Origin: an uncultured Gemmatimonadales bacterium
Lineage (GTDB): Bacteria; Gemmatimonadota; Gemmatimonadetes; Gemmatimonadales; Gemmatimonadaceae
Assembly: GCA_963793305.1 (NCBI GenBank)
Contig: CAWBZV010000005.1
Span: forward strand, 832,001-896,000
Length of the DNA stretch: 64,000 bases
Reading direction: 5' to 3'
Part shown: positions 1 to 64,000 of the stretch, in pieces
Layout of the letters: each line of letters opens with the position of its first letter
Numbering within the stretch: position 1 is the stretch's first letter
Notes under the pieces: model-generated
Database searches by the model: none
Seen by the model: only the letters and a program-made list of their open reading frames with translations
Told to the model about the DNA's origin: nothing
Made by a program: the position numbers and the translations under genes

Positions 1-27
1 CAGCCACGTCGACCAACGGCGCCGCGG

Positions 28-1431
28 TTAGTGCCAAGTAGGCGACATCACCGTGCCAGTATAGAAGAGCGGGATCACGAGGCCCGAGGTCGCGTTGACG
101 ATCGTGATCTTGCCCGTCGGTCCGCGCCCAATGACCCACTGACCGTCAGGCGACCAGTCGATCTGCGGGGCCCACCGCCCCGTGGCGATGGTCACCTGGC
201 CCGATCCGTCGCTGTGAACGGTGGCCAAGTTGGAATTGCCATCCACGTAGGCGATGACGTTCGACGTCGGCGACCACGCGGCGGACATAGCCACCACACC
301 GAGATCCGTCGCGGCGCCGGTCGAGAGCGTCAGCACCTTGAGCTCACCCGGAAAATTGTAGCTCGCGACGTAGGCGAGTTGTGTAGCATTGGACGAAGGG
401 CTCGGGTACTGCATCGATTCCGGCGACTGCATGAACACGAGCGAGTCGCGATTTCCGTTCGGATGCACGTGCCATAGCGGCGTCGGCGCCCAGCCCATCG
501 CGTAGTACACCCTGGTGCCATCTCGCGAATACGTCGGAAACGCGAGGCCGTTGCTCGAGCTGGCGAGCGTCGATACCTGACCGCCCAGCGTCAGCTTCGA
601 GATGACATACGGCGGCCCGGACAACGGTTGATCGTACACCAGCGCTGTACCGTCCGGAGACCACTTGACCTCGTTCACGTACGTGGTGATCTGCTCTGTG
701 TAGCGCGAGCCGTCCGCGTTGAACGTGAAAATCCCGGCCGCGTCGCCGGCGGCCGCGATCATTCCCTTCGGCACGCCGTAGACGATGGTAGTGTCTTGCA
801 AGGCGCCAACCGTCCCGCGGATCGCGATCGGGCCGTATCCCGTGACGCTCACCGTGGACCCCGAGAGCGTCCCCGGGCCGGAGAGCAGTGCGTATCTCAC
901 GGTATCCGCGGTTGGGTTCTGATAGGTGTCGAGGCCGGTGTTCTCGAGCGCGATCGCGTTCCCGACGTAGGCCGCCGTATCGAGCGGCAACGCTTCGAGC
1001 GTGACTGCGTGGCCCGCGTTGACGGTGAACTGCGCTGTGTCGGCGTACCCATATGCCGGGGCGGACACCGCGATCCGCCCAATACCGGTGGAGACGCCGA
1101 GGACGATCGTCATCCGGGCAACACCCGAGGCGTCCGTGGTTGCCGTCGCAGATGCTTGCCGATAGGTCGCTCCCGGCGGCAGCATGAAGGCTCGGTAGGC
1201 CGAACTGACAAACGGTATGGACGCGAACTGGACCTCCTGGTTCGCGACGGATTGTCCGGGGGACAGTCTGGAGAGCCTTACCACAAGTGGCTGCCCCAGT
1301 ACGGTCTCGATGGTGTCCGACTGGCGGTTGCCGGAGTCGAAACTCAACGGGGTTCGCCCAGGCGGAGCGGTCGAACCGCTACAGCCCAAGGCCGCGATGG
1401 CCACGGTACAAATGGTCAGGCGTATGTGCAT
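28..1431 (-). CDS. Lipoprotein with N-terminal Ig-like domains and C-terminal TolB/PD40-type beta-propeller
   Basis: Signal peptide with lipobox (AALGC); Ig-like ATTDASGVA segment; repeated WSPDG/WSPT PD40-like motifs. Confidence 0.75.
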   Translation of the reverse strand: MHIRLTICTVAIAALGCSGSTAPPGRTPLSFDSGNRQSDTIETVLGQPLVVRLSRLSPGQSVANQEVQFASIPFVSSAYRAFMLPPGATYRQASATATTDASGVARMTIVLGVSTGIGRIAVSAPAYGYADTAQFTVNAGHAVTLEALPLDTAAYVGNAIALENTGLDTYQNPTADTVRYALLSGPGTLSGSTVSVTGYGPIAIRGTVGALQDTTIVYGVPKGMIAAAGDAAGIFTFNADGSRYTEQITTYVNEVKWSPDGTALVYDQPLSGPPYVISKLTLGGQVSTLASSSNGLAFPTYSRDGTRVYYAMGWAPTPLWHVHPNGNRDSLVFMQSPESMQYPSPSSNATQLAYVASYNFPGELKVLTLSTGAATDLGVVAMSAAWSPTSNVIAYVDGNSNLATVHSDGSGQVTIATGRWAPQIDWSPDGQWVIGRGPTGKITIVNATSGLVIPLFYTGTVMSPTWH

Positions 1432-1648
1432 GGTTGCTAAACTACAGTAGTCTCGAACGACGGCAATGATCGCGCGCCGCTACGTGCGGTCCATGTTGAC
1501 GCCGCCCATCGAGGAATTGCAGCCTTCGGTGGACGGGATGCCGGGGTACGGCCTTACCGGAGGATCGCACCTGGCTCATCAAGCGTCGCCACGAAGCAGA
1601 CGCGGCGACATGCAGATCGATAATATATACCTCATTCCCGGAGCGGTC

Positions 1649-3334
1649 GTGCGCGGATCGTCAGCGTTGTTCGCATCGATACTGTCCGCCCAACTCAGTC
1701 TCGCCGCTGGAGCGGCGGCGCAGCAAGCGCTCGTCACGCTGGCGCCCTCGGCCGCGGCCGAACCGATGACCGGTCGGCTCTTCGTCATTTTCGCGCGTAC
1801 CGATGATCGCGAACCGCGCTTCCTTGCCGGCAGCTACACCGGCAGCGTGCCTTTCTACGGAATGGACGTGAGTGCATGGAAGCCCGGGACGACGATCCGT
1901 GTCGGGGCCAATGTGCTCGGCTTCCCGTTCGATAACCTCACGCAGATGCCGGCGGGCGACTACTACGTCCAGGCGTTGCTCAATGTCTATACCCAGTATC
2001 ATCGCGCGGATGGTCATAGTGTCTGGGTCCACGCCGATCAGTGGGAAGGGCAGCACTGGGCGGTATCGCCCGGAAACCTCGTGAGCGAGGTCGTGAAGGT
2101 TCACTTCGACCCGAAAGCGCGCACAGCGGTTCAACTGGTGTTGACGAAGAGACTGCCGCCGCTCGTGCCACCAGCCGACACGCGGTGGGTGAAACACGTC
2201 AAGATTCAAAGCGAACGCCTGTCGAAGTTCTGGGGGGCACCGGTGTACATCGGCGCGACTGTTCTCGTTCCCAGGGACTTCGACGATGCGTCCAGCCGTC
2301 GCTACCCCGCGGTGTACATCCAAGGGCACTTCGGACTCGCGGCCCCGTTCGGCTTCACCGAAACCGCAGATGGACGAGGCGCCGTAGGAGGCCGCCCGCG
2401 GGGCGTTGACACCGTGTGGGACGCGACACCAACGTCGGCGCGCGAGAGCGGCGACGAATTTGCGACGTCATGGATGCGCGACGACTTTCCGCGCTTCGTC
2501 GCGATCACATGGCAGCATCCGACGCCGTATTACGACGACTCGTACGCCGTGAACTCGGTCAACAATGGCCCCTATCAAGATGCGTTGTTACTCGAGCTTG
2601 TCCCCGAGCTCGAGCGTCGTTTCCATCTCATCCCGGAAGCGAATGCGCGGTTCCTGACGGGCGGATCGACCGGCGGCTGGGAGTGTGCGGCGCTGCAGAT
2701 TCAGCGTCCGGATTTCTTCGGCGGTGCGTGGTGCTTGTACCCCGATCCGGTCGACTTTCGGCGTAACCAAACGGTGAACATCTACGCCGACTCGAACGCC
2801 TTCTATCCCAATAACGCACAAGCGCCGGTGCCCGAACGGTCGATGAGTCGCACAACCGAAGGCCAGGATCTGCTCTCGTTTCGCTTCATGAGCCGCCTCG
2901 AAGCCGTCCTCGGAGACAAGGCGCGCAGTGGTCAACAATACGACGCATGGGACGCGGCGTATGGGCCTATCGACGCCGAGGGGTATCCGCGACGCCTGTG
3001 GGATCGACAGACAGGCGTGATTGACAAGGAGGTCGCGGCGTATTGGCGCGACCACGGGGACGATCTCACGTGGTACCTGCGACAGAATTGGCCTCGCGTC
3101 GGCCCGTTGGTCGCCGGCAAGCTCCATGTCTATGTCGGTGACATGGACAACTACTATTTGAATCTCGGCGTGTACCTCATGGAGCAGGAGACGGCAAAGC
3201 TCGACAATCCGAAGGCGGATTTTACGTTCGAGTACGGCCGGCCGATGAAGCCACACGGCTGGCAGCCGTTCACGAACGCGCAGCTGATACGGATGATGGA
3301 CGCGTTTCGACAAACTCGAACGACAACTCAGTGA
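1649..3334 (+). CDS. Secreted putative esterase (alpha/beta-hydrolase fold)
   Basis: GGSTGG nucleophile elbow; GDMDNY and C-terminal HGW; GTG start at 1649 after GGAG; paralog at 60865. Confidence 0.75.
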   Translation: MRGSSALFASILSAQLSLAAGAAAQQALVTLAPSAAAEPMTGRLFVIFARTDDREPRFLAGSYTGSVPFYGMDVSAWKPGTTIRVGANVLGFPFDNLTQMPAGDYYVQALLNVYTQYHRADGHSVWVHADQWEGQHWAVSPGNLVSEVVKVHFDPKARTAVQLVLTKRLPPLVPPADTRWVKHVKIQSERLSKFWGAPVYIGATVLVPRDFDDASSRRYPAVYIQGHFGLAAPFGFTETADGRGAVGGRPRGVDTVWDATPTSARESGDEFATSWMRDDFPRFVAITWQHPTPYYDDSYAVNSVNNGPYQDALLLELVPELERRFHLIPEANARFLTGGSTGGWECAALQIQRPDFFGGAWCLYPDPVDFRRNQTVNIYADSNAFYPNNAQAPVPERSMSRTTEGQDLLSFRFMSRLEAVLGDKARSGQQYDAWDAAYGPIDAEGYPRRLWDRQTGVIDKEVAAYWRDHGDDLTWYLRQNWPRVGPLVAGKLHVYVGDMDNYYLNLGVYLMEQETAKLDNPKADFTFEYGRPMKPHGWQPFTNAQLIRMMDAFRQTRTTTQ

Positions 3335-3342
3335 CGACCGGG

Positions 3343-3378
3343 GACGATGCGGACTCGCTATTGGCGATCCGCATCGTC
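3343..3378. terminator. Stem-loop after the esterase gene (putative terminator)
   Basis: GACGATGCGGA (3343-3353) pairs with TCCGCATCGTC (3368-3378), with an inner TCGC/GCGA stem; no clear U-tract. Confidence 0.45.
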
Positions 3379-3497
3379 GTTACGGGTGCGGCATCACCCA
3401 CAGCGTCGGCGGCGCGCGAAATTCGTATCCCTGCGGCGCGGACAGCCGCTCCGGATCCACCCGGTATGTCTACGACTTCGACGTTACCTTTTGGCCG

Positions 3498-4145
3498 ATG
3501 ACCACATTGCGGCACGCGTATCACCTCGCGGACGCGGAGAATTGGCCGCTGATCCAGCGGGATGGCCTCCTCAGCACGAACGCGCTCATTGCGCGCGATG
3601 AGCTTCGTGGGAAGAGCGCCGAGCCGTATCGCTCGTACCGAAGCGAGCGCATGCAATTGCCATCGGGCGCGTGGATCCGGGACCAGCGCCCCATGCCGCC
3701 CGCCGCGCTCGCCCGCTGCTTGGATGCAGATCTCGACCCCGATGCCTGGTATGCGCTCGTCAATGCCAAGGTGTTCTTCTGGCTATCGGTCGCCCGTCTC
3801 GACCGGCATCGCGCCGCTTGCGGTCGTCGTCCGCAGGGCATCCTCGTCATCGATGTGCCCGCGTTGTTGGCGCGCCACGGCGCTCGGACATCGGTGACGC
3901 CGTTCAACGTCGGCAACGCCATGCGCCGCGCCGCCTCGCGCGGCAAGCGCACGTTCGTCCCGATAGAGGAGTGGCGCGCCACGGGGTGGTTGGCGGAACG
4001 GCGTGCGGGCGAGCCGATGCGCCCGCGGAGTCACGCGCCGGCGGAGCTCGCGATCGAGTACGGCGTGCCGGATATCATGGACTTCGTCGTGAGCTGCACG
4101 ACGAGCCGCGTAAAGCCGCGCGCGGTGTCTCGGGCATGGCAGTGA
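3498..4145 (+). CDS. DUF7002-like / DarT-like ADP-ribosyltransferase-fold protein
   Basis: N-terminal YHLADAENWPLIQRDGLLS resembles DarT YHxTxxxNLxxIxxxGLLS; C-terminal PAELAI resembles the catalytic-Glu strand. Confidence 0.55.
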   Translation: MTTLRHAYHLADAENWPLIQRDGLLSTNALIARDELRGKSAEPYRSYRSERMQLPSGAWIRDQRPMPPAALARCLDADLDPDAWYALVNAKVFFWLSVARLDRHRAACGRRPQGILVIDVPALLARHGARTSVTPFNVGNAMRRAASRGKRTFVPIEEWRATGWLAERRAGEPMRPRSHAPAELAIEYGVPDIMDFVVSCTTSRVKPRAVSRAWQ

Positions 4146-4250
4146 CCCAACTCTTCACGGCACTTCGCGTTCACCACCCCACGCATGCAGTCGGCTACGT
4201 GGGACCCGACGACCAATGTGTTGTCGTGGTCGACCCTCCTCCGCTCCACG

Positions 4251-4742
4251 TCACGAGCCGAGGTGCCAAAAGGGGTTGATCCAACGTCCGTCGCGCAGCA
4301 CGAATATCTCGGTCGAGTGGCCACCGTGCGTCTCGTGGGATCCGTGCATCGTCGTCTCGACGTGGTACGTCGAATAGACGACAGCGACATCGCCCATCAT
4401 TTGGATTTCCGTGGTGGGAAACTCCAGCGCGCTGAGCGCGCCGCCCGCCGATGCGAAACGGGCTGCGTCGGAGAGGATCTGCGTACGATCGGTCCAGCGC
4501 TGGCTGGCCCCGTCTTCCTGGCCCGCGGCCACGGACTCGGGCAAGAGCAGGCGAAGTTGCGCGGTATCGTTCGCGAACCAGGCGCGCCAGATCGCGTCCC
4601 GCGCGGTCAGGATCGCGCCTGCCGTCGCGGAATCCGGCGTCGTGCTCAGCGAAGCGGCGGGGCTCGTTCGCTTCGTACAGCCGACGACCGCTAGTATCGC
4701 GAGGTACTTGATGGCATGGCGCGTTGTCACTCGGCGCATCAT
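4251..4742 (-). CDS. NTF2-like/DUF4440 lipoprotein
   Basis: Lipobox-like VVGC; GDVAVVYSTY and TEIFVLRDGRWINPFWH are typical of SnoaL/DUF4440 proteins. Confidence 0.7.
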   Translation of the reverse strand: MMRRVTTRHAIKYLAILAVVGCTKRTSPAASLSTTPDSATAGAILTARDAIWRAWFANDTAQLRLLLPESVAAGQEDGASQRWTDRTQILSDAARFASAGGALSALEFPTTEIQMMGDVAVVYSTYHVETTMHGSHETHGGHSTEIFVLRDGRWINPFWHLGS

Positions 4743-4888
4743 GCGGTTCCGAGCCGTTGCAGGCAAGCGCAATTCAGCCAGCGGTCGGCCACGCGCAGCA
4801 GACGGTCAGGTACGCGCGATAGGACGAACCAACCTCGCATACCGTGGGATACGAGTCCCATGAGTGATACTCTTGGGCTCCGGATGCC

Positions 4889-6122
4889 TCACGGTATCTC
4901 GATCGGCGCCGTCCACCGAAATGGCCCCCACGCCATCATGAGCCCACCGCGAACCCTGCTGTTCGAGACGATAGAAATTGTGAACTCCTCGACCGGTGTC
5001 GCGAGCGTGTCCACCATCATGGGCGCTTTGCCCAGGTCCTTCGAGCCATCGTACTCGGTGCCCCACTGCCCGGTTTCTCGATTGACAATCAAGTCGGCGC
5101 CGTTCGCGCGCGGAACGGTCCACAACGTGTACATCCCGGCAGGCACCCGTATGCCCGCGAGTGTGAGAGGCGCCGATGTCGTGAACTGCGTGGCCGCGTT
5201 GGCCCCCGTACGCCACACACGGTCATAGGGAAGGATGTTTCCCAACAACGCGCGACCGCGTACGAGGGGACGGCCATAGTCGATGACGAAGGTCGCATCG
5301 CCGATGCGAGCGCGCAGGGTGTCCCGCACGCTCAGCGCCCTCACTCCGCTCTTCGCCTCGGCCGCCTCGAACCGCTCGGCGGCAGCCGGGACGTTCAGGC
5401 GGCGTCGTGAGTCGGCTCACGTCTACCTTATACGTCGTCCGGGCGCCCGAGTAACTGAGCATGTGGTCGGCTGAGTCGAAGGTCGCCTCTCCGGTCCCGG
5501 CCAGCCAATCGTGCTCGATCTCCGCCCTCCCGCCCGGGAGCAGTCGCACCACGCCATGACCCAGCGGGAACCGGTCGAACTCCCGGTCGATGTAAAACTG
5601 CCGCATCGGTTCCGTGTCACCGGACGCTCGCTTCGACAATCCGGCGCGCTTCAATGCCGCGGCGAAATACAGCTCATACAGGCTGTACATTTGCGGGAGG
5701 TGCCCCATGGCCGTGCCGCCGTCTGTGGCGAACGCGCGCTGTATCGTACCCGTTGCATCCTTCTTCGAGAGGTGCACGGAATCCCGTGTCACGTCGACGA
5801 CAACTTGACGGTGTCGTTGCTTCGCCGGCTCGCTCGGCGTGTCAATCTGCATGACGAGATGCCGGATGCTGCCGTCAGGCCCGAGCTCGATCTGAGTGTG
5901 CCGCACGCGCACTGGCGGGAACCGGTCGACCTCATCGCTGATCTCCGTGTTGCCGCTGCGCGTGACGCTCTCGATGGAGAGGGTATCGTCGCCGAGGCGC
6001 GCGATGAAACCGTAGCGTTCAGCGGGCGGGGCGGTGCTGCAAGCAACGATCAGTAGCGTGGCAACAGCAACGCAGCGCGCGGCCAGGCGTCCGCCCGCTT
6101 CCAGTGGATTGGGTTCGCTCAT
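4889..6122 (-). CDS. DUF2911 domain protein (one +1 frameshift near 5396, probable sequencing error)
   Basis: C-terminal IDYGRP..RGR..WRTGANAAT DUF2911 motif; removing one A in CCTGAACGTC joins ORFs 5223..6317 and 4889..5344. Confidence 0.75.
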
Positions 6123-6241
6123 ACCGGACGTTAGATTCGGCCACCGGTCCAGTATTGGAGAAATCGGACCTCGAGAACGAGATAGGGTCATGGCACCGGG
6201 GCGCCCATGCCCGGTCTTCGCGACGATACGAGGAACCCATC

Positions 6242-7099
6242 GTGCGCATTCTCCGGTCTGCCTTCGCGTGCGGCGCAATCGCCCTGATCGCATGTCGCGA
6301 CCCGCGTCCCACCGCAACCCTCGAGCTGCCGCTCGACTTCAGCCGACTCGACCAAATACGATCCATTCCAGGGCCACCGTGGGATAGCGTCGACACGCCG
6401 CACCTGCGGCTATATACCGAACCCGGGGGGTACGCGGCGCGACACCTCGCCGCGCTCTAGCGGCGCGCCGAGCACGCGTGGACCGACGACCTGGCATTGC
6501 TCCACGCATCCGGGTACGGACCGCGCATTCACATCTTCTATTTCGAGTCCCAGGCGCGACTCGACTCCGTGTTCGGCGTCCCGGGGGATGGCCAGGCGTA
6601 TCCGGAGGCGTTGCTCGTGATGGTCACCGCGAACGCGCACGGCTTGGAGATACCCAGCGATCGACACGAGATGATGCACGTCCTGTCGATCACGATGTGG
6701 GGCTGGGGCGCACCGAACGAGCGGTGGCGGCACGAGGGGCTCGGGAACCTGGCCTCGGCCCCGGACTGGCCGTACGGCATTGACCAGATGGCGGCCCAAG
6801 CGCGACGCGATGGCGACACGCGCGGTCCGGCGGAGTTGTCGGGAGCAGGGTTTTCGGCCGGCGATTCGGTGGAGAAGTTCCGGGCGTACATGCTCTCGAG
6901 CTCGTTCGTCGGGTACCTCATCCGCGCGAACGGCATCGAGAGCTTTCGACAGCTATGGCAGCAGGGACTGCCGGCCGCGCCGACGATCTACGGCGCCGAC
7001 ATCCCCACGTTGACGGCACGGTGGAACGACTATTTGCGCACCGTCTCGCTGCCGGCCGGCGGCATCGACCTCGCCCACGTCCAACAGGGAACGCGGTAG
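6242..7099 (+). pseudogene. Gluzincin (peptidase MA-like) lipoprotein interrupted by an in-frame TAG at 6458-6460
   Basis: ORFs 6104..6460 and 6497..7099 share a frame; GAGGA then GTG at 6242; lipobox LIAC; HEMMH plus downstream EGL zinc motif. Confidence 0.6.
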
Positions 7100-7129
7100 A
7101 ATACTGACGTGCTATTTCGGAGAGACTCC

Positions 7130-7546
7130 ATGCTGGCAACCGTGTTGATTGCGTTCTCTCTCGGTGTCGTCGCTGGGCTGCGGTCGATGATGGCGCCGGC
7201 CGCTGTGCTGCTCGCCCGCCACGTCCGGGTCGCCGGAATCGTCGTCGCCATCCTGGCGGCCGGCGAGCTGATTGTCGATCTGTTGCCGACAACCCCATCG
7301 CGGACCGCGCCCGTGCCTCTGGTGGCCCGCATCGTGAGCGGCGCCTTTTGCGGTTGGGTTGTCGCCGCCGGATCGCCGGTCGTACGCATCGCGGGCGTGC
7401 TCGCCGGTGTCGCCGGCGCACTCGTTGGCACCTACGGCGGTCACGCCGCGCGCGTACGCGCGATCAAACAACTGGGCGCGATCCCGGCGGCGCTCGCGGA
7501 GGACGTCTTCGCGGTCGCTCTCGCGCTCTTCGCTGTTACGCGTTAG
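7130..7546 (+). CDS. DUF4126-like small membrane protein
   Basis: GVVAGLRSMMAPA, GELIVDLLPTTPSRT and ALAEDV motifs; hydrophobic throughout. Confidence 0.65.
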   Translation: MLATVLIAFSLGVVAGLRSMMAPAAVLLARHVRVAGIVVAILAAGELIVDLLPTTPSRTAPVPLVARIVSGAFCGWVVAAGSPVVRIAGVLAGVAGALVGTYGGHAARVRAIKQLGAIPAALAEDVFAVALALFAVTR

Positions 7547-7676
7547 GCACGAGTCTGGGCACCAAGCTGCGTAGGCGGTCGCACATCGCTGCAGCCTGCA
7601 CACTGGCGATCGTGTCCGCCGGCGCGTGCGCGCTTATCCACGCCCTGGCGGTCGTCGGCTCGAGCTCTCGGGTTCG

Positions 7677-8141
7677 CTACCGTCGAGCCGGCGTCGTCTC
7701 GGTGAACACTACGGGATGCGTGTCATCGCGCGGTACACGCACGACACGTATGGGATCGGAGAAGCTGTCTGTGAGTCCCTCCTCCGGATTCCAGCCGCGG
7801 TGATACCGTACCACGAGGTTGCCATCGGCCAGAGTGACGCTGTCGATCTCGACGGTCTCGCCGTCGGTTCGGGGGCCGCAGCCGACAGCGATGATCATCT
7901 CACGGCTGAAATCAATCGGCGGCGCCGGTGTGCGGGCAACCGGTTCTACCGGATGCGTCGTCAGACGATACCAGAAATCCGACCACGCCATGGGATCACG
8001 TATCACAACCTGCGCCCTTCCGTGCAGTTGCTGCGAATAGCGGAAATACCCCAGGATCTCTGGGCCTAGCCAAAGCTCGACAGGGACGGATCGGTCAGCG
8101 TTATCCTGCGGTGAGTCTTTCACAAGTAGGTGAGCCACCAA
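7677..8141 (-). CDS. PrcB C-terminal-like domain protein
   Basis: PPIDFSREMIIAVGCGPRTDGETVEIDSV resembles the PrcB_C motif (IDF....G.RPTGGY.V.I); start uncertain. Confidence 0.5.
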   Translation of the reverse strand: MVAHLLVKDSPQDNADRSVPVELWLGPEILGYFRYSQQLHGRAQVVIRDPMAWSDFWYRLTTHPVEPVARTPAPPIDFSREMIIAVGCGPRTDGETVEIDSVTLADGNLVVRYHRGWNPEEGLTDSFSDPIRVVRVPRDDTHPVVFTETTPARR

Positions 8142-9326
8142 TCATGCCGGCGCTGCTTGAGTCTCGCAAACCAAAGGCAAACCGGGTAGAGAAGCAGGAG
8201 CACCACCACCCAAACCACGTACACCACCCACAGCGGGTACCCATAGTCAGCCGGAAAAAGATCGCTCGGACTTCCCATCGAAGGCGGCGCAATCAGCAGG
8301 AATGGCTGTGCGCCGTAGCGCACGAAGTTCATCACGATGGCGATCAGATGCGCCAGCAGCATATGCGCCCCGTAGTAGAAGAACGGGACGCGCCCGAAAA
8401 CGATCAGCGGATTGGTGAACCGAAAGTCAAATCGCTCCAGCCACGCCAACGCGACAAACGCCGGACCGAGTGTCATCAACAAGAAGTCGAGTGACGGCGG
8501 ATACTTGGTGACATTGAGAAACGAGAGCAGCGTGAAAACCGGCGATGCTTGATGACTCCACGGGGCGGGATCGCCGTAGCCATTCACGGCGCGCACCACA
8601 ACGAACGCCGCGGTCAGTGCCAACCCCACACGCGTAAGAAAACGGCGCCGCCGATCAGCTTCCCAACCAAACACCGGACCCAGGCAATACCCGAGCGCCA
8701 TCACGCCTATCCATGGTAGCACGGGATACGCGGGCCTGAACTTGATGCCACCGACGGTGATCACCCCTCGGTCATAGAGCATGTTCCAAACCCACGCCGC
8801 CGGCCCGAAGCTCTCGGCCGACACATTGAAGAGCAAATTGTGCAAGCAGAATGATCGCTATGCTGAGCCCCAACAGCACGGGCATCGGCAGATAGATCAG
8901 CCCAGCGAGCGCGATCATGGACATCCCGATTGCCCACAGGATGATCAGGAGCACCGGATGTGCCGTCGGGCTGACCCACGAGAACATGATGACGCGAAGC
9001 ACCGTCGCCTCAATCGCGATCAGCCAGAGACCACGAGTCACCAGCAGCCGCGACAGCTCCCTCTTCGAATGCTGCCCTCGGGTCATCCAGAGATACGCAC
9101 CCAGGCCAGCCGTGAGCACGAACACCGGCGCGCAGAAATGCGTGATCCATCGCGTGAAAAAGATCGCCGGCGTCGTGCGCGCCAGATCTGTCGGTTGGAA
9201 CTGCTGCGCACTTTGCGCCACGTAGTCGCGAATGTGATCAATCGCCATCACCATCATGATCGCGCCCCGGAGCGCATCCACCGACTGAATGCGAGGCGCT
9301 GGTGTAGTCCGCGTGGGAATCGTCAT
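8120..9326 (-). CDS. DUF1624 / HGSNAT-like membrane acyltransferase (one +1 frameshift near 8845)
   Basis: RIQSVDALRG..MAIDH, FFTRWITHFCAP and NVTKYPPSL motifs across two adjacent frames. Confidence 0.85.
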
Positions 9327-10789
9327 GACTGGCGCCAGATGTCGAGCACGCCGCTGGCTGCGTGATCGTTCGCGTTACCCTCGGGAAGCGCGATCTTCCC
9401 GTCGACAACGATCGGGCTGTTCCAGTGGCCTCTTCCGCAGCCAAGAGACGCGACCACCGTGCCCGTCGTAGGCTGATAGACGTGCAGCACGCCGCCCGGA
9501 TCGTACACGAAGAGCAGGCTACCGGCGATGACTGGGCTCGTCCCTGCGGTGCCATTGCGCCACGCCAATGACAGCCGATCGCCGCTCACGGTCCACGCCG
9601 CGGTGCCACCGCCATCCGCCGCGAAGAGCCACGTCCCGGTTGGCATCCGCCACACGGCTGGAGCCGTGAACAGGTCGTTGCTCGACGGCGTCGAGAGGAT
9701 CTGCGCCTCGCCGCCAATGTGAGGCGCCGCGCCACTGATGGCGGCGGCGGTGAGAATGCGGATGATGCTGTCCTTCCCGCCCTGCACCACCGCTCCGTCA
9801 CCGAGCAGCGCCGGTGATGTCGACCCGAGATCCACATCGTTCGCATCCAGCGCGTTGGTATTGGTCGGGGTATAGTTGCCGAGCAGTTGCGTCGCGGCGG
9901 AGTCGAGCTCGAGCGTCGCATCGCCCCAGTTCGTGTTGCCGTCCCAGAGACCATTGCCCGTCGCCACGTAGATGTCCCCCGTCGTCGAATCGACCGCCGC
10001 GCCCGCCCGCCCCCAAATGCCGGATCCACTCTGCGGACACTGGCTCGGCTGCATCAGGGCGTGCTGATCGCTACACAGAGAATTCCAGACGTGGACGAGC
10101 CGGCCACTGGCGGCATCGAGGATCGCGACATGACCCTGATAGGGTGGCGCGTCGCCGACATACCCATCGGTGACCGCGATCACGCGGCCGGCGAAGTAAT
10201 TCAACGCCGAGGCGATCTTCTCGCTCTGAGCGGACATCGTGACGGCCGTGCTCCAGACGGGATTTCCGTTCGCGACGGCGAGCTTCTGCACGTGGCCGTC
10301 GGGTGACGCGGCGTAGAGGAACTGACGATCGGGATCCGCCACCGGCGTCGCGTTGGTAATTTGCGCGGTGCCGAGCCAAGATGCATATCCCGGCGGCGTA
10401 TACGTCCAGAGTATCACGCCGGTGTTCGCGTTCACGGCGATCGTCTTGCCGTACGTTGTCGTCACGAAGAACGCGTCATGCGGCGCGCCGTTGACCTGGA
10501 CGTCGCTCAGGTAGATTGCCGACGCGTCCACCGTGCCATCCAGCGTGACCCGAAGGAGGCACATGGCGCTCAGCTGCGCCGCGGTGACCCCGGTCGGCGC
10601 GGTGGATGCGCCCGACCGACCCGCGTCCCAGTTGAAGCGCGTCCAGTCATGGCCCGGCGCCACGACGTTAGATCCGTTCGAGCACGCGGGCGCCAAGGCA
10701 ATGGTGGACGCGGTGGTGGATGTCGGTCTTCCACACACCAGCGCCGGCAGGCCAATGACGGCGGCGGCGACACCCCGCCAACGGTGCAC
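9323..10789 (-). CDS. PQQ-binding-like beta-propeller protein
   Basis: TG..LW repeats, IWGRAG, YVATGNG, DVDLGS; start approximate. Confidence 0.7.
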   Translation of the reverse strand: MHRWRGVAAAVIGLPALVCGRPTSTTASTIALAPACSNGSNVVAPGHDWTRFNWDAGRSGASTAPTGVTAAQLSAMCLLRVTLDGTVDASAIYLSDVQVNGAPHDAFFVTTTYGKTIAVNANTGVILWTYTPPGYASWLGTAQITNATPVADPDRQFLYAASPDGHVQKLAVANGNPVWSTAVTMSAQSEKIASALNYFAGRVIAVTDGYVGDAPPYQGHVAILDAASGRLVHVWNSLCSDQHALMQPSQCPQSGSGIWGRAGAAVDSTTGDIYVATGNGLWDGNTNWGDATLELDSAATQLLGNYTPTNTNALDANDVDLGSTSPALLGDGAVVQGGKDSIIRILTAAAISGAAPHIGGEAQILSTPSSNDLFTAPAVWRMPTGTWLFAADGGGTAAWTVSGDRLSLAWRNGTAGTSPVIAGSLLFVYDPGGVLHVYQPTTGTVVASLGCGRGHWNSPIVVDGKIALPEGNANDHAASGVLDIWRQS

Positions 10790-10806
10790 GAATGCCGTAC
10801 TCAACG

Positions 10807-12753
10807 CTAGGGGCTGGCGGCCGTGGATGGGTGGGGCCCCATGTACCGGTCGAACCACGCGACGATACGTCGGAGACGATCGGTCAGGTGCTTCTCTTCG
10901 CGGAAGCCGTGTCCTTCGCGAGGATAGACGACGAGCTCCGCGGTGACGCCATAGCGCTTGAGCGCGCGATACAGCTCTTGGCTTTGACCCATCGGGTCAA
11001 TAACGTCGTTGTCGCCTTGCAAGATGAGCGTCGGTGTGCGGGCGTTCTTGACGTACGTAAGCGGTGAGCTCCGCCGAAACCCCTCGGGTTTCTCGTAGGG
11101 GAGACCGTAGAACCATTCATCGTACGCCGGGTGATCCTCCGTACCGTACTCGCTCGCCAGATCGGAGAGGCCGGCGCCCGACACAGCGGCCTTGAAGCGC
11201 GTGGTTTGCGTGATCGCCCACTCGGCCATGTAGCCGCCGTACGACCAGCCCGCGATGCCCAACCGATCCGGATCGGCGATCCCACGCTGAATCAGGTAGT
11301 CGACGCCGGCCATGATGTCCTTGAAGTCGCCGCCGCCCCAATCGCCGCGATTCCGCACGGCGAAGTCGTACCCATATCCCGTGGATCCTCGAATGTTCGG
11401 CGAGAACACCGCGTAGCCGGCGGCAGCGAGGAGCTGGTCCCACGAGTCGAGCTGGTCGCTCCAGTTGCCGGTCGGGCCGCCGTGCACGTGGACGATCGTT
11501 GGCAGATGCGTGCCGCCCGCGGGAGCCACCAGCGCCGCCTCGATCTCGTGGCCGTCGAAGCTTCGATACCGGAGGAGCGTCGGCTTGATCAGCGCGAGAC
11601 GCTCGAACGATGCATTGAAACTCGAGACGCGCCGCGGCGTCGTCGTGCCATCCCACGTCCAGAGCTCCGGTGGCTGCGTGGCACTCTCGCCGACGAAGGC
11701 GATCGTGCCCGCGCTCGAGAGCGCGACGTCGCCCACCTTCATTCCTGGGAGCACGAGCCGCGTCCCCTTACCGAGCGTGTCCAGTGTCCAGAGCGCGGTC
11801 CGAAATCCGTCGGTCGTGGCGACGAGCAGCGTTCCGTCGCTTCGCCATGCGTACGCCTCGACCGGACGATCGATACTCGCGCCGGTGAGATTGCGCGGTA
11901 TGCCGCCATCGGTCGATACGAGGTAGAGGTCATGCGCCGAGGGACCATCGCCGCGGGCGCCCACAAACGCCACGTGCTTGCCGTCGGGCGAGACGTGCAC
12001 ACGATTGAAGGGGCCCGATGGCCTGGCCACCGGCCGCATCGTTCCATCGGACGCTCGGACGACGAAAATGCGATTGGTCTCTTGGTCCGACTCGGGATGG
12101 TCCGTGGCGACCACCACCAACCCGTCGCCAGTGGAGAGCCACTGCGCATCACCAATGGACCACGGTGCGCCGAGGAGCGGCCGTAACGCACCCGTCGCGA
12201 CGTCCGCCAGCCAGAGATGGGGCCGATCTTGCGTCCGATCCACCGGGTGGGCGTCGTCCTTGTCGTCCTCTCGCTTCTGGTCCGCGTCGGTCTTGGGATC
12301 GGGGCCGAGCAACGCGAGCTGCTTGCCGTCGGGCGACCACTCGAAGCTTTGGACCGCGCGCTTGCCGCGGGTGAGCGCGATCGCCTCACCACCGCCGACC
12401 GGCATGATGTAGATCTGGGTCGCTTGATCGCGATCCGAGAGAAACGCGAGTCGCTTTCCATCGCTTGACCAGCGCGCGTGGTCTTCAGACTTGGCCGAGT
12501 ACGTATACTGGCGCGGAACATCCGTCGATACCCACACGTGCCGCGACACGGTAATCCCGTTCGGCGGCTCCGTCACCGTGAACGCCAGCGCTCGAGCGTC
12601 GGGTGACCAGCGCAGGTCGGCGAGCCGCCGTACGGCGATGAGCTGTTCGGGGGTGAGTTGCGTTTGCGCCACGGCGCGCGCCACCGGAGCGGCGGACGCC
12701 AGCACGAATCCAAAAGCGACGACGCGTCGCCATGGCAGACGGTGGAGGGGCAT
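10807..12753 (-). CDS. S9 family peptidase (acylaminoacyl/dipeptidyl peptidase-like)
   Basis: N-terminal propeller with WSPDG repeats; HGGP, GWSYGG nucleophile, GDND acid, EGHG His. Confidence 0.92.
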   Translation of the reverse strand: MPLHRLPWRRVVAFGFVLASAAPVARAVAQTQLTPEQLIAVRRLADLRWSPDARALAFTVTEPPNGITVSRHVWVSTDVPRQYTYSAKSEDHARWSSDGKRLAFLSDRDQATQIYIMPVGGGEAIALTRGKRAVQSFEWSPDGKQLALLGPDPKTDADQKREDDKDDAHPVDRTQDRPHLWLADVATGALRPLLGAPWSIGDAQWLSTGDGLVVVATDHPESDQETNRIFVVRASDGTMRPVARPSGPFNRVHVSPDGKHVAFVGARGDGPSAHDLYLVSTDGGIPRNLTGASIDRPVEAYAWRSDGTLLVATTDGFRTALWTLDTLGKGTRLVLPGMKVGDVALSSAGTIAFVGESATQPPELWTWDGTTTPRRVSSFNASFERLALIKPTLLRYRSFDGHEIEAALVAPAGGTHLPTIVHVHGGPTGNWSDQLDSWDQLLAAAGYAVFSPNIRGSTGYGYDFAVRNRGDWGGGDFKDIMAGVDYLIQRGIADPDRLGIAGWSYGGYMAEWAITQTTRFKAAVSGAGLSDLASEYGTEDHPAYDEWFYGLPYEKPEGFRRSSPLTYVKNARTPTLILQGDNDVIDPMGQSQELYRALKRYGVTAELVVYPREGHGFREEKHLTDRLRRIVAWFDRYMGPHPSTAASP

Positions 12754-12831
12754 CGGAGAAAGCTCCCAGGGAGACGCGCTATACTATGGTACTATACTAC
12801 TTCCGTACAATAGCTCGGCAGTCGTGGGCCA

Positions 12832-13230
12832 TTATCATGGCACACGTTCGAGCACGGCACCGATGCCCGGCGCTGGCTGATGACGATCTGCCGCAACGCG
12901 TTCCTCCGGACGTGCCAGCGCGCTCGATATTGGGCCGAGAGCGACGATGATGTGGCGCTGGTCGCCCGGAGCGACGATGAGCGCTTGCTGACCCGGCTCG
13001 ACCTCGGTCCCGCGATCTGCTCGGCGTTGGACCGGCTCACGGAGCCGTATCGATCGGTCGTCGTCCTGGTCGATCTCGAGGATCAGACATACGAAACCAC
13101 GGCGGCTATTCTGGGCGTACCGATCGGGACGGTGCGGTCTCGTCTGTTCCGCGCACGCCGGCAGCTGCGGAGCACGCTGGGGATCTACGCGCGCGACGCA
13201 GGATTCGCCACGACGCTGAGTCCAGCCTAG
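12832..13230 (+). pseudogene. 5'-truncated ECF sigma factor (end of region 2 plus region 4)
   Basis: SWHTFEHGTDARRWLMTICRNAF and GVPIGTVRSRLFRAR; in-frame TAG at 12811 upstream, so the start of region 2 is missing. Confidence 0.65.
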
Positions 13231-14753
13231 CGCGCACGTCGCACGACACGCCCCGGCCGGTTCGTCGTCGTCTGTGCGTTGACCCAGACGACCTGACCGT
13301 TCACCCACACGCGCTCAATACCGGTCGAGACCAGGTGCGGCTCGGTGTAAGTCGCCCGATCGATGACGGTGGCCGGATCGAACAACACGAGATCCGCGTA
13401 GTTTCCGGGCGCTATCGTCCCACGATTCGCGATGCCGACGTTGGCCGCCGCGAGCAATGTCGCCTTGCGAATCGCCTCCTGCAGGGTCAAGACGTGCTGC
13501 TCGCGCACGAAGCGCCCGAGGATGCGGGGATAGCTGCCGATGCCCCGAGGGTGGCGGCTGTCGAGCGCACCATCGGTACAGAAGCTCGTGTAAGGCCATT
13601 GGACGATGCGATCGACATCACCCTCGGACATGCTCGCGCCGATCACGCCTTGCACCGAATCATCGTCGACGTGCAGATGATGCGCGTCGGCGTACTGCTG
13701 GGACTCGTGGATGAGGTTCAGGAGCGTCACCGCCGGATCCGCCTTTCGCGCCAGCGCGATCTGCGCCAGCGTCTGTCCGACGTAGTCGGGATGCGGCGCG
13801 AACGAGGTCAGGATCAACCCGTCAGCCGGCACGATCTCGCGTAGCACGTAGCGCGAATAGGCCGTGTCGTTGAAGTCCCGCTTCGGGAAGTTGACCGTCA
13901 GATCCGAGTGCCAGGCGGTGTACGGATAGATATCGGCGGTCACCTGAATGCCGGCGGCCCGGGCCGAGTCGAGCATCGCGATGAGCCGGGTGCTCCGTCC
14001 CCAGAGCTCCTTCATCGCCAGCTTCATATGGGAGACTTCGACCGGCAGATGCGCTTTCTCGCCGATCGTGAGGAGCTCGTGCACGGCGTCGAACACGCCC
14101 TCCTCTTCGTTCCGCATGTGGCTGATGTACCGGCCGCCAGACGCCAATGCCACTTTCGCCAACTCGACCAGCTCGTCCGTATTCGAGTAGATGCCGGGAT
14201 CGTATTCCAGTCCGGTCGAGAGACCAAGTGCACCCGCCGTCATATCCTGACGCAGCAGATCCTGCATCCGCGTGATCTCATCGGGTTTCGCAAGACGCTT
14301 ATAGTCCTCGCCCATGACGGCGCGTCGGATCGTCCCGTGGCCGGAGTATGACGCGACGTTGATCGCGGCCGGCGTGCGCTCGAGCGAGTCAAAATACGCG
14401 GCCAGCGGCAGATGCGAGCTCCCATCCTGTCCGACCACGATGGTCGTGATGCCCTGACTCACGGCAGCCAGCGCCTCGGGATGCTGGAACAGTCCGCCGT
14501 CGTGGTGCGAGTGGTCGTCGATAAAGCCGGGGGCCAGGACCAGGCCATGGGCATCGATGACGCTGTCACTGGACGTGGGGCTGAGCGCTCCCACGGCGGT
14601 GATCTTGTCGTCGACAATGCGAACGGCGGCCGGTCGCGCGGGCGACCCGGTTCCGTCGATGACTTGGGCATTGACGATGAGAATCTGATGGTGCTGGCAG
14701 GCGATGCTGGCCAATACCAGCACGGCGGATGTGGCAGTACGGAGCTTGAGCAT
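13227..14753 (-). CDS. N-acyl-D-amino-acid deacylase (D-aminoacylase)
   Basis: PGFIDDHSH, QGITT, GLSTGLEY, SHMR, HPRG, ADLVLFDP amidohydrolase motifs; ATG at 14753. Confidence 0.9.
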   Translation of the reverse strand: MLKLRTATSAVLVLASIACQHHQILIVNAQVIDGTGSPARPAAVRIVDDKITAVGALSPTSSDSVIDAHGLVLAPGFIDDHSHHDGGLFQHPEALAAVSQGITTIVVGQDGSSHLPLAAYFDSLERTPAAINVASYSGHGTIRRAVMGEDYKRLAKPDEITRMQDLLRQDMTAGALGLSTGLEYDPGIYSNTDELVELAKVALASGGRYISHMRNEEEGVFDAVHELLTIGEKAHLPVEVSHMKLAMKELWGRSTRLIAMLDSARAAGIQVTADIYPYTAWHSDLTVNFPKRDFNDTAYSRYVLREIVPADGLILTSFAPHPDYVGQTLAQIALARKADPAVTLLNLIHESQQYADAHHLHVDDDSVQGVIGASMSEGDVDRIVQWPYTSFCTDGALDSRHPRGIGSYPRILGRFVREQHVLTLQEAIRKATLLAAANVGIANRGTIAPGNYADLVLFDPATVIDRATYTEPHLVSTGIERVWVNGQVVWVNAQTTTNRPGRVVRRAR

Positions 14754-14779
14754 GCCGCCAATTCTACAGGCGGGCCACG

Positions 14780-15235
14780 CTAGCGCGAGAGCGCTTTCAC
14801 CAGTAACACGTGGACGCGATCGTGCAGCGCGGGTGCGCCCCCGACCACGGCAATCGTGGCTAATCGCTGCCCTTGGACCGCGGTGATCTGCAGGGCGCCG
14901 ACCGACGTCCAGAACGCGCCGTCGCCGATGCCGGTCTCTTTCTTGTTGTCGTTGGAATTTGCTTGCTCGGTCGCCAGCTCCTGCTTCGCGGCCGCAGCCG
15001 ACGGATAGTCCGCGACCATCACGATGACCGTCGGGATGCCGCCGACCGTATAGGAGCACGATGACGTCAGTGACTTCGGATTGTCGACCACGGAGATCTG
15101 GCCGCCGCCGACCGGCTTGCCAATCAGCTCCGTCACTTCCGCCACCGAGACGAATTTGCAGGAGTTGGGCGGGGCACCGCTCCGTCCGCCCATGGCCATG
15201 ACACTCGCGAGTACGGCACCAGCAATAGGTTGCAT
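14780..15235 (-). CDS. Secreted hypothetical protein (DUF3558-like)
   Basis: Signal peptide; C..VS.AEV..LIG, SCSY and GIGDGAFW pattern. Confidence 0.55.
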   Translation of the reverse strand: MQPIAGAVLASVMAMGGRSGAPPNSCKFVSVAEVTELIGKPVGGGQISVVDNPKSLTSSCSYTVGGIPTVIVMVADYPSAAAAKQELATEQANSNDNKKETGIGDGAFWTSVGALQITAVQGQRLATIAVVGGAPALHDRVHVLLVKALSR

Positions 15236-15276
15236 GAACACAAATACTAACCTAAACAGACGAAACGTCAGGGCTT

Positions 15277-15440
15277 TTATTGTAGACGCTCGGCGAGAAA
15301 AGTCCCGACCACAGTCAGTGCCTCGTCGGCTGCACGCAGTTGTCCGAGGCTCGTGAGAAAGCTGTGCGGCATGCCCTCCCAGATGTCGAGGCGCACGTCG
15401 ACGTTCGTCGCGCGGTCGGCGTAGCGAACCGAGTCATCGA
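15277..15440 (-). pseudogene. C-terminal remnant of an HSL-family alpha/beta hydrolase
   Basis: Reads DDSVRYADRATNVDVRLDIWEGMPHSF...FLAERLQ* with no upstream start in frame. Confidence 0.65.
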
Positions 15441-15531
15441 CGGTTCGAGTATTGGTGCCTGGTGCACGCCGAGGCGGGCCAGCGCTCGATGATCATCGTG
15501 CAGTGACGTTCGTGAACTTGTTGGACACTCG

Positions 15532-15554
15532 ATGACTTATTGTCAATGAGTCAT
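15532..15554. promoter_or_regulatory. Near-perfect 23-bp palindrome (putative operator)
   Basis: ATGACTTATTG-T-CAATGAGTCAT (10 of 11 arm positions match), just upstream of RBS GAGGAGG. Confidence 0.55.
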
Positions 15555-15570
15555 TGAGGAGGCGTGCTGT

Positions 15571-15669
15571 ATGTCTCGGCCGGTGCTGATCGGTATCGCG
15601 CGCCGCGCGAGTGTTCTGTTCTTCCTGGCGGGTCTCGTGTTTCTGCTGACGCTGCCGATGCAACCATGA
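15571..15669 (+). CDS. 32-aa hydrophobic small protein
   Basis: GAGGAGG RBS 8 nt upstream; MSRPVLIGIARRASVLFFLAGLVFLLTLPMQP*; stop overlaps the next ATG (ATGA). Confidence 0.55.
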   Translation: MSRPVLIGIARRASVLFFLAGLVFLLTLPMQP

Positions 15670-16193
15670 CGATGGCGTTGGCGGAACCGATCTCCCGTCT
15701 TCCAGAGGCGGCCGAGCCCGGGCCGATCCAGGACTGGCGCGTCGTACCGGCAAAGACCCGAATGCGCTTCACGGTCGGCCGCTTCCTCGGCGCCATCCAC
15801 GGCACGCTGAGCACGGTGAGCGGCGTCGTGCGACTGATCGAAGGACAGCCTCGCTACACGCACGTCGATATTCGAGTGCCGGTGACGGCCCTCGACATCC
15901 GCACCAGGCGACGGCTGGGATTGGACGCCGGCCCCTATCCGTTTGTGTCCTTCTATGGGTGGCGGGTCCGAGGCAATCCTCGCCGATCGTTCGCGCTCGA
16001 TGGCGAGCTCCGCGTCGGCGAGTTGCGGCGCGATGTCGTCGTCAACGTCTCTGCCTCAGATCATCGCTTCGATGATGTCACCGGCACAGAGGAGGCGACG
16101 TTCCGAGCACAGCTCGTCGTCGATCGGCGGATCCGCTTCATTCTCGACGTGACGCTCGCGCGAGTGGCAGTCCGGTATCGTCGCGTGGCGTAG
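15666..16193 (+). CDS. YceI-like protein (divergent)
   Basis: W.V.PAKT.MRFTV, IPVTALD, YPFVSF and LDGELRVG..R.V pattern of the YceI barrel. Confidence 0.6.
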   Translation: MTMALAEPISRLPEAAEPGPIQDWRVVPAKTRMRFTVGRFLGAIHGTLSTVSGVVRLIEGQPRYTHVDIRVPVTALDIRTRRRLGLDAGPYPFVSFYGWRVRGNPRRSFALDGELRVGELRRDVVVNVSASDHRFDDVTGTEEATFRAQLVVDRRIRFILDVTLARVAVRYRRVA

Positions 16194-16202
16194 TCATCGC
16201 GC

Positions 16203-16340
16203 ATGATGCCATTGCTGATCGTTCTTCTGATACTCGCCTCTCTCCGCTACTATGACTCTTTCGTGAAGACGGATGGCGCCTGGCTGTTCGCGGAACGTCT
16301 GCTCTACGTCGACTGGATCGAGGAGTGTGCGCTGTCATGA
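16203..16340 (+). pseudogene. C-terminal remnant of a SnoaL/NTF2-like protein
   Basis: ASLRYYDSFVKTDGAWLFAERLLYVDW is a SnoaL-like C-terminus; only 45 codons; ATGA overlap with the next gene. Confidence 0.6.
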
Positions 16341-17008
16341 CGCGCTTAGGTCTAGTGGGCGCGACCGGAATGGTGGGCGGCTACGCCCTTCGCTACGCGC
16401 TCGACGACCCGAACGTCGAACGCGTGACGGCCATCGGACGCCGCACGCTCGGTCTCTCACACCCAAAGCTGGCCGAGGTGCTTCATCGGGACTTCGCGGA
16501 TTGCTCTGCGCTAGCGCCAGTCCTCGCGGGTCAGGATGCGGCGGTGTTCTGTCTCGGCGCCTATACGGGAGCAGTGCCGGACGCTGAGCTTCGGAAGACC
16601 ACGGTCGACTACCCGATCGAATTCGCGCGCGTGCTCCACGGTAGCAGTCCCGGCGCGACGTTCGCGTTCTTGAGCGGGAGCGGGGCGGATCCGACGGGTC
16701 GCAGCCGGATCCCTTTCGCGCGGTACAAGGGAGAGGCCGAGAAGGCGCTCCTCGCCATGGGGTTTCCGCACGTGTACCTCTTTCGACCCGCGTATATCTA
16801 TCCCGTGGAGCCGCGGAAAGAACCGAACGCCGGCTATCGCCTGCTGCGCGCGATCTACCCGGCGTTTCGGATCGTATTCCCGAACCAGGTGATTCGCGCG
16901 GATGATCTGGCTCGCGTCATGGTGAACCTCGCCGTGCACGGAGCAGGGGAACGCCCGGGTCCGGTCTTCGAGAACCGCGACATCATCGACTTGTCGCGTA
17001 AGGGGTGA
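16337..17008 (+). CDS. NAD(P)H-binding atypical SDR (TIP30/YraR-like)
   Basis: GATGMVG Rossmann motif; FCLG, RYKGEAE, FRPAYI. Confidence 0.85.
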   Translation: MTRLGLVGATGMVGGYALRYALDDPNVERVTAIGRRTLGLSHPKLAEVLHRDFADCSALAPVLAGQDAAVFCLGAYTGAVPDAELRKTTVDYPIEFARVLHGSSPGATFAFLSGSGADPTGRSRIPFARYKGEAEKALLAMGFPHVYLFRPAYIYPVEPRKEPNAGYRLLRAIYPAFRIVFPNQVIRADDLARVMVNLAVHGAGERPGPVFENRDIIDLSRKG

Positions 17009-17351
17009 GCAGCGTCTCCTCCAGTAGCGCCCGAGCGATACCGCTCAGCGCCGAGTCGAGCTCGGCGACCGCTCCCTTCGGCACGCGCCCGACGACGGAG
17101 AATCGAATCTCACACGTCTCGCCGAGGGGCTCGATGGCAATCGTGATCTCGCGCACGCGCGTGCCGAGATGTCCCCAGAAGGCACCCGGACCGAGGTGAC
17201 CCGTCGCTGAGGGCAACGCGAAGCGAAGCGTACCGCCGGCGGACCCGATCAGCGTGAGCCGGTACGGACGCTCGCGCAGCACGCGACCGAGCATTGGCAG
17301 CATCCGATTCGCGGGTGCATCAAACACCCTCGTGACCGTCGTCATCATCAC
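16983..17351 (-). CDS. Hypothetical protein
   Basis: Start overlaps the catalase stop; no family recognised. Confidence 0.45.
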   Translation of the reverse strand: MMMTTVTRVFDAPANRMLPMLGRVLRERPYRLTLIGSAGGTLRFALPSATGHLGPGAFWGHLGTRVREITIAIEPLGETCEIRFSVVGRVPKGAVAELDSALSGIARALLEETLLTPYATSR

Positions 17352-18809
17352 CGGGCCTCCACGAGCACGCGATCGTGCAGTCCCAGCTTATCCGCGACGC
17401 GCCGTCCGTAGTCGGGGTCGGCATTTGCGAAGTGCGCGAGCTGCCGGCGCTGGACCTCGAGGCGGGCCTGGCCAAGCGCTCGCGCGATGCGCGTCGTGAG
17501 ACGATCACGGTGGCCGTCATCGAGCAACCGGTAGAGATCACCCGCCTGCGTGAAATCGTCGTGTCCCGTCGAATCGAACCGGTCCGCGACGACCGCTGCC
17601 AACCTGCCACGCGGGATCGCCGTACGCGGCATCGGGCGTCGGCGTCCCGGCGATGCTGTTCGGCCAATAGTTCGGGCGATCCCCGTACGGAGCCGTTGCC
17701 AGCGCACCGTCGCGAATATAGTTGGCGACGCTCTGCCGTGGCGCGTTGACCGGTACCTGGTGGTGATTCACGCCGAGGCGATGCAGGTGCGCGTCCGCAT
17801 AACTCACCAGGCGCGCTTGCAGCATCTTGTCCGGGCTCGGCCCCACACCCGATACGAATGCACTCGGCTTGAACGCGGCCTGCTCGACCTCGGCGAAATA
17901 GTTCTCGGGATTCCGATTGAGCTCGAGCGTGCCGACCTCGATCAGCGGAAACTCGTGGTGCGGCCAGACCTTCGTGAGATCGAACGGATTCCACCGGAAC
18001 GTCTCGGCCTCTTGTGCGGTCATGACCTGGATCGACATGCGCCACCGCGGATGGTCGCCGCGCCCGATCGCGTCGAAGAGATCCCGCTGGTGACTCTCGC
18101 GATCCTGCCCGATGATCGCCGAGGAGTCCTCGTCGGGGATCGTATCGATGCCCTGGAGCGTCCGGAAATGGAACTTGCACCAGACGCGCTCGCCGTGCGC
18201 GTTGACGAGCGAGTAGGTATGACTGCCGAACCCGTGCATGTGCCGATAGCTCGTCGGAATGCCGCGGTCGGAGAAGAGAATGGTGACCTGATGCAGCGAC
18301 TCGGGGCAGAGCGACCAGAAGTCCCACTGCATGTCCATGTCGCGCAGGTTCGTCTTCGGGTGCCGCTTCTGCGTGTGAATGAACATCTGGAACTTGTACG
18401 GGTCGCGCACGAAGAAGACGGGCGTGTTGTTCCCGACGAGATCCCAATTCCCTTCGTCCGTGTAGAACTTGAGCGCGAATCCGCGCACGTCTCGCTCGGC
18501 GTCCGCCGCGCCGCGCTCGCCCGCGACCGTCGAGAATCGCGCGAACATCGGGGTCGACTGGCCGACGCGCGAGAAGAGCGCCGCACGGCTGTAGCGCGTG
18601 ATGTCCCGCGTCACCGTGAAGGTGCCGTAGGCGCCGGATCCCTTCGCGTGCACGGGCCGCTCGGGAATGCGCTCGCGGTTGAAGTGCTGCATCTGCTCGA
18701 TGAGCTGGACATCCTGCATCAGCACGGGGCCGCGGGGGCCGGCCGTCAAGGCCTGCTGGACACCGATCGGCGCGCCGTTGGCGGTCGTGAGGACGGGCGG
18801 TTTCTCCAT
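17348..18809 (-). CDS. katA: Monofunctional heme catalase, small subunit (one +1 frameshift near 17603)
   Basis: [34 protein letters not shown]-terminus [17 protein letters not shown] lies in the adjacent frame. Confidence 0.93.
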
Positions 18810-18834
18810 GTGGCGGAGGCTAGTCGCGGCGCCT

Positions 18835-18882
18835 ATAGTTGTCCAATATGGATTATCTCCGGCAGCGATAGGTACAAACTAT
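18835..18882. promoter_or_regulatory. OxyR-type binding site between catalase and the LysR gene
   Basis: ATAG(18835), ATAT(18846), CTCC(18857), ATAG(18868), CTAT(18879) at 11-bp spacing. Confidence 0.7.
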
Positions 18883-19783
18883 GGAATTGCACCAGCTGCG
18901 GTACTTCGTGGCCACGGCCGAGTGCGGCAGTGTCAGCCGCGCCGCCGAGCGATGCTTCGTCGCGCAGCCGTCGCTCAGTCAGCAGCTCAAGAAACTCGAA
19001 CAGGAGTTGGGCACGATATTGTTCGACCGGCTTGGCCGCGGCGTGGCCCTCACCGATGCGGGGCGGGCGCTGCTGCCCCGCGCCCGTCGCATTCTGGCCG
19101 ACATCCGCGAGACGGAGACGAACCTCAAGCGCGAAGCGGAGGACGGCCCCGGGACGCTCATTGTCGGGGCGATTCCGACGATGGCGCCGTATCTCCTCCC
19201 GCCGGCGCTGCGCGCACTGCGTCGCGCATATCCCACGTGCGCCATCTCCGTGCGCGAGGACCTGAGCGAAGCGCTGGTGGACGCGCTCGAGAACAACGAG
19301 CTCGATTGCGCGCTGGTGAGCACGCCGCTCGATGACGCGCTGCTCGACGTGGAAGTGATCGGTGAGGAGGAGCTACTCGTCGCGCTGCCGCGGCATCATC
19401 CGGCCGCCACACGCGCCGAGCTCCGCGTATCGGAACTGCGCGGCGAGCCGACGGTGGCGCTCGCCGACATGCACTGCTTGAGCCGCCAGATCGACCACTT
19501 CTGCTCGACGCGACACATCGCCACTCAAGTCGTCTGCCGCACGACCCAGCTCTTCACGATTACCGAGCTGGTCTCCCTAGGCCTCGGCCTCTCGCTCGTG
19601 CCAGAGATGGCGGCGGCCGCGGATCGCTCCGATCGCTGTCGCTACCTTCGTCTGCGGCCGGGCAAGCCGGTCCGCCAGATCGCCGTCGCGTGGCGCACCG
19701 GGCGGACTCGGCCGGTGGCGGCGGTCCGATTCATCGCGGCACTCACCGCGCGCCTCGGGGCAGGGCGTCATGCCAGTCCGTAG
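18881..19783 (+). CDS. oxyR: OxyR-like LysR regulator
   Basis: LysR HTH (AAERCFVAQPSLSQQ); IPTMAPYLLP; HCLSRQIDHFC retains both redox Cys; divergent from catalase. Confidence 0.8.
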   Translation: MELHQLRYFVATAECGSVSRAAERCFVAQPSLSQQLKKLEQELGTILFDRLGRGVALTDAGRALLPRARRILADIRETETNLKREAEDGPGTLIVGAIPTMAPYLLPPALRALRRAYPTCAISVREDLSEALVDALENNELDCALVSTPLDDALLDVEVIGEEELLVALPRHHPAATRAELRVSELRGEPTVALADMHCLSRQIDHFCSTRHIATQVVCRTTQLFTITELVSLGLGLSLVPEMAAAADRSDRCRYLRLRPGKPVRQIAVAWRTGRTRPVAAVRFIAALTARLGAGRHASP

Positions 19784-19828
19784 CGAACGGTCTTCGAGCC
19801 GGCTCACCTTGCTTTGGTGTCTTGACGA

Positions 19829-21070
19829 TCACACAACACGCCACCACGGGACGGCCAGGATCCGCTTCGCGATCCAACTCACCTCCGTCCCGGTGTGGAG
19901 GAGCAGTCCGCCCCGTGCGTCGGGCGCATACTCTTGCATGAACGCCGAGAGGTGCGCGACGTCCTTCGTCGACGGCCGCGTCGTGGCCTTGACCTCGATT
20001 GGAAGCAGGCCACGCTGATGCTCGATAACAAAGTCCACCTCTTCGCCTGACTGCGAACGCCAGTACAGCACGTCGGCTGGCCGCAGTTGTCCTCCGCGCC
20101 ATGCGAGCAGGTCGCAGAGGATCAGATTCTCCAAGTGCGCGCCAGTCGGCGCTTGGTCGCCGGCAAGAAACCGGACCAAGCCGACGTCACTCCAATACAT
20201 CTTCGGCGTCTTGATGAGGCGTTTGGTTCGATTGACCGCGTACGCGGGAACCCGAACGAGCTGGTAGGACGCCTCCAAGACGTTGAGGTACCGATGCACG
20301 GTTGGCTGCGGCAAGCCAACGTCGCGCGCCAGGTCAGTCTGATTGACCAGTCCGCCAATGCGTAGCGCGACCGCCCGCATGAGGCGTCGAAAGTCCGGCA
20401 GATGCTCGATGGACCGGAGGTCAGGGACGTCGCGCTCCAGGTACGTTTTCACGTACCCATCAAACCACGTCGCGCGCTCGGCGGCGGTCCGAAGGAAATG
20501 CGCCGGCCGTGGCAACCCGCCGCGCGCCGCGAGCGCAGTCCACTCTTCCTTTCCGCCGTCATCGGCGCGCACGATGTCGAACCACTCGCGTGGCGTACTC
20601 TCGACCAAATGATCCCAGATGCCGGGGCTTCCCCGGCCCATTTGCTCGCGGCGGGTGAGGGGCCAGATCGTCAGATAGCCCGCTCGTCCGGCGAGGGTGT
20701 CGGCCACGTGACGAACGAGCGCCAGGTTCGCCGAGCCGGTGACCGCGAATTGGCCGGGCTCCCGCTGACCGCCTTCGTCGACTACTCGCTTGATCGCCAA
20801 CAGCACATCCGGGGCCCGCTGCACCTCATCGATCGTCATGCGCGGCGCACGCCGGACGAGATCGTCCGGCGAGTCGCGCGCGGCATTTCGGACATCGATG
20901 TCGTCGAGCGTCACGTACAGCCGATCCGCGGCCACGAATGGCTGACGAACCAGTGTGCTTTTGCCCGTTTGTCGAGCACCAGTCAATACGGCGACCGGCT
21001 GCACGGCGAGCAGTTGCTGGAACGCTACGGCAGAGTATCGTGAGAGTAGTGTGTGTTGCATAGTATACAT
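19829..21070 (-). CDS. AAA+ ATPase (AAA_14) with HTH and DUF4143 PD-(D/E)xK-like domain
   Basis: GARQTGKS, IDEVQ, TGS, LAGR, GGLP, KTPKMYWSD, EVDFV..IEVK. Confidence 0.9.
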   Translation of the reverse strand: MYTMQHTLLSRYSAVAFQQLLAVQPVAVLTGARQTGKSTLVRQPFVAADRLYVTLDDIDVRNAARDSPDDLVRRAPRMTIDEVQRAPDVLLAIKRVVDEGGQREPGQFAVTGSANLALVRHVADTLAGRAGYLTIWPLTRREQMGRGSPGIWDHLVESTPREWFDIVRADDGGKEEWTALAARGGLPRPAHFLRTAAERATWFDGYVKTYLERDVPDLRSIEHLPDFRRLMRAVALRIGGLVNQTDLARDVGLPQPTVHRYLNVLEASYQLVRVPAYAVNRTKRLIKTPKMYWSDVGLVRFLAGDQAPTGAHLENLILCDLLAWRGGQLRPADVLYWRSQSGEEVDFVIEHQRGLLPIEVKATTRPSTKDVAHLSAFMQEYAPDARGGLLLHTGTEVSWIAKRILAVPWWRVV

Positions 21071-21106
21071 TCAGTCGAAGAATGGTAATCATTCAACGTG
21101 TGAATA
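21068..21106. promoter_or_regulatory. Tandem inverted repeats at the AAA+ gene start
   Basis: CATTC-N7-GAATG (21068-21084) and CATTC-N7-GAATA (21090-21106), 22 bp apart. Confidence 0.55.
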
Positions 21107-21218
21107 TATACCGTGAACTCTCGCCCGGTGCGAATCGGTCTGCGGAACATGCTCCCCATTGTGGGAATGCCCTCGCTCGTCCCCGCGACGTATCGTGTAT
21201 GACAAGGAGGTAATCGAG

Positions 21219-22124
21219 ATGCAATCCACCCAGAATATTGCGGTCCTGGGCGTCGGTACGATGGGATCGGCGTTCGCCCGGAGACTCCTCGGTGCGGGAA
21301 TGCGGGTGACCGTGTGGGACGTGTCACACGCCGCGGCCGAGCGGCTTGCGACAGCCGGCGCCCGGGTCGCGGTGACGCCAGAAGACGCCGTGCGCGACGC
21401 CGGTGTCGTGCTCACGATGGTGCCGACGATCGCGTCGATCGAGGAAACGATGCCACGCGTGCTGGCCGCGTTGCCCCCTGGCGCGATATGGTTGCAGATG
21501 AGCACCATCGGTGTCGACGGAACCGAGCGTGCCATGGCGCTCGCTGAGGCGCATCGAAGCGACGTTGTGTTCGTGGATGCGCCCGTGTCCGGATCAAAGA
21601 CCACAGCGGAAGAGGGGAAACTGCTCATTCTCGCATCCGGACCCGCCGCGGCACTCGACGCACTGGCGCCAGTGTTCTCGGTGCTCGGTCAGAAGACGAT
21701 GCGATGGGAGCACGCTGGTTCCGGCTCGAGCATGAAGCTCGTGCTCAACACCTGGCTCGCCGTGCTCGACGAAGGCATCGCCGAGGTGGCCGTGCTCGCC
21801 CAATCGCTCGACGTGTCCTTGAGCGATGTCTCGGCGTGCATCGGATCCACCGCGCTCGATGCACCATGGGCACTCGCGAAGTTGGACAAGATCGAACGCG
21901 AAGCCTTCGATCCCGACTTCTCACTCGCACTGGCCTCGAAGGATCTGCACCTCGCCCTCGACGCCGCGAACCGCTCGCACCGGCGGCTCCCGATGACGCA
22001 ATCGATCGCGACACAGTGGGAAAGCGCCCTGCAATCGGGCTTGGGCGATCGCGATGTGAGCGGCGCGTATCTGGCGCTCACAACTCCGGCGGTCACTCCT
22101 CCGGTGCCCCGGCCGCCCGGCTGA
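21219..22124 (+). CDS. Beta-hydroxyacid dehydrogenase (3-hydroxyisobutyrate dehydrogenase family)
   Basis: GVGTMG, DAPVSGS, KLVLN, KDL; AAGGAGG RBS. Confidence 0.88.
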   Translation: MQSTQNIAVLGVGTMGSAFARRLLGAGMRVTVWDVSHAAAERLATAGARVAVTPEDAVRDAGVVLTMVPTIASIEETMPRVLAALPPGAIWLQMSTIGVDGTERAMALAEAHRSDVVFVDAPVSGSKTTAEEGKLLILASGPAAALDALAPVFSVLGQKTMRWEHAGSGSSMKLVLNTWLAVLDEGIAEVAVLAQSLDVSLSDVSACIGSTALDAPWALAKLDKIEREAFDPDFSLALASKDLHLALDAANRSHRRLPMTQSIATQWESALQSGLGDRDVSGAYLALTTPAVTPPVPRPPG

Positions 22125-22939
22125 CCTGGCGCACCGGATCGGGAATCGTCGACGGCAACACGTAGGTGAGCGGGTCGACGATCGTGCCGTTCACGTGCAC
22201 CTCATAGTGCAAGTGCGGACCGGTCGCGAGCCCCGAATTGCCGACTTCGGCGACCGGTTGGCCGCGCACAACCGGTTGCCCGATGCGTACGAGGAAGCGC
22301 GACAGGTGGCCGTACTTGGTCACGATGCCGTTCCCGTGGTCGATCTCGAGCACCAGTTCCGTACCCGCTGGCCGTTCCGACGCGGATCACCGTACCGGCA
22401 GCCGGTGCCACGACCGTCGTCCCATAGGGCGCGGCGACATCGATGCCCAAGTGCGGCAGATACTTGTGCAGAATGGGATGAAACCGGCTCAGCGAGAACT
22501 GACTCGTCAGCCATCCGGCCGTCGGCATGATCGATGGGGTACGCGCCACCCTGTCCGCATCAGCGTGCAGCTTCGCGGCGACCCGGTCGAGGTTGACCGA
22601 CAGTTCGTCAGCGCGATGGATCAAGAGCTCGACGGAACCGCCGGTGTCCGTCGGCGGCGCGAGAGCCGTATCGAGCCCGGCGACAATTCGGAGCGCGGTC
22701 GTCTGTCGATCGAGTGAGGCGACCGAGTCGCGCAGCAGCGTGATCGCCGTCGCGGGGAGAACCTGAACCTGTCGTCGTCCATGCGCCATGCCGATCGTCA
22801 CCGCGAGGCCAAGGACACCGGCGAGTCCCACGCCGACGAGCCAACTCGATCCGGCGATCAGGCGCGACGACACGCGAAGCGTGCGCGGCGCAGCCGTGTC
22901 CTCACCGACAATTACCACCGTCCATCGCCGCGTGCGCAT
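22093..22939 (-). CDS. M23 family metallopeptidase (one +1 frameshift near 22357)
   Basis: RFHPI..HLGID, then TKYGHLS and GNSGLATGPHLHYEV in the adjacent frame. Confidence 0.85.
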
Positions 22940-23017
22940 ATATTGGGCGACGACTGGAACGGAGCGCTGTCACCGTACACCGTTCGTCGTCGATTTCCGG
23001 CAGTTCATCGCGTCCTA

Positions 23018-23834
23018 ATGCCAATTCCTTATCCGCGCATCCCGCCCGACATCATCCACGTGGGCCCGTTCCGCCTCCGGTGGTACGGCGTCATGTACTT
23101 CGTCGGGTACGTCGTCGGAGTCGTATTGGCGCGCCGCCGCATTCGATCGTGGCCGGTCACTGCTCACCCGGGAGCAGATCGACCAGCTGATCACGTATGT
23201 CGTGATCGGGATGCTGATCGGCGCGCGGCTCGTGTACGAGTTCGTCTATAGCCGCACCGATCTCGCGCATGACCCGATCGAGATCGTCCGTGTCTGGAAC
23301 GGCGGCTTGTCGTTTCACGGCGCGATCCTCGGTATGGCGCTCGCCAGCGGCCTCTTCGCCCGACGCGCCAAAGTGCCGTGGCTCGGAGTCACGGATACGA
23401 TCGCGGTGTGCGGTGCGCCGGGACTGTTCTTCGGACGCATCGGCAACTTCATCAATGCGGAGCTGTACGGGCGTCCGAGTGCCGTACCGTGGGCGATGAT
23501 CTTTCCCACCGACCCGACGCATCTGCCGCGTCATCCCTCGCAGCTCTACGAGGCGGTCGGTGAAGGCATCATCGTCGCCGCGATCGTGTGGTGGGTCGAT
23601 GCCCGGAGCCATGCGCGGGGATGGTACCGTCCCGGGACGCTCACCGCGACGTTCTTGATGTCATACGGCGTGGTCCGGTTCGGTCTCGAGTTCACCCGGC
23701 AGCCGGATGCACAGCTCGGATTCGTGCTCGGAAGTTTAAGCATGGGACAGCTCCTCTGTCTCGCGATGATCATGCTCGGCGCGGCCGTGGCCATCGCGAC
23801 GGGCCGTCGTCGTGGAGAGCCGTTCGTGGGCTGA
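23018..23834 (+). CDS. lgt: Prolipoprotein diacylglyceryl transferase (one +1 frameshift near 23143)
   Basis: RWYGVMY, GGLSFHG, GRIGNFINAELYGR, RHPSQLYE, EFTRQPD. Confidence 0.92.
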
Positions 23835-23892
23835 TCGAGACCGTTCGTCGTAATTCGATGGACGCCCGCCGCCGCCGCCCCGAGTATGAGGC

Positions 23893-24801
23893 ATGGTGCG
23901 GCGGGATGCGTGGATGGTCGGTGCGCTGCTCGCGCTTGCCGCGGGCGTGATCGCGCTCCTCGAGCACGCGCGGGAGAGGACACACACGGTCTATCACGGT
24001 CGATCGTTGGCGGAGTGGCTCCTCGCCATCGGCGACCGCCAAGCGGGCGTGCGTGACACGGCAGCATATGCGTTGACGCGACTCGTCCCTGCGTTCCCGG
24101 CGGCGTTGCCATCGGTAATCAGAGCCGAGGCAGACCTCCTCGGCGACGCGGACGAGGAGGTGCAGGCGGAAGCGACCGCGGCGCTCATCGCCGTCGGCCC
24201 CGGCTCTGACACCACCGTGCCGACCATGATCGGGGTGCTCGCCCGCGATCCGAACGCCTCCGCCCGCGTGCACGCCGCGCAGGTCCTCGGCGCGCTTGGC
24301 CAGCTCTCCCGTGCGGCCATCCCGACCGTCATTGGCGCGCTCTCCGATTCGAATGCCTCCGTGCGGCTGGTGGCGGTGAATGCGCTCGGTCGGATTGGTC
24401 TGCCCGTTGACCAACTCCGCATCGTTGCCCGGGTCTCCACCGACCGCGACCCCGCCGTGCGCGCGGCCGCGGTCGAGGCCTTGATCGCGCTGCATGCACC
24501 AGCGGAGACGCTGCGCGCGATCGGCGAGCGCGCCGCTCAGGATCCGGACGCGGTCGTCCGAGTCGAGGCCGCGTATGCCCTGGCGAGCAGCGGCAGCCCC
24601 GCGCGCGTCGTTCCGCGCCTGGTCGCGGCATTGGACGACGCCGATCCCTCGGTGCGTACAGCGGCAGCGACCGTGCTCGGGCGTCTCGGGCCCGAGGCCA
24701 GCAGCGCGATGGTTGCGCTCCAGCGCGCCGCGACCGACAGCGATCGCGAGGTGCGCGCCGTTGCGACACAGTCCTTGCGCGCGGTGCGTCGGACGCCATG
24801 A
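23893..24801 (+). CDS. HEAT/PBS-lyase repeat protein
   Basis: Repeated D....VR..AA.ALG units after an N-terminal hydrophobic segment. Confidence 0.8.
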   Translation: MVRRDAWMVGALLALAAGVIALLEHARERTHTVYHGRSLAEWLLAIGDRQAGVRDTAAYALTRLVPAFPAALPSVIRAEADLLGDADEEVQAEATAALIAVGPGSDTTVPTMIGVLARDPNASARVHAAQVLGALGQLSRAAIPTVIGALSDSNASVRLVAVNALGRIGLPVDQLRIVARVSTDRDPAVRAAAVEALIALHAPAETLRAIGERAAQDPDAVVRVEAAYALASSGSPARVVPRLVAALDDADPSVRTAAATVLGRLGPEASSAMVALQRAATDSDREVRAVATQSLRAVRRTP

Positions 24802-25580
24802 CCAGCGACACACTCACGGTTGTCGTCGCCGACGACGAGCGCCCGGCGCGCGCGTTTCTCGCGGCCACCGTGCGCACGATCGCCGAGGCGGAGCTCGTGG
24901 GCGAGGCGTCGGGTGGTGCGGAAGCGGTCGCGCTCATCGAGCGTGTCCGGCCGGACCTGGCACTCCTCGACCTCCACATGCCGGAGATCGACGGGCTGGC
25001 GGTGGTCCGTCTTGTGAGACCCGACTGCTTGCCGCTCATCGCGTTCGTCACCGCCTACGACGAGTACGCCGTGCGGGCATTCGAGTTGAACGCCATTGAC
25101 TATCTGCTCAAGCCGGTGGAGCCGGAACGCATTCGCCAGACAATCGTGCGAGCGCGCGAGCAGCTGGCCATGCACCTCACCGGGCGCGAGGCGGATCGGG
25201 TGCAGGCCGCGGCGGGAGCGGTCGAGCGGACCGCACCGGAGCAGTATCTCCTCCGGATCCCCGTTCGGTACCATGACGACATCATCCTGCTGCCCGTGGA
25301 ACGGATCATCGCCATCGAATCCGATCGCGACATCGTGTACCTGTCCAGCACGGCGGGCGATCAACACACGCTGCGCTACCCACTCAAGGATCTCGAGGCG
25401 CGGCTCGACCCGCGGCAATTCATCCGCGTATCGCGCAGCGCATTGGTGCGCGTCGACGCGGTACGTCGCGCCAGTCCGTTGCCGAACGGGTCGTACATGC
25501 TGGTGCTGACGAACAACCAACAGGTCCAACTGAGTCGCGCGCGCGCGCAGGTGCTGCGCGATGTGCTGTTTCGGATCTGA
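24798..25580 (+). CDS. LytTR family response regulator
   Basis: ADDE, LLDLHMP, FVTAYDEYAVRAFE..DYLLKP, FIRVSRS; ATGA overlap with the HEAT gene. Confidence 0.9.
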   Translation: MTSDTLTVVVADDERPARAFLAATVRTIAEAELVGEASGGAEAVALIERVRPDLALLDLHMPEIDGLAVVRLVRPDCLPLIAFVTAYDEYAVRAFELNAIDYLLKPVEPERIRQTIVRAREQLAMHLTGREADRVQAAAGAVERTAPEQYLLRIPVRYHDDIILLPVERIIAIESDRDIVYLSSTAGDQHTLRYPLKDLEARLDPRQFIRVSRSALVRVDAVRRASPLPNGSYMLVLTNNQQVQLSRARAQVLRDVLFRI

Positions 25581-25700
25581 GTTTCGTCCGTTGATCTCGG
25601 CCATTCGTGGGCTCGAAACGACGGATCGTACGATAGTGATAGCGCTAACCGCCGTACCGCCGGACACTTCCCGCCGTCGCTCTCTCTTGGAGATAGTTGC

Positions 25701-28079
25701 ATGGTCGCGCGTATCGCCCTCCTCGTTGCCGTTCTCGCCAGTCCCGCTGCCGGTGCGACACCCGCCAACGGCGACGTGTCCGGCACTGTGACCGACAGCT
25801 TATCCGGCAACCCGCTGCAGGGGGTTGAGGTTGTCGTGGAGAAGGGCACCGCGGTCGTCGCGCTGACGAACACCGATCCGTTCGGTCGATACCGGCTGCA
25901 CAACATTGCCACCGGCGACTACACGATCATTGCCCGCTTCATTGGCTACCAACAGCAGACGAAGCCGTTGACCATCTCCGGCGACCAGACCGCGGACTTC
26001 CACATGGTTGTCGCCCCGGCCTCACTCCAGCAGGTGGCCGTGACAGCCCAGGCGCCGGTATCGGTCGATACCCGAAGCGGCGATCAGACGTTCAACCAGA
26101 ACGACTCGCACTACACCCCGACGACCACGACGTCGCAGGTCGTGCAGCAGGCCATCGCGGGAGCCGCGCGCGCGCCGACCGGCGAAGTCCACATTCGCGG
26201 CCAGCACGCCGAGTACACCTACTATGTGGACGGAGTACCGGTGACGTCGGGCGTGTCCGGCAGCTTGAACGAGTTGTTCGATCCAGCCGTGGTGCAGCGC
26301 ATCGACTTCATCACCGGCGGCTGGGACGCGGCGTACGGCGAGAAGAGCGCCGCGATCATAAATATCCAAACCCGAGTCCCCACCGGCGCGTTCCACGCGG
26401 ATGAGGCGACCTATTTCGGGTCGTACAACTCGCTCGGACAGTCGCTCAGCATGAGCTCGAACCAAGGAAAATTCGCTTGGTTTGCCTCCGGTACGGCGCA
26501 GGGCACGGATATGCGGCGCGAGCCGGTCGAGGGCACCCCGAACAACGTGCCGATCAACTTCAGCAACCACGGGGACGACTACTTCGGGTTCACGAAGTTC
26601 CAGTATCTAGCGACCGACCGCGACATCATTACGCTCGACGGCAACTACTCGATGTCCTTCTTCCAGATCCCGTACGACTCGGCGCTCGGGACGGTCTTGC
26701 ACGACCACGAGACGGACGTCAACGACTTCATCAATCTCGCGTACCGGCACCGGTTCGGTGATAACACGACCACGACCGAGCGCGGCATGCCGAACGAGTT
26801 GTTCGTCGGAGGCTTCTTCCGGAACGGCGGCCTGCAATATCGGCCGGGCTCAACCGACGTCCCCACGTATGTCGACGCCGAGGATCCGACGCTGACGCCG
26901 CGAAACGTGTTCGAGGACCGGAAGTTCAGCGTCATCGGCCTCAAGACCGACTTTGGGTTCCCGATCGCTCCAGGCATAGTCGATGGCCAGGTCGGTATCC
27001 TCACCTCTCGCACGTTCGGTCATGAGAACTTCCAATTGACCGACCCGACCGGGAAAGAGGGCAACATTGGAGCGAACTCCGGGTTGTCGGGCGACGATTT
27101 CGCCGCCTATGTGGAGACCTCGATCCGCCCGGCCGAGTGGTTCGAGCTGCGCACGGGCGTGCGGTTCAACAGCCACGTCGCGCCGTTCGCCGGCAATCAG
27201 GAGCAGTGGAGCCCGCGCATCCGCCTCAACTTCTTCCCCGATCCATCGAACACCGTCTTCGCGTACTTCGGGCGGCTTTTTCTTCCGACGAACATCGAGG
27301 ATCTGCGGTCGATCACGCTGTCGGACACTGGTGCTGGAAACGTCAAGGCGAGCGCGACGCTGCCCGAGCGCGACGCGTTCTACGAGGTAGCCTGGATCCA
27401 CCGGTTCCCGCTCGGGTTCGTCACGAAGCTCGACGGCTACTGGAAGGACTCGAAGCCTGGCATCGACGACAATACGATCCCGGGATCGGCGATCACGACC
27501 GATGTGAACCAGGGTGACTCGCACGTCCGCGGCATCGAGGCGGTCGTCACTGCGGTCCCGCCGGGCTCTCCGCTCTCAGGGTACGTCAACTTCGCCCTCA
27601 ATCACGGCTACGCAAACCCGCCGGTCACCGGCGGTTTCTTCCAACTCGCGCAACCGAACACGACGTTCGACTTCGACCACGACCAGCGCGTCTCAGTCGT
27701 GGCCAATCTGCTGTACACGATCGGACGAGCGTACGTGAGTACGACGGGCATCTACGGCTCCGGCCTCACGAATTCGTTCAGTCCCGATACCACGGTCAAG
27801 ACGACGATAGGAAAGCCGGGCCAGCCGAACTACGTGCCCGGCTCTAACCTCTACTGTAACGGGCTCCTGTGCTTCAACTCGGCGTTCAAGGTGCCGCCGA
27901 GCTACATTCAGCAATGGGATCTGGGGTATCAGTTCCAGTTCGGGCGGACGACCGTGCGGCCGGACTTCTTCGTCGACAACGCCTGGGACAACCACTACGC
28001 GCTCAAGGGCGCGTTCTATAGTGGCCCATTGATCGGCCGTCCCCGCACGTTCACCGGCCGGGTCAGCATTGGGATCTAG
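25701..28079 (+). CDS. TonB-dependent receptor with N-terminal carboxypeptidase regulatory-like domain
   Basis: Signal peptide; GTVTDS..G.PL.G domain; plug HIRG..YYVDGVP..GGWDAAYG; C-terminal PRTFTGRVSIGI strand. Confidence 0.88.
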   Translation: MVARIALLVAVLASPAAGATPANGDVSGTVTDSLSGNPLQGVEVVVEKGTAVVALTNTDPFGRYRLHNIATGDYTIIARFIGYQQQTKPLTISGDQTADFHMVVAPASLQQVAVTAQAPVSVDTRSGDQTFNQNDSHYTPTTTTSQVVQQAIAGAARAPTGEVHIRGQHAEYTYYVDGVPVTSGVSGSLNELFDPAVVQRIDFITGGWDAAYGEKSAAIINIQTRVPTGAFHADEATYFGSYNSLGQSLSMSSNQGKFAWFASGTAQGTDMRREPVEGTPNNVPINFSNHGDDYFGFTKFQYLATDRDIITLDGNYSMSFFQIPYDSALGTVLHDHETDVNDFINLAYRHRFGDNTTTTERGMPNELFVGGFFRNGGLQYRPGSTDVPTYVDAEDPTLTPRNVFEDRKFSVIGLKTDFGFPIAPGIVDGQVGILTSRTFGHENFQLTDPTGKEGNIGANSGLSGDDFAAYVETSIRPAEWFELRTGVRFNSHVAPFAGNQEQWSPRIRLNFFPDPSNTVFAYFGRLFLPTNIEDLRSITLSDTGAGNVKASATLPERDAFYEVAWIHRFPLGFVTKLDGYWKDSKPGIDDNTIPGSAITTDVNQGDSHVRGIEAVVTAVPPGSPLSGYVNFALNHGYANPPVTGGFFQLAQPNTTFDFDHDQRVSVVANLLYTIGRAYVSTTGIYGSGLTNSFSPDTTVKTTIGKPGQPNYVPGSNLYCNGLLCFNSAFKVPPSYIQQWDLGYQFQFGRTTVRPDFFVDNAWDNHYALKGAFYSGPLIGRPRTFTGRVSIGI

Positions 28080-28098
28080 GCGTCGCCCGATCGGCGGC

Positions 28099-28401
28099 AT
28101 GCTCGCCAGCCTCATGTTGGCGTTCGTGCTTGCCGTTCAGAGTGGCATCGTGTGTCCGGACCGGACGCACCATCACGGCGAGTCCATGGCGATGCACCAT
28201 CATACGCCACGAGCGCCAGTCGAAACGGCGCATATCCCGCTCTGCTGTTGGGCATTGGCCAACTGTACGTCGCCGGCAGCGCCGGCCCCGCGCGGTGCGG
28301 TGTACCCTGATGCATTGCGCACGCGAGAGACGCCAGTCTTCGCAGTAGTGGCGCCGCGCCCGCTCGCGTTCGCGCCCGAAACACCGCCTCCGAGAGTCTA
28401 G
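28099..28401 (+). CDS. Small Cys/His/Met-rich protein ending in PPPR (DUF2946-like)
   Basis: Hydrophobic N-terminus, CPDRTHHHGESMAMHHH, CC....C, C-terminal APETPPPRV. Confidence 0.6.
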   Translation: MLASLMLAFVLAVQSGIVCPDRTHHHGESMAMHHHTPRAPVETAHIPLCCWALANCTSPAAPAPRGAVYPDALRTRETPVFAVVAPRPLAFAPETPPPRV

Positions 28402-28488
28402 CACCCACCCCTCGTGGCCCATCCGCTCCGGCACAACGGCCGGCGTGGCGTGTGGCCATTTCAGGCGTGACTCTTGAGACTCCACTCA

Positions 28489-29775
28489 ATGCGATGGGTT
28501 TTATGCGCGCTGTTCGTTGCCGCGCCGCTCGTAGCGCAGGATACGACGTTGGCGCACCACATGATGATGATGCAACCGGGCCCGCTTGGGCTCCCGATGA
28601 ACCGCATGGGATCGGGAACCTCGTGGCTTCCGGACGAGACGCCGATGCACGCCGAGCACGTAATGGCCGGCGGCTGGCAGTTCATGCTGCACTACATGGC
28701 GTTCGCGACCTATGACCACCAGGAAAGCGCCCGCAACATCGACGGCGCAACCCAATTCAATGGGATCGACTGGTTCATGGGCATGGCGCAGCACGACGTG
28801 GGCGCCGGCCGTCTCGCCCTGCGCGCGATGCTCAGCACCGACCCGTTCACGGTGGGGAAGGCGGGCTATCCCTTGCTCTTGCAGACCGGTGAGTCGTATC
28901 GGGGCGAGCCGCTGCACGACCGACAGCATCCGCACGATCTGTTCATGGAGCTGGCAACAGTGTACGACGTGCCGGTGACGTCCAACTTGGGGCTAGAGCT
29001 CTACGCCGCGCCGGCAGGCGAGCCCGCGCTCGGCCCGGTCGCCTATCCGCATCGTCCGTCGGCCGCGGGCGATCCGTATGCGCTGCTGGGGCATCACTGG
29101 CAGGATGCAACGCATATCTCGTTCGGCGTGCTCACGGCGGGCGTGTTCACGCACGAGGTCAAGGTCGAAGGATCGATCTTTAACGGCCGCGAACCGGATG
29201 AGACGCGCACGAATTTCGACTTTCGGACGCTCGACTCGTACTCGGGGCGAGTCACGATCAACCCGGCGCCGGCGTGGAGCGTCAGCGCGTCGTACGGCTA
29301 CCTCAAGAGTCCGGAGCAGCTGACGCCGAACATCGCGCAGCACCGGATGGGTGCGTCAGTACTGTTCGACCAGCCGTTCAACGGCAAAGGCGAGTGGTCG
29401 ACGGCCCTCGTCTACGGCGCGAACCTCTATTCAGACAGCCCGCAGTTGTCGAATAGCGTCGATCTCGAGACGACACTCGACCTGGACGGCACCAACTCCA
29501 TCTTCTGGCGAACCGAGTACGTAAACAAAGACGCGTACGACCTGGCGCTCGGCGCGGCGCCGCCGGCGGACCGGTTCGACGTGGGCTCGGGGACGATTGG
29601 GTATACTCGCGAGCTCATGCACGCGGCGGGCATCGCGATCGCGTTGGGGGGTGTGGCGACGGTCGATCTGATCCCAGCCGGTCTTCGGCCGTTCTACGGA
29701 ACCCGCACGCCGTACGGGTTCGGGGTGTTCCTCCGATTCCGCCCAGCCGATCGCCATTCGCTGATGCACATGTGA
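28489..29775 (+). CDS. Met/His-rich putative outer-membrane protein (possible copper handling)
   Basis: Signal peptide; HHMMMMQ, GSGTSWLP, DRQHPHDLFMEL, HHWQDATH; amphipathic strands; ends in HSLMHM. Confidence 0.65.
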   Translation: MRWVLCALFVAAPLVAQDTTLAHHMMMMQPGPLGLPMNRMGSGTSWLPDETPMHAEHVMAGGWQFMLHYMAFATYDHQESARNIDGATQFNGIDWFMGMAQHDVGAGRLALRAMLSTDPFTVGKAGYPLLLQTGESYRGEPLHDRQHPHDLFMELATVYDVPVTSNLGLELYAAPAGEPALGPVAYPHRPSAAGDPYALLGHHWQDATHISFGVLTAGVFTHEVKVEGSIFNGREPDETRTNFDFRTLDSYSGRVTINPAPAWSVSASYGYLKSPEQLTPNIAQHRMGASVLFDQPFNGKGEWSTALVYGANLYSDSPQLSNSVDLETTLDLDGTNSIFWRTEYVNKDAYDLALGAAPPADRFDVGSGTIGYTRELMHAAGIAIALGGVATVDLIPAGLRPFYGTRTPYGFGVFLRFRPADRHSLMHM

Positions 29776-29817
29776 GAGTTGCGAACGCCTCGACAGGATG
29801 CGAACGTAGACGTCACC

Positions 29818-30039
29818 ATGGCAAACGACTCACGCAGGCTGAGACCCGACATGAGCATCGCGGAGCTCGACGACCGCATCGCGAGCGTGACGGATGACCT
29901 CCGCGAACTATCCGAGCAAGCGGCCGCGTACTCTGGCGCGGCCGACGAGGAGCTCGCAGCGGACCGGATCGCCGAGCGCGAAGCCGAGCTGGAGCGTCTG
30001 ACTAAACAGCGCGATGAGCTCGCTCGCCGGCAGTCGTGA
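29818..30039 (+). CDS. Small coiled-coil hypothetical protein
   Basis: Helical acidic sequence (ELSEQAAAYSGAADEE); overlaps the next gene start. Confidence 0.55.
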   Translation: MANDSRRLRPDMSIAELDDRIASVTDDLRELSEQAAAYSGAADEELAADRIAEREAELERLTKQRDELARRQS

Positions 30040-30811
30040 AGCGGTCGGTGGGTTCGATACCTACCGCGACGCGTTCCCACACGCGGCGCTGACCCGCTCG
30101 AGCGAGGGCGTCCTCGAAGTCGTCCTCCACACGGATGGCGGCACACTGCTGTTCAATGGCTACGTCCATGAAGAGTTCGTCGAGCTCTTCCATCGGATCG
30201 GCCAGGACGCGGACAATCGTGTCGTCATTCTCACCGGCGCGGGCGAGGCGTTCATCGATCGCATCGACGCCGAGGGCTTCGACTTCTTCACTCCGCGCGG
30301 CTTCGACAAGGTCTATCGCGAAGGCAAGAAGATCCTCGCCAATCTCATCGATATTCCCGTGCCGGTGCTCGCCGCGCTCAACGGACCGACGACGGTCCAC
30401 TCAGAATGGGTGCTGCTCTCGGACATCGTGATCGCGACGCCCGATACTGTGTTTCAGGACAAGCCGCATTTCGCCTTCGGCATCGTGCCCGGTGATGGCA
30501 TCCATTCCCTGTGGCCGGAAGTCATCGGCTCGATCCGCGGCCGTACCTTCGTGCTCACCCAGCAGATCATCGGGGCCGAGGAGGCCAAGACGCTGGACGT
30601 GATCAGCGAGATCGTCCCGCGGGAGCGGCTCTTGCCTCGCGCTCGCGAGATCGCCGGACGCATCGCGAAGCTCCCACCGCTCACCATCAGTTACACCCGC
30701 GTGGCTTTGACGCAGAAGCTGCGTCGCATTGTCGACGAGAGCGTCGGCTATGGCCTTGCGCTCGAAGGCATCTCGGCCGCCGACGTCGCGAGAATGAATC
30801 AGTCGAGGTGA
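30014..30811 (+). CDS. Crotonase-superfamily protein, 6-oxocamphor/beta-diketone hydrolase-like
   Basis: VILTGAG, AALNGP, FQDKPHFAFGIVPGDG (His/Asp dyad segment). Confidence 0.8.
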   Translation: MSSLAGSREAVGGFDTYRDAFPHAALTRSSEGVLEVVLHTDGGTLLFNGYVHEEFVELFHRIGQDADNRVVILTGAGEAFIDRIDAEGFDFFTPRGFDKVYREGKKILANLIDIPVPVLAALNGPTTVHSEWVLLSDIVIATPDTVFQDKPHFAFGIVPGDGIHSLWPEVIGSIRGRTFVLTQQIIGAEEAKTLDVISEIVPRERLLPRAREIAGRIAKLPPLTISYTRVALTQKLRRIVDESVGYGLALEGISAADVARMNQSR

Positions 30812-31428
30812 ATGATCCCGCGCTGGAGCGCGACGGTGACGGCTTCGGTGCGGTCCGCGGCGCCAAGTTTGGCGAAGACGCTCTTGAGGTGAATCTTCAC
30901 GGTTTCGTCCGTGCGCCCGATCGCCCGCGCGACGTCCTTGTTGCTAAAACCCCGCGCGACATACTCTAATATCTCGCGTTCCCGCTCGGTGAGCTCGACG
31001 CGCGGCGTATACTCGGCGAGCCGGCCAGCGACGACGGGCGGGATCACGCGCTGGCCACGGTGCACGGCGCGGATCGCATCGATGACGGCGGTCGGCAGCA
31101 TCTCCTTGAGCAGGTAGCCGACCGCGCCCGCCTCGAGCGCCCGGTGGATGTCCGTGTCGCCCTCATAGGTCGTGAGTGCGACGATGCGTGCGTCCGGAAA
31201 CTCCGAGCGGATCGCCTTGATCGCGCCGACGCCATCCAGCACGGGCATCCGAAGATCCATCAGCGTCACGTCCGGCCGCTGCGCCCGGAACAAGGCCACC
31301 GCTTGTGCCCCGTCTCCGGCCTCGCCGACGAACGTCAGGTCGGACTCCTCTCCGATCACGGCGGCGAGGCCGGCGCGGACGATCGGGTGATCGTCCGCGG
31401 TCATGACACGGATCGTCTGCACGCTCAT
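30799..31428 (-). CDS. NarL/LuxR family response regulator
   Basis: DDHPIVRAG, DLRMP, GYLLK, LTEREREIL..G.SNK.VA HTH; ATG at 31428. Confidence 0.92.
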   Translation of the reverse strand: MSVQTIRVMTADDHPIVRAGLAAVIGEESDLTFVGEAGDGAQAVALFRAQRPDVTLMDLRMPVLDGVGAIKAIRSEFPDARIVALTTYEGDTDIHRALEAGAVGYLLKEMLPTAVIDAIRAVHRGQRVIPPVVAGRLAEYTPRVELTEREREILEYVARGFSNKDVARAIGRTDETVKIHLKSVFAKLGAADRTEAVTVALQRGIIHLD

Positions 31429-32012
31429 TGCCGCGCCATCTCGGCGCCGGCAGCCGGGAACTTCGCGACGATCGCCTGCACAGTCTTGGCCAGCTCCGCG
31501 GTGTAGGTCGTGGGGTCCTGCGAGACGTCCGCCTGCCCCTGTCCGCGCCACAAGAGCTCTTTGGTTGCTGGATCGATCACATCCACAATAACAGTTCCTT
31601 GCGTGTATTGCTGAACCGTCTCGACCGGATAGCCGTATCCGTGCCAGAACCGGTGATAGCCCCAGTAATGGTAGCCGTAGTCCCAGTCGGTCACGTCCAG
31701 CTTTTGTTTCGCGCTCGCATAGTAGGCCACGGCAAAGTTCGGTGACTCACTCGTGAGCGTGTAGCCTTTGGCCTGGAAGTCCGCTACCAGGTCCTGGCGT
31801 AACGCCTGGTTCGCAATCGAGTTCGACAGCATCGGATCATTGTTGTCGCTCAGCGCGTTCGCCTTCTTCGCCGTCGGCGTCATGATCGCGAACGTGCGCA
31901 GGTTGGCCAGGTGTGCATCCGGCGCCACCGTCGTGCGTACGGTCACGGGATTGCAGGCGGTCGCCGCGGCGACCAGGATCGCGGCCAGCATGGCCGGCAT
32001 CTTCATGGACAT
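31425..32012 (-). CDS. DUF4136 lipoprotein
   Basis: Lipobox ATAC; YTQGTVIVDVID..TKELLWRG; GAGGAGG RBS. Confidence 0.85.
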   Translation of the reverse strand: MSMKMPAMLAAILVAAATACNPVTVRTTVAPDAHLANLRTFAIMTPTAKKANALSDNNDPMLSNSIANQALRQDLVADFQAKGYTLTSESPNFAVAYYASAKQKLDVTDWDYGYHYWGYHRFWHGYGYPVETVQQYTQGTVIVDVIDPATKELLWRGQGQADVSQDPTTYTAELAKTVQAIVAKFPAAGAEMARQ

Positions 32013-32078
32013 TGATTCCTCCTCGAGAGTGGTTGGAGACATGGTCTCGAGTCTAGCGCCACCCGCGAACACTTTGCG

Positions 32079-32094
32079 TTCCCCAGTTGGGGAG
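32079..32094. promoter_or_regulatory. Putative NarL-type operator, copy 1
   Basis: TTCCCCAGTTGGGGAG; similar copies at 33456 and 36839. Confidence 0.55.
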
Positions 32095-33006
32095 TCAAAT
32101 CGTTCGCATCGCTCCCATCCACTCGGGCCGATGCGCCGTACCGTCGAACATCTCGGTGGTCTTGAACGGCTCATACTCCCCGGTCATCGCCTGCTCACGC
32201 GTTCGCGCGAGCAATGCGGTGATCTGAGAGTCGCTCAGTGGGGAGAACGTATCCACGGCCTGGATCGCCTGGTCGAGCCGCGCCATGCTCTCACAGCCGT
32301 TGATGACGACCGACGTCGGCAGGCTCAGCGCGTAGTGGAGGCACTCGATCGCGGTGACGGTGCCGGCCCGCAAGATGTTGCCATCGCCCAATGGCTTCAT
32401 GCCAAGCACCGCGATGCCCTGCTCGACTAATCGCGGCAGCACCTGTCGACCAAAGCTCCGAAAGTGCGCGTCCATGACATTCAGGGGCATCTGACACGCA
32501 TCAAACGCAAACCCGTGGGCCGCCGCGACGTCCAGCATGCGCAGATGAACGACGGGATCCTTGTGCCCGGTGAAGCCGATGTACCGCACCTTGCCGGCTT
32601 GCCTGGCGGCGAGCACCGCCTCGAGCGCTCCCTCGCGCGCGAAGAAGCGGTCCGGGTCTTCCATACGAATGTTCTCGTGGAACTGGATCAGATCGACGTG
32701 GTCCGTCTGGAGCCGTCGCAGCGACTCATCGATCTGTTGCGCCGTCGCCTGCTTGGTGCGTCCATCGAACTTCGTCATCAGGAAGACTTTCTGGCGGTAT
32801 CCATCGCGCAACGCCCATCCCATGCGGCGCTCGCTTTCACCGTCGAAGTAATCCCACGAGTTGTCCATGAACGTGATGCCGCGATCGATGGCCGCGCGGA
32901 TGATGCGGATGCCTTCGTTCGGGTCTCGCGGCCGGCCGATGTGGTGACCGCCCAGTCCAATGGCCGACACCCGTTCGCCGGTCTTTCCCAGTGTGCGATA
33001 CTGCAT
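32095..33006 (-). CDS. Aldo/keto reductase
   Basis: YRTLGKTG..VSAIGLG, D...Y..G.SE, SLRRLQTDHVDL, GKVRYIGFTGH. Confidence 0.9.
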   Translation of the reverse strand: MQYRTLGKTGERVSAIGLGGHHIGRPRDPNEGIRIIRAAIDRGITFMDNSWDYFDGESERRMGWALRDGYRQKVFLMTKFDGRTKQATAQQIDESLRRLQTDHVDLIQFHENIRMEDPDRFFAREGALEAVLAARQAGKVRYIGFTGHKDPVVHLRMLDVAAAHGFAFDACQMPLNVMDAHFRSFGRQVLPRLVEQGIAVLGMKPLGDGNILRAGTVTAIECLHYALSLPTSVVINGCESMARLDQAIQAVDTFSPLSDSQITALLARTREQAMTGEYEPFKTTEMFDGTAHRPEWMGAMRTI

Positions 33007-33014
33007 CCTTCAGG

Positions 33015-33419
33015 CTACGGTTGCGGCTCCAGCTTGTCGAGGATCACCAATCGGACGACACGCTCCAGCTCGGCGATCTCGAATGGCTTGGACACGACGG
33101 CGGATCCGGTCGAGGTCAGCGCATCACGCACCAGATCGCTGACATCACCCGTCAGAAACACCGTGCGCCGTGCCAGGTGTGGCTGGATCGTTATCGCCCT
33201 CGCGTAGAGTGCATCGCCGCGTACGTCCGGCATGTGAAAATCCATCAATAGCCCATCGAACCATTGGTGGTGGAGCTCTACGATCGCCGCGGCGCCACTG
33301 TCCGCGACGACGGTATCCAGTCCACGACGGCGGAGGAGCTCTGCAATAGGGCGGGCAAGGCCTGGCTGATCATCGACGATCAGCACTGTTGGCGTTCGGT
33401 TTGGTGTTGGTCTCGTCAT
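33015..33419 (-). CDS. Single-domain response regulator (CheY-like)
   Basis: VLIVDD, LMDFHMP, FLTG, SKPF. Confidence 0.8.
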   Translation of the reverse strand: MTRPTPNRTPTVLIVDDQPGLARPIAELLRRRGLDTVVADSGAAAIVELHHQWFDGLLMDFHMPDVRGDALYARAITIQPHLARRTVFLTGDVSDLVRDALTSTGSAVVSKPFEIAELERVVRLVILDKLEPQP

Positions 33420-33455
33420 GCAAGCAGGATGCGCCGCTTGCAAATCCCGAAGGTA

Positions 33456-33471
33456 TTCCCTGTCCGGGGAG
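33456..33471. promoter_or_regulatory. Putative NarL-type operator, copy 2
   Basis: TTCCCTGTCCGGGGAG in the divergent intergenic region. Confidence 0.5.
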
Positions 33472-33531
33472 GGCGAGGTATACCCGATGTGGCGATGACC
33501 GCGGCACCAGCGACTGCGTATCGTTGGACTC

Positions 33532-33906
33532 ATGATAACACGACTGCTCATTGTGGCCGCTATGGGGATGCACGCCAGCGTCGCCCGCGGTCAATCAGAT
33601 TCGATCGAGGCGGCCCGCGCGGTGGGACAAGCCGAGGCAGCACTCGATTCCGCTCGCCGCTCCGTCGACGCGGTCACCGGACCGGTGGAGCTTGCCGCTC
33701 GCGCATACGCGGTCGCCGCCGCGCGACTCCGGTTGGGTGACTACGATGGCGCTCGTGAGCTAGCGAACGTCGCGTTGGCCGAAGCGCGGAACGCCAAGAA
33801 GGGGCCGGTCCGCGATCATTTCGACCGGGCACCCGTCGGCGCGGGAGCGCCGCCTCTCGCCGATTCCATTCCGTTCGGCGTCACCCCCGTTCCTGCTCAC
33901 CCGTAG
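33532..33906 (+). CDS. Secreted helical hypothetical protein
   Basis: Signal peptide (MITRLLIVAAMG..ARG) followed by Ala-rich helices. Confidence 0.55.
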   Translation: MITRLLIVAAMGMHASVARGQSDSIEAARAVGQAEAALDSARRSVDAVTGPVELAARAYAVAAARLRLGDYDGARELANVALAEARNAKKGPVRDHFDRAPVGAGAPPLADSIPFGVTPVPAHP

Positions 33907-36825
33907 GGCACCGTCAGTGAGACCTCGGTGCCTTTGCCCTCCTCGCTCGTAACGCGCAGCGTGCCATGCGCCTGCTCGACTCGCTCCCGCATGCCCAGCA
34001 GCCCCCAGTGTCCGGCGTACGATCGATACGACGGATCGACGTGGAAGCCGCATCCGTCGTCGCGCACGGTCAACCGAACAACGCGCCGCTCATAGATCAA
34101 CGCCACCCACGCCCCATGCGCGGACGCATGCTTGACCGTGTTCGACAATGCCTCTTGGGCTGTCCGGAGCAGCACGCCCTCGATATCCGGCGAGAGCGGA
34201 CGTGGCCGGCCGGACACGGTCCACTCCAGCTCCAGCCCGGATCCGGCGAGCGTCTGCCGCGCGGCATGCTCCAGCGCGGTCGTGAACGAGCCTTCGGTCA
34301 AGGCGGGCGCCCGCAAGTCCCACACGGCCTGCCGCGCGTCGGCGATCGTCCGCTGCGCGAGCGTCAGGACATCGTCGAGCGGCTTCGTGTAGTCGGCGGG
34401 CGCGTTCAATCGGCGTGTGGCCGCGCGGAGCGACAGCGCCACTCCGGCGAATCCTTGCAAGAGCGTGTCGTGGATCTCGCGCGCCAATCGGGTCCGCTCC
34501 GCGAGCACGGCCGCGAACCGTGCTTCGAGCACGCGCGTCCGCGCCTGGAGCACCGCCGCGACGGCCAACACAAGAGCGATAGCGGCCGCGATCAGAAACC
34601 ATGGCGTCAGATAAAATGGTGGCAGCACGCGAAACGCGATGGCCGCGCCGTTGGCGCTCCACGGCCCATCGGCGGGCCGGGCCGCGACGGAAAACTGATA
34701 TCGTCCGGGCGACAGATTCGTGTACGACGCGGTGCGCGAAGCGCCGGCGTCGACCCATGTGGTGTCGAACCCACCGAGCCGATATCGAAACCGCAGGTGG
34801 AGTCCCTCACGCAGGCTCACGGCGGTATACTCGAATTCGAGGCGGCGCGCGGCGGGGCTAACAGTCAGCGCTGCGCCGTTGGGCGTCGGAACGCCGTCTA
34901 TCGTAACGCGTTCGATGTGCACGACGGGCGGGTCCGGGTCCTCATGTACCACCGCCGGATCGAACGAAACCAACCCGCGCTCCATCGCGAACCAGAGCCG
35001 CCCATTCGCCGCCGTGGCGGTTGGCTGCTGCACACCGACCGCGATCTCCGGGCTCGGTAGACCATCGGCCGGCATGAACGTCGGCACGGGCCCGAGCTGC
35101 GCTGGCCGGCCGCGGCCCACCGAGTCGGCGACCGCATTGAGCTCGGCCAGTGGCACGCGCCTGATCCCGCGGAATCCAGCCAACCAGAGATGGCCGCTCC
35201 CATCCTCGGCCATCGCGGTCACGAGCTCCGGTACCAAGCCGTTCTCGCTGCGAATCGTGACCAATCGCCCGCCGGCGATCCGAGTCAGGCCCCCGATCGT
35301 GCCGGCCCACACGGCGCCGTCCGTGGTACCGAGGAGCGAGGTCACGACGCTCGCACCCAAGCCATCCGCGACGCGATAGCTCGTGATCTTCGGCAGATCG
35401 ATCCGGGACACACCGCTCGACGTGCCTGCCCAGAGGACACCGTGTCTGTCTTCCATAAGGGAAGAGACAACGCTGTCCGCCAAGCCATCGCGTTCGGTAT
35501 ATGTTGTCAGCTGCTCATGCCACAATCGTCGGAGCCCAACGCGAGTCGCGATCCAGATTCCACCCGCGTGATCGGCGAGCACCGCGTTCGCGGCCCCCGT
35601 CGGATATGCGTGCCACGATCCGGCACGGTAGCGCAGCACACCTGAGTCGCGTCGCCCGATCCATACCGAGCTATCCGGCGCGACAGCGATCGAGGAGACG
35701 ATGTCGGTTGGGCGCATAGAGACGAACGCGCCACTGTCGGCGTGCGCTCGTCGATAGAGACCACCCGTGCGTGGCGCCATCCAGAACGCGCCGGACCGAT
35801 CGATCGCGATCGCCCCGGGCGCATCCGTGGGCGACCCGTTCTGTTCTGTGAGCGGCGACAACTCCACCGAATGGAATCGGTTGAGCCCGTGCCGGGTGCC
35901 GACCCACACGTTCCCTTGCGCGTCGACGTACGCACAGAGGACATCGTCGTTCGTGAGGAGGCGCTTCTCGGCCGTGAGTTGGGTCAATCGACCCGCGTCG
36001 TAGCGGTACAATCCGGCGCCCTGTGTGCCGATCCAGAGCCCCCCATCGCGATCCTCGGCCAGAGCTTTCACGACCGCATATCGCGCGGTACTGATGAGCG
36101 ACACGCGCTCAATGCGACCGGATGCGATATGGACGATCCCATTCGTGGCGCCGGCCCAAATCGTTCCATCGCGTGCGCGTAGAATCGCGCCGACGTTCTC
36201 ATCCGGGAAGACGCGCGTCGCGGTTCCATCGCGTGGGCGGACGTTGACCAGCCCATACCCGCCGAATCCCAGCCACAGCTGACCGCTATCGCCCGCGACG
36301 ATGGATTGCCCGGTCGCCCGCGGCAATCCGTTGATCGATACCGGCGCGAGCCGCGAGCCATCTCGCCGCAGCAGTCGACCGTGATCCGTCAGCCCCCACA
36401 GAGTGCCACTCGCATCTTCGGTCAGTCCGACGATCGACTCGCCCACGACCGAATCATCGAGCGCGGCATCGCGGACGAAGCGCCCGTCGGCGTACCTCAC
36501 CAACTCGCGATCGGTGGCGATCCATAACACGCCAAGCCGGTCGCCGAGCATCGGCTGGATCGCGTAGTCGATCCGTCCGTGAAACGGCGGATCGTTGTGA
36601 TCGAACGTCGTAAATCGCACGCCGTCGAATCGCGTCGCGCCATTGGTCGTCGCCAGCCACAGATAGCCGTCGCCGCTCTGGGCGATGCGCAAGACGACAT
36701 TGACGGGCAACCCATGCTCGGCCCGCCAGAACGTTGACCCGGTAGCCGTCGACGGCCGCTACGGTCTCCTGCGCGCGCGCTACGCCGGTGAGCCCGACCA
36801 CGGCGAGCAGGGCGACTCCTCGCAT
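33897..36825 (-). CDS. Sensor histidine kinase with Reg_prop propellers, Y_Y_Y and HisKA_3 (one +1 frameshift near 36739)
   Basis: D..G.LWIGT repeats, YTNLSPGRY, ERTRLAREIHDTLLQ, DDGCGF, GLLGMRER; signal peptide in the adjacent frame from 36825. Confidence 0.9.
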
Positions 36826-36838
36826 GACCCCGAATCTA

Positions 36839-36854
36839 TACCCCAGTCGGGGAG
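36839..36854. promoter_or_regulatory. Putative NarL-type operator, copy 3
   Basis: TACCCCAGTCGGGGAG between the divergent kinase and TolC genes. Confidence 0.55.
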
Positions 36855-36913
36855 GGCCAAGACTCCGCACCGAGGGAATCCTATTCGGTGCCTGGCGGAA
36901 CCAACGTACACCC

Positions 36914-38179
36914 ATGACACGCGTTCTCGTACTGCTAGCGGCGGCGGCGCCATGCCTGGCGCAGGAGCCGGTCACGCGTATGGGGCTCGATGAGGTGGTC
37001 ACCGCCACTCTGCGAAATAGCCCCATCCTCGCACAGGCGAGCGGCACCGTCCGCTCGGACCGGTCATTGGAGCGCGTCGCGGTTGGCAATTTCCTGCCAT
37101 CCGCCACGCTCAATTCCGGCTACCTCCAATCGAACCAGATCATCGCGACGGCCTCCGGTGCCTACAGCGCCCAGAACTACTCGGCCGGACTCGCCGGATC
37201 GCTCGACCTGTTCACGGGCGGACGCCGCCGCGCGCAAATCAGTGCCGCGCAAGCGAACACCCGCTCGGCCGACGCGTCCCTCATCTCGACGCGGTACGCG
37301 GTCGCGCTCACCGCCCAGAGTGCGTTTTTTGCAGTGCAGCACGCACGCGACATTGTCGATGTCGGACAGACGAGTGTGGCGAACGCCGAGCGAGCGCTGC
37401 AGTACGTGAACAGTCAGCTGCAGAGCGGGACCGCGACGAAGGCCGATCTGCTCCTCGCGCAATTCAACCTCACCGTTGCGCGCCAGCAGCTCATCGCCGC
37501 ACGCGATACCCTTGCGACGACGGAGTATGCACTTGGACGCCTCGTCGGCGTCGACGGCGCGGTCGATGCGGTCGGCTCCGACTCGCTGCCCAGTCCCACG
37601 CTGGCGCTATCGGATTCAGTACTCCTCGCCCTCGCCGCACACGACGCGCCCGTAGTCAAGGCGGCCGACGAGTTCGCCACCGCGACGCGCGCCGACACCC
37701 GCGCGGCTCGTACGGAGTACATCCCGACGATCACCCTCACGGGTGGCTACGACTGGGCCACGCAGTCGCGGTTCAACGGCGCCGTCCGCCCCGGGTACTT
37801 CGTGGCGGTCGGCACGTCGTTCCCTCTCTTCAATGGATTTCAGCGCGAGAATACCGTCGAGCAGGCGTCCGTGACCGAGACCGTTGCACGCGCGCAAGAC
37901 CTCGACGAACGCCGGTTCGCCCGCGCCGAAGCGGCGCGGTTGCTCTCCGATGTCCGGGCTACGTGGGATCAACTCACGCAAGCCACGGAGGCGGTGCGCG
38001 TGACGACCGAGGACGTGCGGGTGCAGAGTGCCCGATATCAGGCCGGCGTGGCGACGTTCCTGGACTTGAGCACCGCGGAGCTGAACGAAGCGCAGGCCGG
38101 CGCGATGTTGGCGTTGGACCGGCAGTTGTACCTCATCGCCCGTGCGTCGCTCGAGGCGCTCGTGGGCCGGAGTCTCTGA
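36914..38179 (+). CDS. TolC family outer-membrane efflux protein
   Basis: Two OEP repeats (LP.....LF.GG; RYQAGVATFLDL); signal peptide. Confidence 0.88.
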   Translation: MTRVLVLLAAAAPCLAQEPVTRMGLDEVVTATLRNSPILAQASGTVRSDRSLERVAVGNFLPSATLNSGYLQSNQIIATASGAYSAQNYSAGLAGSLDLFTGGRRRAQISAAQANTRSADASLISTRYAVALTAQSAFFAVQHARDIVDVGQTSVANAERALQYVNSQLQSGTATKADLLLAQFNLTVARQQLIAARDTLATTEYALGRLVGVDGAVDAVGSDSLPSPTLALSDSVLLALAAHDAPVVKAADEFATATRADTRAARTEYIPTITLTGGYDWATQSRFNGAVRPGYFVAVGTSFPLFNGFQRENTVEQASVTETVARAQDLDERRFARAEAARLLSDVRATWDQLTQATEAVRVTTEDVRVQSARYQAGVATFLDLSTAELNEAQAGAMLALDRQLYLIARASLEALVGRSL

Positions 38180-38181
38180 CC

Positions 38182-41100
38182 ATGATGAAGATCGTCATCC
38201 TCGCCCTGCGCCGCCCGTACACGTTTATCTGCGGCGCGATCTTGGTACTACTGTTGGGGGTCTTCGCCATTACAAGAATGCCGGTGGACATCTTCCCGGC
38301 GATCGATCTCCCGGTGGCCACCGTGGTCTGGACGTTCAACGGCCTGGATCCGGAGCAGATGGAGCAGCGCATCACCACGATCACCGAGCGCATCTTCTCC
38401 AATTATGTGAGCGGGGTCGAGCACATCGAGTCGCGGTCGTACAACGGCGTCGCGACGATCAAAATCTACTTTCACCCCGGGACGAACACCGCGATCGCCA
38501 TGGCGCAGTTGACGGCGTCGGCCCAATCGGTCGTCCGCATCCTGCCGACCGGGATCACGCCGCCGGCGATCCTGTTGTACAACGCGACGGATGCACCGGT
38601 GCTGCAGGTGGGCGTCGGCAGCAAGACGTTGAGCGAAGATCAGCTCAACGACATCGCGGGCACCACGGTGCGTACTCCGCTCGCGACCGTCGGCGGCGTG
38701 ACGATCCCGCCACCCTACGGCGGTCGGCCTCGTCTCGCCATGGTCGACATCAACCTGAACACATTGTACGCGAAGGGGCTGAGTCCGGCGGACGTGAGCA
38801 CGGCCATCAACAACTCGAGCGTGATTCTTCCCACCGGCACCGCCAAGATGGGAAGCAAAGAGTACACGATCGGACTCAATACGACACCCGACTCGATCGA
38901 GCGGCTCAACGACATCCCGATCAAAGTCGTGAACGGCGCGATGGTGTACGTCCGGGACGTGGCCAACGTGCGGCTCGGCGCCGGCGTGCAGACGAACATC
39001 GTGCGCGAGAACGGCCGCCGCGGCACCTACCTGGCCGTGCTCAAAACGGGCGCTGCCTCGACACTGGCCGTGGTCGACGGCATCAAGGCGCTGCTCCCGC
39101 ACTTGAGGCAACTCGTGCCGCCGGGCGTCGATCTCACCATCCAGGCCGATCAGTCGATCTTCGTGAAGGCGGCGATCAGCGGCGTCGTCACGGAGGCCTG
39201 CATCGCCGGTTGCCTGACCGCGCTCATGATCCTCCTCTTCATCGGCAGCTGGCGATCGACGCTCATCGTGGCGACATTGATTCCGCTGGCGATCCTGTGC
39301 TCGATCATCTGCCTCATGATCTTCGGGCAGACGTTGAATCAGATGACACTGGGCGGCCTGGCGCTCGCCGTCGGCATCTTGGTGGACGACGCGACGGTCG
39401 AGATCGAGAATATCAACCGCCACGCCGAGCTGGGCTCGGAGATCCTGCAAGCGATCGTCGACGCGGCGAGCGAGATCGCGACGCCGGCGTTCGTCGCGAC
39501 GCTGTCGATCTCGATCGTGTTCATGCCGATTTTCCTGCTGACGGGACCCGCGGCGTCGCTCTTTCGTCCGCTGGCGATGGCCGTGGTGTTCGCCGTCCTG
39601 GCATCGTACCTCTTGTCGCGGACGATCGTGCCGACGATGGCCCGCTACCTGCTCGCGCACGAGTACCAACAGACGAAAACGACGCCCGGAGTGTTCGGTC
39701 GAGTCTATCAACGATTCAACCACCACTTCGACCAGTTCCGGCACGGGTACTTCGATCTGCTGGGTTGGGTCATGGTGCGGCGCCGAGTGGTGCTGATCGG
39801 GGCAGGCGTCTTCTGCCTCGGTACGTTCGTCCTGCTGCCGTTCATCGGCGAGGATTTCTTCCCGTCAGTCGATGGCGGACAGTTCGACTTGCACGTCCGC
39901 GCGCCGGCGGGCACGAAGCTCGAGGAGACCGAGCAGATGTTCGAGCGGATCGAGGCCGAGATCCATAAGGTCATCCCGGCGAGTGACCTGGACCTCGTGT
40001 CGGACGACATCGGCCTCAACAGCAATCAAGTCGCGCTCGCCACCGGCGAGTCCGCCACACTCACGCCGGCTGATGGCGACATTCTCGTCGGTCTCAAGCC
40101 GAATCACAAGCCGACGATTCACTACATGCGCCAGCTCCGCGATATGCTGCCCAGGGAGTTTCCGGGCCTCACGTTCTTTTTCGCGCCCTCCGACCTCGTC
40201 AGCTCGGTGCTCGATCTTGGGCTGCCGGCGCCGATCGACGTACAGGTCTATTCGGGAAGCGTCGACAAGCGTCCCGCATACGATGTCGCGGTGGCGCTCG
40301 CCGACAAGATCAAGCACGTGCCGGGCGCGGTCGACGTGCGCGTCGGACAGGTGATGGACTATCCCCAGATCTTCTACAACGTCGATCGCGATCGCGCCCT
40401 CCAGCTCGGCCTCACGGAGCGCGACGTCGCGTCGGGTGTGCTCGTCTCGCTGTCTTCGAGCGGTCAGACCGCGCCGAATTTTTACGTCGATCCAAAGACC
40501 GGCACCAGTTACCAGATCACGGTCCAGACGCCCCAATACAAAATGACATCGATGGACCAACTGGCCAGCACCCCGATTACGCCGGGCCCACAGCTCTTCG
40601 GCAATCTCGCGATGCCAGTGCGCAAAACGGAGATGGCGGCGGTGGATCACTACAACGTGACGCCGGTGTTCGACGTCTATGCGTCGACAGACCGGCGCGA
40701 CCTGGGCGGCGTCGCGACGGACATCGACAAGATTGTCGCGGCTGCCAAGCCGACACTGCCCCGCGGCGCCCAGATCGTGGTCCGGGGTCAGGTGCAGAGT
40801 ATGCGGTCGTCGTTTCTGGGCCTCGGACTCGGCATCGCCGGCGCCGTCATCCTCGCCTACATCCTCATGGTGGTGAACTTCCAGTCGTGGCTCGACCCGC
40901 TCGTGATCGTGCTCGGACTGCCCGGCGCGTTGGCGGGAATTCTCTGGATGCTGTTCGCCACCGGCACGACATTCACCGTACCGGCGCTCATGGGCACGAT
41001 CATGGCGGTCGGCGTCGCGACGTTCGAACAGCATTCTCCTCATCGTTTTCGCCGAGGATCAGCGACGAGCCGGAAGCTCCGCGATGGAGGCGGCCATGGA

Positions 41101-41353
41101 GGCGGGTTACACGCGACTCCGACCCGTCTGCATGACGGCACTGGCCATGATGATCGGCATGATGCCCATGGCCCTCGGCATGAGCGATGGCGGAGAGCAG
41201 AATGCACCGCTTGGTCGGGCCGTCATTGGCGGACTCATGGTCGCCACGGTCTTTACCCTGGTTATCGTTCCCGTTCTCTACACCATGATCCGCACGGGTC
41301 CGGCTCCTGTCGAGACGGCCGTGCCGGAGGTCAGCGTCAATGAGCGCCACTGA
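38182..41353 (+). CDS. RND efflux permease (one +1 frameshift near 41023)
   Basis: ALRRPYT, MPVDIFP, GILVDDA, then RLRPVCMTALAM..GMMPMAL..PLGRAVIGGL in the adjacent frame. Confidence 0.92.
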
Positions 41354-42569
41354 GACGACCCCAACCCCTCGCCCAGTCCCGAAGCGGCGGCTCGTCATGG
41401 GGGGTGCATTCATTCTGGTCCTGCTGATCGGGGCGACTATTGCCGGCACCGTGCCGCGGATCGCGACGCAGCATGCCCTCGCCCGCGTCGCGGCGGTCGA
41501 CACGATCCCCACGGTCAACGTCGTGAGCGTGGCGCGAGCCGGCGCCGCATCATCATTGACCTTGCCCGGCACGCTCCAGCCGGTGCACCAGGCGGCGATC
41601 TATGCCCGGGCGACGGGCTACGTAAAAAAATTCTTCGTCGACTTGGGAAGCACGGTGCGCGCGGGGCAGGTGCTCGGTATCATCGAGACACCGGATCTCG
41701 ATCAGCAGCTCACCCAGGCGCGGGCGATTCTCGCCCAGGATCAATCGATGCTGGCGCTCAATCGCACAGAGGATCAACGCTGGCAGCAGATGGTGAGGGA
41801 CAGCGTCGTCACCGTCGAGCAGTATGACCAGAAGCGTCAGGCGTATCAGGGATCCCAGGCCTCGGTCTTGGGCGACCAGGCCAACGTTGACCGTTTGAGC
41901 GCACTCGTGGGGTTCGAGCGGATCGTCGCGCCGTTCAATGGTGTCATCACCTCGCGCAACATCGACGTGGGCGCGTTCGTCACGGCGACGGGCGGTCAAA
42001 GTGCCGCGCTGCCGTCCGGGAGCAGTGTCGCTCCGACCAGCCTGTTCGGGATAACGCAGACGGACACCATGCGCGTGTATCTCTCGGTACCCGAGGCCGA
42101 CGCGCCATCGGTCCGACCGGGCGAGACGGCGCAGATCCTGGTCAGCGAGCTCCCCAACGACACATTTACCGGTCGCGTCGTGCGCACGGCGCGCGCCGTG
42201 GATCCGGCGTCGCGCACGCTCCTCACCGAAGTACAGGTCGTGAACGCAACGGACAAGCTCGTCCCCGGCATGTACGCCAGGGCGACGCTTGGGTTCGACC
42301 GCCAGACGCCGCCACTGACCGTTCCGGCGTCAGCCGTGCTGTTCCTTCCGGCGGGGCTCACCGTCGCCGAGATCGATTCGGATCACGTCGTCCAACGGCG
42401 CGTGATCGATGTCGGACGCGATTTCGGATCGTACTTCGAGGTCCTGTCGGGGGTGCATGAGGGGTCGCTGTTGCTCGATAATCCTTCCGATGCGGTTCCC
42501 AATGGCACCCGCGTGCGGTGGCAAGTGCACGCGGACACGACGCGCGCCCAACCAGTCACGGTGAAATGA
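41340..42569 (+). CDS. RND periplasmic adaptor (membrane fusion protein)
   Basis: IYARATGYV, APFNGVIT.RN, VDPASRT, PGMY. Confidence 0.9.
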   Translation: MSATETTPTPRPVPKRRLVMGGAFILVLLIGATIAGTVPRIATQHALARVAAVDTIPTVNVVSVARAGAASSLTLPGTLQPVHQAAIYARATGYVKKFFVDLGSTVRAGQVLGIIETPDLDQQLTQARAILAQDQSMLALNRTEDQRWQQMVRDSVVTVEQYDQKRQAYQGSQASVLGDQANVDRLSALVGFERIVAPFNGVITSRNIDVGAFVTATGGQSAALPSGSSVAPTSLFGITQTDTMRVYLSVPEADAPSVRPGETAQILVSELPNDTFTGRVVRTARAVDPASRTLLTEVQVVNATDKLVPGMYARATLGFDRQTPPLTVPASAVLFLPAGLTVAEIDSDHVVQRRVIDVGRDFGSYFEVLSGVHEGSLLLDNPSDAVPNGTRVRWQVHADTTRAQPVTVK

Positions 42570-44644
42570 TCATGAAACGATTCGTGAGCGTGATGCTGCT
42601 CTCCAGCGTCGCCGTAGGATGCGAGCAGCGCGCGGCGAGTACGTCGGAGGCGAACGGAGCCGTCGCCGAAACTGCGCCGTATCCCGACGCCGAGATTCTG
42701 GCGCACGCCGCCGACGATGCGGGCGATTGGATCCTGCCGGCCAAGTCCTATAGTAGCAATCGCGTGACGACACTCGGCGACATCACGCCGGACAACGTGA
42801 CGCACCTCAAAAAGGCGTGGGTCACGAAGCTGGCCGACGACGGCCAGCAAGAGGCGGCCCCGATCGTCTGGCGTGGCGTCATGTACCTGTCGACGCCCCA
42901 CAATCACATCCTGGCGCTCGATGCCGCGAGCGGCGCGCTCAAATGGGAAAATCCGTACACCGCTCAGTACACGATTCTCTATTTCGTCAATCGCGGCGTG
43001 GGCTTCGCCGACGGCAAGGTGTTCGAGGCGACGCAAGACTGTCATCTGATCGCGGCCGACGCAGCCACCGGCAAGACGCTGTGGAACGTGCGCGGGTGTG
43101 TCGACACGACGAACAGCCTCTATTCCATGGCCGCGTATCCCTATGACGGGAAGGTGCTCGTGGCCAATGGCGGAGGGGACAACGGGACCCGCGGGCATGT
43201 GCAGGCATTCAACGCCGCGGACGGCGCCGGTGCGTGGGATTGGGAAACCCTCAAACACGACACCTGGCCCGGCAACTCATGGGAGCATGGGGGCGGCGCC
43301 GTGTGGAGTGGCATGTCCGTCGACCCGGACACGCATACGCTGTTTCTGCCGGTCGGAAATCCGGGCCCCGATTTGATCCTGGCCGGCCGCGAGGGACCGG
43401 ATCTCTATACCAACTCCATCGTCGCGCTCGATGTGTCGACCGCCACGCCGCGCGTCAAGTGGTACTCGCAGCTGGTGCAGAACGACACGCACGACGTCGA
43501 TCCTTCCATGGCGCCCGTGCTGTTCACGGGCCGAGTCGATGACCACGCCCGCGCGATGGTGGCGATCGGGAACAAGGGCGGCGAGCTGTTCATGTTCGAT
43601 CGCACGACCGGCCAGTTGATCCATAAAGTCGTGGTCGATGATGACTACAACTTGTTCACCAGCGTGCCGACCCCGCAGGGAACGGTGGCGTGTCCGAACC
43701 ACGGCGGCGGCATAGAGTTCAACGGTGTCTCGTACGACTCGGCCACGAATCTCATATTGATTCCGAGCACGGACGAGTGCGGCGACTGGAAGACTACCGC
43801 GGCGACGGCGACCTACGTGCCAGGCCGGGCCTACACGGGTGGCAGCCTGCCGACACGCCGCGACGGTACCGGTGTCCTCACCGCCGTCGACGTTGCCACG
43901 GGCCGAGTCGCCTGGCGCGACTCGCTCGGCTTTCCAGCGCAAGGCGGTGTCACCCTGACGACAACCGGCCTGGCCTTCACGAGCGATCTCTCCGGACGCG
44001 TCTACTCGTTCGATATCAGGACGGGCAGGGAGCTCTGGCGCGATTCGACCGGATCGTCCATTGTCGCGCCGATCTCGATCTATCGTGCCAACGGCCATGT
44101 CTATGTCGCCGTGGTGAGCGGGGAAGCGGGAGCGCAGACGACGCCGAACTTGCCGCCGGCGAACGGCAGCGTCGTCACCGCGTATGCATTGGACGCAACT
44201 CGTCCTATCGTCAACTCGTCCGCGGACCAGGTACAGAGCTCGCAGCAAATCCAAGCTCCAGGCGAGGGCGGAGGCGCTCCGGCGAGTTCCGGCGCGGCGC
44301 CGTATACGTCGGCGCAGGTACAGACGGGCAAAACCGTCTTCTCGACTCAATGCGCCTCGTGTCATGGGACCCAGCTGCAGGGCATCTCGGCGCCGGGTTT
44401 GACCGGCCCGGGTTTCGGGCGCGGCAACATCAACCTTTCGGCGCTGCGCACGATCGTCACACAGACGATGCCCGCCACGGCGCCTGGCTCACTCACCCCC
44501 GATCAGTACGCGGCGGTCATGGCCTATCTGCTGGCGTACGATTGCGTGACGCCGAGTGGCAACGGCGCCGTGCCGTTCCCGACCACCGATCAACCGGCGT
44601 TCAAGGGCGTCACGATCGGCGGACGTTCGTGCCCAGTGAAATGA
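42566..44644 (+). CDS. PQQ-dependent dehydrogenase with C-terminal cytochrome c (quinohemoprotein-like)
   Basis: ALDA.SG..KW propeller repeats, GGGAVW, VGNPGP, CPNHGGG; heme motif CASCH; lipobox AVGC. Confidence 0.85.
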   Translation: MIMKRFVSVMLLSSVAVGCEQRAASTSEANGAVAETAPYPDAEILAHAADDAGDWILPAKSYSSNRVTTLGDITPDNVTHLKKAWVTKLADDGQQEAAPIVWRGVMYLSTPHNHILALDAASGALKWENPYTAQYTILYFVNRGVGFADGKVFEATQDCHLIAADAATGKTLWNVRGCVDTTNSLYSMAAYPYDGKVLVANGGGDNGTRGHVQAFNAADGAGAWDWETLKHDTWPGNSWEHGGGAVWSGMSVDPDTHTLFLPVGNPGPDLILAGREGPDLYTNSIVALDVSTATPRVKWYSQLVQNDTHDVDPSMAPVLFTGRVDDHARAMVAIGNKGGELFMFDRTTGQLIHKVVVDDDYNLFTSVPTPQGTVACPNHGGGIEFNGVSYDSATNLILIPSTDECGDWKTTAATATYVPGRAYTGGSLPTRRDGTGVLTAVDVATGRVAWRDSLGFPAQGGVTLTTTGLAFTSDLSGRVYSFDIRTGRELWRDSTGSSIVAPISIYRANGHVYVAVVSGEAGAQTTPNLPPANGSVVTAYALDATRPIVNSSADQVQSSQQIQAPGEGGGAPASSGAAPYTSAQVQTGKTVFSTQCASCHGTQLQGISAPGLTGPGFGRGNINLSALRTIVTQTMPATAPGSLTPDQYAAVMAYLLAYDCVTPSGNGAVPFPTTDQPAFKGVTIGGRSCPVK

Positions 44645-44653
44645 GGTAGCCAC

Positions 44654-46006
44654 GTGCTCACTCCGCTACTCGCGCTGGTGCTCCAGGCGCCGCTCCCCGA
44701 TCTGCCGACGGCGCGATCGCCGGTGACGATCACCGCGGCGACGCTGCCGGACGGACGCGACGGATACGTGTACGACGGGAACCCCGTGCCGCCCGTGATC
44801 CGCGTCGATCCGGGCGCCCGGCTCGAGGTAAGCCTGATCAACGCGATGACACTGCCGTCGCGCGAGCCGTGCGTCATGGATCCGTGCATGCAAGCGACCA
44901 ACCTCCACTTTCACGGCATGGGCGTGTCCCCGGTCGGGCACGCGGACAACGTGCTCGGGCTATCGGCTCGACCGGGCGACACGCTGCACTACGCGGTCGA
45001 GATTCCGCGCACGCATACGCCGGGCCTGTTCTGGTACCATCCGCATCCACACGGCGAGAGCGACCGTCAGATCAACGACGGCATGTCGGGGGCGATCATT
45101 GTCGAAGGAATCGAGCGGTTCGCGCCGGCGGTTCGCGGACTCCGCGAACGTGTGCTCGTATTTCGTTCGGTGCGAGATACTGTGGCGGCCCGCGCGGCGC
45201 TCGACTCGGCCGCCCAGACGTGCGGCTCCGAGCCCGAAGCACCGGAGATCGCTTGGACGATCAACGGTGTCGCCGAGCCGTCGATCGACATCGCGCCCGG
45301 GGAGCGCCAGTTCTGGCGAATCGTGAACGCGAGTGGGGATGGGTTTCTCGACCTGGCGATCGACGGCGCACCGTGGGAGATCGTCGCGCTCGACGGCTCA
45401 CCGCTGGGCGGACCGCCGCATATGGCGCAACACGTTTCGATCCCGCCGGCTGGTCGACTGGAGGCGATCGTCACCGGACCGTCCGCTGGCGCCGCGCTGC
45501 GGACGCGGTGCGTCGACACCGGGCCGGACGGCGACCCGGCTCCCGCGATGGTCCTCGCCCATATCGTAGCGGGTACCGGCCAGTCGCATCCGTCGCTTTC
45601 GTCCGCGATCCCTCGCCGGCAACGTATCCCGGACGATGCGCTGGCGGCGCAACGACGGCAGCCCGAGGCTGTCGTGACCTTTACCGAGGACGCGGGCGGA
45701 TTCTATATCAATGCGCGCAAGTACGATCCGACTGACAAAGCGATGTTCACCGTGCGCGTGGGATCATTCGTGCATTGGCGGGTGGTGAACCGCACCCGGG
45801 AGGTGCATCCCTTTCACATTCACCAGGTGCATTTCCTGACGCCCGATTCGCTGTGGCTCGATACGATCACCGTACCACCGGGGGATTCGTTGGATATTGT
45901 TCTCGACGCGAGGAATCCCATCATTCGCGGGCTGTCAGTTTTCCATTGTCACATGATCCGGCACGAGGACAAGGGTATGATGGCCAAAGTGCTGTTCACT
46001 GAGTAA
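44654..46006 (+). CDS. Multicopper oxidase
   Basis: NLHFHG, WYHPHPH, HPFHIHQ, HCHMIRHEDKGM. Confidence 0.92.
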   Translation: MLTPLLALVLQAPLPDLPTARSPVTITAATLPDGRDGYVYDGNPVPPVIRVDPGARLEVSLINAMTLPSREPCVMDPCMQATNLHFHGMGVSPVGHADNVLGLSARPGDTLHYAVEIPRTHTPGLFWYHPHPHGESDRQINDGMSGAIIVEGIERFAPAVRGLRERVLVFRSVRDTVAARAALDSAAQTCGSEPEAPEIAWTINGVAEPSIDIAPGERQFWRIVNASGDGFLDLAIDGAPWEIVALDGSPLGGPPHMAQHVSIPPAGRLEAIVTGPSAGAALRTRCVDTGPDGDPAPAMVLAHIVAGTGQSHPSLSSAIPRRQRIPDDALAAQRRQPEAVVTFTEDAGGFYINARKYDPTDKAMFTVRVGSFVHWRVVNRTREVHPFHIHQVHFLTPDSLWLDTITVPPGDSLDIVLDARNPIIRGLSVFHCHMIRHEDKGMMAKVLFTE

Positions 46007-46790
46007 ACCAGGACAGGATCTCCTTCGAGTACGCGTCGGTCGCTTCTTCCCAAGCGCGGTGGGCAGCCTCTAACAAGACGAGGCGACTGTGAGGCAAGCG
46101 ATCAGCGAGCAATTGATTGTTCGCGGGCGGAACGATCGGGTCGTTCTTGCCGGCGATGACGAGGACCGGCGTTTGGATCTGCCCCAGGCGCTGTTCCAGT
46201 ATCGGCAGGTCCTCCTTGTAGGCGCGGACATATTGCGCCGCGTTCTCGAATCGCTGACCGGCGGACGCGGCGCGGTAGTCGTCGATAATGGCGGGGGGCG
46301 TCACCTGGGCGGCTTGCTTCAGGTAGTCCGCGACCGCGTCCGCTCCATCGATCGACGCGAACGCGCCTTTCGGAGATTCAATGGCCGCCTTGAGCACGGG
46401 TCCCGCCAGATCGACGCGCGTTGCCGCGCCGCCAACCGCCAAGCGCGTAAACAACGTCGGATGGTCCGCGGCTGCGAACAGGAACGCCAACGCGCCAACG
46501 TCGGGACCGACACCGTATAGCCGCTCGAGTTTCAGATACGCCGCGACTTTAACCAGAAAGGCGCCCGTAGCCCTGGGCGACATCGCATCGGGTCGGCTCT
46601 CGGACAGTCCGAAGCCGGGGAGATCGATCGCAATAGTGAGATAGTTATCGACGAAATAGGGAAGAACGCGATGAAATGAGTAGAGGCTTTCAGGCCACGG
46701 GCTCGTGAAAAGGACCGGCGGTCCATCCGGGCGACCGCCTCGCGACAATCGAATGCGCAGACCGTCGATGGTCTCGGTGGTGACGTTCAC
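45996..46790 (-). CDS. Alpha/beta hydrolase (Asp nucleophile, epoxide-hydrolase-like)
   Basis: SPWPES, DLPGFG, GPDVG, GKND, AAH. Confidence 0.8.
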   Translation of the reverse strand: MNVTTETIDGLRIRLSRGGRPDGPPVLFTSPWPESLYSFHRVLPYFVDNYLTIAIDLPGFGLSESRPDAMSPRATGAFLVKVAAYLKLERLYGVGPDVGALAFLFAAADHPTLFTRLAVGGAATRVDLAGPVLKAAIESPKGAFASIDGADAVADYLKQAAQVTPPAIIDDYRAASAGQRFENAAQYVRAYKEDLPILEQRLGQIQTPVLVIAGKNDPIVPPANNQLLADRLPHSRLVLLEAAHRAWEEATDAYSKEILSWFTQ

Positions 46791-47656
46791 AGGTCCGACG
46801 TGAGAAACGCCTCAGCTTGCCGCGTGAATGAGTCATGAAACTGGAAGAGCGAGCCGTGTCCCGAGTCCGGATACGTCAGCAGGATAGCATTGGGCAGGTT
46901 CTCACTGAGCCAATACGAGTTCCGCACCGGGATCATCTCATCGTGCACGCCGTTCACGACAAGCGTTGGTTGGCGAACGCCTCTCAAGTCCGCGAAGCGC
47001 TCGCCCGTGAAGCGCTCCCAGTCGCGAAATGCCGCGATCTGCGCTTGTGCGACCGCCGGTCCGGACGCGGACTCTCGATCCGCTTTCCGTTGGCCGAGCC
47101 TCTCGACGAACGCCGCGCCGGCCGCCTGGCTCGATGCCGTGGGCGCGAAGAAGATCTTTTGCAATACCGCGTAACCGCGCAGCGTCGGGTCGCTCAGGGG
47201 TCTCGCGAGGCTGGGCTTGTCGAGATGCATGATGTCTTCGCCGCCACGCGGCCCGGTGCCGACGAGGATCATCCGGCGGAAGATCGACGGCCGACTGCGC
47301 ACCATGTCCTGCGCGACCATCCCGCCGAGCGAGAATCCGAGGACGTCGCAGGTGGCGATGTGGAGGCCATCGAGAAACGCCAACGCATGCGTCGCCATGC
47401 CGGCGACCGTAGTCGGCACCGTCCCGCTCGAGCGTCCGATCCCGGCGTTATCGAACAGAATGACGTCGTGTCCCGTCGCCAGCACGTCGGTGACCGCCGG
47501 GTCCCAATTGTCGAGCGTCCCCGTGAAGTGTTGCAGCAAGAGGAGCGGAAGCCCTGGCCCCGCGCCGAACCGGCGATAGGCGTACCGTTGACCGCCGACA
47601 TCGAGGAACTGCGTCGGGGCGGTGATATTGCTCTGCGTCAGCGTCTCAGTGGCCAT
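46787..47656 (-). CDS. Alpha/beta hydrolase (Ser nucleophile)
   Basis: QHFTG..DNWDP, GFSLGG, GVHD, DSGHG. Confidence 0.85.
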   Translation of the reverse strand: MATETLTQSNITAPTQFLDVGGQRYAYRRFGAGPGLPLLLLQHFTGTLDNWDPAVTDVLATGHDVILFDNAGIGRSSGTVPTTVAGMATHALAFLDGLHIATCDVLGFSLGGMVAQDMVRSRPSIFRRMILVGTGPRGGEDIMHLDKPSLARPLSDPTLRGYAVLQKIFFAPTASSQAAGAAFVERLGQRKADRESASGPAVAQAQIAAFRDWERFTGERFADLRGVRQPTLVVNGVHDEMIPVRNSYWLSENLPNAILLTYPDSGHGSLFQFHDSFTRQAEAFLTSDL

Positions 47657-47774
47657 GCGAGAATCCTAGAGCAACCCGCGGGCCAGCGCTAAGTCTTTTG
47701 ATGGCAGCGCGTTCGATCGGCGGAGATCTGCCGAACTTTCAGAAATTGCCGAGACTTCGTCGTATTGTTCTCGA

Positions 47775-48233
47775 ATGAGAGAGCGCGAGTTCGACGAGCA
47801 GACACTCGATGTCCGCCGGGCGTGGCCGCTGTTCTGGCGCGCGATTCGCCTCCGGTGTCCGAACTGCGGCGGCGGGAAGATCTTCGCTACGTGGCTCACG
47901 CTCAAACCGAAGTGTCCGACGTGTGGCATCGATCTCGATCGCGCCGAGGACGACTATTTCATCGGCGCGTATCTGTTCAACCTCATCGCGGTCGAGCTCT
48001 TGGTCGCGGCGGCGCTGACGGTCGTCGGGGTGCTCACCTACCCGCATGTGCCGTGGACGGCGCTCCAGTACTCCACGATCGTGCTCGTCCTTGGCGGCGC
48101 CTTCGCGTGCTATCCGTTCGCGAAGACGACGTGGCTCGCCTTTGACCTCATGCTCCGACCCGTCACGCCCGAGGAGATGGAGTGGTACCGGACGGGTGGA
48201 ACGTCGGCCGGCCGCGATCTGCCCCAACTATAG
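47775..48233 (+). CDS. DUF983 family membrane protein
   Basis: RCPNCGGGKIF..CPTCG zinc ribbon plus two TM segments. Confidence 0.8.
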   Translation: MREREFDEQTLDVRRAWPLFWRAIRLRCPNCGGGKIFATWLTLKPKCPTCGIDLDRAEDDYFIGAYLFNLIAVELLVAAALTVVGVLTYPHVPWTALQYSTIVLVLGGAFACYPFAKTTWLAFDLMLRPVTPEEMEWYRTGGTSAGRDLPQL

Positions 48234-48265
48234 ATCGAGGACGCCACCGCGCCACCCTGGGCTGC

Positions 48266-48688
48266 TCATTCAGCGGCGCTGGAGCCAGGTGGGGTCGCTT
48301 CCCAGCTGCCAGTGATGTCGATCGGCCACTCCTCCGGTCGCTCTTCTTCGGGCAGATGAGGGCGATACATGATCACCTTCGCGCGCTCGAGGGTGATCAA
48401 CCCTCCATCGATCATCGTGTCGAGCTCGGGGAGTATCGCCGCAATCCGCTCTTCGGTCTCGACGCATTCCACGACGATCGGGAGATCGAACGAGAGATAC
48501 TCGAGGCGGTCCGTGTGCAGGACGGCGTTGGCGCCGAACCCCATGACGCCACGGAATGCGGTCGCCCCGGCGTACCGCCGCTTTCGGAGGAGCTCGATGA
48601 TGGCCTGATACAACGGCTGGCCTTTGTAGTGATCGCGCTCGCCGAGATGAATGCGCATGAGAACGCGCTCGCCCTTGAACCCGTGCAT
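48266..48688 (-). CDS. DUF190 (PII-like) protein
   Basis: RIHLGERD...PLYQAI..AGAT..RG.MGFG..DLPIVVE. Confidence 0.88.
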   Translation of the reverse strand: MHGFKGERVLMRIHLGERDHYKGQPLYQAIIELLRKRRYAGATAFRGVMGFGANAVLHTDRLEYLSFDLPIVVECVETEERIAAILPELDTMIDGGLITLERAKVIMYRPHLPEEERPEEWPIDITGSWEATPPGSSAAE

Positions 48689-48703
48689 CGGCTCCTCCCG
48701 TTT

Positions 48704-49117
48704 TTACAAGTCGAGCGGCCCCGGCGTATCCGTGGTTTGCCCGACTTCGATCAGATAGCCGTCCGGATCACGCATGTAGCACCGTATCTCTGTTTCATGA
48801 ACCTTCGGCTCGGTGACAAACTTCCCACCGCGCGATGACCAGAGGTCATAGCACCGCTTGATGTTGGTGACGCGGAGATTCAGAAAGTAGCTCAAGACGT
48901 TCGGATCGCGCGGCGGCGACGCGACGACATCGGGTTTATCATCGGTTGGCCCGCCACCGAGGGCGATGATGATCCACGTATTCCCCAGTTGCACGTACGT
49001 CGGCTCCCCATCATCCACGACGGTAGCCCCCAGCACGTCGCGATAAAACGCCACCGATCGAGCGATATCGCGAACGATTACCGTGCTCGTCACTCTGAAC
49101 TGCGGTTCCGTTATCAT
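48704..49117 (-). CDS. VOC/glyoxalase family protein
   Basis: VRDIARSVAFYRDVLG and RDPDGYLIEV; ATG at 49117. Confidence 0.88.
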   Translation of the reverse strand: MITEPQFRVTSTVIVRDIARSVAFYRDVLGATVVDDGEPTYVQLGNTWIIIALGGGPTDDKPDVVASPPRDPNVLSYFLNLRVTNIKRCYDLWSSRGGKFVTEPKVHETEIRCYMRDPDGYLIEVGQTTDTPGPLDL

Positions 49118-49341
49118 GGCGGACCACCCTGTTCTTTCCAGGTCTTGAACCTCGCACACGCTTCGGCAGTCCACCGCGGCTCGCCAGCGCTCGGCGGAGG
49201 CATGTGCCCGCTCAGCACGGCCTCATAGATCGCATCGGCGTGTGCGAAGACGCTGTCGCGATCGGAAAGGTCCATTGCCTTCTTCATGTGGGCTACATCC
49301 ATGTCGGTGAACATGGGACGGATATCGGATGCGAAGCTCAA
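49114..49341 (-). CDS. 75-aa protein resembling a cytochrome c-like module without CxxCH
   Basis: GGAGG RBS then TTG; SFASDIRPMF..DLS...MPP....W......FKTW..QG; overlaps the VOC start. Confidence 0.65.
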   Translation of the reverse strand: MSFASDIRPMFTDMDVAHMKKAMDLSDRDSVFAHADAIYEAVLSGHMPPPSAGEPRWTAEACARFKTWKEQGGPP

Positions 49342-49353
49342 AATACCTCCTTC

Positions 49354-49409
49354 TGTCTATCGTTTGTCCAGTTTTTGTCCTTGACATAAGCTAGTCAAGA
49401 TGGTATATA
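49354..49409. promoter_or_regulatory. Divergent promoter with CarH-like operator repeats
   Basis: TGTC at 49354/49365/49376 (11-bp period); TTGAC-N8-GTCAA at 49381-49398; TTGACA-17-TATATA with extended TG. Confidence 0.7.
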
Positions 49410-49437
49410 TGTGTTGGCGGTTGGGCCCGGAGGGCTG

Positions 49438-49929
49438 ATGCAAATTCGACGCTATGTCCCCATCCTCGTCGCGCTCGCGACGCTCGTGGTGGTTGTCTCC
49501 TGCAGCTCGATCAGCCAGCGGAAGGTAGCGCAGATTGGCCCGCAGGATCCCCTCGGCAGTGCACACTGGACCGGCACATTGACGATGCCGAGCGGGTCGC
49601 ACGGCGCGTACGACGTGTCCGGCACGGCGTCGCTGGTTCGCAATGGACCCGGCAGCAGTGTGGCGACCGTCGTGATCAGCAACGCGGTACCCCGAGGATT
49701 CCATCCGTGGGAAGTCTACCGCGGACAGTGTGGCCATGACGCGAGCTTGATCGGCGTGTTGAGCGCGTATCCGTGGCTCGCTGTCAAGGACGACGGCACG
49801 GCCTCCGCCACCGCGACATTGGCCTCTGAGCTGTTGGTCGGCGACTATCACGTCAACGTGAACGCGTCGCCGACGGACAAGGCGACGATCATCGCCTGCG
49901 GCAATGTTGCGGCACCCAGCGGTACGTAG
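49438..49929 (+). CDS. Lipoprotein with Cu/Zn-SOD-like/CHRD-like fold, copy 1
   Basis: Lipobox VVSC; HPWEVYRGQCG, DDGTASA, YHVNVNAS..IIACGN; paralog at 54054. Confidence 0.65.
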   Translation: MQIRRYVPILVALATLVVVVSCSSISQRKVAQIGPQDPLGSAHWTGTLTMPSGSHGAYDVSGTASLVRNGPGSSVATVVISNAVPRGFHPWEVYRGQCGHDASLIGVLSAYPWLAVKDDGTASATATLASELLVGDYHVNVNASPTDKATIIACGNVAAPSGT

Positions 49930-49945
49930 CGCGACCACGTGACCC

Positions 49946-50398
49946 ATGCCCACACCGGGTAGAGACCGCGCCCGCGAGCTGGCGTGCCAACTGCTCACTC
50001 GCGAAACATTGGCGCCGCCGGGCGCCGACACGACAAACGGAGCCGACCGCGTCTGTCGACGCGCGTCCGACGAGCTGTCCCGTTGGATCGGTACCGATGG
50101 ATGTCGCGCCCTCTTCGCGCGCGCGTTGGCCACGGCCCAGGCCGAGGGCGGTCATCCCGTACTCGACACGGTGCGAACGAGCGCCCGGTCGGTGTACTGC
50201 CTGGACGGTCTGAGTGACGCCGCGGCCCGCCATGGCGCGGCGGCCGCTACCGATGGCGCGGCGGCCGTGCTCGCGGCGCTTATCGAGCTTCTCGGCCGAC
50301 TGATCGGAGATGATATGGCGTTGAGTCTTCTGGAACAAAGTGCGTACGCCCGTCCCCCGACCCCCGCCCGCGCCCGTCGCGGACAGGTGACCCCATGA
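49946..50398 (+). CDS. Helical hypothetical protein coupled to the KaiC-like ATPase gene
   Basis: LSRWIG.DG.RALFARAL and LIELLGRLIGDDMA.SLL pattern; ATGA overlap with the next gene. Confidence 0.7.
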   Translation: MPTPGRDRARELACQLLTRETLAPPGADTTNGADRVCRRASDELSRWIGTDGCRALFARALATAQAEGGHPVLDTVRTSARSVYCLDGLSDAAARHGAAAATDGAAAVLAALIELLGRLIGDDMALSLLEQSAYARPPTPARARRGQVTP

Positions 50399-51834
50399 TG
50401 ATTCACCTCGTGGGGCGCGACGACGAGATACGCGAGGACGAGATAGTGGATGGGTCGCTCATCGGATCCGTGCTGACGGCCGTCCCTGGTCTCGATGCGG
50501 TGCTGCGCGGCGGACTGCCGGAGCTCTCGTTCAACCTGATCGCCGGCGGACCAGGCGCCGGAAAAACCACGCTGGCGCAGCAGATCGTGTTCAGCAACGC
50601 CACCGTCGAGCGCCCCGCGCTCTATTTCACGGTGCTCGGCGAGCCGACCCTCAAGATGCTGCGCTACCAGCGGCAATTCCGCTTCTTCCAGTCAGACCTC
50701 GTCGGCACCGCCGTGCATTTCATCAATCTGGCCGAGGAAGTGCTGCGCGACGATCTCGCCGCGGTCCTCCACCGGATCGTCGACGAAGTCGAGCGCATCG
50801 GCCCGGCGTTCGTGGTCGTCGACTCGTGTCGCACCCTCGGCCTCCACGCATCGGGGCGGCAGACTCCCGACGCGATGGGCATGGAGCAATTCGTGCAGCG
50901 GCTCGCGCTCCAACTCACGACGTGGGAAGTGACCTCCTTTCTGATCGGCGAATACGCCGCGCCCGACCTCGCGAATCCGCTCTTCACCGTGGCCGACGGC
51001 ATTCTCTGGCTCTCGCAAGCGCCAGAACGCAACTCGGTCGTCCGCAAGTTGCAGGTGGTCAAGATGCGCGGGCGGGCTCCGATACCAGGTCTCCACACGT
51101 TCCGGATGACCGACCGCGGCATCCAGGTCTTTCCACGTATTCCGGGACACCAGGAAGCGCGCCGCCCGCGACGCCAAGAGCGGCTCGCCACCGGCGTCCC
51201 GGGACTCGATGCCATGACGGGCGGCGGCTATCCCGCGGGTGACGCGGTCTTGATCACCGGACCGGCCGGCAGTGGAAAGACGATGTTCGCCACGCAGTTC
51301 CTGGCCGATGGCCTCACGCGCGGCGAGGCCGGAGTCGCGGTCGTCTTCGAGGAATATCCGGACGCTTATCTCGCCCGAGCGACGGCGTTGGGTCTCGACC
51401 TCCAGGCGATGACCGAGCGACACAAGCTGGCCGTCATCTATCTGCGCCCGCTGGATCTCTCGGTCGATGAAACGCTGGCCGCCATCCTCGATGCCGTCGA
51501 GCGCCTCGGCGCGACGCGCGTGGTCATCGACTCATTGTCGGGGTTCGAGGTGGCGCTCGCTCCGACTTTTCGCGACGACTTTCGCGAGTCGCTCTATCGG
51601 CTCGTCGGGGCACTCACGGCGACGGGTGTCACCGTTCTCATGACCGCGGAAACGCCACTCGAACGCGTGTCTTTCGTGACAGACGACATCATCGTGCAAC
51701 GATATGTGGAGATCGCCGGTGAGCTCCGGCCCATGCTGGCCGTCGTCAAGATGCGCGGCAGTGCACATAGCAGAGACTATCGCGCGTATGAGATCACCGC
51801 GCGCGGTGCGGTCGTCGCGGATGCCGGTGCATAA
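50395..51834 (+). CDS. KaiC-like double-domain RecA-fold ATPase
   Basis: Two repeats with Walker A (GGPGAGKT, GPAGSGKT), Walker B (VVDS, VIDS) and VVKMRG in each. Confidence 0.88.
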   Translation: MMIHLVGRDDEIREDEIVDGSLIGSVLTAVPGLDAVLRGGLPELSFNLIAGGPGAGKTTLAQQIVFSNATVERPALYFTVLGEPTLKMLRYQRQFRFFQSDLVGTAVHFINLAEEVLRDDLAAVLHRIVDEVERIGPAFVVVDSCRTLGLHASGRQTPDAMGMEQFVQRLALQLTTWEVTSFLIGEYAAPDLANPLFTVADGILWLSQAPERNSVVRKLQVVKMRGRAPIPGLHTFRMTDRGIQVFPRIPGHQEARRPRRQERLATGVPGLDAMTGGGYPAGDAVLITGPAGSGKTMFATQFLADGLTRGEAGVAVVFEEYPDAYLARATALGLDLQAMTERHKLAVIYLRPLDLSVDETLAAILDAVERLGATRVVIDSLSGFEVALAPTFRDDFRESLYRLVGALTATGVTVLMTAETPLERVSFVTDDIIVQRYVEIAGELRPMLAVVKMRGSAHSRDYRAYEITARGAVVADAGA

Positions 51835-53622
51835 ATGGACCCCCTGGTTGCCGGGGCCGACGCGTCGCTCGCGCTCGTGCAGCACTTTCTGGAGCACGCA
51901 CCAGTGGCGTCAGCGGTCGTCAGCGGTGCCGCGCACGGATGCGTCTTCACCAACGCCGCGTTCCGGCGCATCAGCGCGGACGCGGGGGTGTACGCCGGCA
52001 TAGGTGATCCCATCGCCGATGCGTTGCCCGCTGAGGCGCGCGACGATGTGAACGCGTTGCTGGACCGCGTGCGGCGAGACGGCGTCGCGGCGTACCACGC
52101 GCGCATCGGACTCCTCTGGCTGTGCGACGCGTGGCCCGTCGTGGAGGAAGGCGGACGGTTGGACTATCTGGTCGTCACGCTGCGCCAGGCGCAACGCCGC
52201 GAGGTCACGCGGATGCGCCACCGGGCGATCACCGAGCGGCTGTTGCTCGCGGCGCTGCGCGAGCAGGATGGGGCCCGCCGCGCGGACAACGCGCGCGCCC
52301 GCGCGGTGTTCCTGGCCGAGACGAGTCGGCGCCTCGGCGGGTCCCTCGGGCTGGCCGCCGCCTATGCCGCGGTCGCGACGGTCGCGCTCCCGGTCCCGGG
52401 CGCGTGGTCCATCGTCGACGTCGACCAAGCCAATGGCGGCTGGCGACGGCTGGCGATCGCGCACCCCGATCGGACCAAGGAAGCACTCGCCGGCGAGCTC
52501 GCCGGACATTGGTCGCCGGCGCCCGGCGATCCGCTTGGCGTCCCACTCATCGCGCAGTCGCGCGTATCGACGATCGTCGCCTCGGACACCGAGGCGGTGC
52601 TCGCCGGCGCGGCGCACGGTCCGGATAATCTCCGTATTCTCCGCGCCCTCGAGCTCGGCGCGCTCCTCGTCGTGCCGCTCATCGCCCACGAACGGCTCCG
52701 CGGCGCCATCACATTCGTCAACCCGATGGAGGCCGCTCCGTATACGAGCGATGACGTCGTCCTCGCGGAGGACCTCGCGGCCCGTTGCGCGAATCTGCTC
52801 GATGGCGCGCGCCGCTACGACGACGGGCGCTTGGCCCAGATCGGCGCCGACACGGCGCGCGATGACGCCGAGCACGCCAACGAGGCGAAAGACGCCGTCC
52901 TCACCTCGATGAGCCACGAGCTCCGCACGCCGTTGAACGCCATCCTCGGGTATACCGAGCTGCTGACGTTGGGCACGCAAGGACCGGTGTCCGCGGACCA
53001 GACCGAGGCCTTGAGTCGGATTCGACGCGCGGGTATGCACCTGCTCGGCCTCATTAACGATGTCTTGCAAGTCGCGCGGCTCAGCGATTCGCAAGCGCGC
53101 TTTCTCATCACCGACGTGCCCGTGGGTGAAGTACTCGATGCGGCTGGGTACATGGTCGCACCGCTCGCCGTGGCCCAGCGGCTCGAGCTGGCGCGCGTGC
53201 CCTGTCCAGTGACGCTCTCCATGCACGCCGATCGGGACAAAGTGCTCCAGATCTTGCTCAACGTGCTGGCCAACGCGATCAGGTTCACGGCACCCGGCGG
53301 GCGGGTCATCCTGGCGGCGGTACCGGTCGATCGACGCCGGACCGGGAGCGCGCCGCCACTCGCTCCACCGGCGGCCGCACAGTCGGTGCGGCTCACGGTG
53401 AGTGACACGGGGCGGGGGATTTCCCTCGACCAGCTCCAGACGATCTTCGAGCCGTTCGTGCAGGTTGGCGCGCGCTTGGCGGGCAAGGACGAAGGGACCG
53501 GGCTCGGCCTCGCTATCAGCCGCGATCTCGCGAGAGGGATGGGCGGCGACCTCACGGTCGAGAGCACGCTCGGTGTCGGATCGACATTTACTCTGATCGT
53601 CCCCGGCGTCACCGTGGTGTAA
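51835..53622 (+). CDS. Cytoplasmic PAS-like/GAF sensor histidine kinase
   Basis: LLVVPL..RLRGAI GAF, SHELRTPLN, QILLNVLANA, DTGRGI, GTGLGL; ATG directly after the KaiC-like stop. Confidence 0.9.
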   Translation: MDPLVAGADASLALVQHFLEHAPVASAVVSGAAHGCVFTNAAFRRISADAGVYAGIGDPIADALPAEARDDVNALLDRVRRDGVAAYHARIGLLWLCDAWPVVEEGGRLDYLVVTLRQAQRREVTRMRHRAITERLLLAALREQDGARRADNARARAVFLAETSRRLGGSLGLAAAYAAVATVALPVPGAWSIVDVDQANGGWRRLAIAHPDRTKEALAGELAGHWSPAPGDPLGVPLIAQSRVSTIVASDTEAVLAGAAHGPDNLRILRALELGALLVVPLIAHERLRGAITFVNPMEAAPYTSDDVVLAEDLAARCANLLDGARRYDDGRLAQIGADTARDDAEHANEAKDAVLTSMSHELRTPLNAILGYTELLTLGTQGPVSADQTEALSRIRRAGMHLLGLINDVLQVARLSDSQARFLITDVPVGEVLDAAGYMVAPLAVAQRLELARVPCPVTLSMHADRDKVLQILLNVLANAIRFTAPGGRVILAAVPVDRRRTGSAPPLAPPAAAQSVRLTVSDTGRGISLDQLQTIFEPFVQVGARLAGKDEGTGLGLAISRDLARGMGGDLTVESTLGVGSTFTLIVPGVTVV

Positions 53623-53686
53623 GCCGTCCGAGCAGAGCGCGCATGAGCGTGGCTCGTATTATGCCCTGTCTCGTGTATGACATCAG

Positions 53687-53932
53687 GTGGAGCGCGTCAT
53701 GGCAGCACCGGCAATCGTGAGGCACCACGAGGATGGGCGCAATAACCCGCGCTCGCACGTCGGTGACCACGCGAGCGAGGATCCAACGATCGCTCGCGTT
53801 ATACCCCGAGGCGCTTGGCGCCGCGCGCACGTCCATCACTCGCGAGCTGAAGTCGTGGGGGTCATCCTGTGGTGGATCGTGATCGGCGCGCTCACGATTG
53901 GAAGCGTGATATTCATCATCGACCAACCGTAA
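53687..53932 (+). CDS. Small membrane protein
   Basis: Single C-terminal TM helix (VVGVILWWIVIGALTIGSVIFII). Confidence 0.45.
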   Translation: MERVMAAPAIVRHHEDGRNNPRSHVGDHASEDPTIARVIPRGAWRRAHVHHSRAEVVGVILWWIVIGALTIGSVIFIIDQP

Positions 53933-54053
53933 CATGCGACCTCGCGCGATGTAGCAGCACCATGCACGCTGTTGCTCGATCGGACTGTTGTCGGCGGCGG
54001 GGCACCTGACACGCCGGGGTGGTTGTCCGAGAGAAGTTGGCCCTGGAGGGCTT

Positions 54054-54551
54054 ATGTACGTTCGACATTACGCGCTCATCACGACCTCGCTCGCGACGCT
54101 GGCTATTGTCAGCTCCTGCAACCCGTTCGTCAGTCATCAGAAGGTCGGTCAGATCGATCCCAAGAACGCCCACTCGAGCACACAGTGGAATGGCACGCTG
54201 TCGACGACCGGCGGCATGAGCGGCGCGGTCGACATGCACGGCACAGTCTCGCTCGGTGCCAACGGACCCGGAAGCAGCCTGGCGACAATCGCCATCAGCA
54301 ACGCCGCTCCCAAGGGTGTCCATCCGTGGGAGGTCTACCGTGGCCAGTGTGGCAATGACGGTGACGTGATCGGTGCGTTCAGCGCTTATCCGCCGCTCAC
54401 GGTCAGGAACGACGGCACGGCGACGGCGATCGCGACGTTGCAGGCCGAGTTGCCGGTGACCGGCGACTATCACGTGAACGTGAACGCGTCGTCGACCAAC
54501 ATGGCGACGATCATTGCCTGCGGCAATCTCGCCGCGCCGAGCGGAGCGTAG
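54054..54551 (+). CDS. Lipoprotein with Cu/Zn-SOD-like/CHRD-like fold, copy 2
   Basis: Closely similar to 49438..49929, including the GGAGGG RBS region. Confidence 0.65.
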   Translation: MYVRHYALITTSLATLAIVSSCNPFVSHQKVGQIDPKNAHSSTQWNGTLSTTGGMSGAVDMHGTVSLGANGPGSSLATIAISNAAPKGVHPWEVYRGQCGNDGDVIGAFSAYPPLTVRNDGTATAIATLQAELPVTGDYHVNVNASSTNMATIIACGNLAAPSGA

Positions 54552-54560
54552 TTCGTAAGG

Positions 54561-54595
54561 CCCGCTCCTGACACTCGGCCAGTGTCAGGAGCGGG
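54561..54595. terminator. Perfect 15-bp hairpin between convergent genes
   Basis: CCCGCTCCTGACACT-CGGCC-AGTGTCAGGAGCGGG. Confidence 0.7.
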
Positions 54596-54702
54596 ATAGG
54601 CTCAACGCAAGAGATCGCCAACCCGCGCAACGACGAATCGATAGCCACAGGCCACGTGACGACGACTTCGCATTTGTTCGCGATGCGAGGTCGCTTTCGT
54701 TT

Positions 54703-55689
54703 CTACGGCGTCGCCGCGAATAGCCGATCCGGCACGAGCACGACCTTGCCCGCCACGCCAGCCGCGACGCGCGCATACGCCGCGGCGGCTTGAGAGAGCG
54801 GGTATCGCTCGACAACGGTGAGCGGAGCGAGCGCGCCGGACTCGAACAGCGGCACGAGCGCCGTAAGGACGCGCGCACATTTGACGGCCTCGTCGGCAAC
54901 TGTGTCGACGCTCAGCACGCGGAGGCGGCGGTGATAGAACGAGAGGAGGTCGAGCGTCACCTCCCGCCCGCCCGCGGCAGAGTAGACCACCATCGCTCCG
55001 CCTGGGGCGAGAGCGTCGAGCATCGGCTGAAAGATCGCGGCGCCGACGCCGTTGAGCGCGAGGTCGCAGCCGCGGCCATTGGTCGCGGCGCGGACGACCG
55101 ACACGAGATCGTTCTGGTCCGATCTCGCGATGGCCGCGACATTGGCAACGATGCGCGTGGCCTCAGCGGCGTCTTTGACGAGCGCGACCACGTGAGCGCC
55201 ACGCGCGACGGCGAGTTGGGTCGCGGCAAAGCCGACCGCACCGGCGGCTCCGGAGGCGACGAGCCACTGTCCCTCGGCCAGCTGCCCAGCTTGCACCACC
55301 GTCCACGCCGTGATGAATGGTACGCCGATCACCGCGGCCTGCTCGTCAGTGAGATTCTTGGGGCGGAATGCAATCGCGTCGCGGGGGAGCACTACGTACT
55401 CCGCGTGCGCACCATCTCGCCGAATGCCGAGATCGCCGCCGGACCCGTACACATCACGGCCGACGAGCTCCTGAGGGCCCTCCGTGACCCGTCCGGCGAA
55501 GTCGCGGCCGAGGGTGCGCGGAAGGCGGGCGTTGGCGAAACGGCCCTCGGCGCTGACGATATCGCTGGGGTTGATCGCGGCGGCGTGGACCTCGACCAAG
55601 ACGTCGTCCGGCCCCGGCGTCGGCATCGGGATATCGCTAGGAGAGAGCGCGGTGATCGGACCGTGCGCGGCTATGCGAAGCGCTTGCAT
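54703..55689 (-). CDS. Quinone oxidoreductase-like MDR protein
   Basis: AAAINPSD, LGRDFAG, GAAGAVG, GKVVL. Confidence 0.88.
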   Translation of the reverse strand: MQALRIAAHGPITALSPSDIPMPTPGPDDVLVEVHAAAINPSDIVSAEGRFANARLPRTLGRDFAGRVTEGPQELVGRDVYGSGGDLGIRRDGAHAEYVVLPRDAIAFRPKNLTDEQAAVIGVPFITAWTVVQAGQLAEGQWLVASGAAGAVGFAATQLAVARGAHVVALVKDAAEATRIVANVAAIARSDQNDLVSVVRAATNGRGCDLALNGVGAAIFQPMLDALAPGGAMVVYSAAGGREVTLDLLSFYHRRLRVLSVDTVADEAVKCARVLTALVPLFESGALAPLTVVERYPLSQAAAAYARVAAGVAGKVVLVPDRLFAATP

Positions 55690-55916
55690 TGCCTGCTAAG
55701 GATAACCCAACGCCCTGGTCGATAGACCCCTTTCAGTTCCACGCCATTGTTTCACGGCGTCCCGTGGCACGTTCGCGAAACGGTCGCTCTCGAGCGTGAC
55801 CGCGTGCCAACCATCTCGCTCGCTTCGACTTGTGCCCGTCGCACTCCGAGGCCCGCGCCCGGGTCCGGTCTTGCTATTGTACGCTCGCGTTCTCCCACGC
55901 ACACGAGGATACCGAG

Positions 55917-56831
55917 ATGATCCGATATGCAGTGCTGGCGCTCGTTGCGTCAGCGACGACGATCCAAGCGCAAAACATGATGCACGACGCGATGGCGTCG
56001 CACGATCCCAATTCCGCGCCGAAGGCGATGGTCGATCGATTCAGCGCCGCCGCCGGTCACTTGCAACTCCGCACGGCCGACAACGGCATCCCTCAGGCCA
56101 ACGCCCCCGTCGATTTCGACCACGGCCCGTTTATCACGATGGGGCACGGCCCCAAGGGCCAACTGGTCATGTACTACAACTTCGACGTCCAGCCGTCGAA
56201 GGCCGCGACGATCTATGTGTTGGTGCACGCGGGCTCGATGACGCCAGTCGAGGGCCAGTTGCCGATCATCGATGAGCTCCCCGGTGAGACCGGGTACAGC
56301 GACTTTCGTCAGGTCGTTCGCGTGACAGTACCGGCGGACTATCACACGAACACGGCCGCGAGCGTGAAGGACATCGAGAGCGCCGGTTGGCCGACGGAGC
56401 GAACCACGACGATCGTCAACGATCCGATCGTACCCGAAGGCTCGCACGCGCGCCACGGCATCGATGGACATCCCGCGCCGCTTCGCGCCGCGTGGTACCG
56501 TGGACAGACGGTGCGGTTTCTGGCATTCGAGCAGGATCTCCAGGGCGATGCCGCGGGGACCGTTCCCGTGTCACCGATCTTCGTCACGTTCGTGAAAAAC
56601 CCCGGCGAGTCCGGTGGTGGGCCCGGCTCGGGCTTCAAGACCGAGGGCGGATCGATGCAGACGCACAACGTCGTCGCCACGGTTCCCGGTGAGCCCGGGT
56701 ATTCACCCCTCTGGCAGGTGAGCGTGTACGACAACGGCGCGTTCGCGTTGGTCAGCGATCTCCCGTCGGTGGGGCGCGCCAAGATTCTTGCGCAAAGCGT
56801 CGCGCTGGTGAACTGCCCGGTCGTGCACTAG
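55917..56831 (+). CDS. Secreted protein with two internal repeats (DUF7482-like)
   Basis: Repeats PGETGYSDFRQV..IVNDPIV and PGEPGYSPLWQV..LVNCPVV; signal peptide. Confidence 0.6.
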   Translation: MIRYAVLALVASATTIQAQNMMHDAMASHDPNSAPKAMVDRFSAAAGHLQLRTADNGIPQANAPVDFDHGPFITMGHGPKGQLVMYYNFDVQPSKAATIYVLVHAGSMTPVEGQLPIIDELPGETGYSDFRQVVRVTVPADYHTNTAASVKDIESAGWPTERTTTIVNDPIVPEGSHARHGIDGHPAPLRAAWYRGQTVRFLAFEQDLQGDAAGTVPVSPIFVTFVKNPGESGGGPGSGFKTEGGSMQTHNVVATVPGEPGYSPLWQVSVYDNGAFALVSDLPSVGRAKILAQSVALVNCPVVH

Positions 56832-56844
56832 GGAGGACCATAGT

Positions 56845-56885
56845 CCGTCGGCCGCGGCGGCCTTGTCGGCCGCCGTGACCGGTGG
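56845..56885. terminator. GC-rich hairpin between convergent genes
   Basis: CCGTCGGCCGCGGCGGCC-TTGTC-GGCCGCCGTGACCGGTGG, imperfect stem. Confidence 0.5.
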
Positions 56886-56909
56886 AAAAGTGCTCTTCGC
56901 GGTGAACGC

Positions 56910-58876
<1,967 letters not shown>

Positions 58877-58901
58877 GAAGACTCCCGTTCGATAGACTAT
58901 G

Positions 58902-58980
58902 AACATATACCCCGGGATGGTATCTGTCAATGTTTTGTCCTAGACATATATTTGACAGACTCACGCTTGAGGCGTATCCT
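58902..58980. promoter_or_regulatory. Back-to-back sigma70-like promoters with TGTC/GACA operator repeats
   Basis: Minus strand TTGACA(58930-58925)-17-TATGTT; plus strand TTGACA(58952)-17-TATCCT; TGTC at 58925/58936 and GACA at 58943/58954. Confidence 0.7.
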
Positions 58981-59036
58981 TCAAGGGTCAGATCGCCACT
59001 CAGCCTTATGTCAGGAGCTGCCTTATGGATGGCCCA

Positions 59037-59342
59037 ATGCGCGAAGTCACGTTCACGCAGACGCACCGTCGCACACACCGGCGTCGCAACATCATCGTCT
59101 CGCAATTCGACGACACGAAGAGCGTGATTCCCATTCGGCCCAGTGAGGCTCCGGCTCCGGCGCTCTTGAACGACGGCCGCGCGTGGCGCTACATCGTGCA
59201 GACCGACGACGGCCCGTGGACGACGCATCGCCGTGTCGACATCTCGCTCGACGCATCGGACAGCGAAGTCGTGCTGGCGGTGGCGCGCCATCTGGCGAGC
59301 CCCGGTTGGAATCGCAATGCAGCCGTGGCGCGGATCCTGTGA
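59037..59342 (+). CDS. Hypothetical protein
   Basis: ORF downstream of the predicted promoter and an AGGAG; no family recognised. Confidence 0.5.
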   Translation: MREVTFTQTHRRTHRRRNIIVSQFDDTKSVIPIRPSEAPAPALLNDGRAWRYIVQTDDGPWTTHRRVDISLDASDSEVVLAVARHLASPGWNRNAAVARIL

Positions 59343-59344
59343 CG

Positions 59345-59647
59345 ATGGCCGAACGGGAATTCGACTTCGAGGACGACAGCCGCACGTTCTCGTGCCGCGT
59401 CGAGAAGCGGAACGAGTTGGCGGAACCATGGTGGTGGTTCAAGGTCTCCGGGGACAAGCAGCGCTATGCGCCGTTTCGGGCCGCCCCTGGCGATACGAAG
59501 TACGCGATTCAGTCCCGCATCACGCTGTACTACCGCGATCTCCTGGTCCGCCGCGCAACGCCGGCGGTCCCGTGGCACCGTCGCGGGAAGCCAGTTCCGA
59601 GTCCCGTTGTGGAAACACCTCCCGCGACGGATCCAACAACGGCCTGA
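59345..59647 (+). CDS. Hypothetical protein
   Basis: ATG 2 nt after the previous stop; FEDDSRTFSCRVE..WWWF.VSGD..RYAPF. Confidence 0.6.
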   Translation: MAEREFDFEDDSRTFSCRVEKRNELAEPWWWFKVSGDKQRYAPFRAAPGDTKYAIQSRITLYYRDLLVRRATPAVPWHRRGKPVPSPVVETPPATDPTTA

Positions 59648-59831
59648 CCGTTGGCCTGCCGCTCAGGCGTCGCAGTGCCAGTGCACCGGCGCCGAGCGCG
59701 GCTCCGCCCAGCGCGAGTCCCGCGAAGAGGGTGAGGCCGATGGCGACTAACGCGCCTCCGACAACGACCGCCATCGCGCCGACCGCAATGGCGGTCGCTT
59801 TGTTTCGTACCGTGATCTGATACACGCGCAT
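59520..59831 (-). CDS. Small membrane protein co-transcribed with the MerR gene
   Basis: ATG immediately follows the MerR TAG; two hydrophobic segments; tail overlaps the convergent ORF. Confidence 0.55.
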   Translation of the reverse strand: MRVYQITVRNKATAIAVGAMAVVVGGALVAIGLTLFAGLALGGAALGAGALALRRLSGRPTVRPLLDPSREVFPQRDSELASRDGATGPPALRGGPGDRGSTA

Positions 59832-60770
59832 CTACGTCTCCGACTGACCCGCGGCGCGGAGTGCCAGTCTCAAGTCGGTGAGACTCTCGATGACGTGGAC
59901 TCCCGTTCCCCTCAGCTCCGCGGCGATCTCGAGCGCGCCGGCTCCGCCGGCGAGCAGCGGTACGCGGGCCGCGAGTCGCACGCGCAACGTCCGCAGTTCC
60001 TGGAGCAGCAACTCGTCGTTGCCGGCTCGTGGCACCGTCACGCTGACCGCGCGAGCCGATGTGCTCGTGGCGGCCACCGCGATCTCGCTCACCGGCACGC
60101 CGGGACCGAGATACGTGACGCGCCACCCTTCGATGGCCGCTCCAGCCGTCGCCATGACGGCCTCGATCTCCTGGCGGTCGCCCACGGGAGTCGCCACGAG
60201 CAAGTTCGGGGCGTCGCCCGAGACGATGAGCACGGGCACAATGCCCTCGATGACTCGGCGGAGCGCGACGAGGACCAACTGCTCCTCGCCGGGGGCGAGC
60301 TCCCCAGCGCTGCGTTCGTCGCCGATCTGTTTCAAGAGCGGGGTCGCCACGGTGTCGAGAAACGCGCTGGCGCCGACGAGCGCGGCGGATCGCCGCAGCA
60401 GGCGCTCGAGACCGACGGCATCGAGGGCGCGCGCGCGGGCGCGAGCTTGGGCGACGTCATCCGCGGCCGTTGTGCCCGAGGTCCGTGCGCGACGAGTGGT
60501 GCCGAGTTGGCGGCGTGCTTCCTCGTCATCGCGGACCAGCCGCGCCAATTCTTTCGTGGGCAGCTTGGCAACCTGGGAAATGCCGCGTCCGGCCGCGGTG
60601 GCCAGGGCCATCAGGCGGAGTCGCTCGATATCGGCGTCGGAGTAGAGTCGCCGGCCACCATCGGTCCGCGTCGGCTCGATGGCGCGATAGCGGCGCTCCC
60701 ATACCCGGAGCACGTGCGGGCTGATGCCGGTTCGTTCTGCGGCCACTCCAATCGGATGTTCGTCTACCAT
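59832..60770 (-). CDS. CarH/LitR-like MerR regulator with degenerate cobalamin-binding domain
   Basis: LRVWERRY..P.RT.GGRRLYS HTH; helical bundle PLLKQIGD; Rossmann TP.GDRQE..GWRVTYLGP. Confidence 0.85.
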   Translation of the reverse strand: MVDEHPIGVAAERTGISPHVLRVWERRYRAIEPTRTDGGRRLYSDADIERLRLMALATAAGRGISQVAKLPTKELARLVRDDEEARRQLGTTRRARTSGTTAADDVAQARARARALDAVGLERLLRRSAALVGASAFLDTVATPLLKQIGDERSAGELAPGEEQLVLVALRRVIEGIVPVLIVSGDAPNLLVATPVGDRQEIEAVMATAGAAIEGWRVTYLGPGVPVSEIAVAATSTSARAVSVTVPRAGNDELLLQELRTLRVRLAARVPLLAGGAGALEIAAELRGTGVHVIESLTDLRLALRAAGQSET

Positions 60771-60805
60771 TTGTCAACGTTATATGATTGACATAGGTTA
60801 GTCAA
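60761..60805. promoter_or_regulatory. Promoter/operator of the CarH-like gene (probably leaderless)
   Basis: Minus strand TTGACT(60805-60800)-17-TAACGT(60782-60777), 7 nt from the ATG; TTGACATAGGTTAGTCAA palindrome. Confidence 0.65.
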
Positions 60806-60864
60806 CGCGACGGTCATTCCGCCGCACTCTGGTCGAACGTATGGCGCGGGGCATCCTTCCGCGC

Positions 60865-62583
60865 ATGAGACTCTCCGCCACGCTCGCTCCGCTCGCCATC
60901 ACGCTGCTGCTCTCCGGCTGCCACATCCAATCATCGTCGGGATCCGCGCAGTTCGCGATCTCGTTTCCATCGTCCGTGCACGACGGGCCCATCACCGGGC
61001 GCGTATTTCTCCTCGTCACGCGCGACTCGACGCCCGAACCGCGCGAGATAGCCGGTGGGATGTCGACCAACGTCACGATGTACGGCTCGGACGTGAGCGG
61101 CCTCCGACCGGGGCAACTCGCGATCATTACCGATTCGACGGCGGGATATCCCCTCGCGTCGCTCCACGATATCGCGGCCGGCGACTATTGGGTCCAGGCC
61201 GTGCTCAACATCTATACCGAGTTCCACCGCGCCGACGGCCACACGATCTGGGCGCACATGGACCAGTGGGAAGGCCAGCAATTCTATCGGGCGCCCGGCA
61301 ACCTGGTGAGCGCGCCGCAGCGCGTGCACCTCGATCCGGCATCAGGCTATCGCATCAACGTCGCGCTCTCCCGCGTGCTTCCGCCGGTGACTCTCCCGCC
61401 GGACACGAAATGGGTGAAGCACGTCAAGATCGAAAGCCCGATGCTCACCAAGTTCTGGGGCCACCCGATCTTCCTCGGCGCCACGGTGCTCCTGCCCAAG
61501 GGCTACGACGAACATCCCACGGCGCACTATCCGACGATCTATTCGCAAACACACTTCGGTCTCCGCCCGCCACTGGGCTTCACGACCGATACCCAACCGC
61601 CGCCTGCCCAGATGGTAGCCCTCATGCGGGGCTACAACATGGAGCCGGGCAACGTGTTCTACCACGACTGGGATGGCGCTCTCTTTCCGCGGATGATCGC
61701 GGTGACGTTCCAGCACCCGACGCCGTACTTCGATGACTCCTACGCCGTCAACTCCGCCAATAACGGCCCGTACGGAGACGCCATTCTCCAGGAGTTGATC
61801 CCGTACCTCGAGCAGCACTTTCGCATGATCCCCAAGTCGTACGCGCGCGTCCTCACGGGTGGTTCCACGGGCGGCTGGGAGTCGATCGCGCTCCAGATCT
61901 ACCATCCGGATTTCTTTGGCGGGACGTGGACGTTATATCCCGACCCCGTCGATTTCCGGCACTACGACATGGTCAATGCATACGCCGATACGAACGCGTT
62001 CACGGTGGGCGAATCGGGCGACCACATCTTTAGCCCCGTGAGTCCGTGGTTTCATCCCGACCGCATACTCGTTCGCGGCAATGACGGCCAGCCATATGTG
62101 ACCGAGCGCCAGTGGAGCGCGATGGAAGATGTGCTCGGCAGCCACGGCCGGTCAGGGCAGCAGCTCGAAGCGTGGGAGGCCGTGTATGGCCCGACGGGAT
62201 CGGACGGCTACCCGACGCCGCTCTGGGACAAGCGGACCGGGCACATCGATCACACGGTCGCGGCCTACATGCGCGATCACGGATTCGATCTGCGCGCGTA
62301 CCTCGCCGCGCATTGGGCCACGGTCGGACCCCAACTCGTGGACAAACTGCACGTCAATGTCGGCGACATGGACAACTTCTATCTCAATCTCGCCGTCTAC
62401 GATCTCCAAGCTTTTCTCGACTCGACCACCGCGCCGCACGTGCCCGGCGTATTCAACTACGGCCGGCCGGAGAAAGGCCACGGGTGGCAGCACGCGAGCA
62501 ACGCCGCGATCGTGCGCGAGATGGCGGCGGCCATCAAGCGGCACGCGCCCGCCGGGGAAAACGTCCAACAGTGGCAGTATTGA
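60865..62583 (+). CDS. Lipoprotein putative esterase (paralog of 1649..3334)
   Basis: Lipobox LSGC; GGSTGGWE, YPDPVDFR, GDMDNFYL, HGW. Confidence 0.8.
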   Translation: MRLSATLAPLAITLLLSGCHIQSSSGSAQFAISFPSSVHDGPITGRVFLLVTRDSTPEPREIAGGMSTNVTMYGSDVSGLRPGQLAIITDSTAGYPLASLHDIAAGDYWVQAVLNIYTEFHRADGHTIWAHMDQWEGQQFYRAPGNLVSAPQRVHLDPASGYRINVALSRVLPPVTLPPDTKWVKHVKIESPMLTKFWGHPIFLGATVLLPKGYDEHPTAHYPTIYSQTHFGLRPPLGFTTDTQPPPAQMVALMRGYNMEPGNVFYHDWDGALFPRMIAVTFQHPTPYFDDSYAVNSANNGPYGDAILQELIPYLEQHFRMIPKSYARVLTGGSTGGWESIALQIYHPDFFGGTWTLYPDPVDFRHYDMVNAYADTNAFTVGESGDHIFSPVSPWFHPDRILVRGNDGQPYVTERQWSAMEDVLGSHGRSGQQLEAWEAVYGPTGSDGYPTPLWDKRTGHIDHTVAAYMRDHGFDLRAYLAAHWATVGPQLVDKLHVNVGDMDNFYLNLAVYDLQAFLDSTTAPHVPGVFNYGRPEKGHGWQHASNAAIVREMAAAIKRHAPAGENVQQWQY

Positions 62584-62585
62584 TC

Positions 62586-63242
62586 CTACTGTAAGTCGTC
62601 GTCGCTCTCCGCCTTCCGCTGGCGGCCTGGAGCCGTGAGCTGCTGCAGGTCGCCGGTGAGCGACTGGTACCCCGAGGGAATCGTAAAGAGCGAAGGAGAC
62701 AGCGCGGTGCGCACGACGCTCGTGGCCTTGGCCTCGAATCCGGGCGCGCCGCTGACCGACGTGCGGATCACGAGCGGAAAGCTCTTCATGCCCGGCGCAT
62801 TGCAGACATCGACCGCGATCGTGTCGGTGTGCAGCGAATAGTCGTCGCACTCGACACCGGCGATCGTCTCATGTGTGCCGGTGCGCTGCGGCTCCTGTCC
62901 GCTCCCCGCGCTCGTCATGCCGGACAGCATCCCGGCGATCGGTCCCATCCCGCCCCCCAGTCGCGCCGGGTTGACGCCAGTGGGATCGATCGCCATGTAC
63001 GCGTGGAGGTCGTGGTTGAGGGCGACCACCGATCCGGTCTGCAGATCGTAGATCACCGAAGCGGATCCGCTCCCCACCATGTCGATCCGGACCTTGGACC
63101 CTTTGACCGAGTAGCGCATCGTCGCCGCCTCGTCGTCCCCGTTCGGGACGCGATACGTGATCACACCTTCAAAGGGGCTCGACTGCGCGCGCACGACACT
63201 TGGCGATAACGCCAATGCCGCGGCTAGGACATACCGTCGCAT
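62586..63242 (-). CDS. DUF4412-like secreted protein
   Basis: Signal peptide, FEGVITY, TG.HETIAGVEC, SLFTIPSGY. Confidence 0.7.
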   Translation of the reverse strand: MRRYVLAAALALSPSVVRAQSSPFEGVITYRVPNGDDEAATMRYSVKGSKVRIDMVGSGSASVIYDLQTGSVVALNHDLHAYMAIDPTGVNPARLGGGMGPIAGMLSGMTSAGSGQEPQRTGTHETIAGVECDDYSLHTDTIAVDVCNAPGMKSFPLVIRTSVSGAPGFEAKATSVVRTALSPSLFTIPSGYQSLTGDLQQLTAPGRQRKAESDDDLQ

Positions 63243-63352
63243 GACGCGAATTGAAGCGAGATTCGCGCCATCTGAGGAGCCGCCGATTATCGTGGTCGAG
63301 CGGCCATGTGCTATCGCATTCTGCGACACACCTCGCACATTGCGAGAACGCG

Positions 63353-64000
63353 TCAAGGTACCAGTTGCCGCAGGTCGTCGCCCAGATGGCGAAATTCGAG
63401 GATCGCGCCCGCCAGGATCGCCGCCGCGACGAGCGCCGCGAGGAGCTGCAGCACCCGTTGCAGCCAGCGTGGACCCGCGAAGAGCCAGACGCGCGTCACG
63501 GTGATGAGCACGCGGATCGCGACGGTCACGGCCACCAGCGTGATGGCGAGCGACCGCAGCCCTTGGAACGGGGGAATGAGGAAGGCCCCCGCCAGCACGA
63601 GTAACTCGGCCACGAACAGGACCTGCAGCCACCGGCGCGTCATGATCGCGAACAGGCTCTCCTGCGTTGCGACCTCGACCAATCCCCACAGTGCGCTGCC
63701 GAGACGGCTCAAGACGACCGCGCCGCGATTGAGCTCGGGGCGCTCGTAGTCGGTCCCGAGGCGGTCGAGCATCCGGCCCATCACGCGGCTGGCCCGAGAA
63801 ATCAGAGTCGCTGCCTGTGGGCGGTCGAGCGTCCGATCGATGTTCGTTCCGGCCGCGTACACCGCGCGCAACTGCGCCGGTGTACTCAAAAGATCGCGCA
63901 AGGCGTCAGCCGGCACGGTCGCCGGCTGATTGGCATCGATCGCCGTCGCGAGCGCGCCCGTCGCCTTCGCGACCGCATCCCCCCGCACCTGGGTCTCGAA
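63353..64000 (-). CDS. C-terminal part of a membrane-anchored protein (possibly patatin-related); runs off the window
   Basis: Long ORF 63353..63988 near the window end, with three C-terminal hydrophobic segments. Confidence 0.45.
   Translation of the reverse strand, partial: FETQVRGDAVAKATGALATAIDANQPATVPADALRDLLSTPAQLRAVYAAGTNIDRTLDRPQAATLISRASRVMGRMLDRLGTDYERPELNRGAVVLSRLGSALWGLVEVATQESLFAIMTRRWLQVLFVAELLVLAGAFLIPPFQGLRSLAITLVAVTVAIRVLITVTRVWLFAGPRWLQRVLQLLAALVAAAILAGAILEFRHLGDDLRQLVP

Follow-up and report, generated by a model that had tools for sequence, protein, structure and literature searches.

Three intergenic sites in a stretch of 64,000 nucleotides from an uncultured Gemmatimonadales bacterium (the window; contig CAWBZV010000005.1, genome G000) appear to be conserved operators of the CarH/LitR type. 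They probably serve as binding sites for the CarH-family repressor encoded nearby, a protein that lacks the residues of a B12 photoreceptor. By covering -35 elements at these sites, here called A, B, and C (Table 1), the repressor is predicted to hold down its own gene, a secondary groES-groEL operon without CIRCE, and a block of CHRD-like, KaiC-like, and kinase genes; we put the probability of this reading at about 0.62.

Table 1. Positions of the operators and associated genes in the window
Feature	Position	Strand	Remarks
Operator A	49354..49397		44-bp form; 19/20, the top score in the genome
Operator B	58925..58957		33-bp interdigitated dyad, same boxes as A and C
Operator C	60761..60804		44-bp form; 18/20
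CarH/LitR-family MerR regulator, 312 aa	59832..60770	-	Pfam MerR_1 and sub-threshold B12-binding
groES, secondary chaperonin operon	58568..58876	-	Pfam Cpn10; no CIRCE upstream
groEL, secondary copy	56910..58547	-	Pfam Cpn60_TCP1
101-aa basic protein, pI 11	59037..59342	+	family unrecognised
100-aa protein, unnamed family	59345..59647	+	2 nt after the 101-aa gene
CHRD-like predicted secreted protein	49438..49929	+	first gene right of operator A
150-aa ORF, KaiC-like ATPase, and kinase block	49946..53622	+	abutting genes
Double-domain KaiC-like ATPase	50395-51834	+	within the 49946..53622 block
GAF-HisKA-HATPase kinase	51835-53622	+	within the 49946..53622 block
Deletion junction, ~430 bp lost	53941..53944		from congener comparison
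75-aa ORF (49114-49341) and VOC/glyoxalase gene (48704-49117)	48704..49341	-	left of operator A

Operators A and C have the layout TGTCnA-N5-TGTCnA-N10-TnGACA-N5-TnGACA and give the two top scores of all positions in the genome. The boxes are arranged as two mirror-image pairs of 11-bp repeats, with a spacer of 10, or 9 in some relatives (spacing histogram of 72 loci). The left boxes of A lie at 49354 and 49365, with an extra one at 49376 that gives this site alone three tandem left boxes, and its right boxes lie at 49381 and 49392. As read from the sequence, the 49381 box would serve as the -35 of a rightward promoter (candidate -10 at 49404-49409), and a leftward -35 candidate at 49398-49393 shares bases with the 49392 box; the leftward -10 is poor. 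Operator B is placed between the divergent groES and 101-aa genes; its two outer boxes are predicted to act as -35 elements, one for each promoter (-10 at 58907-58902 and 58975-58980), and its inner boxes (58936, 58941) are not -35 elements. Operator C spans the predicted promoter of the regulator gene (-35 at 60805-60800, -10 at 60782-60777) together with its first codons; since the start codon is only 6 nt past the -10, the regulator mRNA is predicted to be leaderless.

The original prediction for this DNA had been built on two pairwise matches, 49365-49388 with 58925-58948 (20/24) and 49381-49398 with 60788-60805 (16/18), and both were recounted exactly. The shared unit is real but larger than was described, taking in the 44-bp and 33-bp multi-box forms, and the 11-bp phasing of its TGTC/GACA units holds at 49354/65/76, 58925/36, and 58943/54; the unit given at 60761 reads CGTC rather than TGTC (60772 is TGTC). 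The assignment to CarH/LitR-type operators with a TnnACA core over -35 boxes agrees with the TnGACA boxes, their 11-bp spacing, and their position on -35 candidates; of the direct-repeat layout that was proposed, the 11-bp repeats stand, but they form two mirror-image pairs instead of the tandem run known for CarH. The sites precede, as had been claimed, the regulator, groES-groEL, CHRD-like/KaiC/kinase, and 75-aa/VOC genes. That all three share one motif is correct as to the boxes, but site A probably arose by duplication of the promoter in front of the regulator gene (site C): the two share 32 of 44 bases, site A of G001 continues into first codons identical to those of the regulator gene, and the 75-aa gene of G001 has the same first three residues and upstream spacing as the regulator gene. 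A and C are therefore not independent instances. Operator B is closer in sequence to the site of a second regulator, on contig C2, than to operator C.

The sequence shared by the three sites is far beyond chance. Each of the degenerate patterns behind the 20/24 and 16/18 pairs occurs in the 5.72-Mb genome at exactly those two places, and the operator pattern fits no more than four loci, namely A, B, C, and the promoter of the paralogous regulator on C2; each of the two CarH homologues has one of these at its own promoter. The genome scan with a weight matrix that had been suggested, here trained on 21 site strands solely from other genera and metagenome-free relatives, put the four loci at 31-42 bits, far above the best unrelated position (15.0), and the maxima of ten column-shuffled matrices were 15.8-22.0.

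The proposed conservation at orthologs was borne out in congeners and related genomes. Box positions in operator A are invariant at 20/20 over G000, G001, and G004 (other positions 13/24), those in operator C at 19/20 over five orthologues (others 14/24), and all four boxes of operator B are invariant in 5/5 aligned orthologous sequences, including that of G003. This congener, a single-contig genome, has one full-length homologue, of the window type, and keeps B and C; operator A is absent from it. A lone TGTCAA-N10-TTGACA core upstream of its CHRD-like gene, between divergent promoters and opposite a MarR gene, was not counted as a site, because so loose a core arises by chance 2-6 times per genome for each spacing. 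Among related genomes, 11 of the 12 that encode a full-length homologue have paired operator matches, as against none of the 27 that lack one; these genomes are linked by kinship and so are not independent samples. Of 12 more family genomes, chosen because they contain a close homologue, 11 gave a match. At least 14/15 positions of the three-box core are present at 35 of 72 metagenomic homologue promoters. G008 has contig-end homologue fragments only and zero paired matches, and G005 has a MerR fragment of 44 residues at the end of a contig as well as a distant groEL fragment. Scanned with the single protein, a collection of species-representative genomes returned only two close congeners; the search of 401 family genomes scored five candidates per genome, and its count of Trp-less clade members is a lower bound.

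The window regulator belongs to the CarH/LitR family, as predicted, but its B12-photoreceptor residues are replaced. Its best PDB sequence and fold matches are Thermus CarH; the MerR domain, with an intact RxWERRY recognition motif, the helix bundle, and the Rossmann B12-type domain are all present. In the B12 pocket R153 replaces Trp, E163-Q164 replace EH, Q200 replaces the lower His, and E203 replaces Gly, so that neither the class I upper-face motifs (Wx9EH / GxxW, EH) nor D/ExHxxG, whose His is the lower cobalt ligand, are found (D198-R-Q200-x-x-E203), and three of the four B12-photoreceptor signature motifs fail (motifs from PMC11796333). By the same motifs, none of 62 sequences with at least 60% identity keeps the Trp or satisfies all four, vs 57 of 73 more distant homologues. 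By signature, then, the regulator is not a B12 photoreceptor and sits in a conserved Trp-less subclade, which in a quick tree without myxobacterial sequences arose within Gemmatimonadaceae CarH. Codon differences in the C-terminal domain (34 synonymous vs 16 non-synonymous in G001, 39 vs 14 in G004) indicate that it is under purifying selection.

The groESL copy behind operator B is a secondary one, distinct from the CIRCE-linked copy. CIRCE is present at the other groESL copy in 5/5 genus genomes (on C21 in G000) and at 0/4 regulon-linked copies, and the four regulon-linked groEL proteins form a clade apart from the CIRCE-linked ones (FastTree, 8 sequences, support 1.0). Consensus scans found neither CIRCE nor HAIR at the window groES, nor HAIR within 2 mismatches at any of the three sites; a HAIR-like string right of operator B was rejected, being unconserved in G001 or G003. 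The link between operator and groESL was found in only one genus (four genomes and metagenome locus L112), and Hsp20 flanks the operator in G001, G004, G058, G097, G146, G335, and metagenome loci L142, L151, L156, and L157. A search of the open-access literature found no link of CarH/LitR to groESL or to Gemmatimonadota.

Beside operator A, the protein called SOD-like in the original prediction matches no Sod_Cu family, and its language-model features are CHRD-like (nearest named Atlas clusters CHRD, 0.93-0.95; zero Pfam or NCBIfam matches); a paralogue at 60% lies at 54054-54551. The block that follows, syntenic in G001 and G004, is predicted to be co-transcribed from operator A, and on the other side the 75-aa ORF and VOC/glyoxalase gene overlap by stop and start. 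Where the window has its deletion junction, G001, G004, and L112 carry a fasciclin gene, the commonest neighbour of the regulator's family. The lack of a carotenoid target was upheld, with a best matrix score of only 7.0 within 10 kb of crtB in G000, and PF00875 photolyase was not found in the five genus genomes (67-95% completeness). The 101-aa protein has seven copies in the genus that pair one-for-one with seven regulator copies, each downstream of a 33-bp operator. Pfam, NCBIfam, and Atlas searches with it were all blank, and the best structural match of its model (pLDDT 74) is at background level (Z 5.2, rmsd 4.4 over 67 residues); since the protein is basic, there is no support for a CarS-like mimic of DNA. 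The 100-aa protein was dropped as a dedicated partner, since it occurs in 24/40 related genomes regardless of the regulator. In seven soil metatranscriptome runs 6-12% of sampled words were present, and contigs from four of them, 90-97% alike, cover the CHRD-like genes, the kinase block, the 101-aa gene, and parts of the regulator; these are assemblies of relatives, uninformative on starts, strand, and level and with groEL depth inflated by other organisms, and were not used as evidence.

Like the original prediction, we infer that the window regulator may repress its own gene, groES-groEL, and the KaiC operon. An oligomer would set four MerR domains on the two mirror-image pairs of 11-bp repeats, and, once bound, would block sigma-70 polymerase with no need for adenosyl-B12. 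An ancestral light-stress regulon may have been retained, as fasciclin, Hsp20, and GAF kinases in sister genera suggest, while sensing moved off the chromophore (cf. Myxococcus CarA); release would most likely be triggered by a partner protein or by protein-folding stress. In genomes with a B12-signature-bearing paralogue (G000, G001, G004), that protein may add light input at the same operators. A bolder proposal, which we offer tentatively and would not bet on, is that this B12-shedding photoreceptor lineage has joined HrcA and HspR as a third type of chaperonin repressor, running a dedicated GroES-GroEL from a mirror-image CarH operator and sensing folding or oxidative stress via a partner such as the 101-aa protein.

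The C2 paralogue could read the same operators, as its recognition-helix motif is the same as the window regulator's and it has its own operator copy; in G000, where both paralogues share the motif, either may read a given site. Were this protein, as a B12 photoreceptor, the main reader, the sites would make up an ordinary light regulon with unusual targets, and the window protein would act as a modulator, by hetero-oligomerising or competing, or chiefly regulate its own gene. It keeps GxxW, EH, and GxxH, its site shares the 33-bp form of operator B, with a 101-aa homologue downstream of both, and a cobalamin adenosyltransferase was found in all five genus genomes tested. We nevertheless consider this unlikely: G003 is without a C2-type paralogue, yet its operator B is intact, and the paralogue itself, by its register in the alignment, lacks the GxxxP Pro, while Gln takes the place of the acidic residue that precedes its lower His. 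It is also improbable, in our judgment, that the window-type protein acts as a cofactor or redox sensor, binding cobalamin or another tetrapyrrole otherwise than a photoreceptor does. Members of the clade may retain some cobalamin binding, because the lower His (GxxH) is kept in 48/62 subclade sequences and the G003 orthologue keeps both EH and lower His; the full CarH fold is retained, and a signature-less domain bound hydroxocobalamin (PMC11796333). Against this, the lower His is not strictly selected, since it is Gln in 8/24 closest sequences, the window regulator included, and in 62/62 the Gly position of the B12 motif is occupied by Glu or Asp, with Glu in G003.

The likeness among the sites might instead come from back-to-back sigma-70 -35 boxes and descent from a duplicated promoter, with no operator at all. 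Operator B has -35 candidates at two of its four boxes and operator A at up to two, and the resemblance of A to C and the shared first codons in G001 fit such descent. The original prediction had named the masking of -35 boxes as a check: both non-anchor boxes (at -16 and -27) accompany 6 of 753 TTGACA hexamers, all inside the four loci, and 0 of the 747 others. Moreover, non-promoter boxes are invariant whereas spacers drift, and the box pattern tracks the regulator across genomes. An explanation without an operator is thus already largely refuted and very improbable.

The operator reading would give a poorly studied phylum a precise operator and a four-promoter regulon, and would place CarH-family operators in Gemmatimonadaceae recurrently on chaperone genes, Hsp20 in several genera and the second groESL in the window's genus. 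The graded loss of B12 residues in a living clade, Trp and Gly first and the two His next, may offer a natural series for the passage from photoreceptor to cofactor-independent repressor, seen so far mainly in CarA and Pseudomonas class II proteins. The operator reading also touches on the question of why several groESL copies are held by bacteria under different repressors.

Among known systems, CarH and other class I LitR proteins (Thermus thermophilus CarH, PDB 5C8D/5C8E/5C8F; Bacillus megaterium and Myxococcales CarH) share with the window protein an RxWERRY-bearing MerR domain, the helix bundle, the Rossmann domain, and autoregulation, here predicted. They also use the same 11-bp repeats with a TnnACA core over -35/-10 elements, and the operator core here matches the published repeat nnnnTnnACAn (both from PMC9304148). 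The window protein differs in the Trp, the EH His, the lower His, and the Gly that follows; CarH operators are 3-5 tandem repeats in one orientation, whereas those here are two mirror-image pairs; and class I targets are carotenoid/photolyase genes, whereas here no operator lies near crtB and the targets include groESL. Myxococcus xanthus CarA, B12-independent and released by the antirepressor CarS, is likewise derived, Trp-less, and coexistent with a B12-type paralogue at shared operators; the first description of its operator was of two inverted repeats, and the protein keeps EH and the classic B12 motif (PMC9304148). The window protein has lost more than CarA, with both His gone, although the G003 orthologue falls between; CarS is an acidic SH3-fold protein, and an acidic CarS-like partner was not identified here: the 101-aa protein that accompanies the regulator is basic and matches no fold clearly. 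CarA targets are carotenoid genes, unlike the predicted targets here. Class II LitR (Pseudomonas PmlR2/PplR) is a B12-independent repressor switched off by a LOV protein (PMC9758184). Unlike the window protein, which keeps the entire Rossmann domain, it consists of the helix bundle only and binds TGTACA-N12-TGTACA; no LOV gene was found among the genes scanned beside the window regulator. HspR is also a MerR-type protein, and the regulator matches its model weakly, in the DNA-binding domain (37.7 bits, cut-off 105). HspR co-represses groE in Helicobacter pylori (PMC9696931). Repressor control of groES-groEL, predicted here, is common to HspR/HAIR and HrcA/CIRCE, but the groESL copy served by HrcA and CIRCE is the other one, not that linked to operator B.

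The prediction of a regulon joining operators A, B and C with a fourth site, on contig C2 of the same genome, is real and, judged from sequence, well supported. The operator unit, defined by aligning the promoters of homologous regulators, consists of left boxes TGTCnA and right boxes TnGACA; the site matches first reported (20/24 and 16/18) were exact on recount, and the sole slip in the motif positions was a TGTC unit at 60761, where the sequence is CGTC. When every position of the 5.72-Mb genome was scored for the four boxes, A reached 19/20, C 18/20, and B and the C2 site 16/20 each, with no further position at or above 16/20; the C2 site precedes a paralogue 42% identical to the window regulator. 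A matrix scan agrees: with a weight matrix built from 14 loci (21 site strands), in other genera only, these four loci have best scores of 31-42 bits, the best unrelated position reaches 15.0, and ten shuffled matrices peak at 15.8-22.0 bits.

Coordinates of the operators and of the genes and other features discussed (window positions unless a contig or locus is named)
Feature	Location	Description
Site A	49354-49397	boxes at offsets 0, 11, 27, 38; to its right CHRD-like protein, then 150-aa ORF, KaiC-like ATPase, GAF kinase
Site B	58925-58957	boxes at offsets 0, 11, 16, 27
Site C	60761-60804	boxes at offsets 0, 11, 27, 38
Window regulator	59832-60770 (-)	CarH/LitR-family MerR protein, 312 aa
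Possible 103-aa ORF	59520-59831 (-)	hydrophobic N-terminus
101-aa gene	59037-59342 (+)	
groES	58568-58876 (-)	
groEL	56910-58547 (-)	
CHRD-like gene	49438-49929 (+)	
Inverted repeat	54567-54594	strong, GC-rich
Zinc-type dehydrogenase, DUF7482-like secreted protein	54703-56831	
PQQ dehydrogenase-cytochrome c fusion, then multicopper oxidase	42518-46006	
Hsp20 absence in G000	C2:623386-623478; L034:11387-11479	
CIRCE-linked groEL of G000	C21:23312-24899	
Third groEL	G000:C2:821704-823548	divergent
Degenerate CarH homologue of G017	L074:8650-9585	faces CHRD-like gene
Closest CHRD-like gene of G003	L220 (G003:C1, upstream of 2190148)	

The caveat that some units are themselves -35 boxes holds in part: candidate -35 elements include the box of A at 49381, the two outermost boxes of B and, in a lower-strand reading, the final box of each of A and C. 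The similarity nevertheless survives with the anchor hexamer set aside, as evidenced by the presence of two other boxes, anchor excluded, at 6 of 753 TTGACA hexamers in the whole genome, all six inside the four loci. Neither inner box of B is a promoter element, and both are unchanged in 5/5 orthologous sequences. Box positions are invariant at 20/20 in site A across three genomes, versus 13/24 of the other positions, and at 19/20 in site C across five sequences, versus 14/24. A and C are not independent instances, because they have 32/44 bases in common and because site A of the related genome G001 runs into three first codons identical to those of the regulator gene; this likeness and the common codons suggest that site A is probably a duplicate of the regulator's promoter, retained by selection.

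Co-occurrence figures are descriptive counts, since kin genomes are not independent. A full-length homologue is encoded in 12 of 40 related genomes, one (G008) has contig-end fragments and 27 have none. Using a three-box pattern with one mismatch allowed, and requiring both orientations for a paired match, we found pairs in 10 of the 12 homologue-bearing genomes at a 10-base spacer and in one more at a 9-base spacer, and in 0/27 genomes without a homologue; the best site of homologue-bearing G024 scores only 13/15. Single-orientation matches occur in three homologue-free genomes (G002, G006, G022), similar to a reversed-pattern control (2 and 3 matches). Additional family genomes, chosen for a close homologue, have an operator match in 11 of 12 cases. 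For the 80 metagenomic loci listed out of 582, 72 have sufficient upstream DNA, and a three-box core of at least 14/15 lies upstream of 35 of these; the dominant box spacings are 11 within a pair and 16, 26, 27, 37 and 38 across the dyad, with no recurring spacing in coding-region controls. Operators adjoining DUF378 in G010 and G017 (L073, L067) have a 9-base central spacer.

The window regulator has a MerR domain and a B12-binding domain below the Pfam threshold, and its closest solved relatives, by sequence and fold alike, are Thermus CarH. The regulator retains the RxWERRY motif, consistent with the TnnACA core reported for CarH and CarA operators in PMC9304148. The B12 pocket is altered: Trp is replaced by Arg153, the EH His by Gln164, the lower His by Gln200 and Gly by Glu203. 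Among 135 aligned homologues (120 search matches plus 15 from genomes, with the G003 protein counted twice and two fragments), Trp and Gly are absent from all 62 sequences of at least 60% identity, EH being kept in 15 and GxxH in 48; the four motifs, as given in PMC11796333, occur together in 0/62 of these versus 57/73 of the more distant sequences. In a quick tree the Trp-less clade nests inside B12-type, fasciclin-linked homologues, and the C2 paralogue falls in a separate, Hsp20-linked group. Synonymous changes in the C-terminal domain exceed non-synonymous ones about two to one, indicating that this domain is maintained. G017 has an independent degenerate CarH homologue, without Trp and with Gln at the lower His. 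Directly after the regulator stop lies a possible 103-aa ORF of uncertain gene status, in antisense overlap with a 100-aa gene; it is 54-57% identical in G001 and G004 and not evident in G003.

Both CarH paralogues are present in G000 (the genome of the window), G001 and G004. G003, a single contig, encodes the window-type protein alone and keeps B and C, and this is our main argument that the window-type protein would be the reader of the groES operator. The same case is compatible with control being shared with the C2 paralogue where both occur: that protein keeps GxxW, EH and GxxH, a cobalamin adenosyltransferase is encoded in the genus, and site B shares the 33-bp form of the paralogue's own site.

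The window carries a secondary groESL copy. HrcA is present, and CIRCE is found at the other groESL copy in 5/5 genus genomes and at none of the four regulon-linked copies, whose groEL sequences form their own clade; by genome comparison, groESL is a genus-specific addition to the predicted family regulon. The CIRCE-linked groEL of G000 is split over two reading frames in alignment, the break lying near residue 183; this is likely an assembly error because the G001, G003, G004 and G005 orthologues are intact. A third groEL (52-71% identity) seems to carry an insertion of ~100 codons, and its surrounding locus, as examined, contains no CIRCE. Hsp20 adjoins the operator in G001, G004, G058, G097, G146, G335 and four metagenomic loci. 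In G001 and G004 the Hsp20 gene separates the operator from the 101-aa homologue; like fasciclin, it has been cleanly lost from G000, making two such losses among the regulon genes.

Usual neighbours of the regulator family are fasciclin, DUF378, DUF2867, photolyase-like and desaturase genes. A fasciclin gene follows the operator A block in G001, G004 and metagenomic locus L112, and was lost from G000 by clean deletion; GAF kinases lie downstream of the operator in G014, G214, G293 and G335, and in G017 a CHRD-like gene faces an operator and the degenerate CarH homologue of that genome. The window protein first called SOD-like is itself CHRD-like, with no Sod_Cu match. Because fasciclin, Hsp20, GAF kinase and CHRD-like neighbours recur in relatives, the block is best described as a rearranged, predicted family regulon with a chaperone arm. 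There is no operator site at crtB of G000, and PF00875 photolyase was not found in the five genus genomes.

The inverted repeat just past the second CHRD-like gene is likely the end of the rightward operator A transcript. The dehydrogenase and DUF7482-like genes separate the operator A block from groEL; in G001 and L112 a second KaiC-like/kinase pair takes the place of the DUF7482-like gene. No operator precedes the PQQ dehydrogenase and multicopper oxidase genes. In G003 the closest CHRD-like gene and a MarR gene face each other; the AT-rich spacer between them contains a consensus sigma-70 promoter and a single two-box core. A different stress regulator may control the CHRD-like gene there.

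The operator, its specificity, conservation and promoter overlap, and the residue loss are directly observed; in the mechanism we propose, a cofactor-independent regulator oligomer would sterically repress sigma-70 promoters, including that of its own gene via a predicted leaderless transcript. The regulator -10 lies six bases upstream of the start codon, with identical spacing at the C2 paralogue. The inducing signal is the least supported step; by co-occurrence, the best candidate partner is the 101-aa protein, an orphan encoded to the right of B whose seven copies match the seven regulator copies in the genus, but it is basic and has no structural assignment.

Searches of an open-access library showed no study of CarH/LitR in Gemmatimonadota and no report of CarH/LitR control of groESL or Hsp20. 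The operator core and the regulator protein family are already known. B12-independent release via a partner has precedents in CarA/CarS (PMC8156234) and PmlR2/LOV (PMC9758184), and a repressor other than HrcA, HspR, acts on groE in Helicobacter (PMC9696931).
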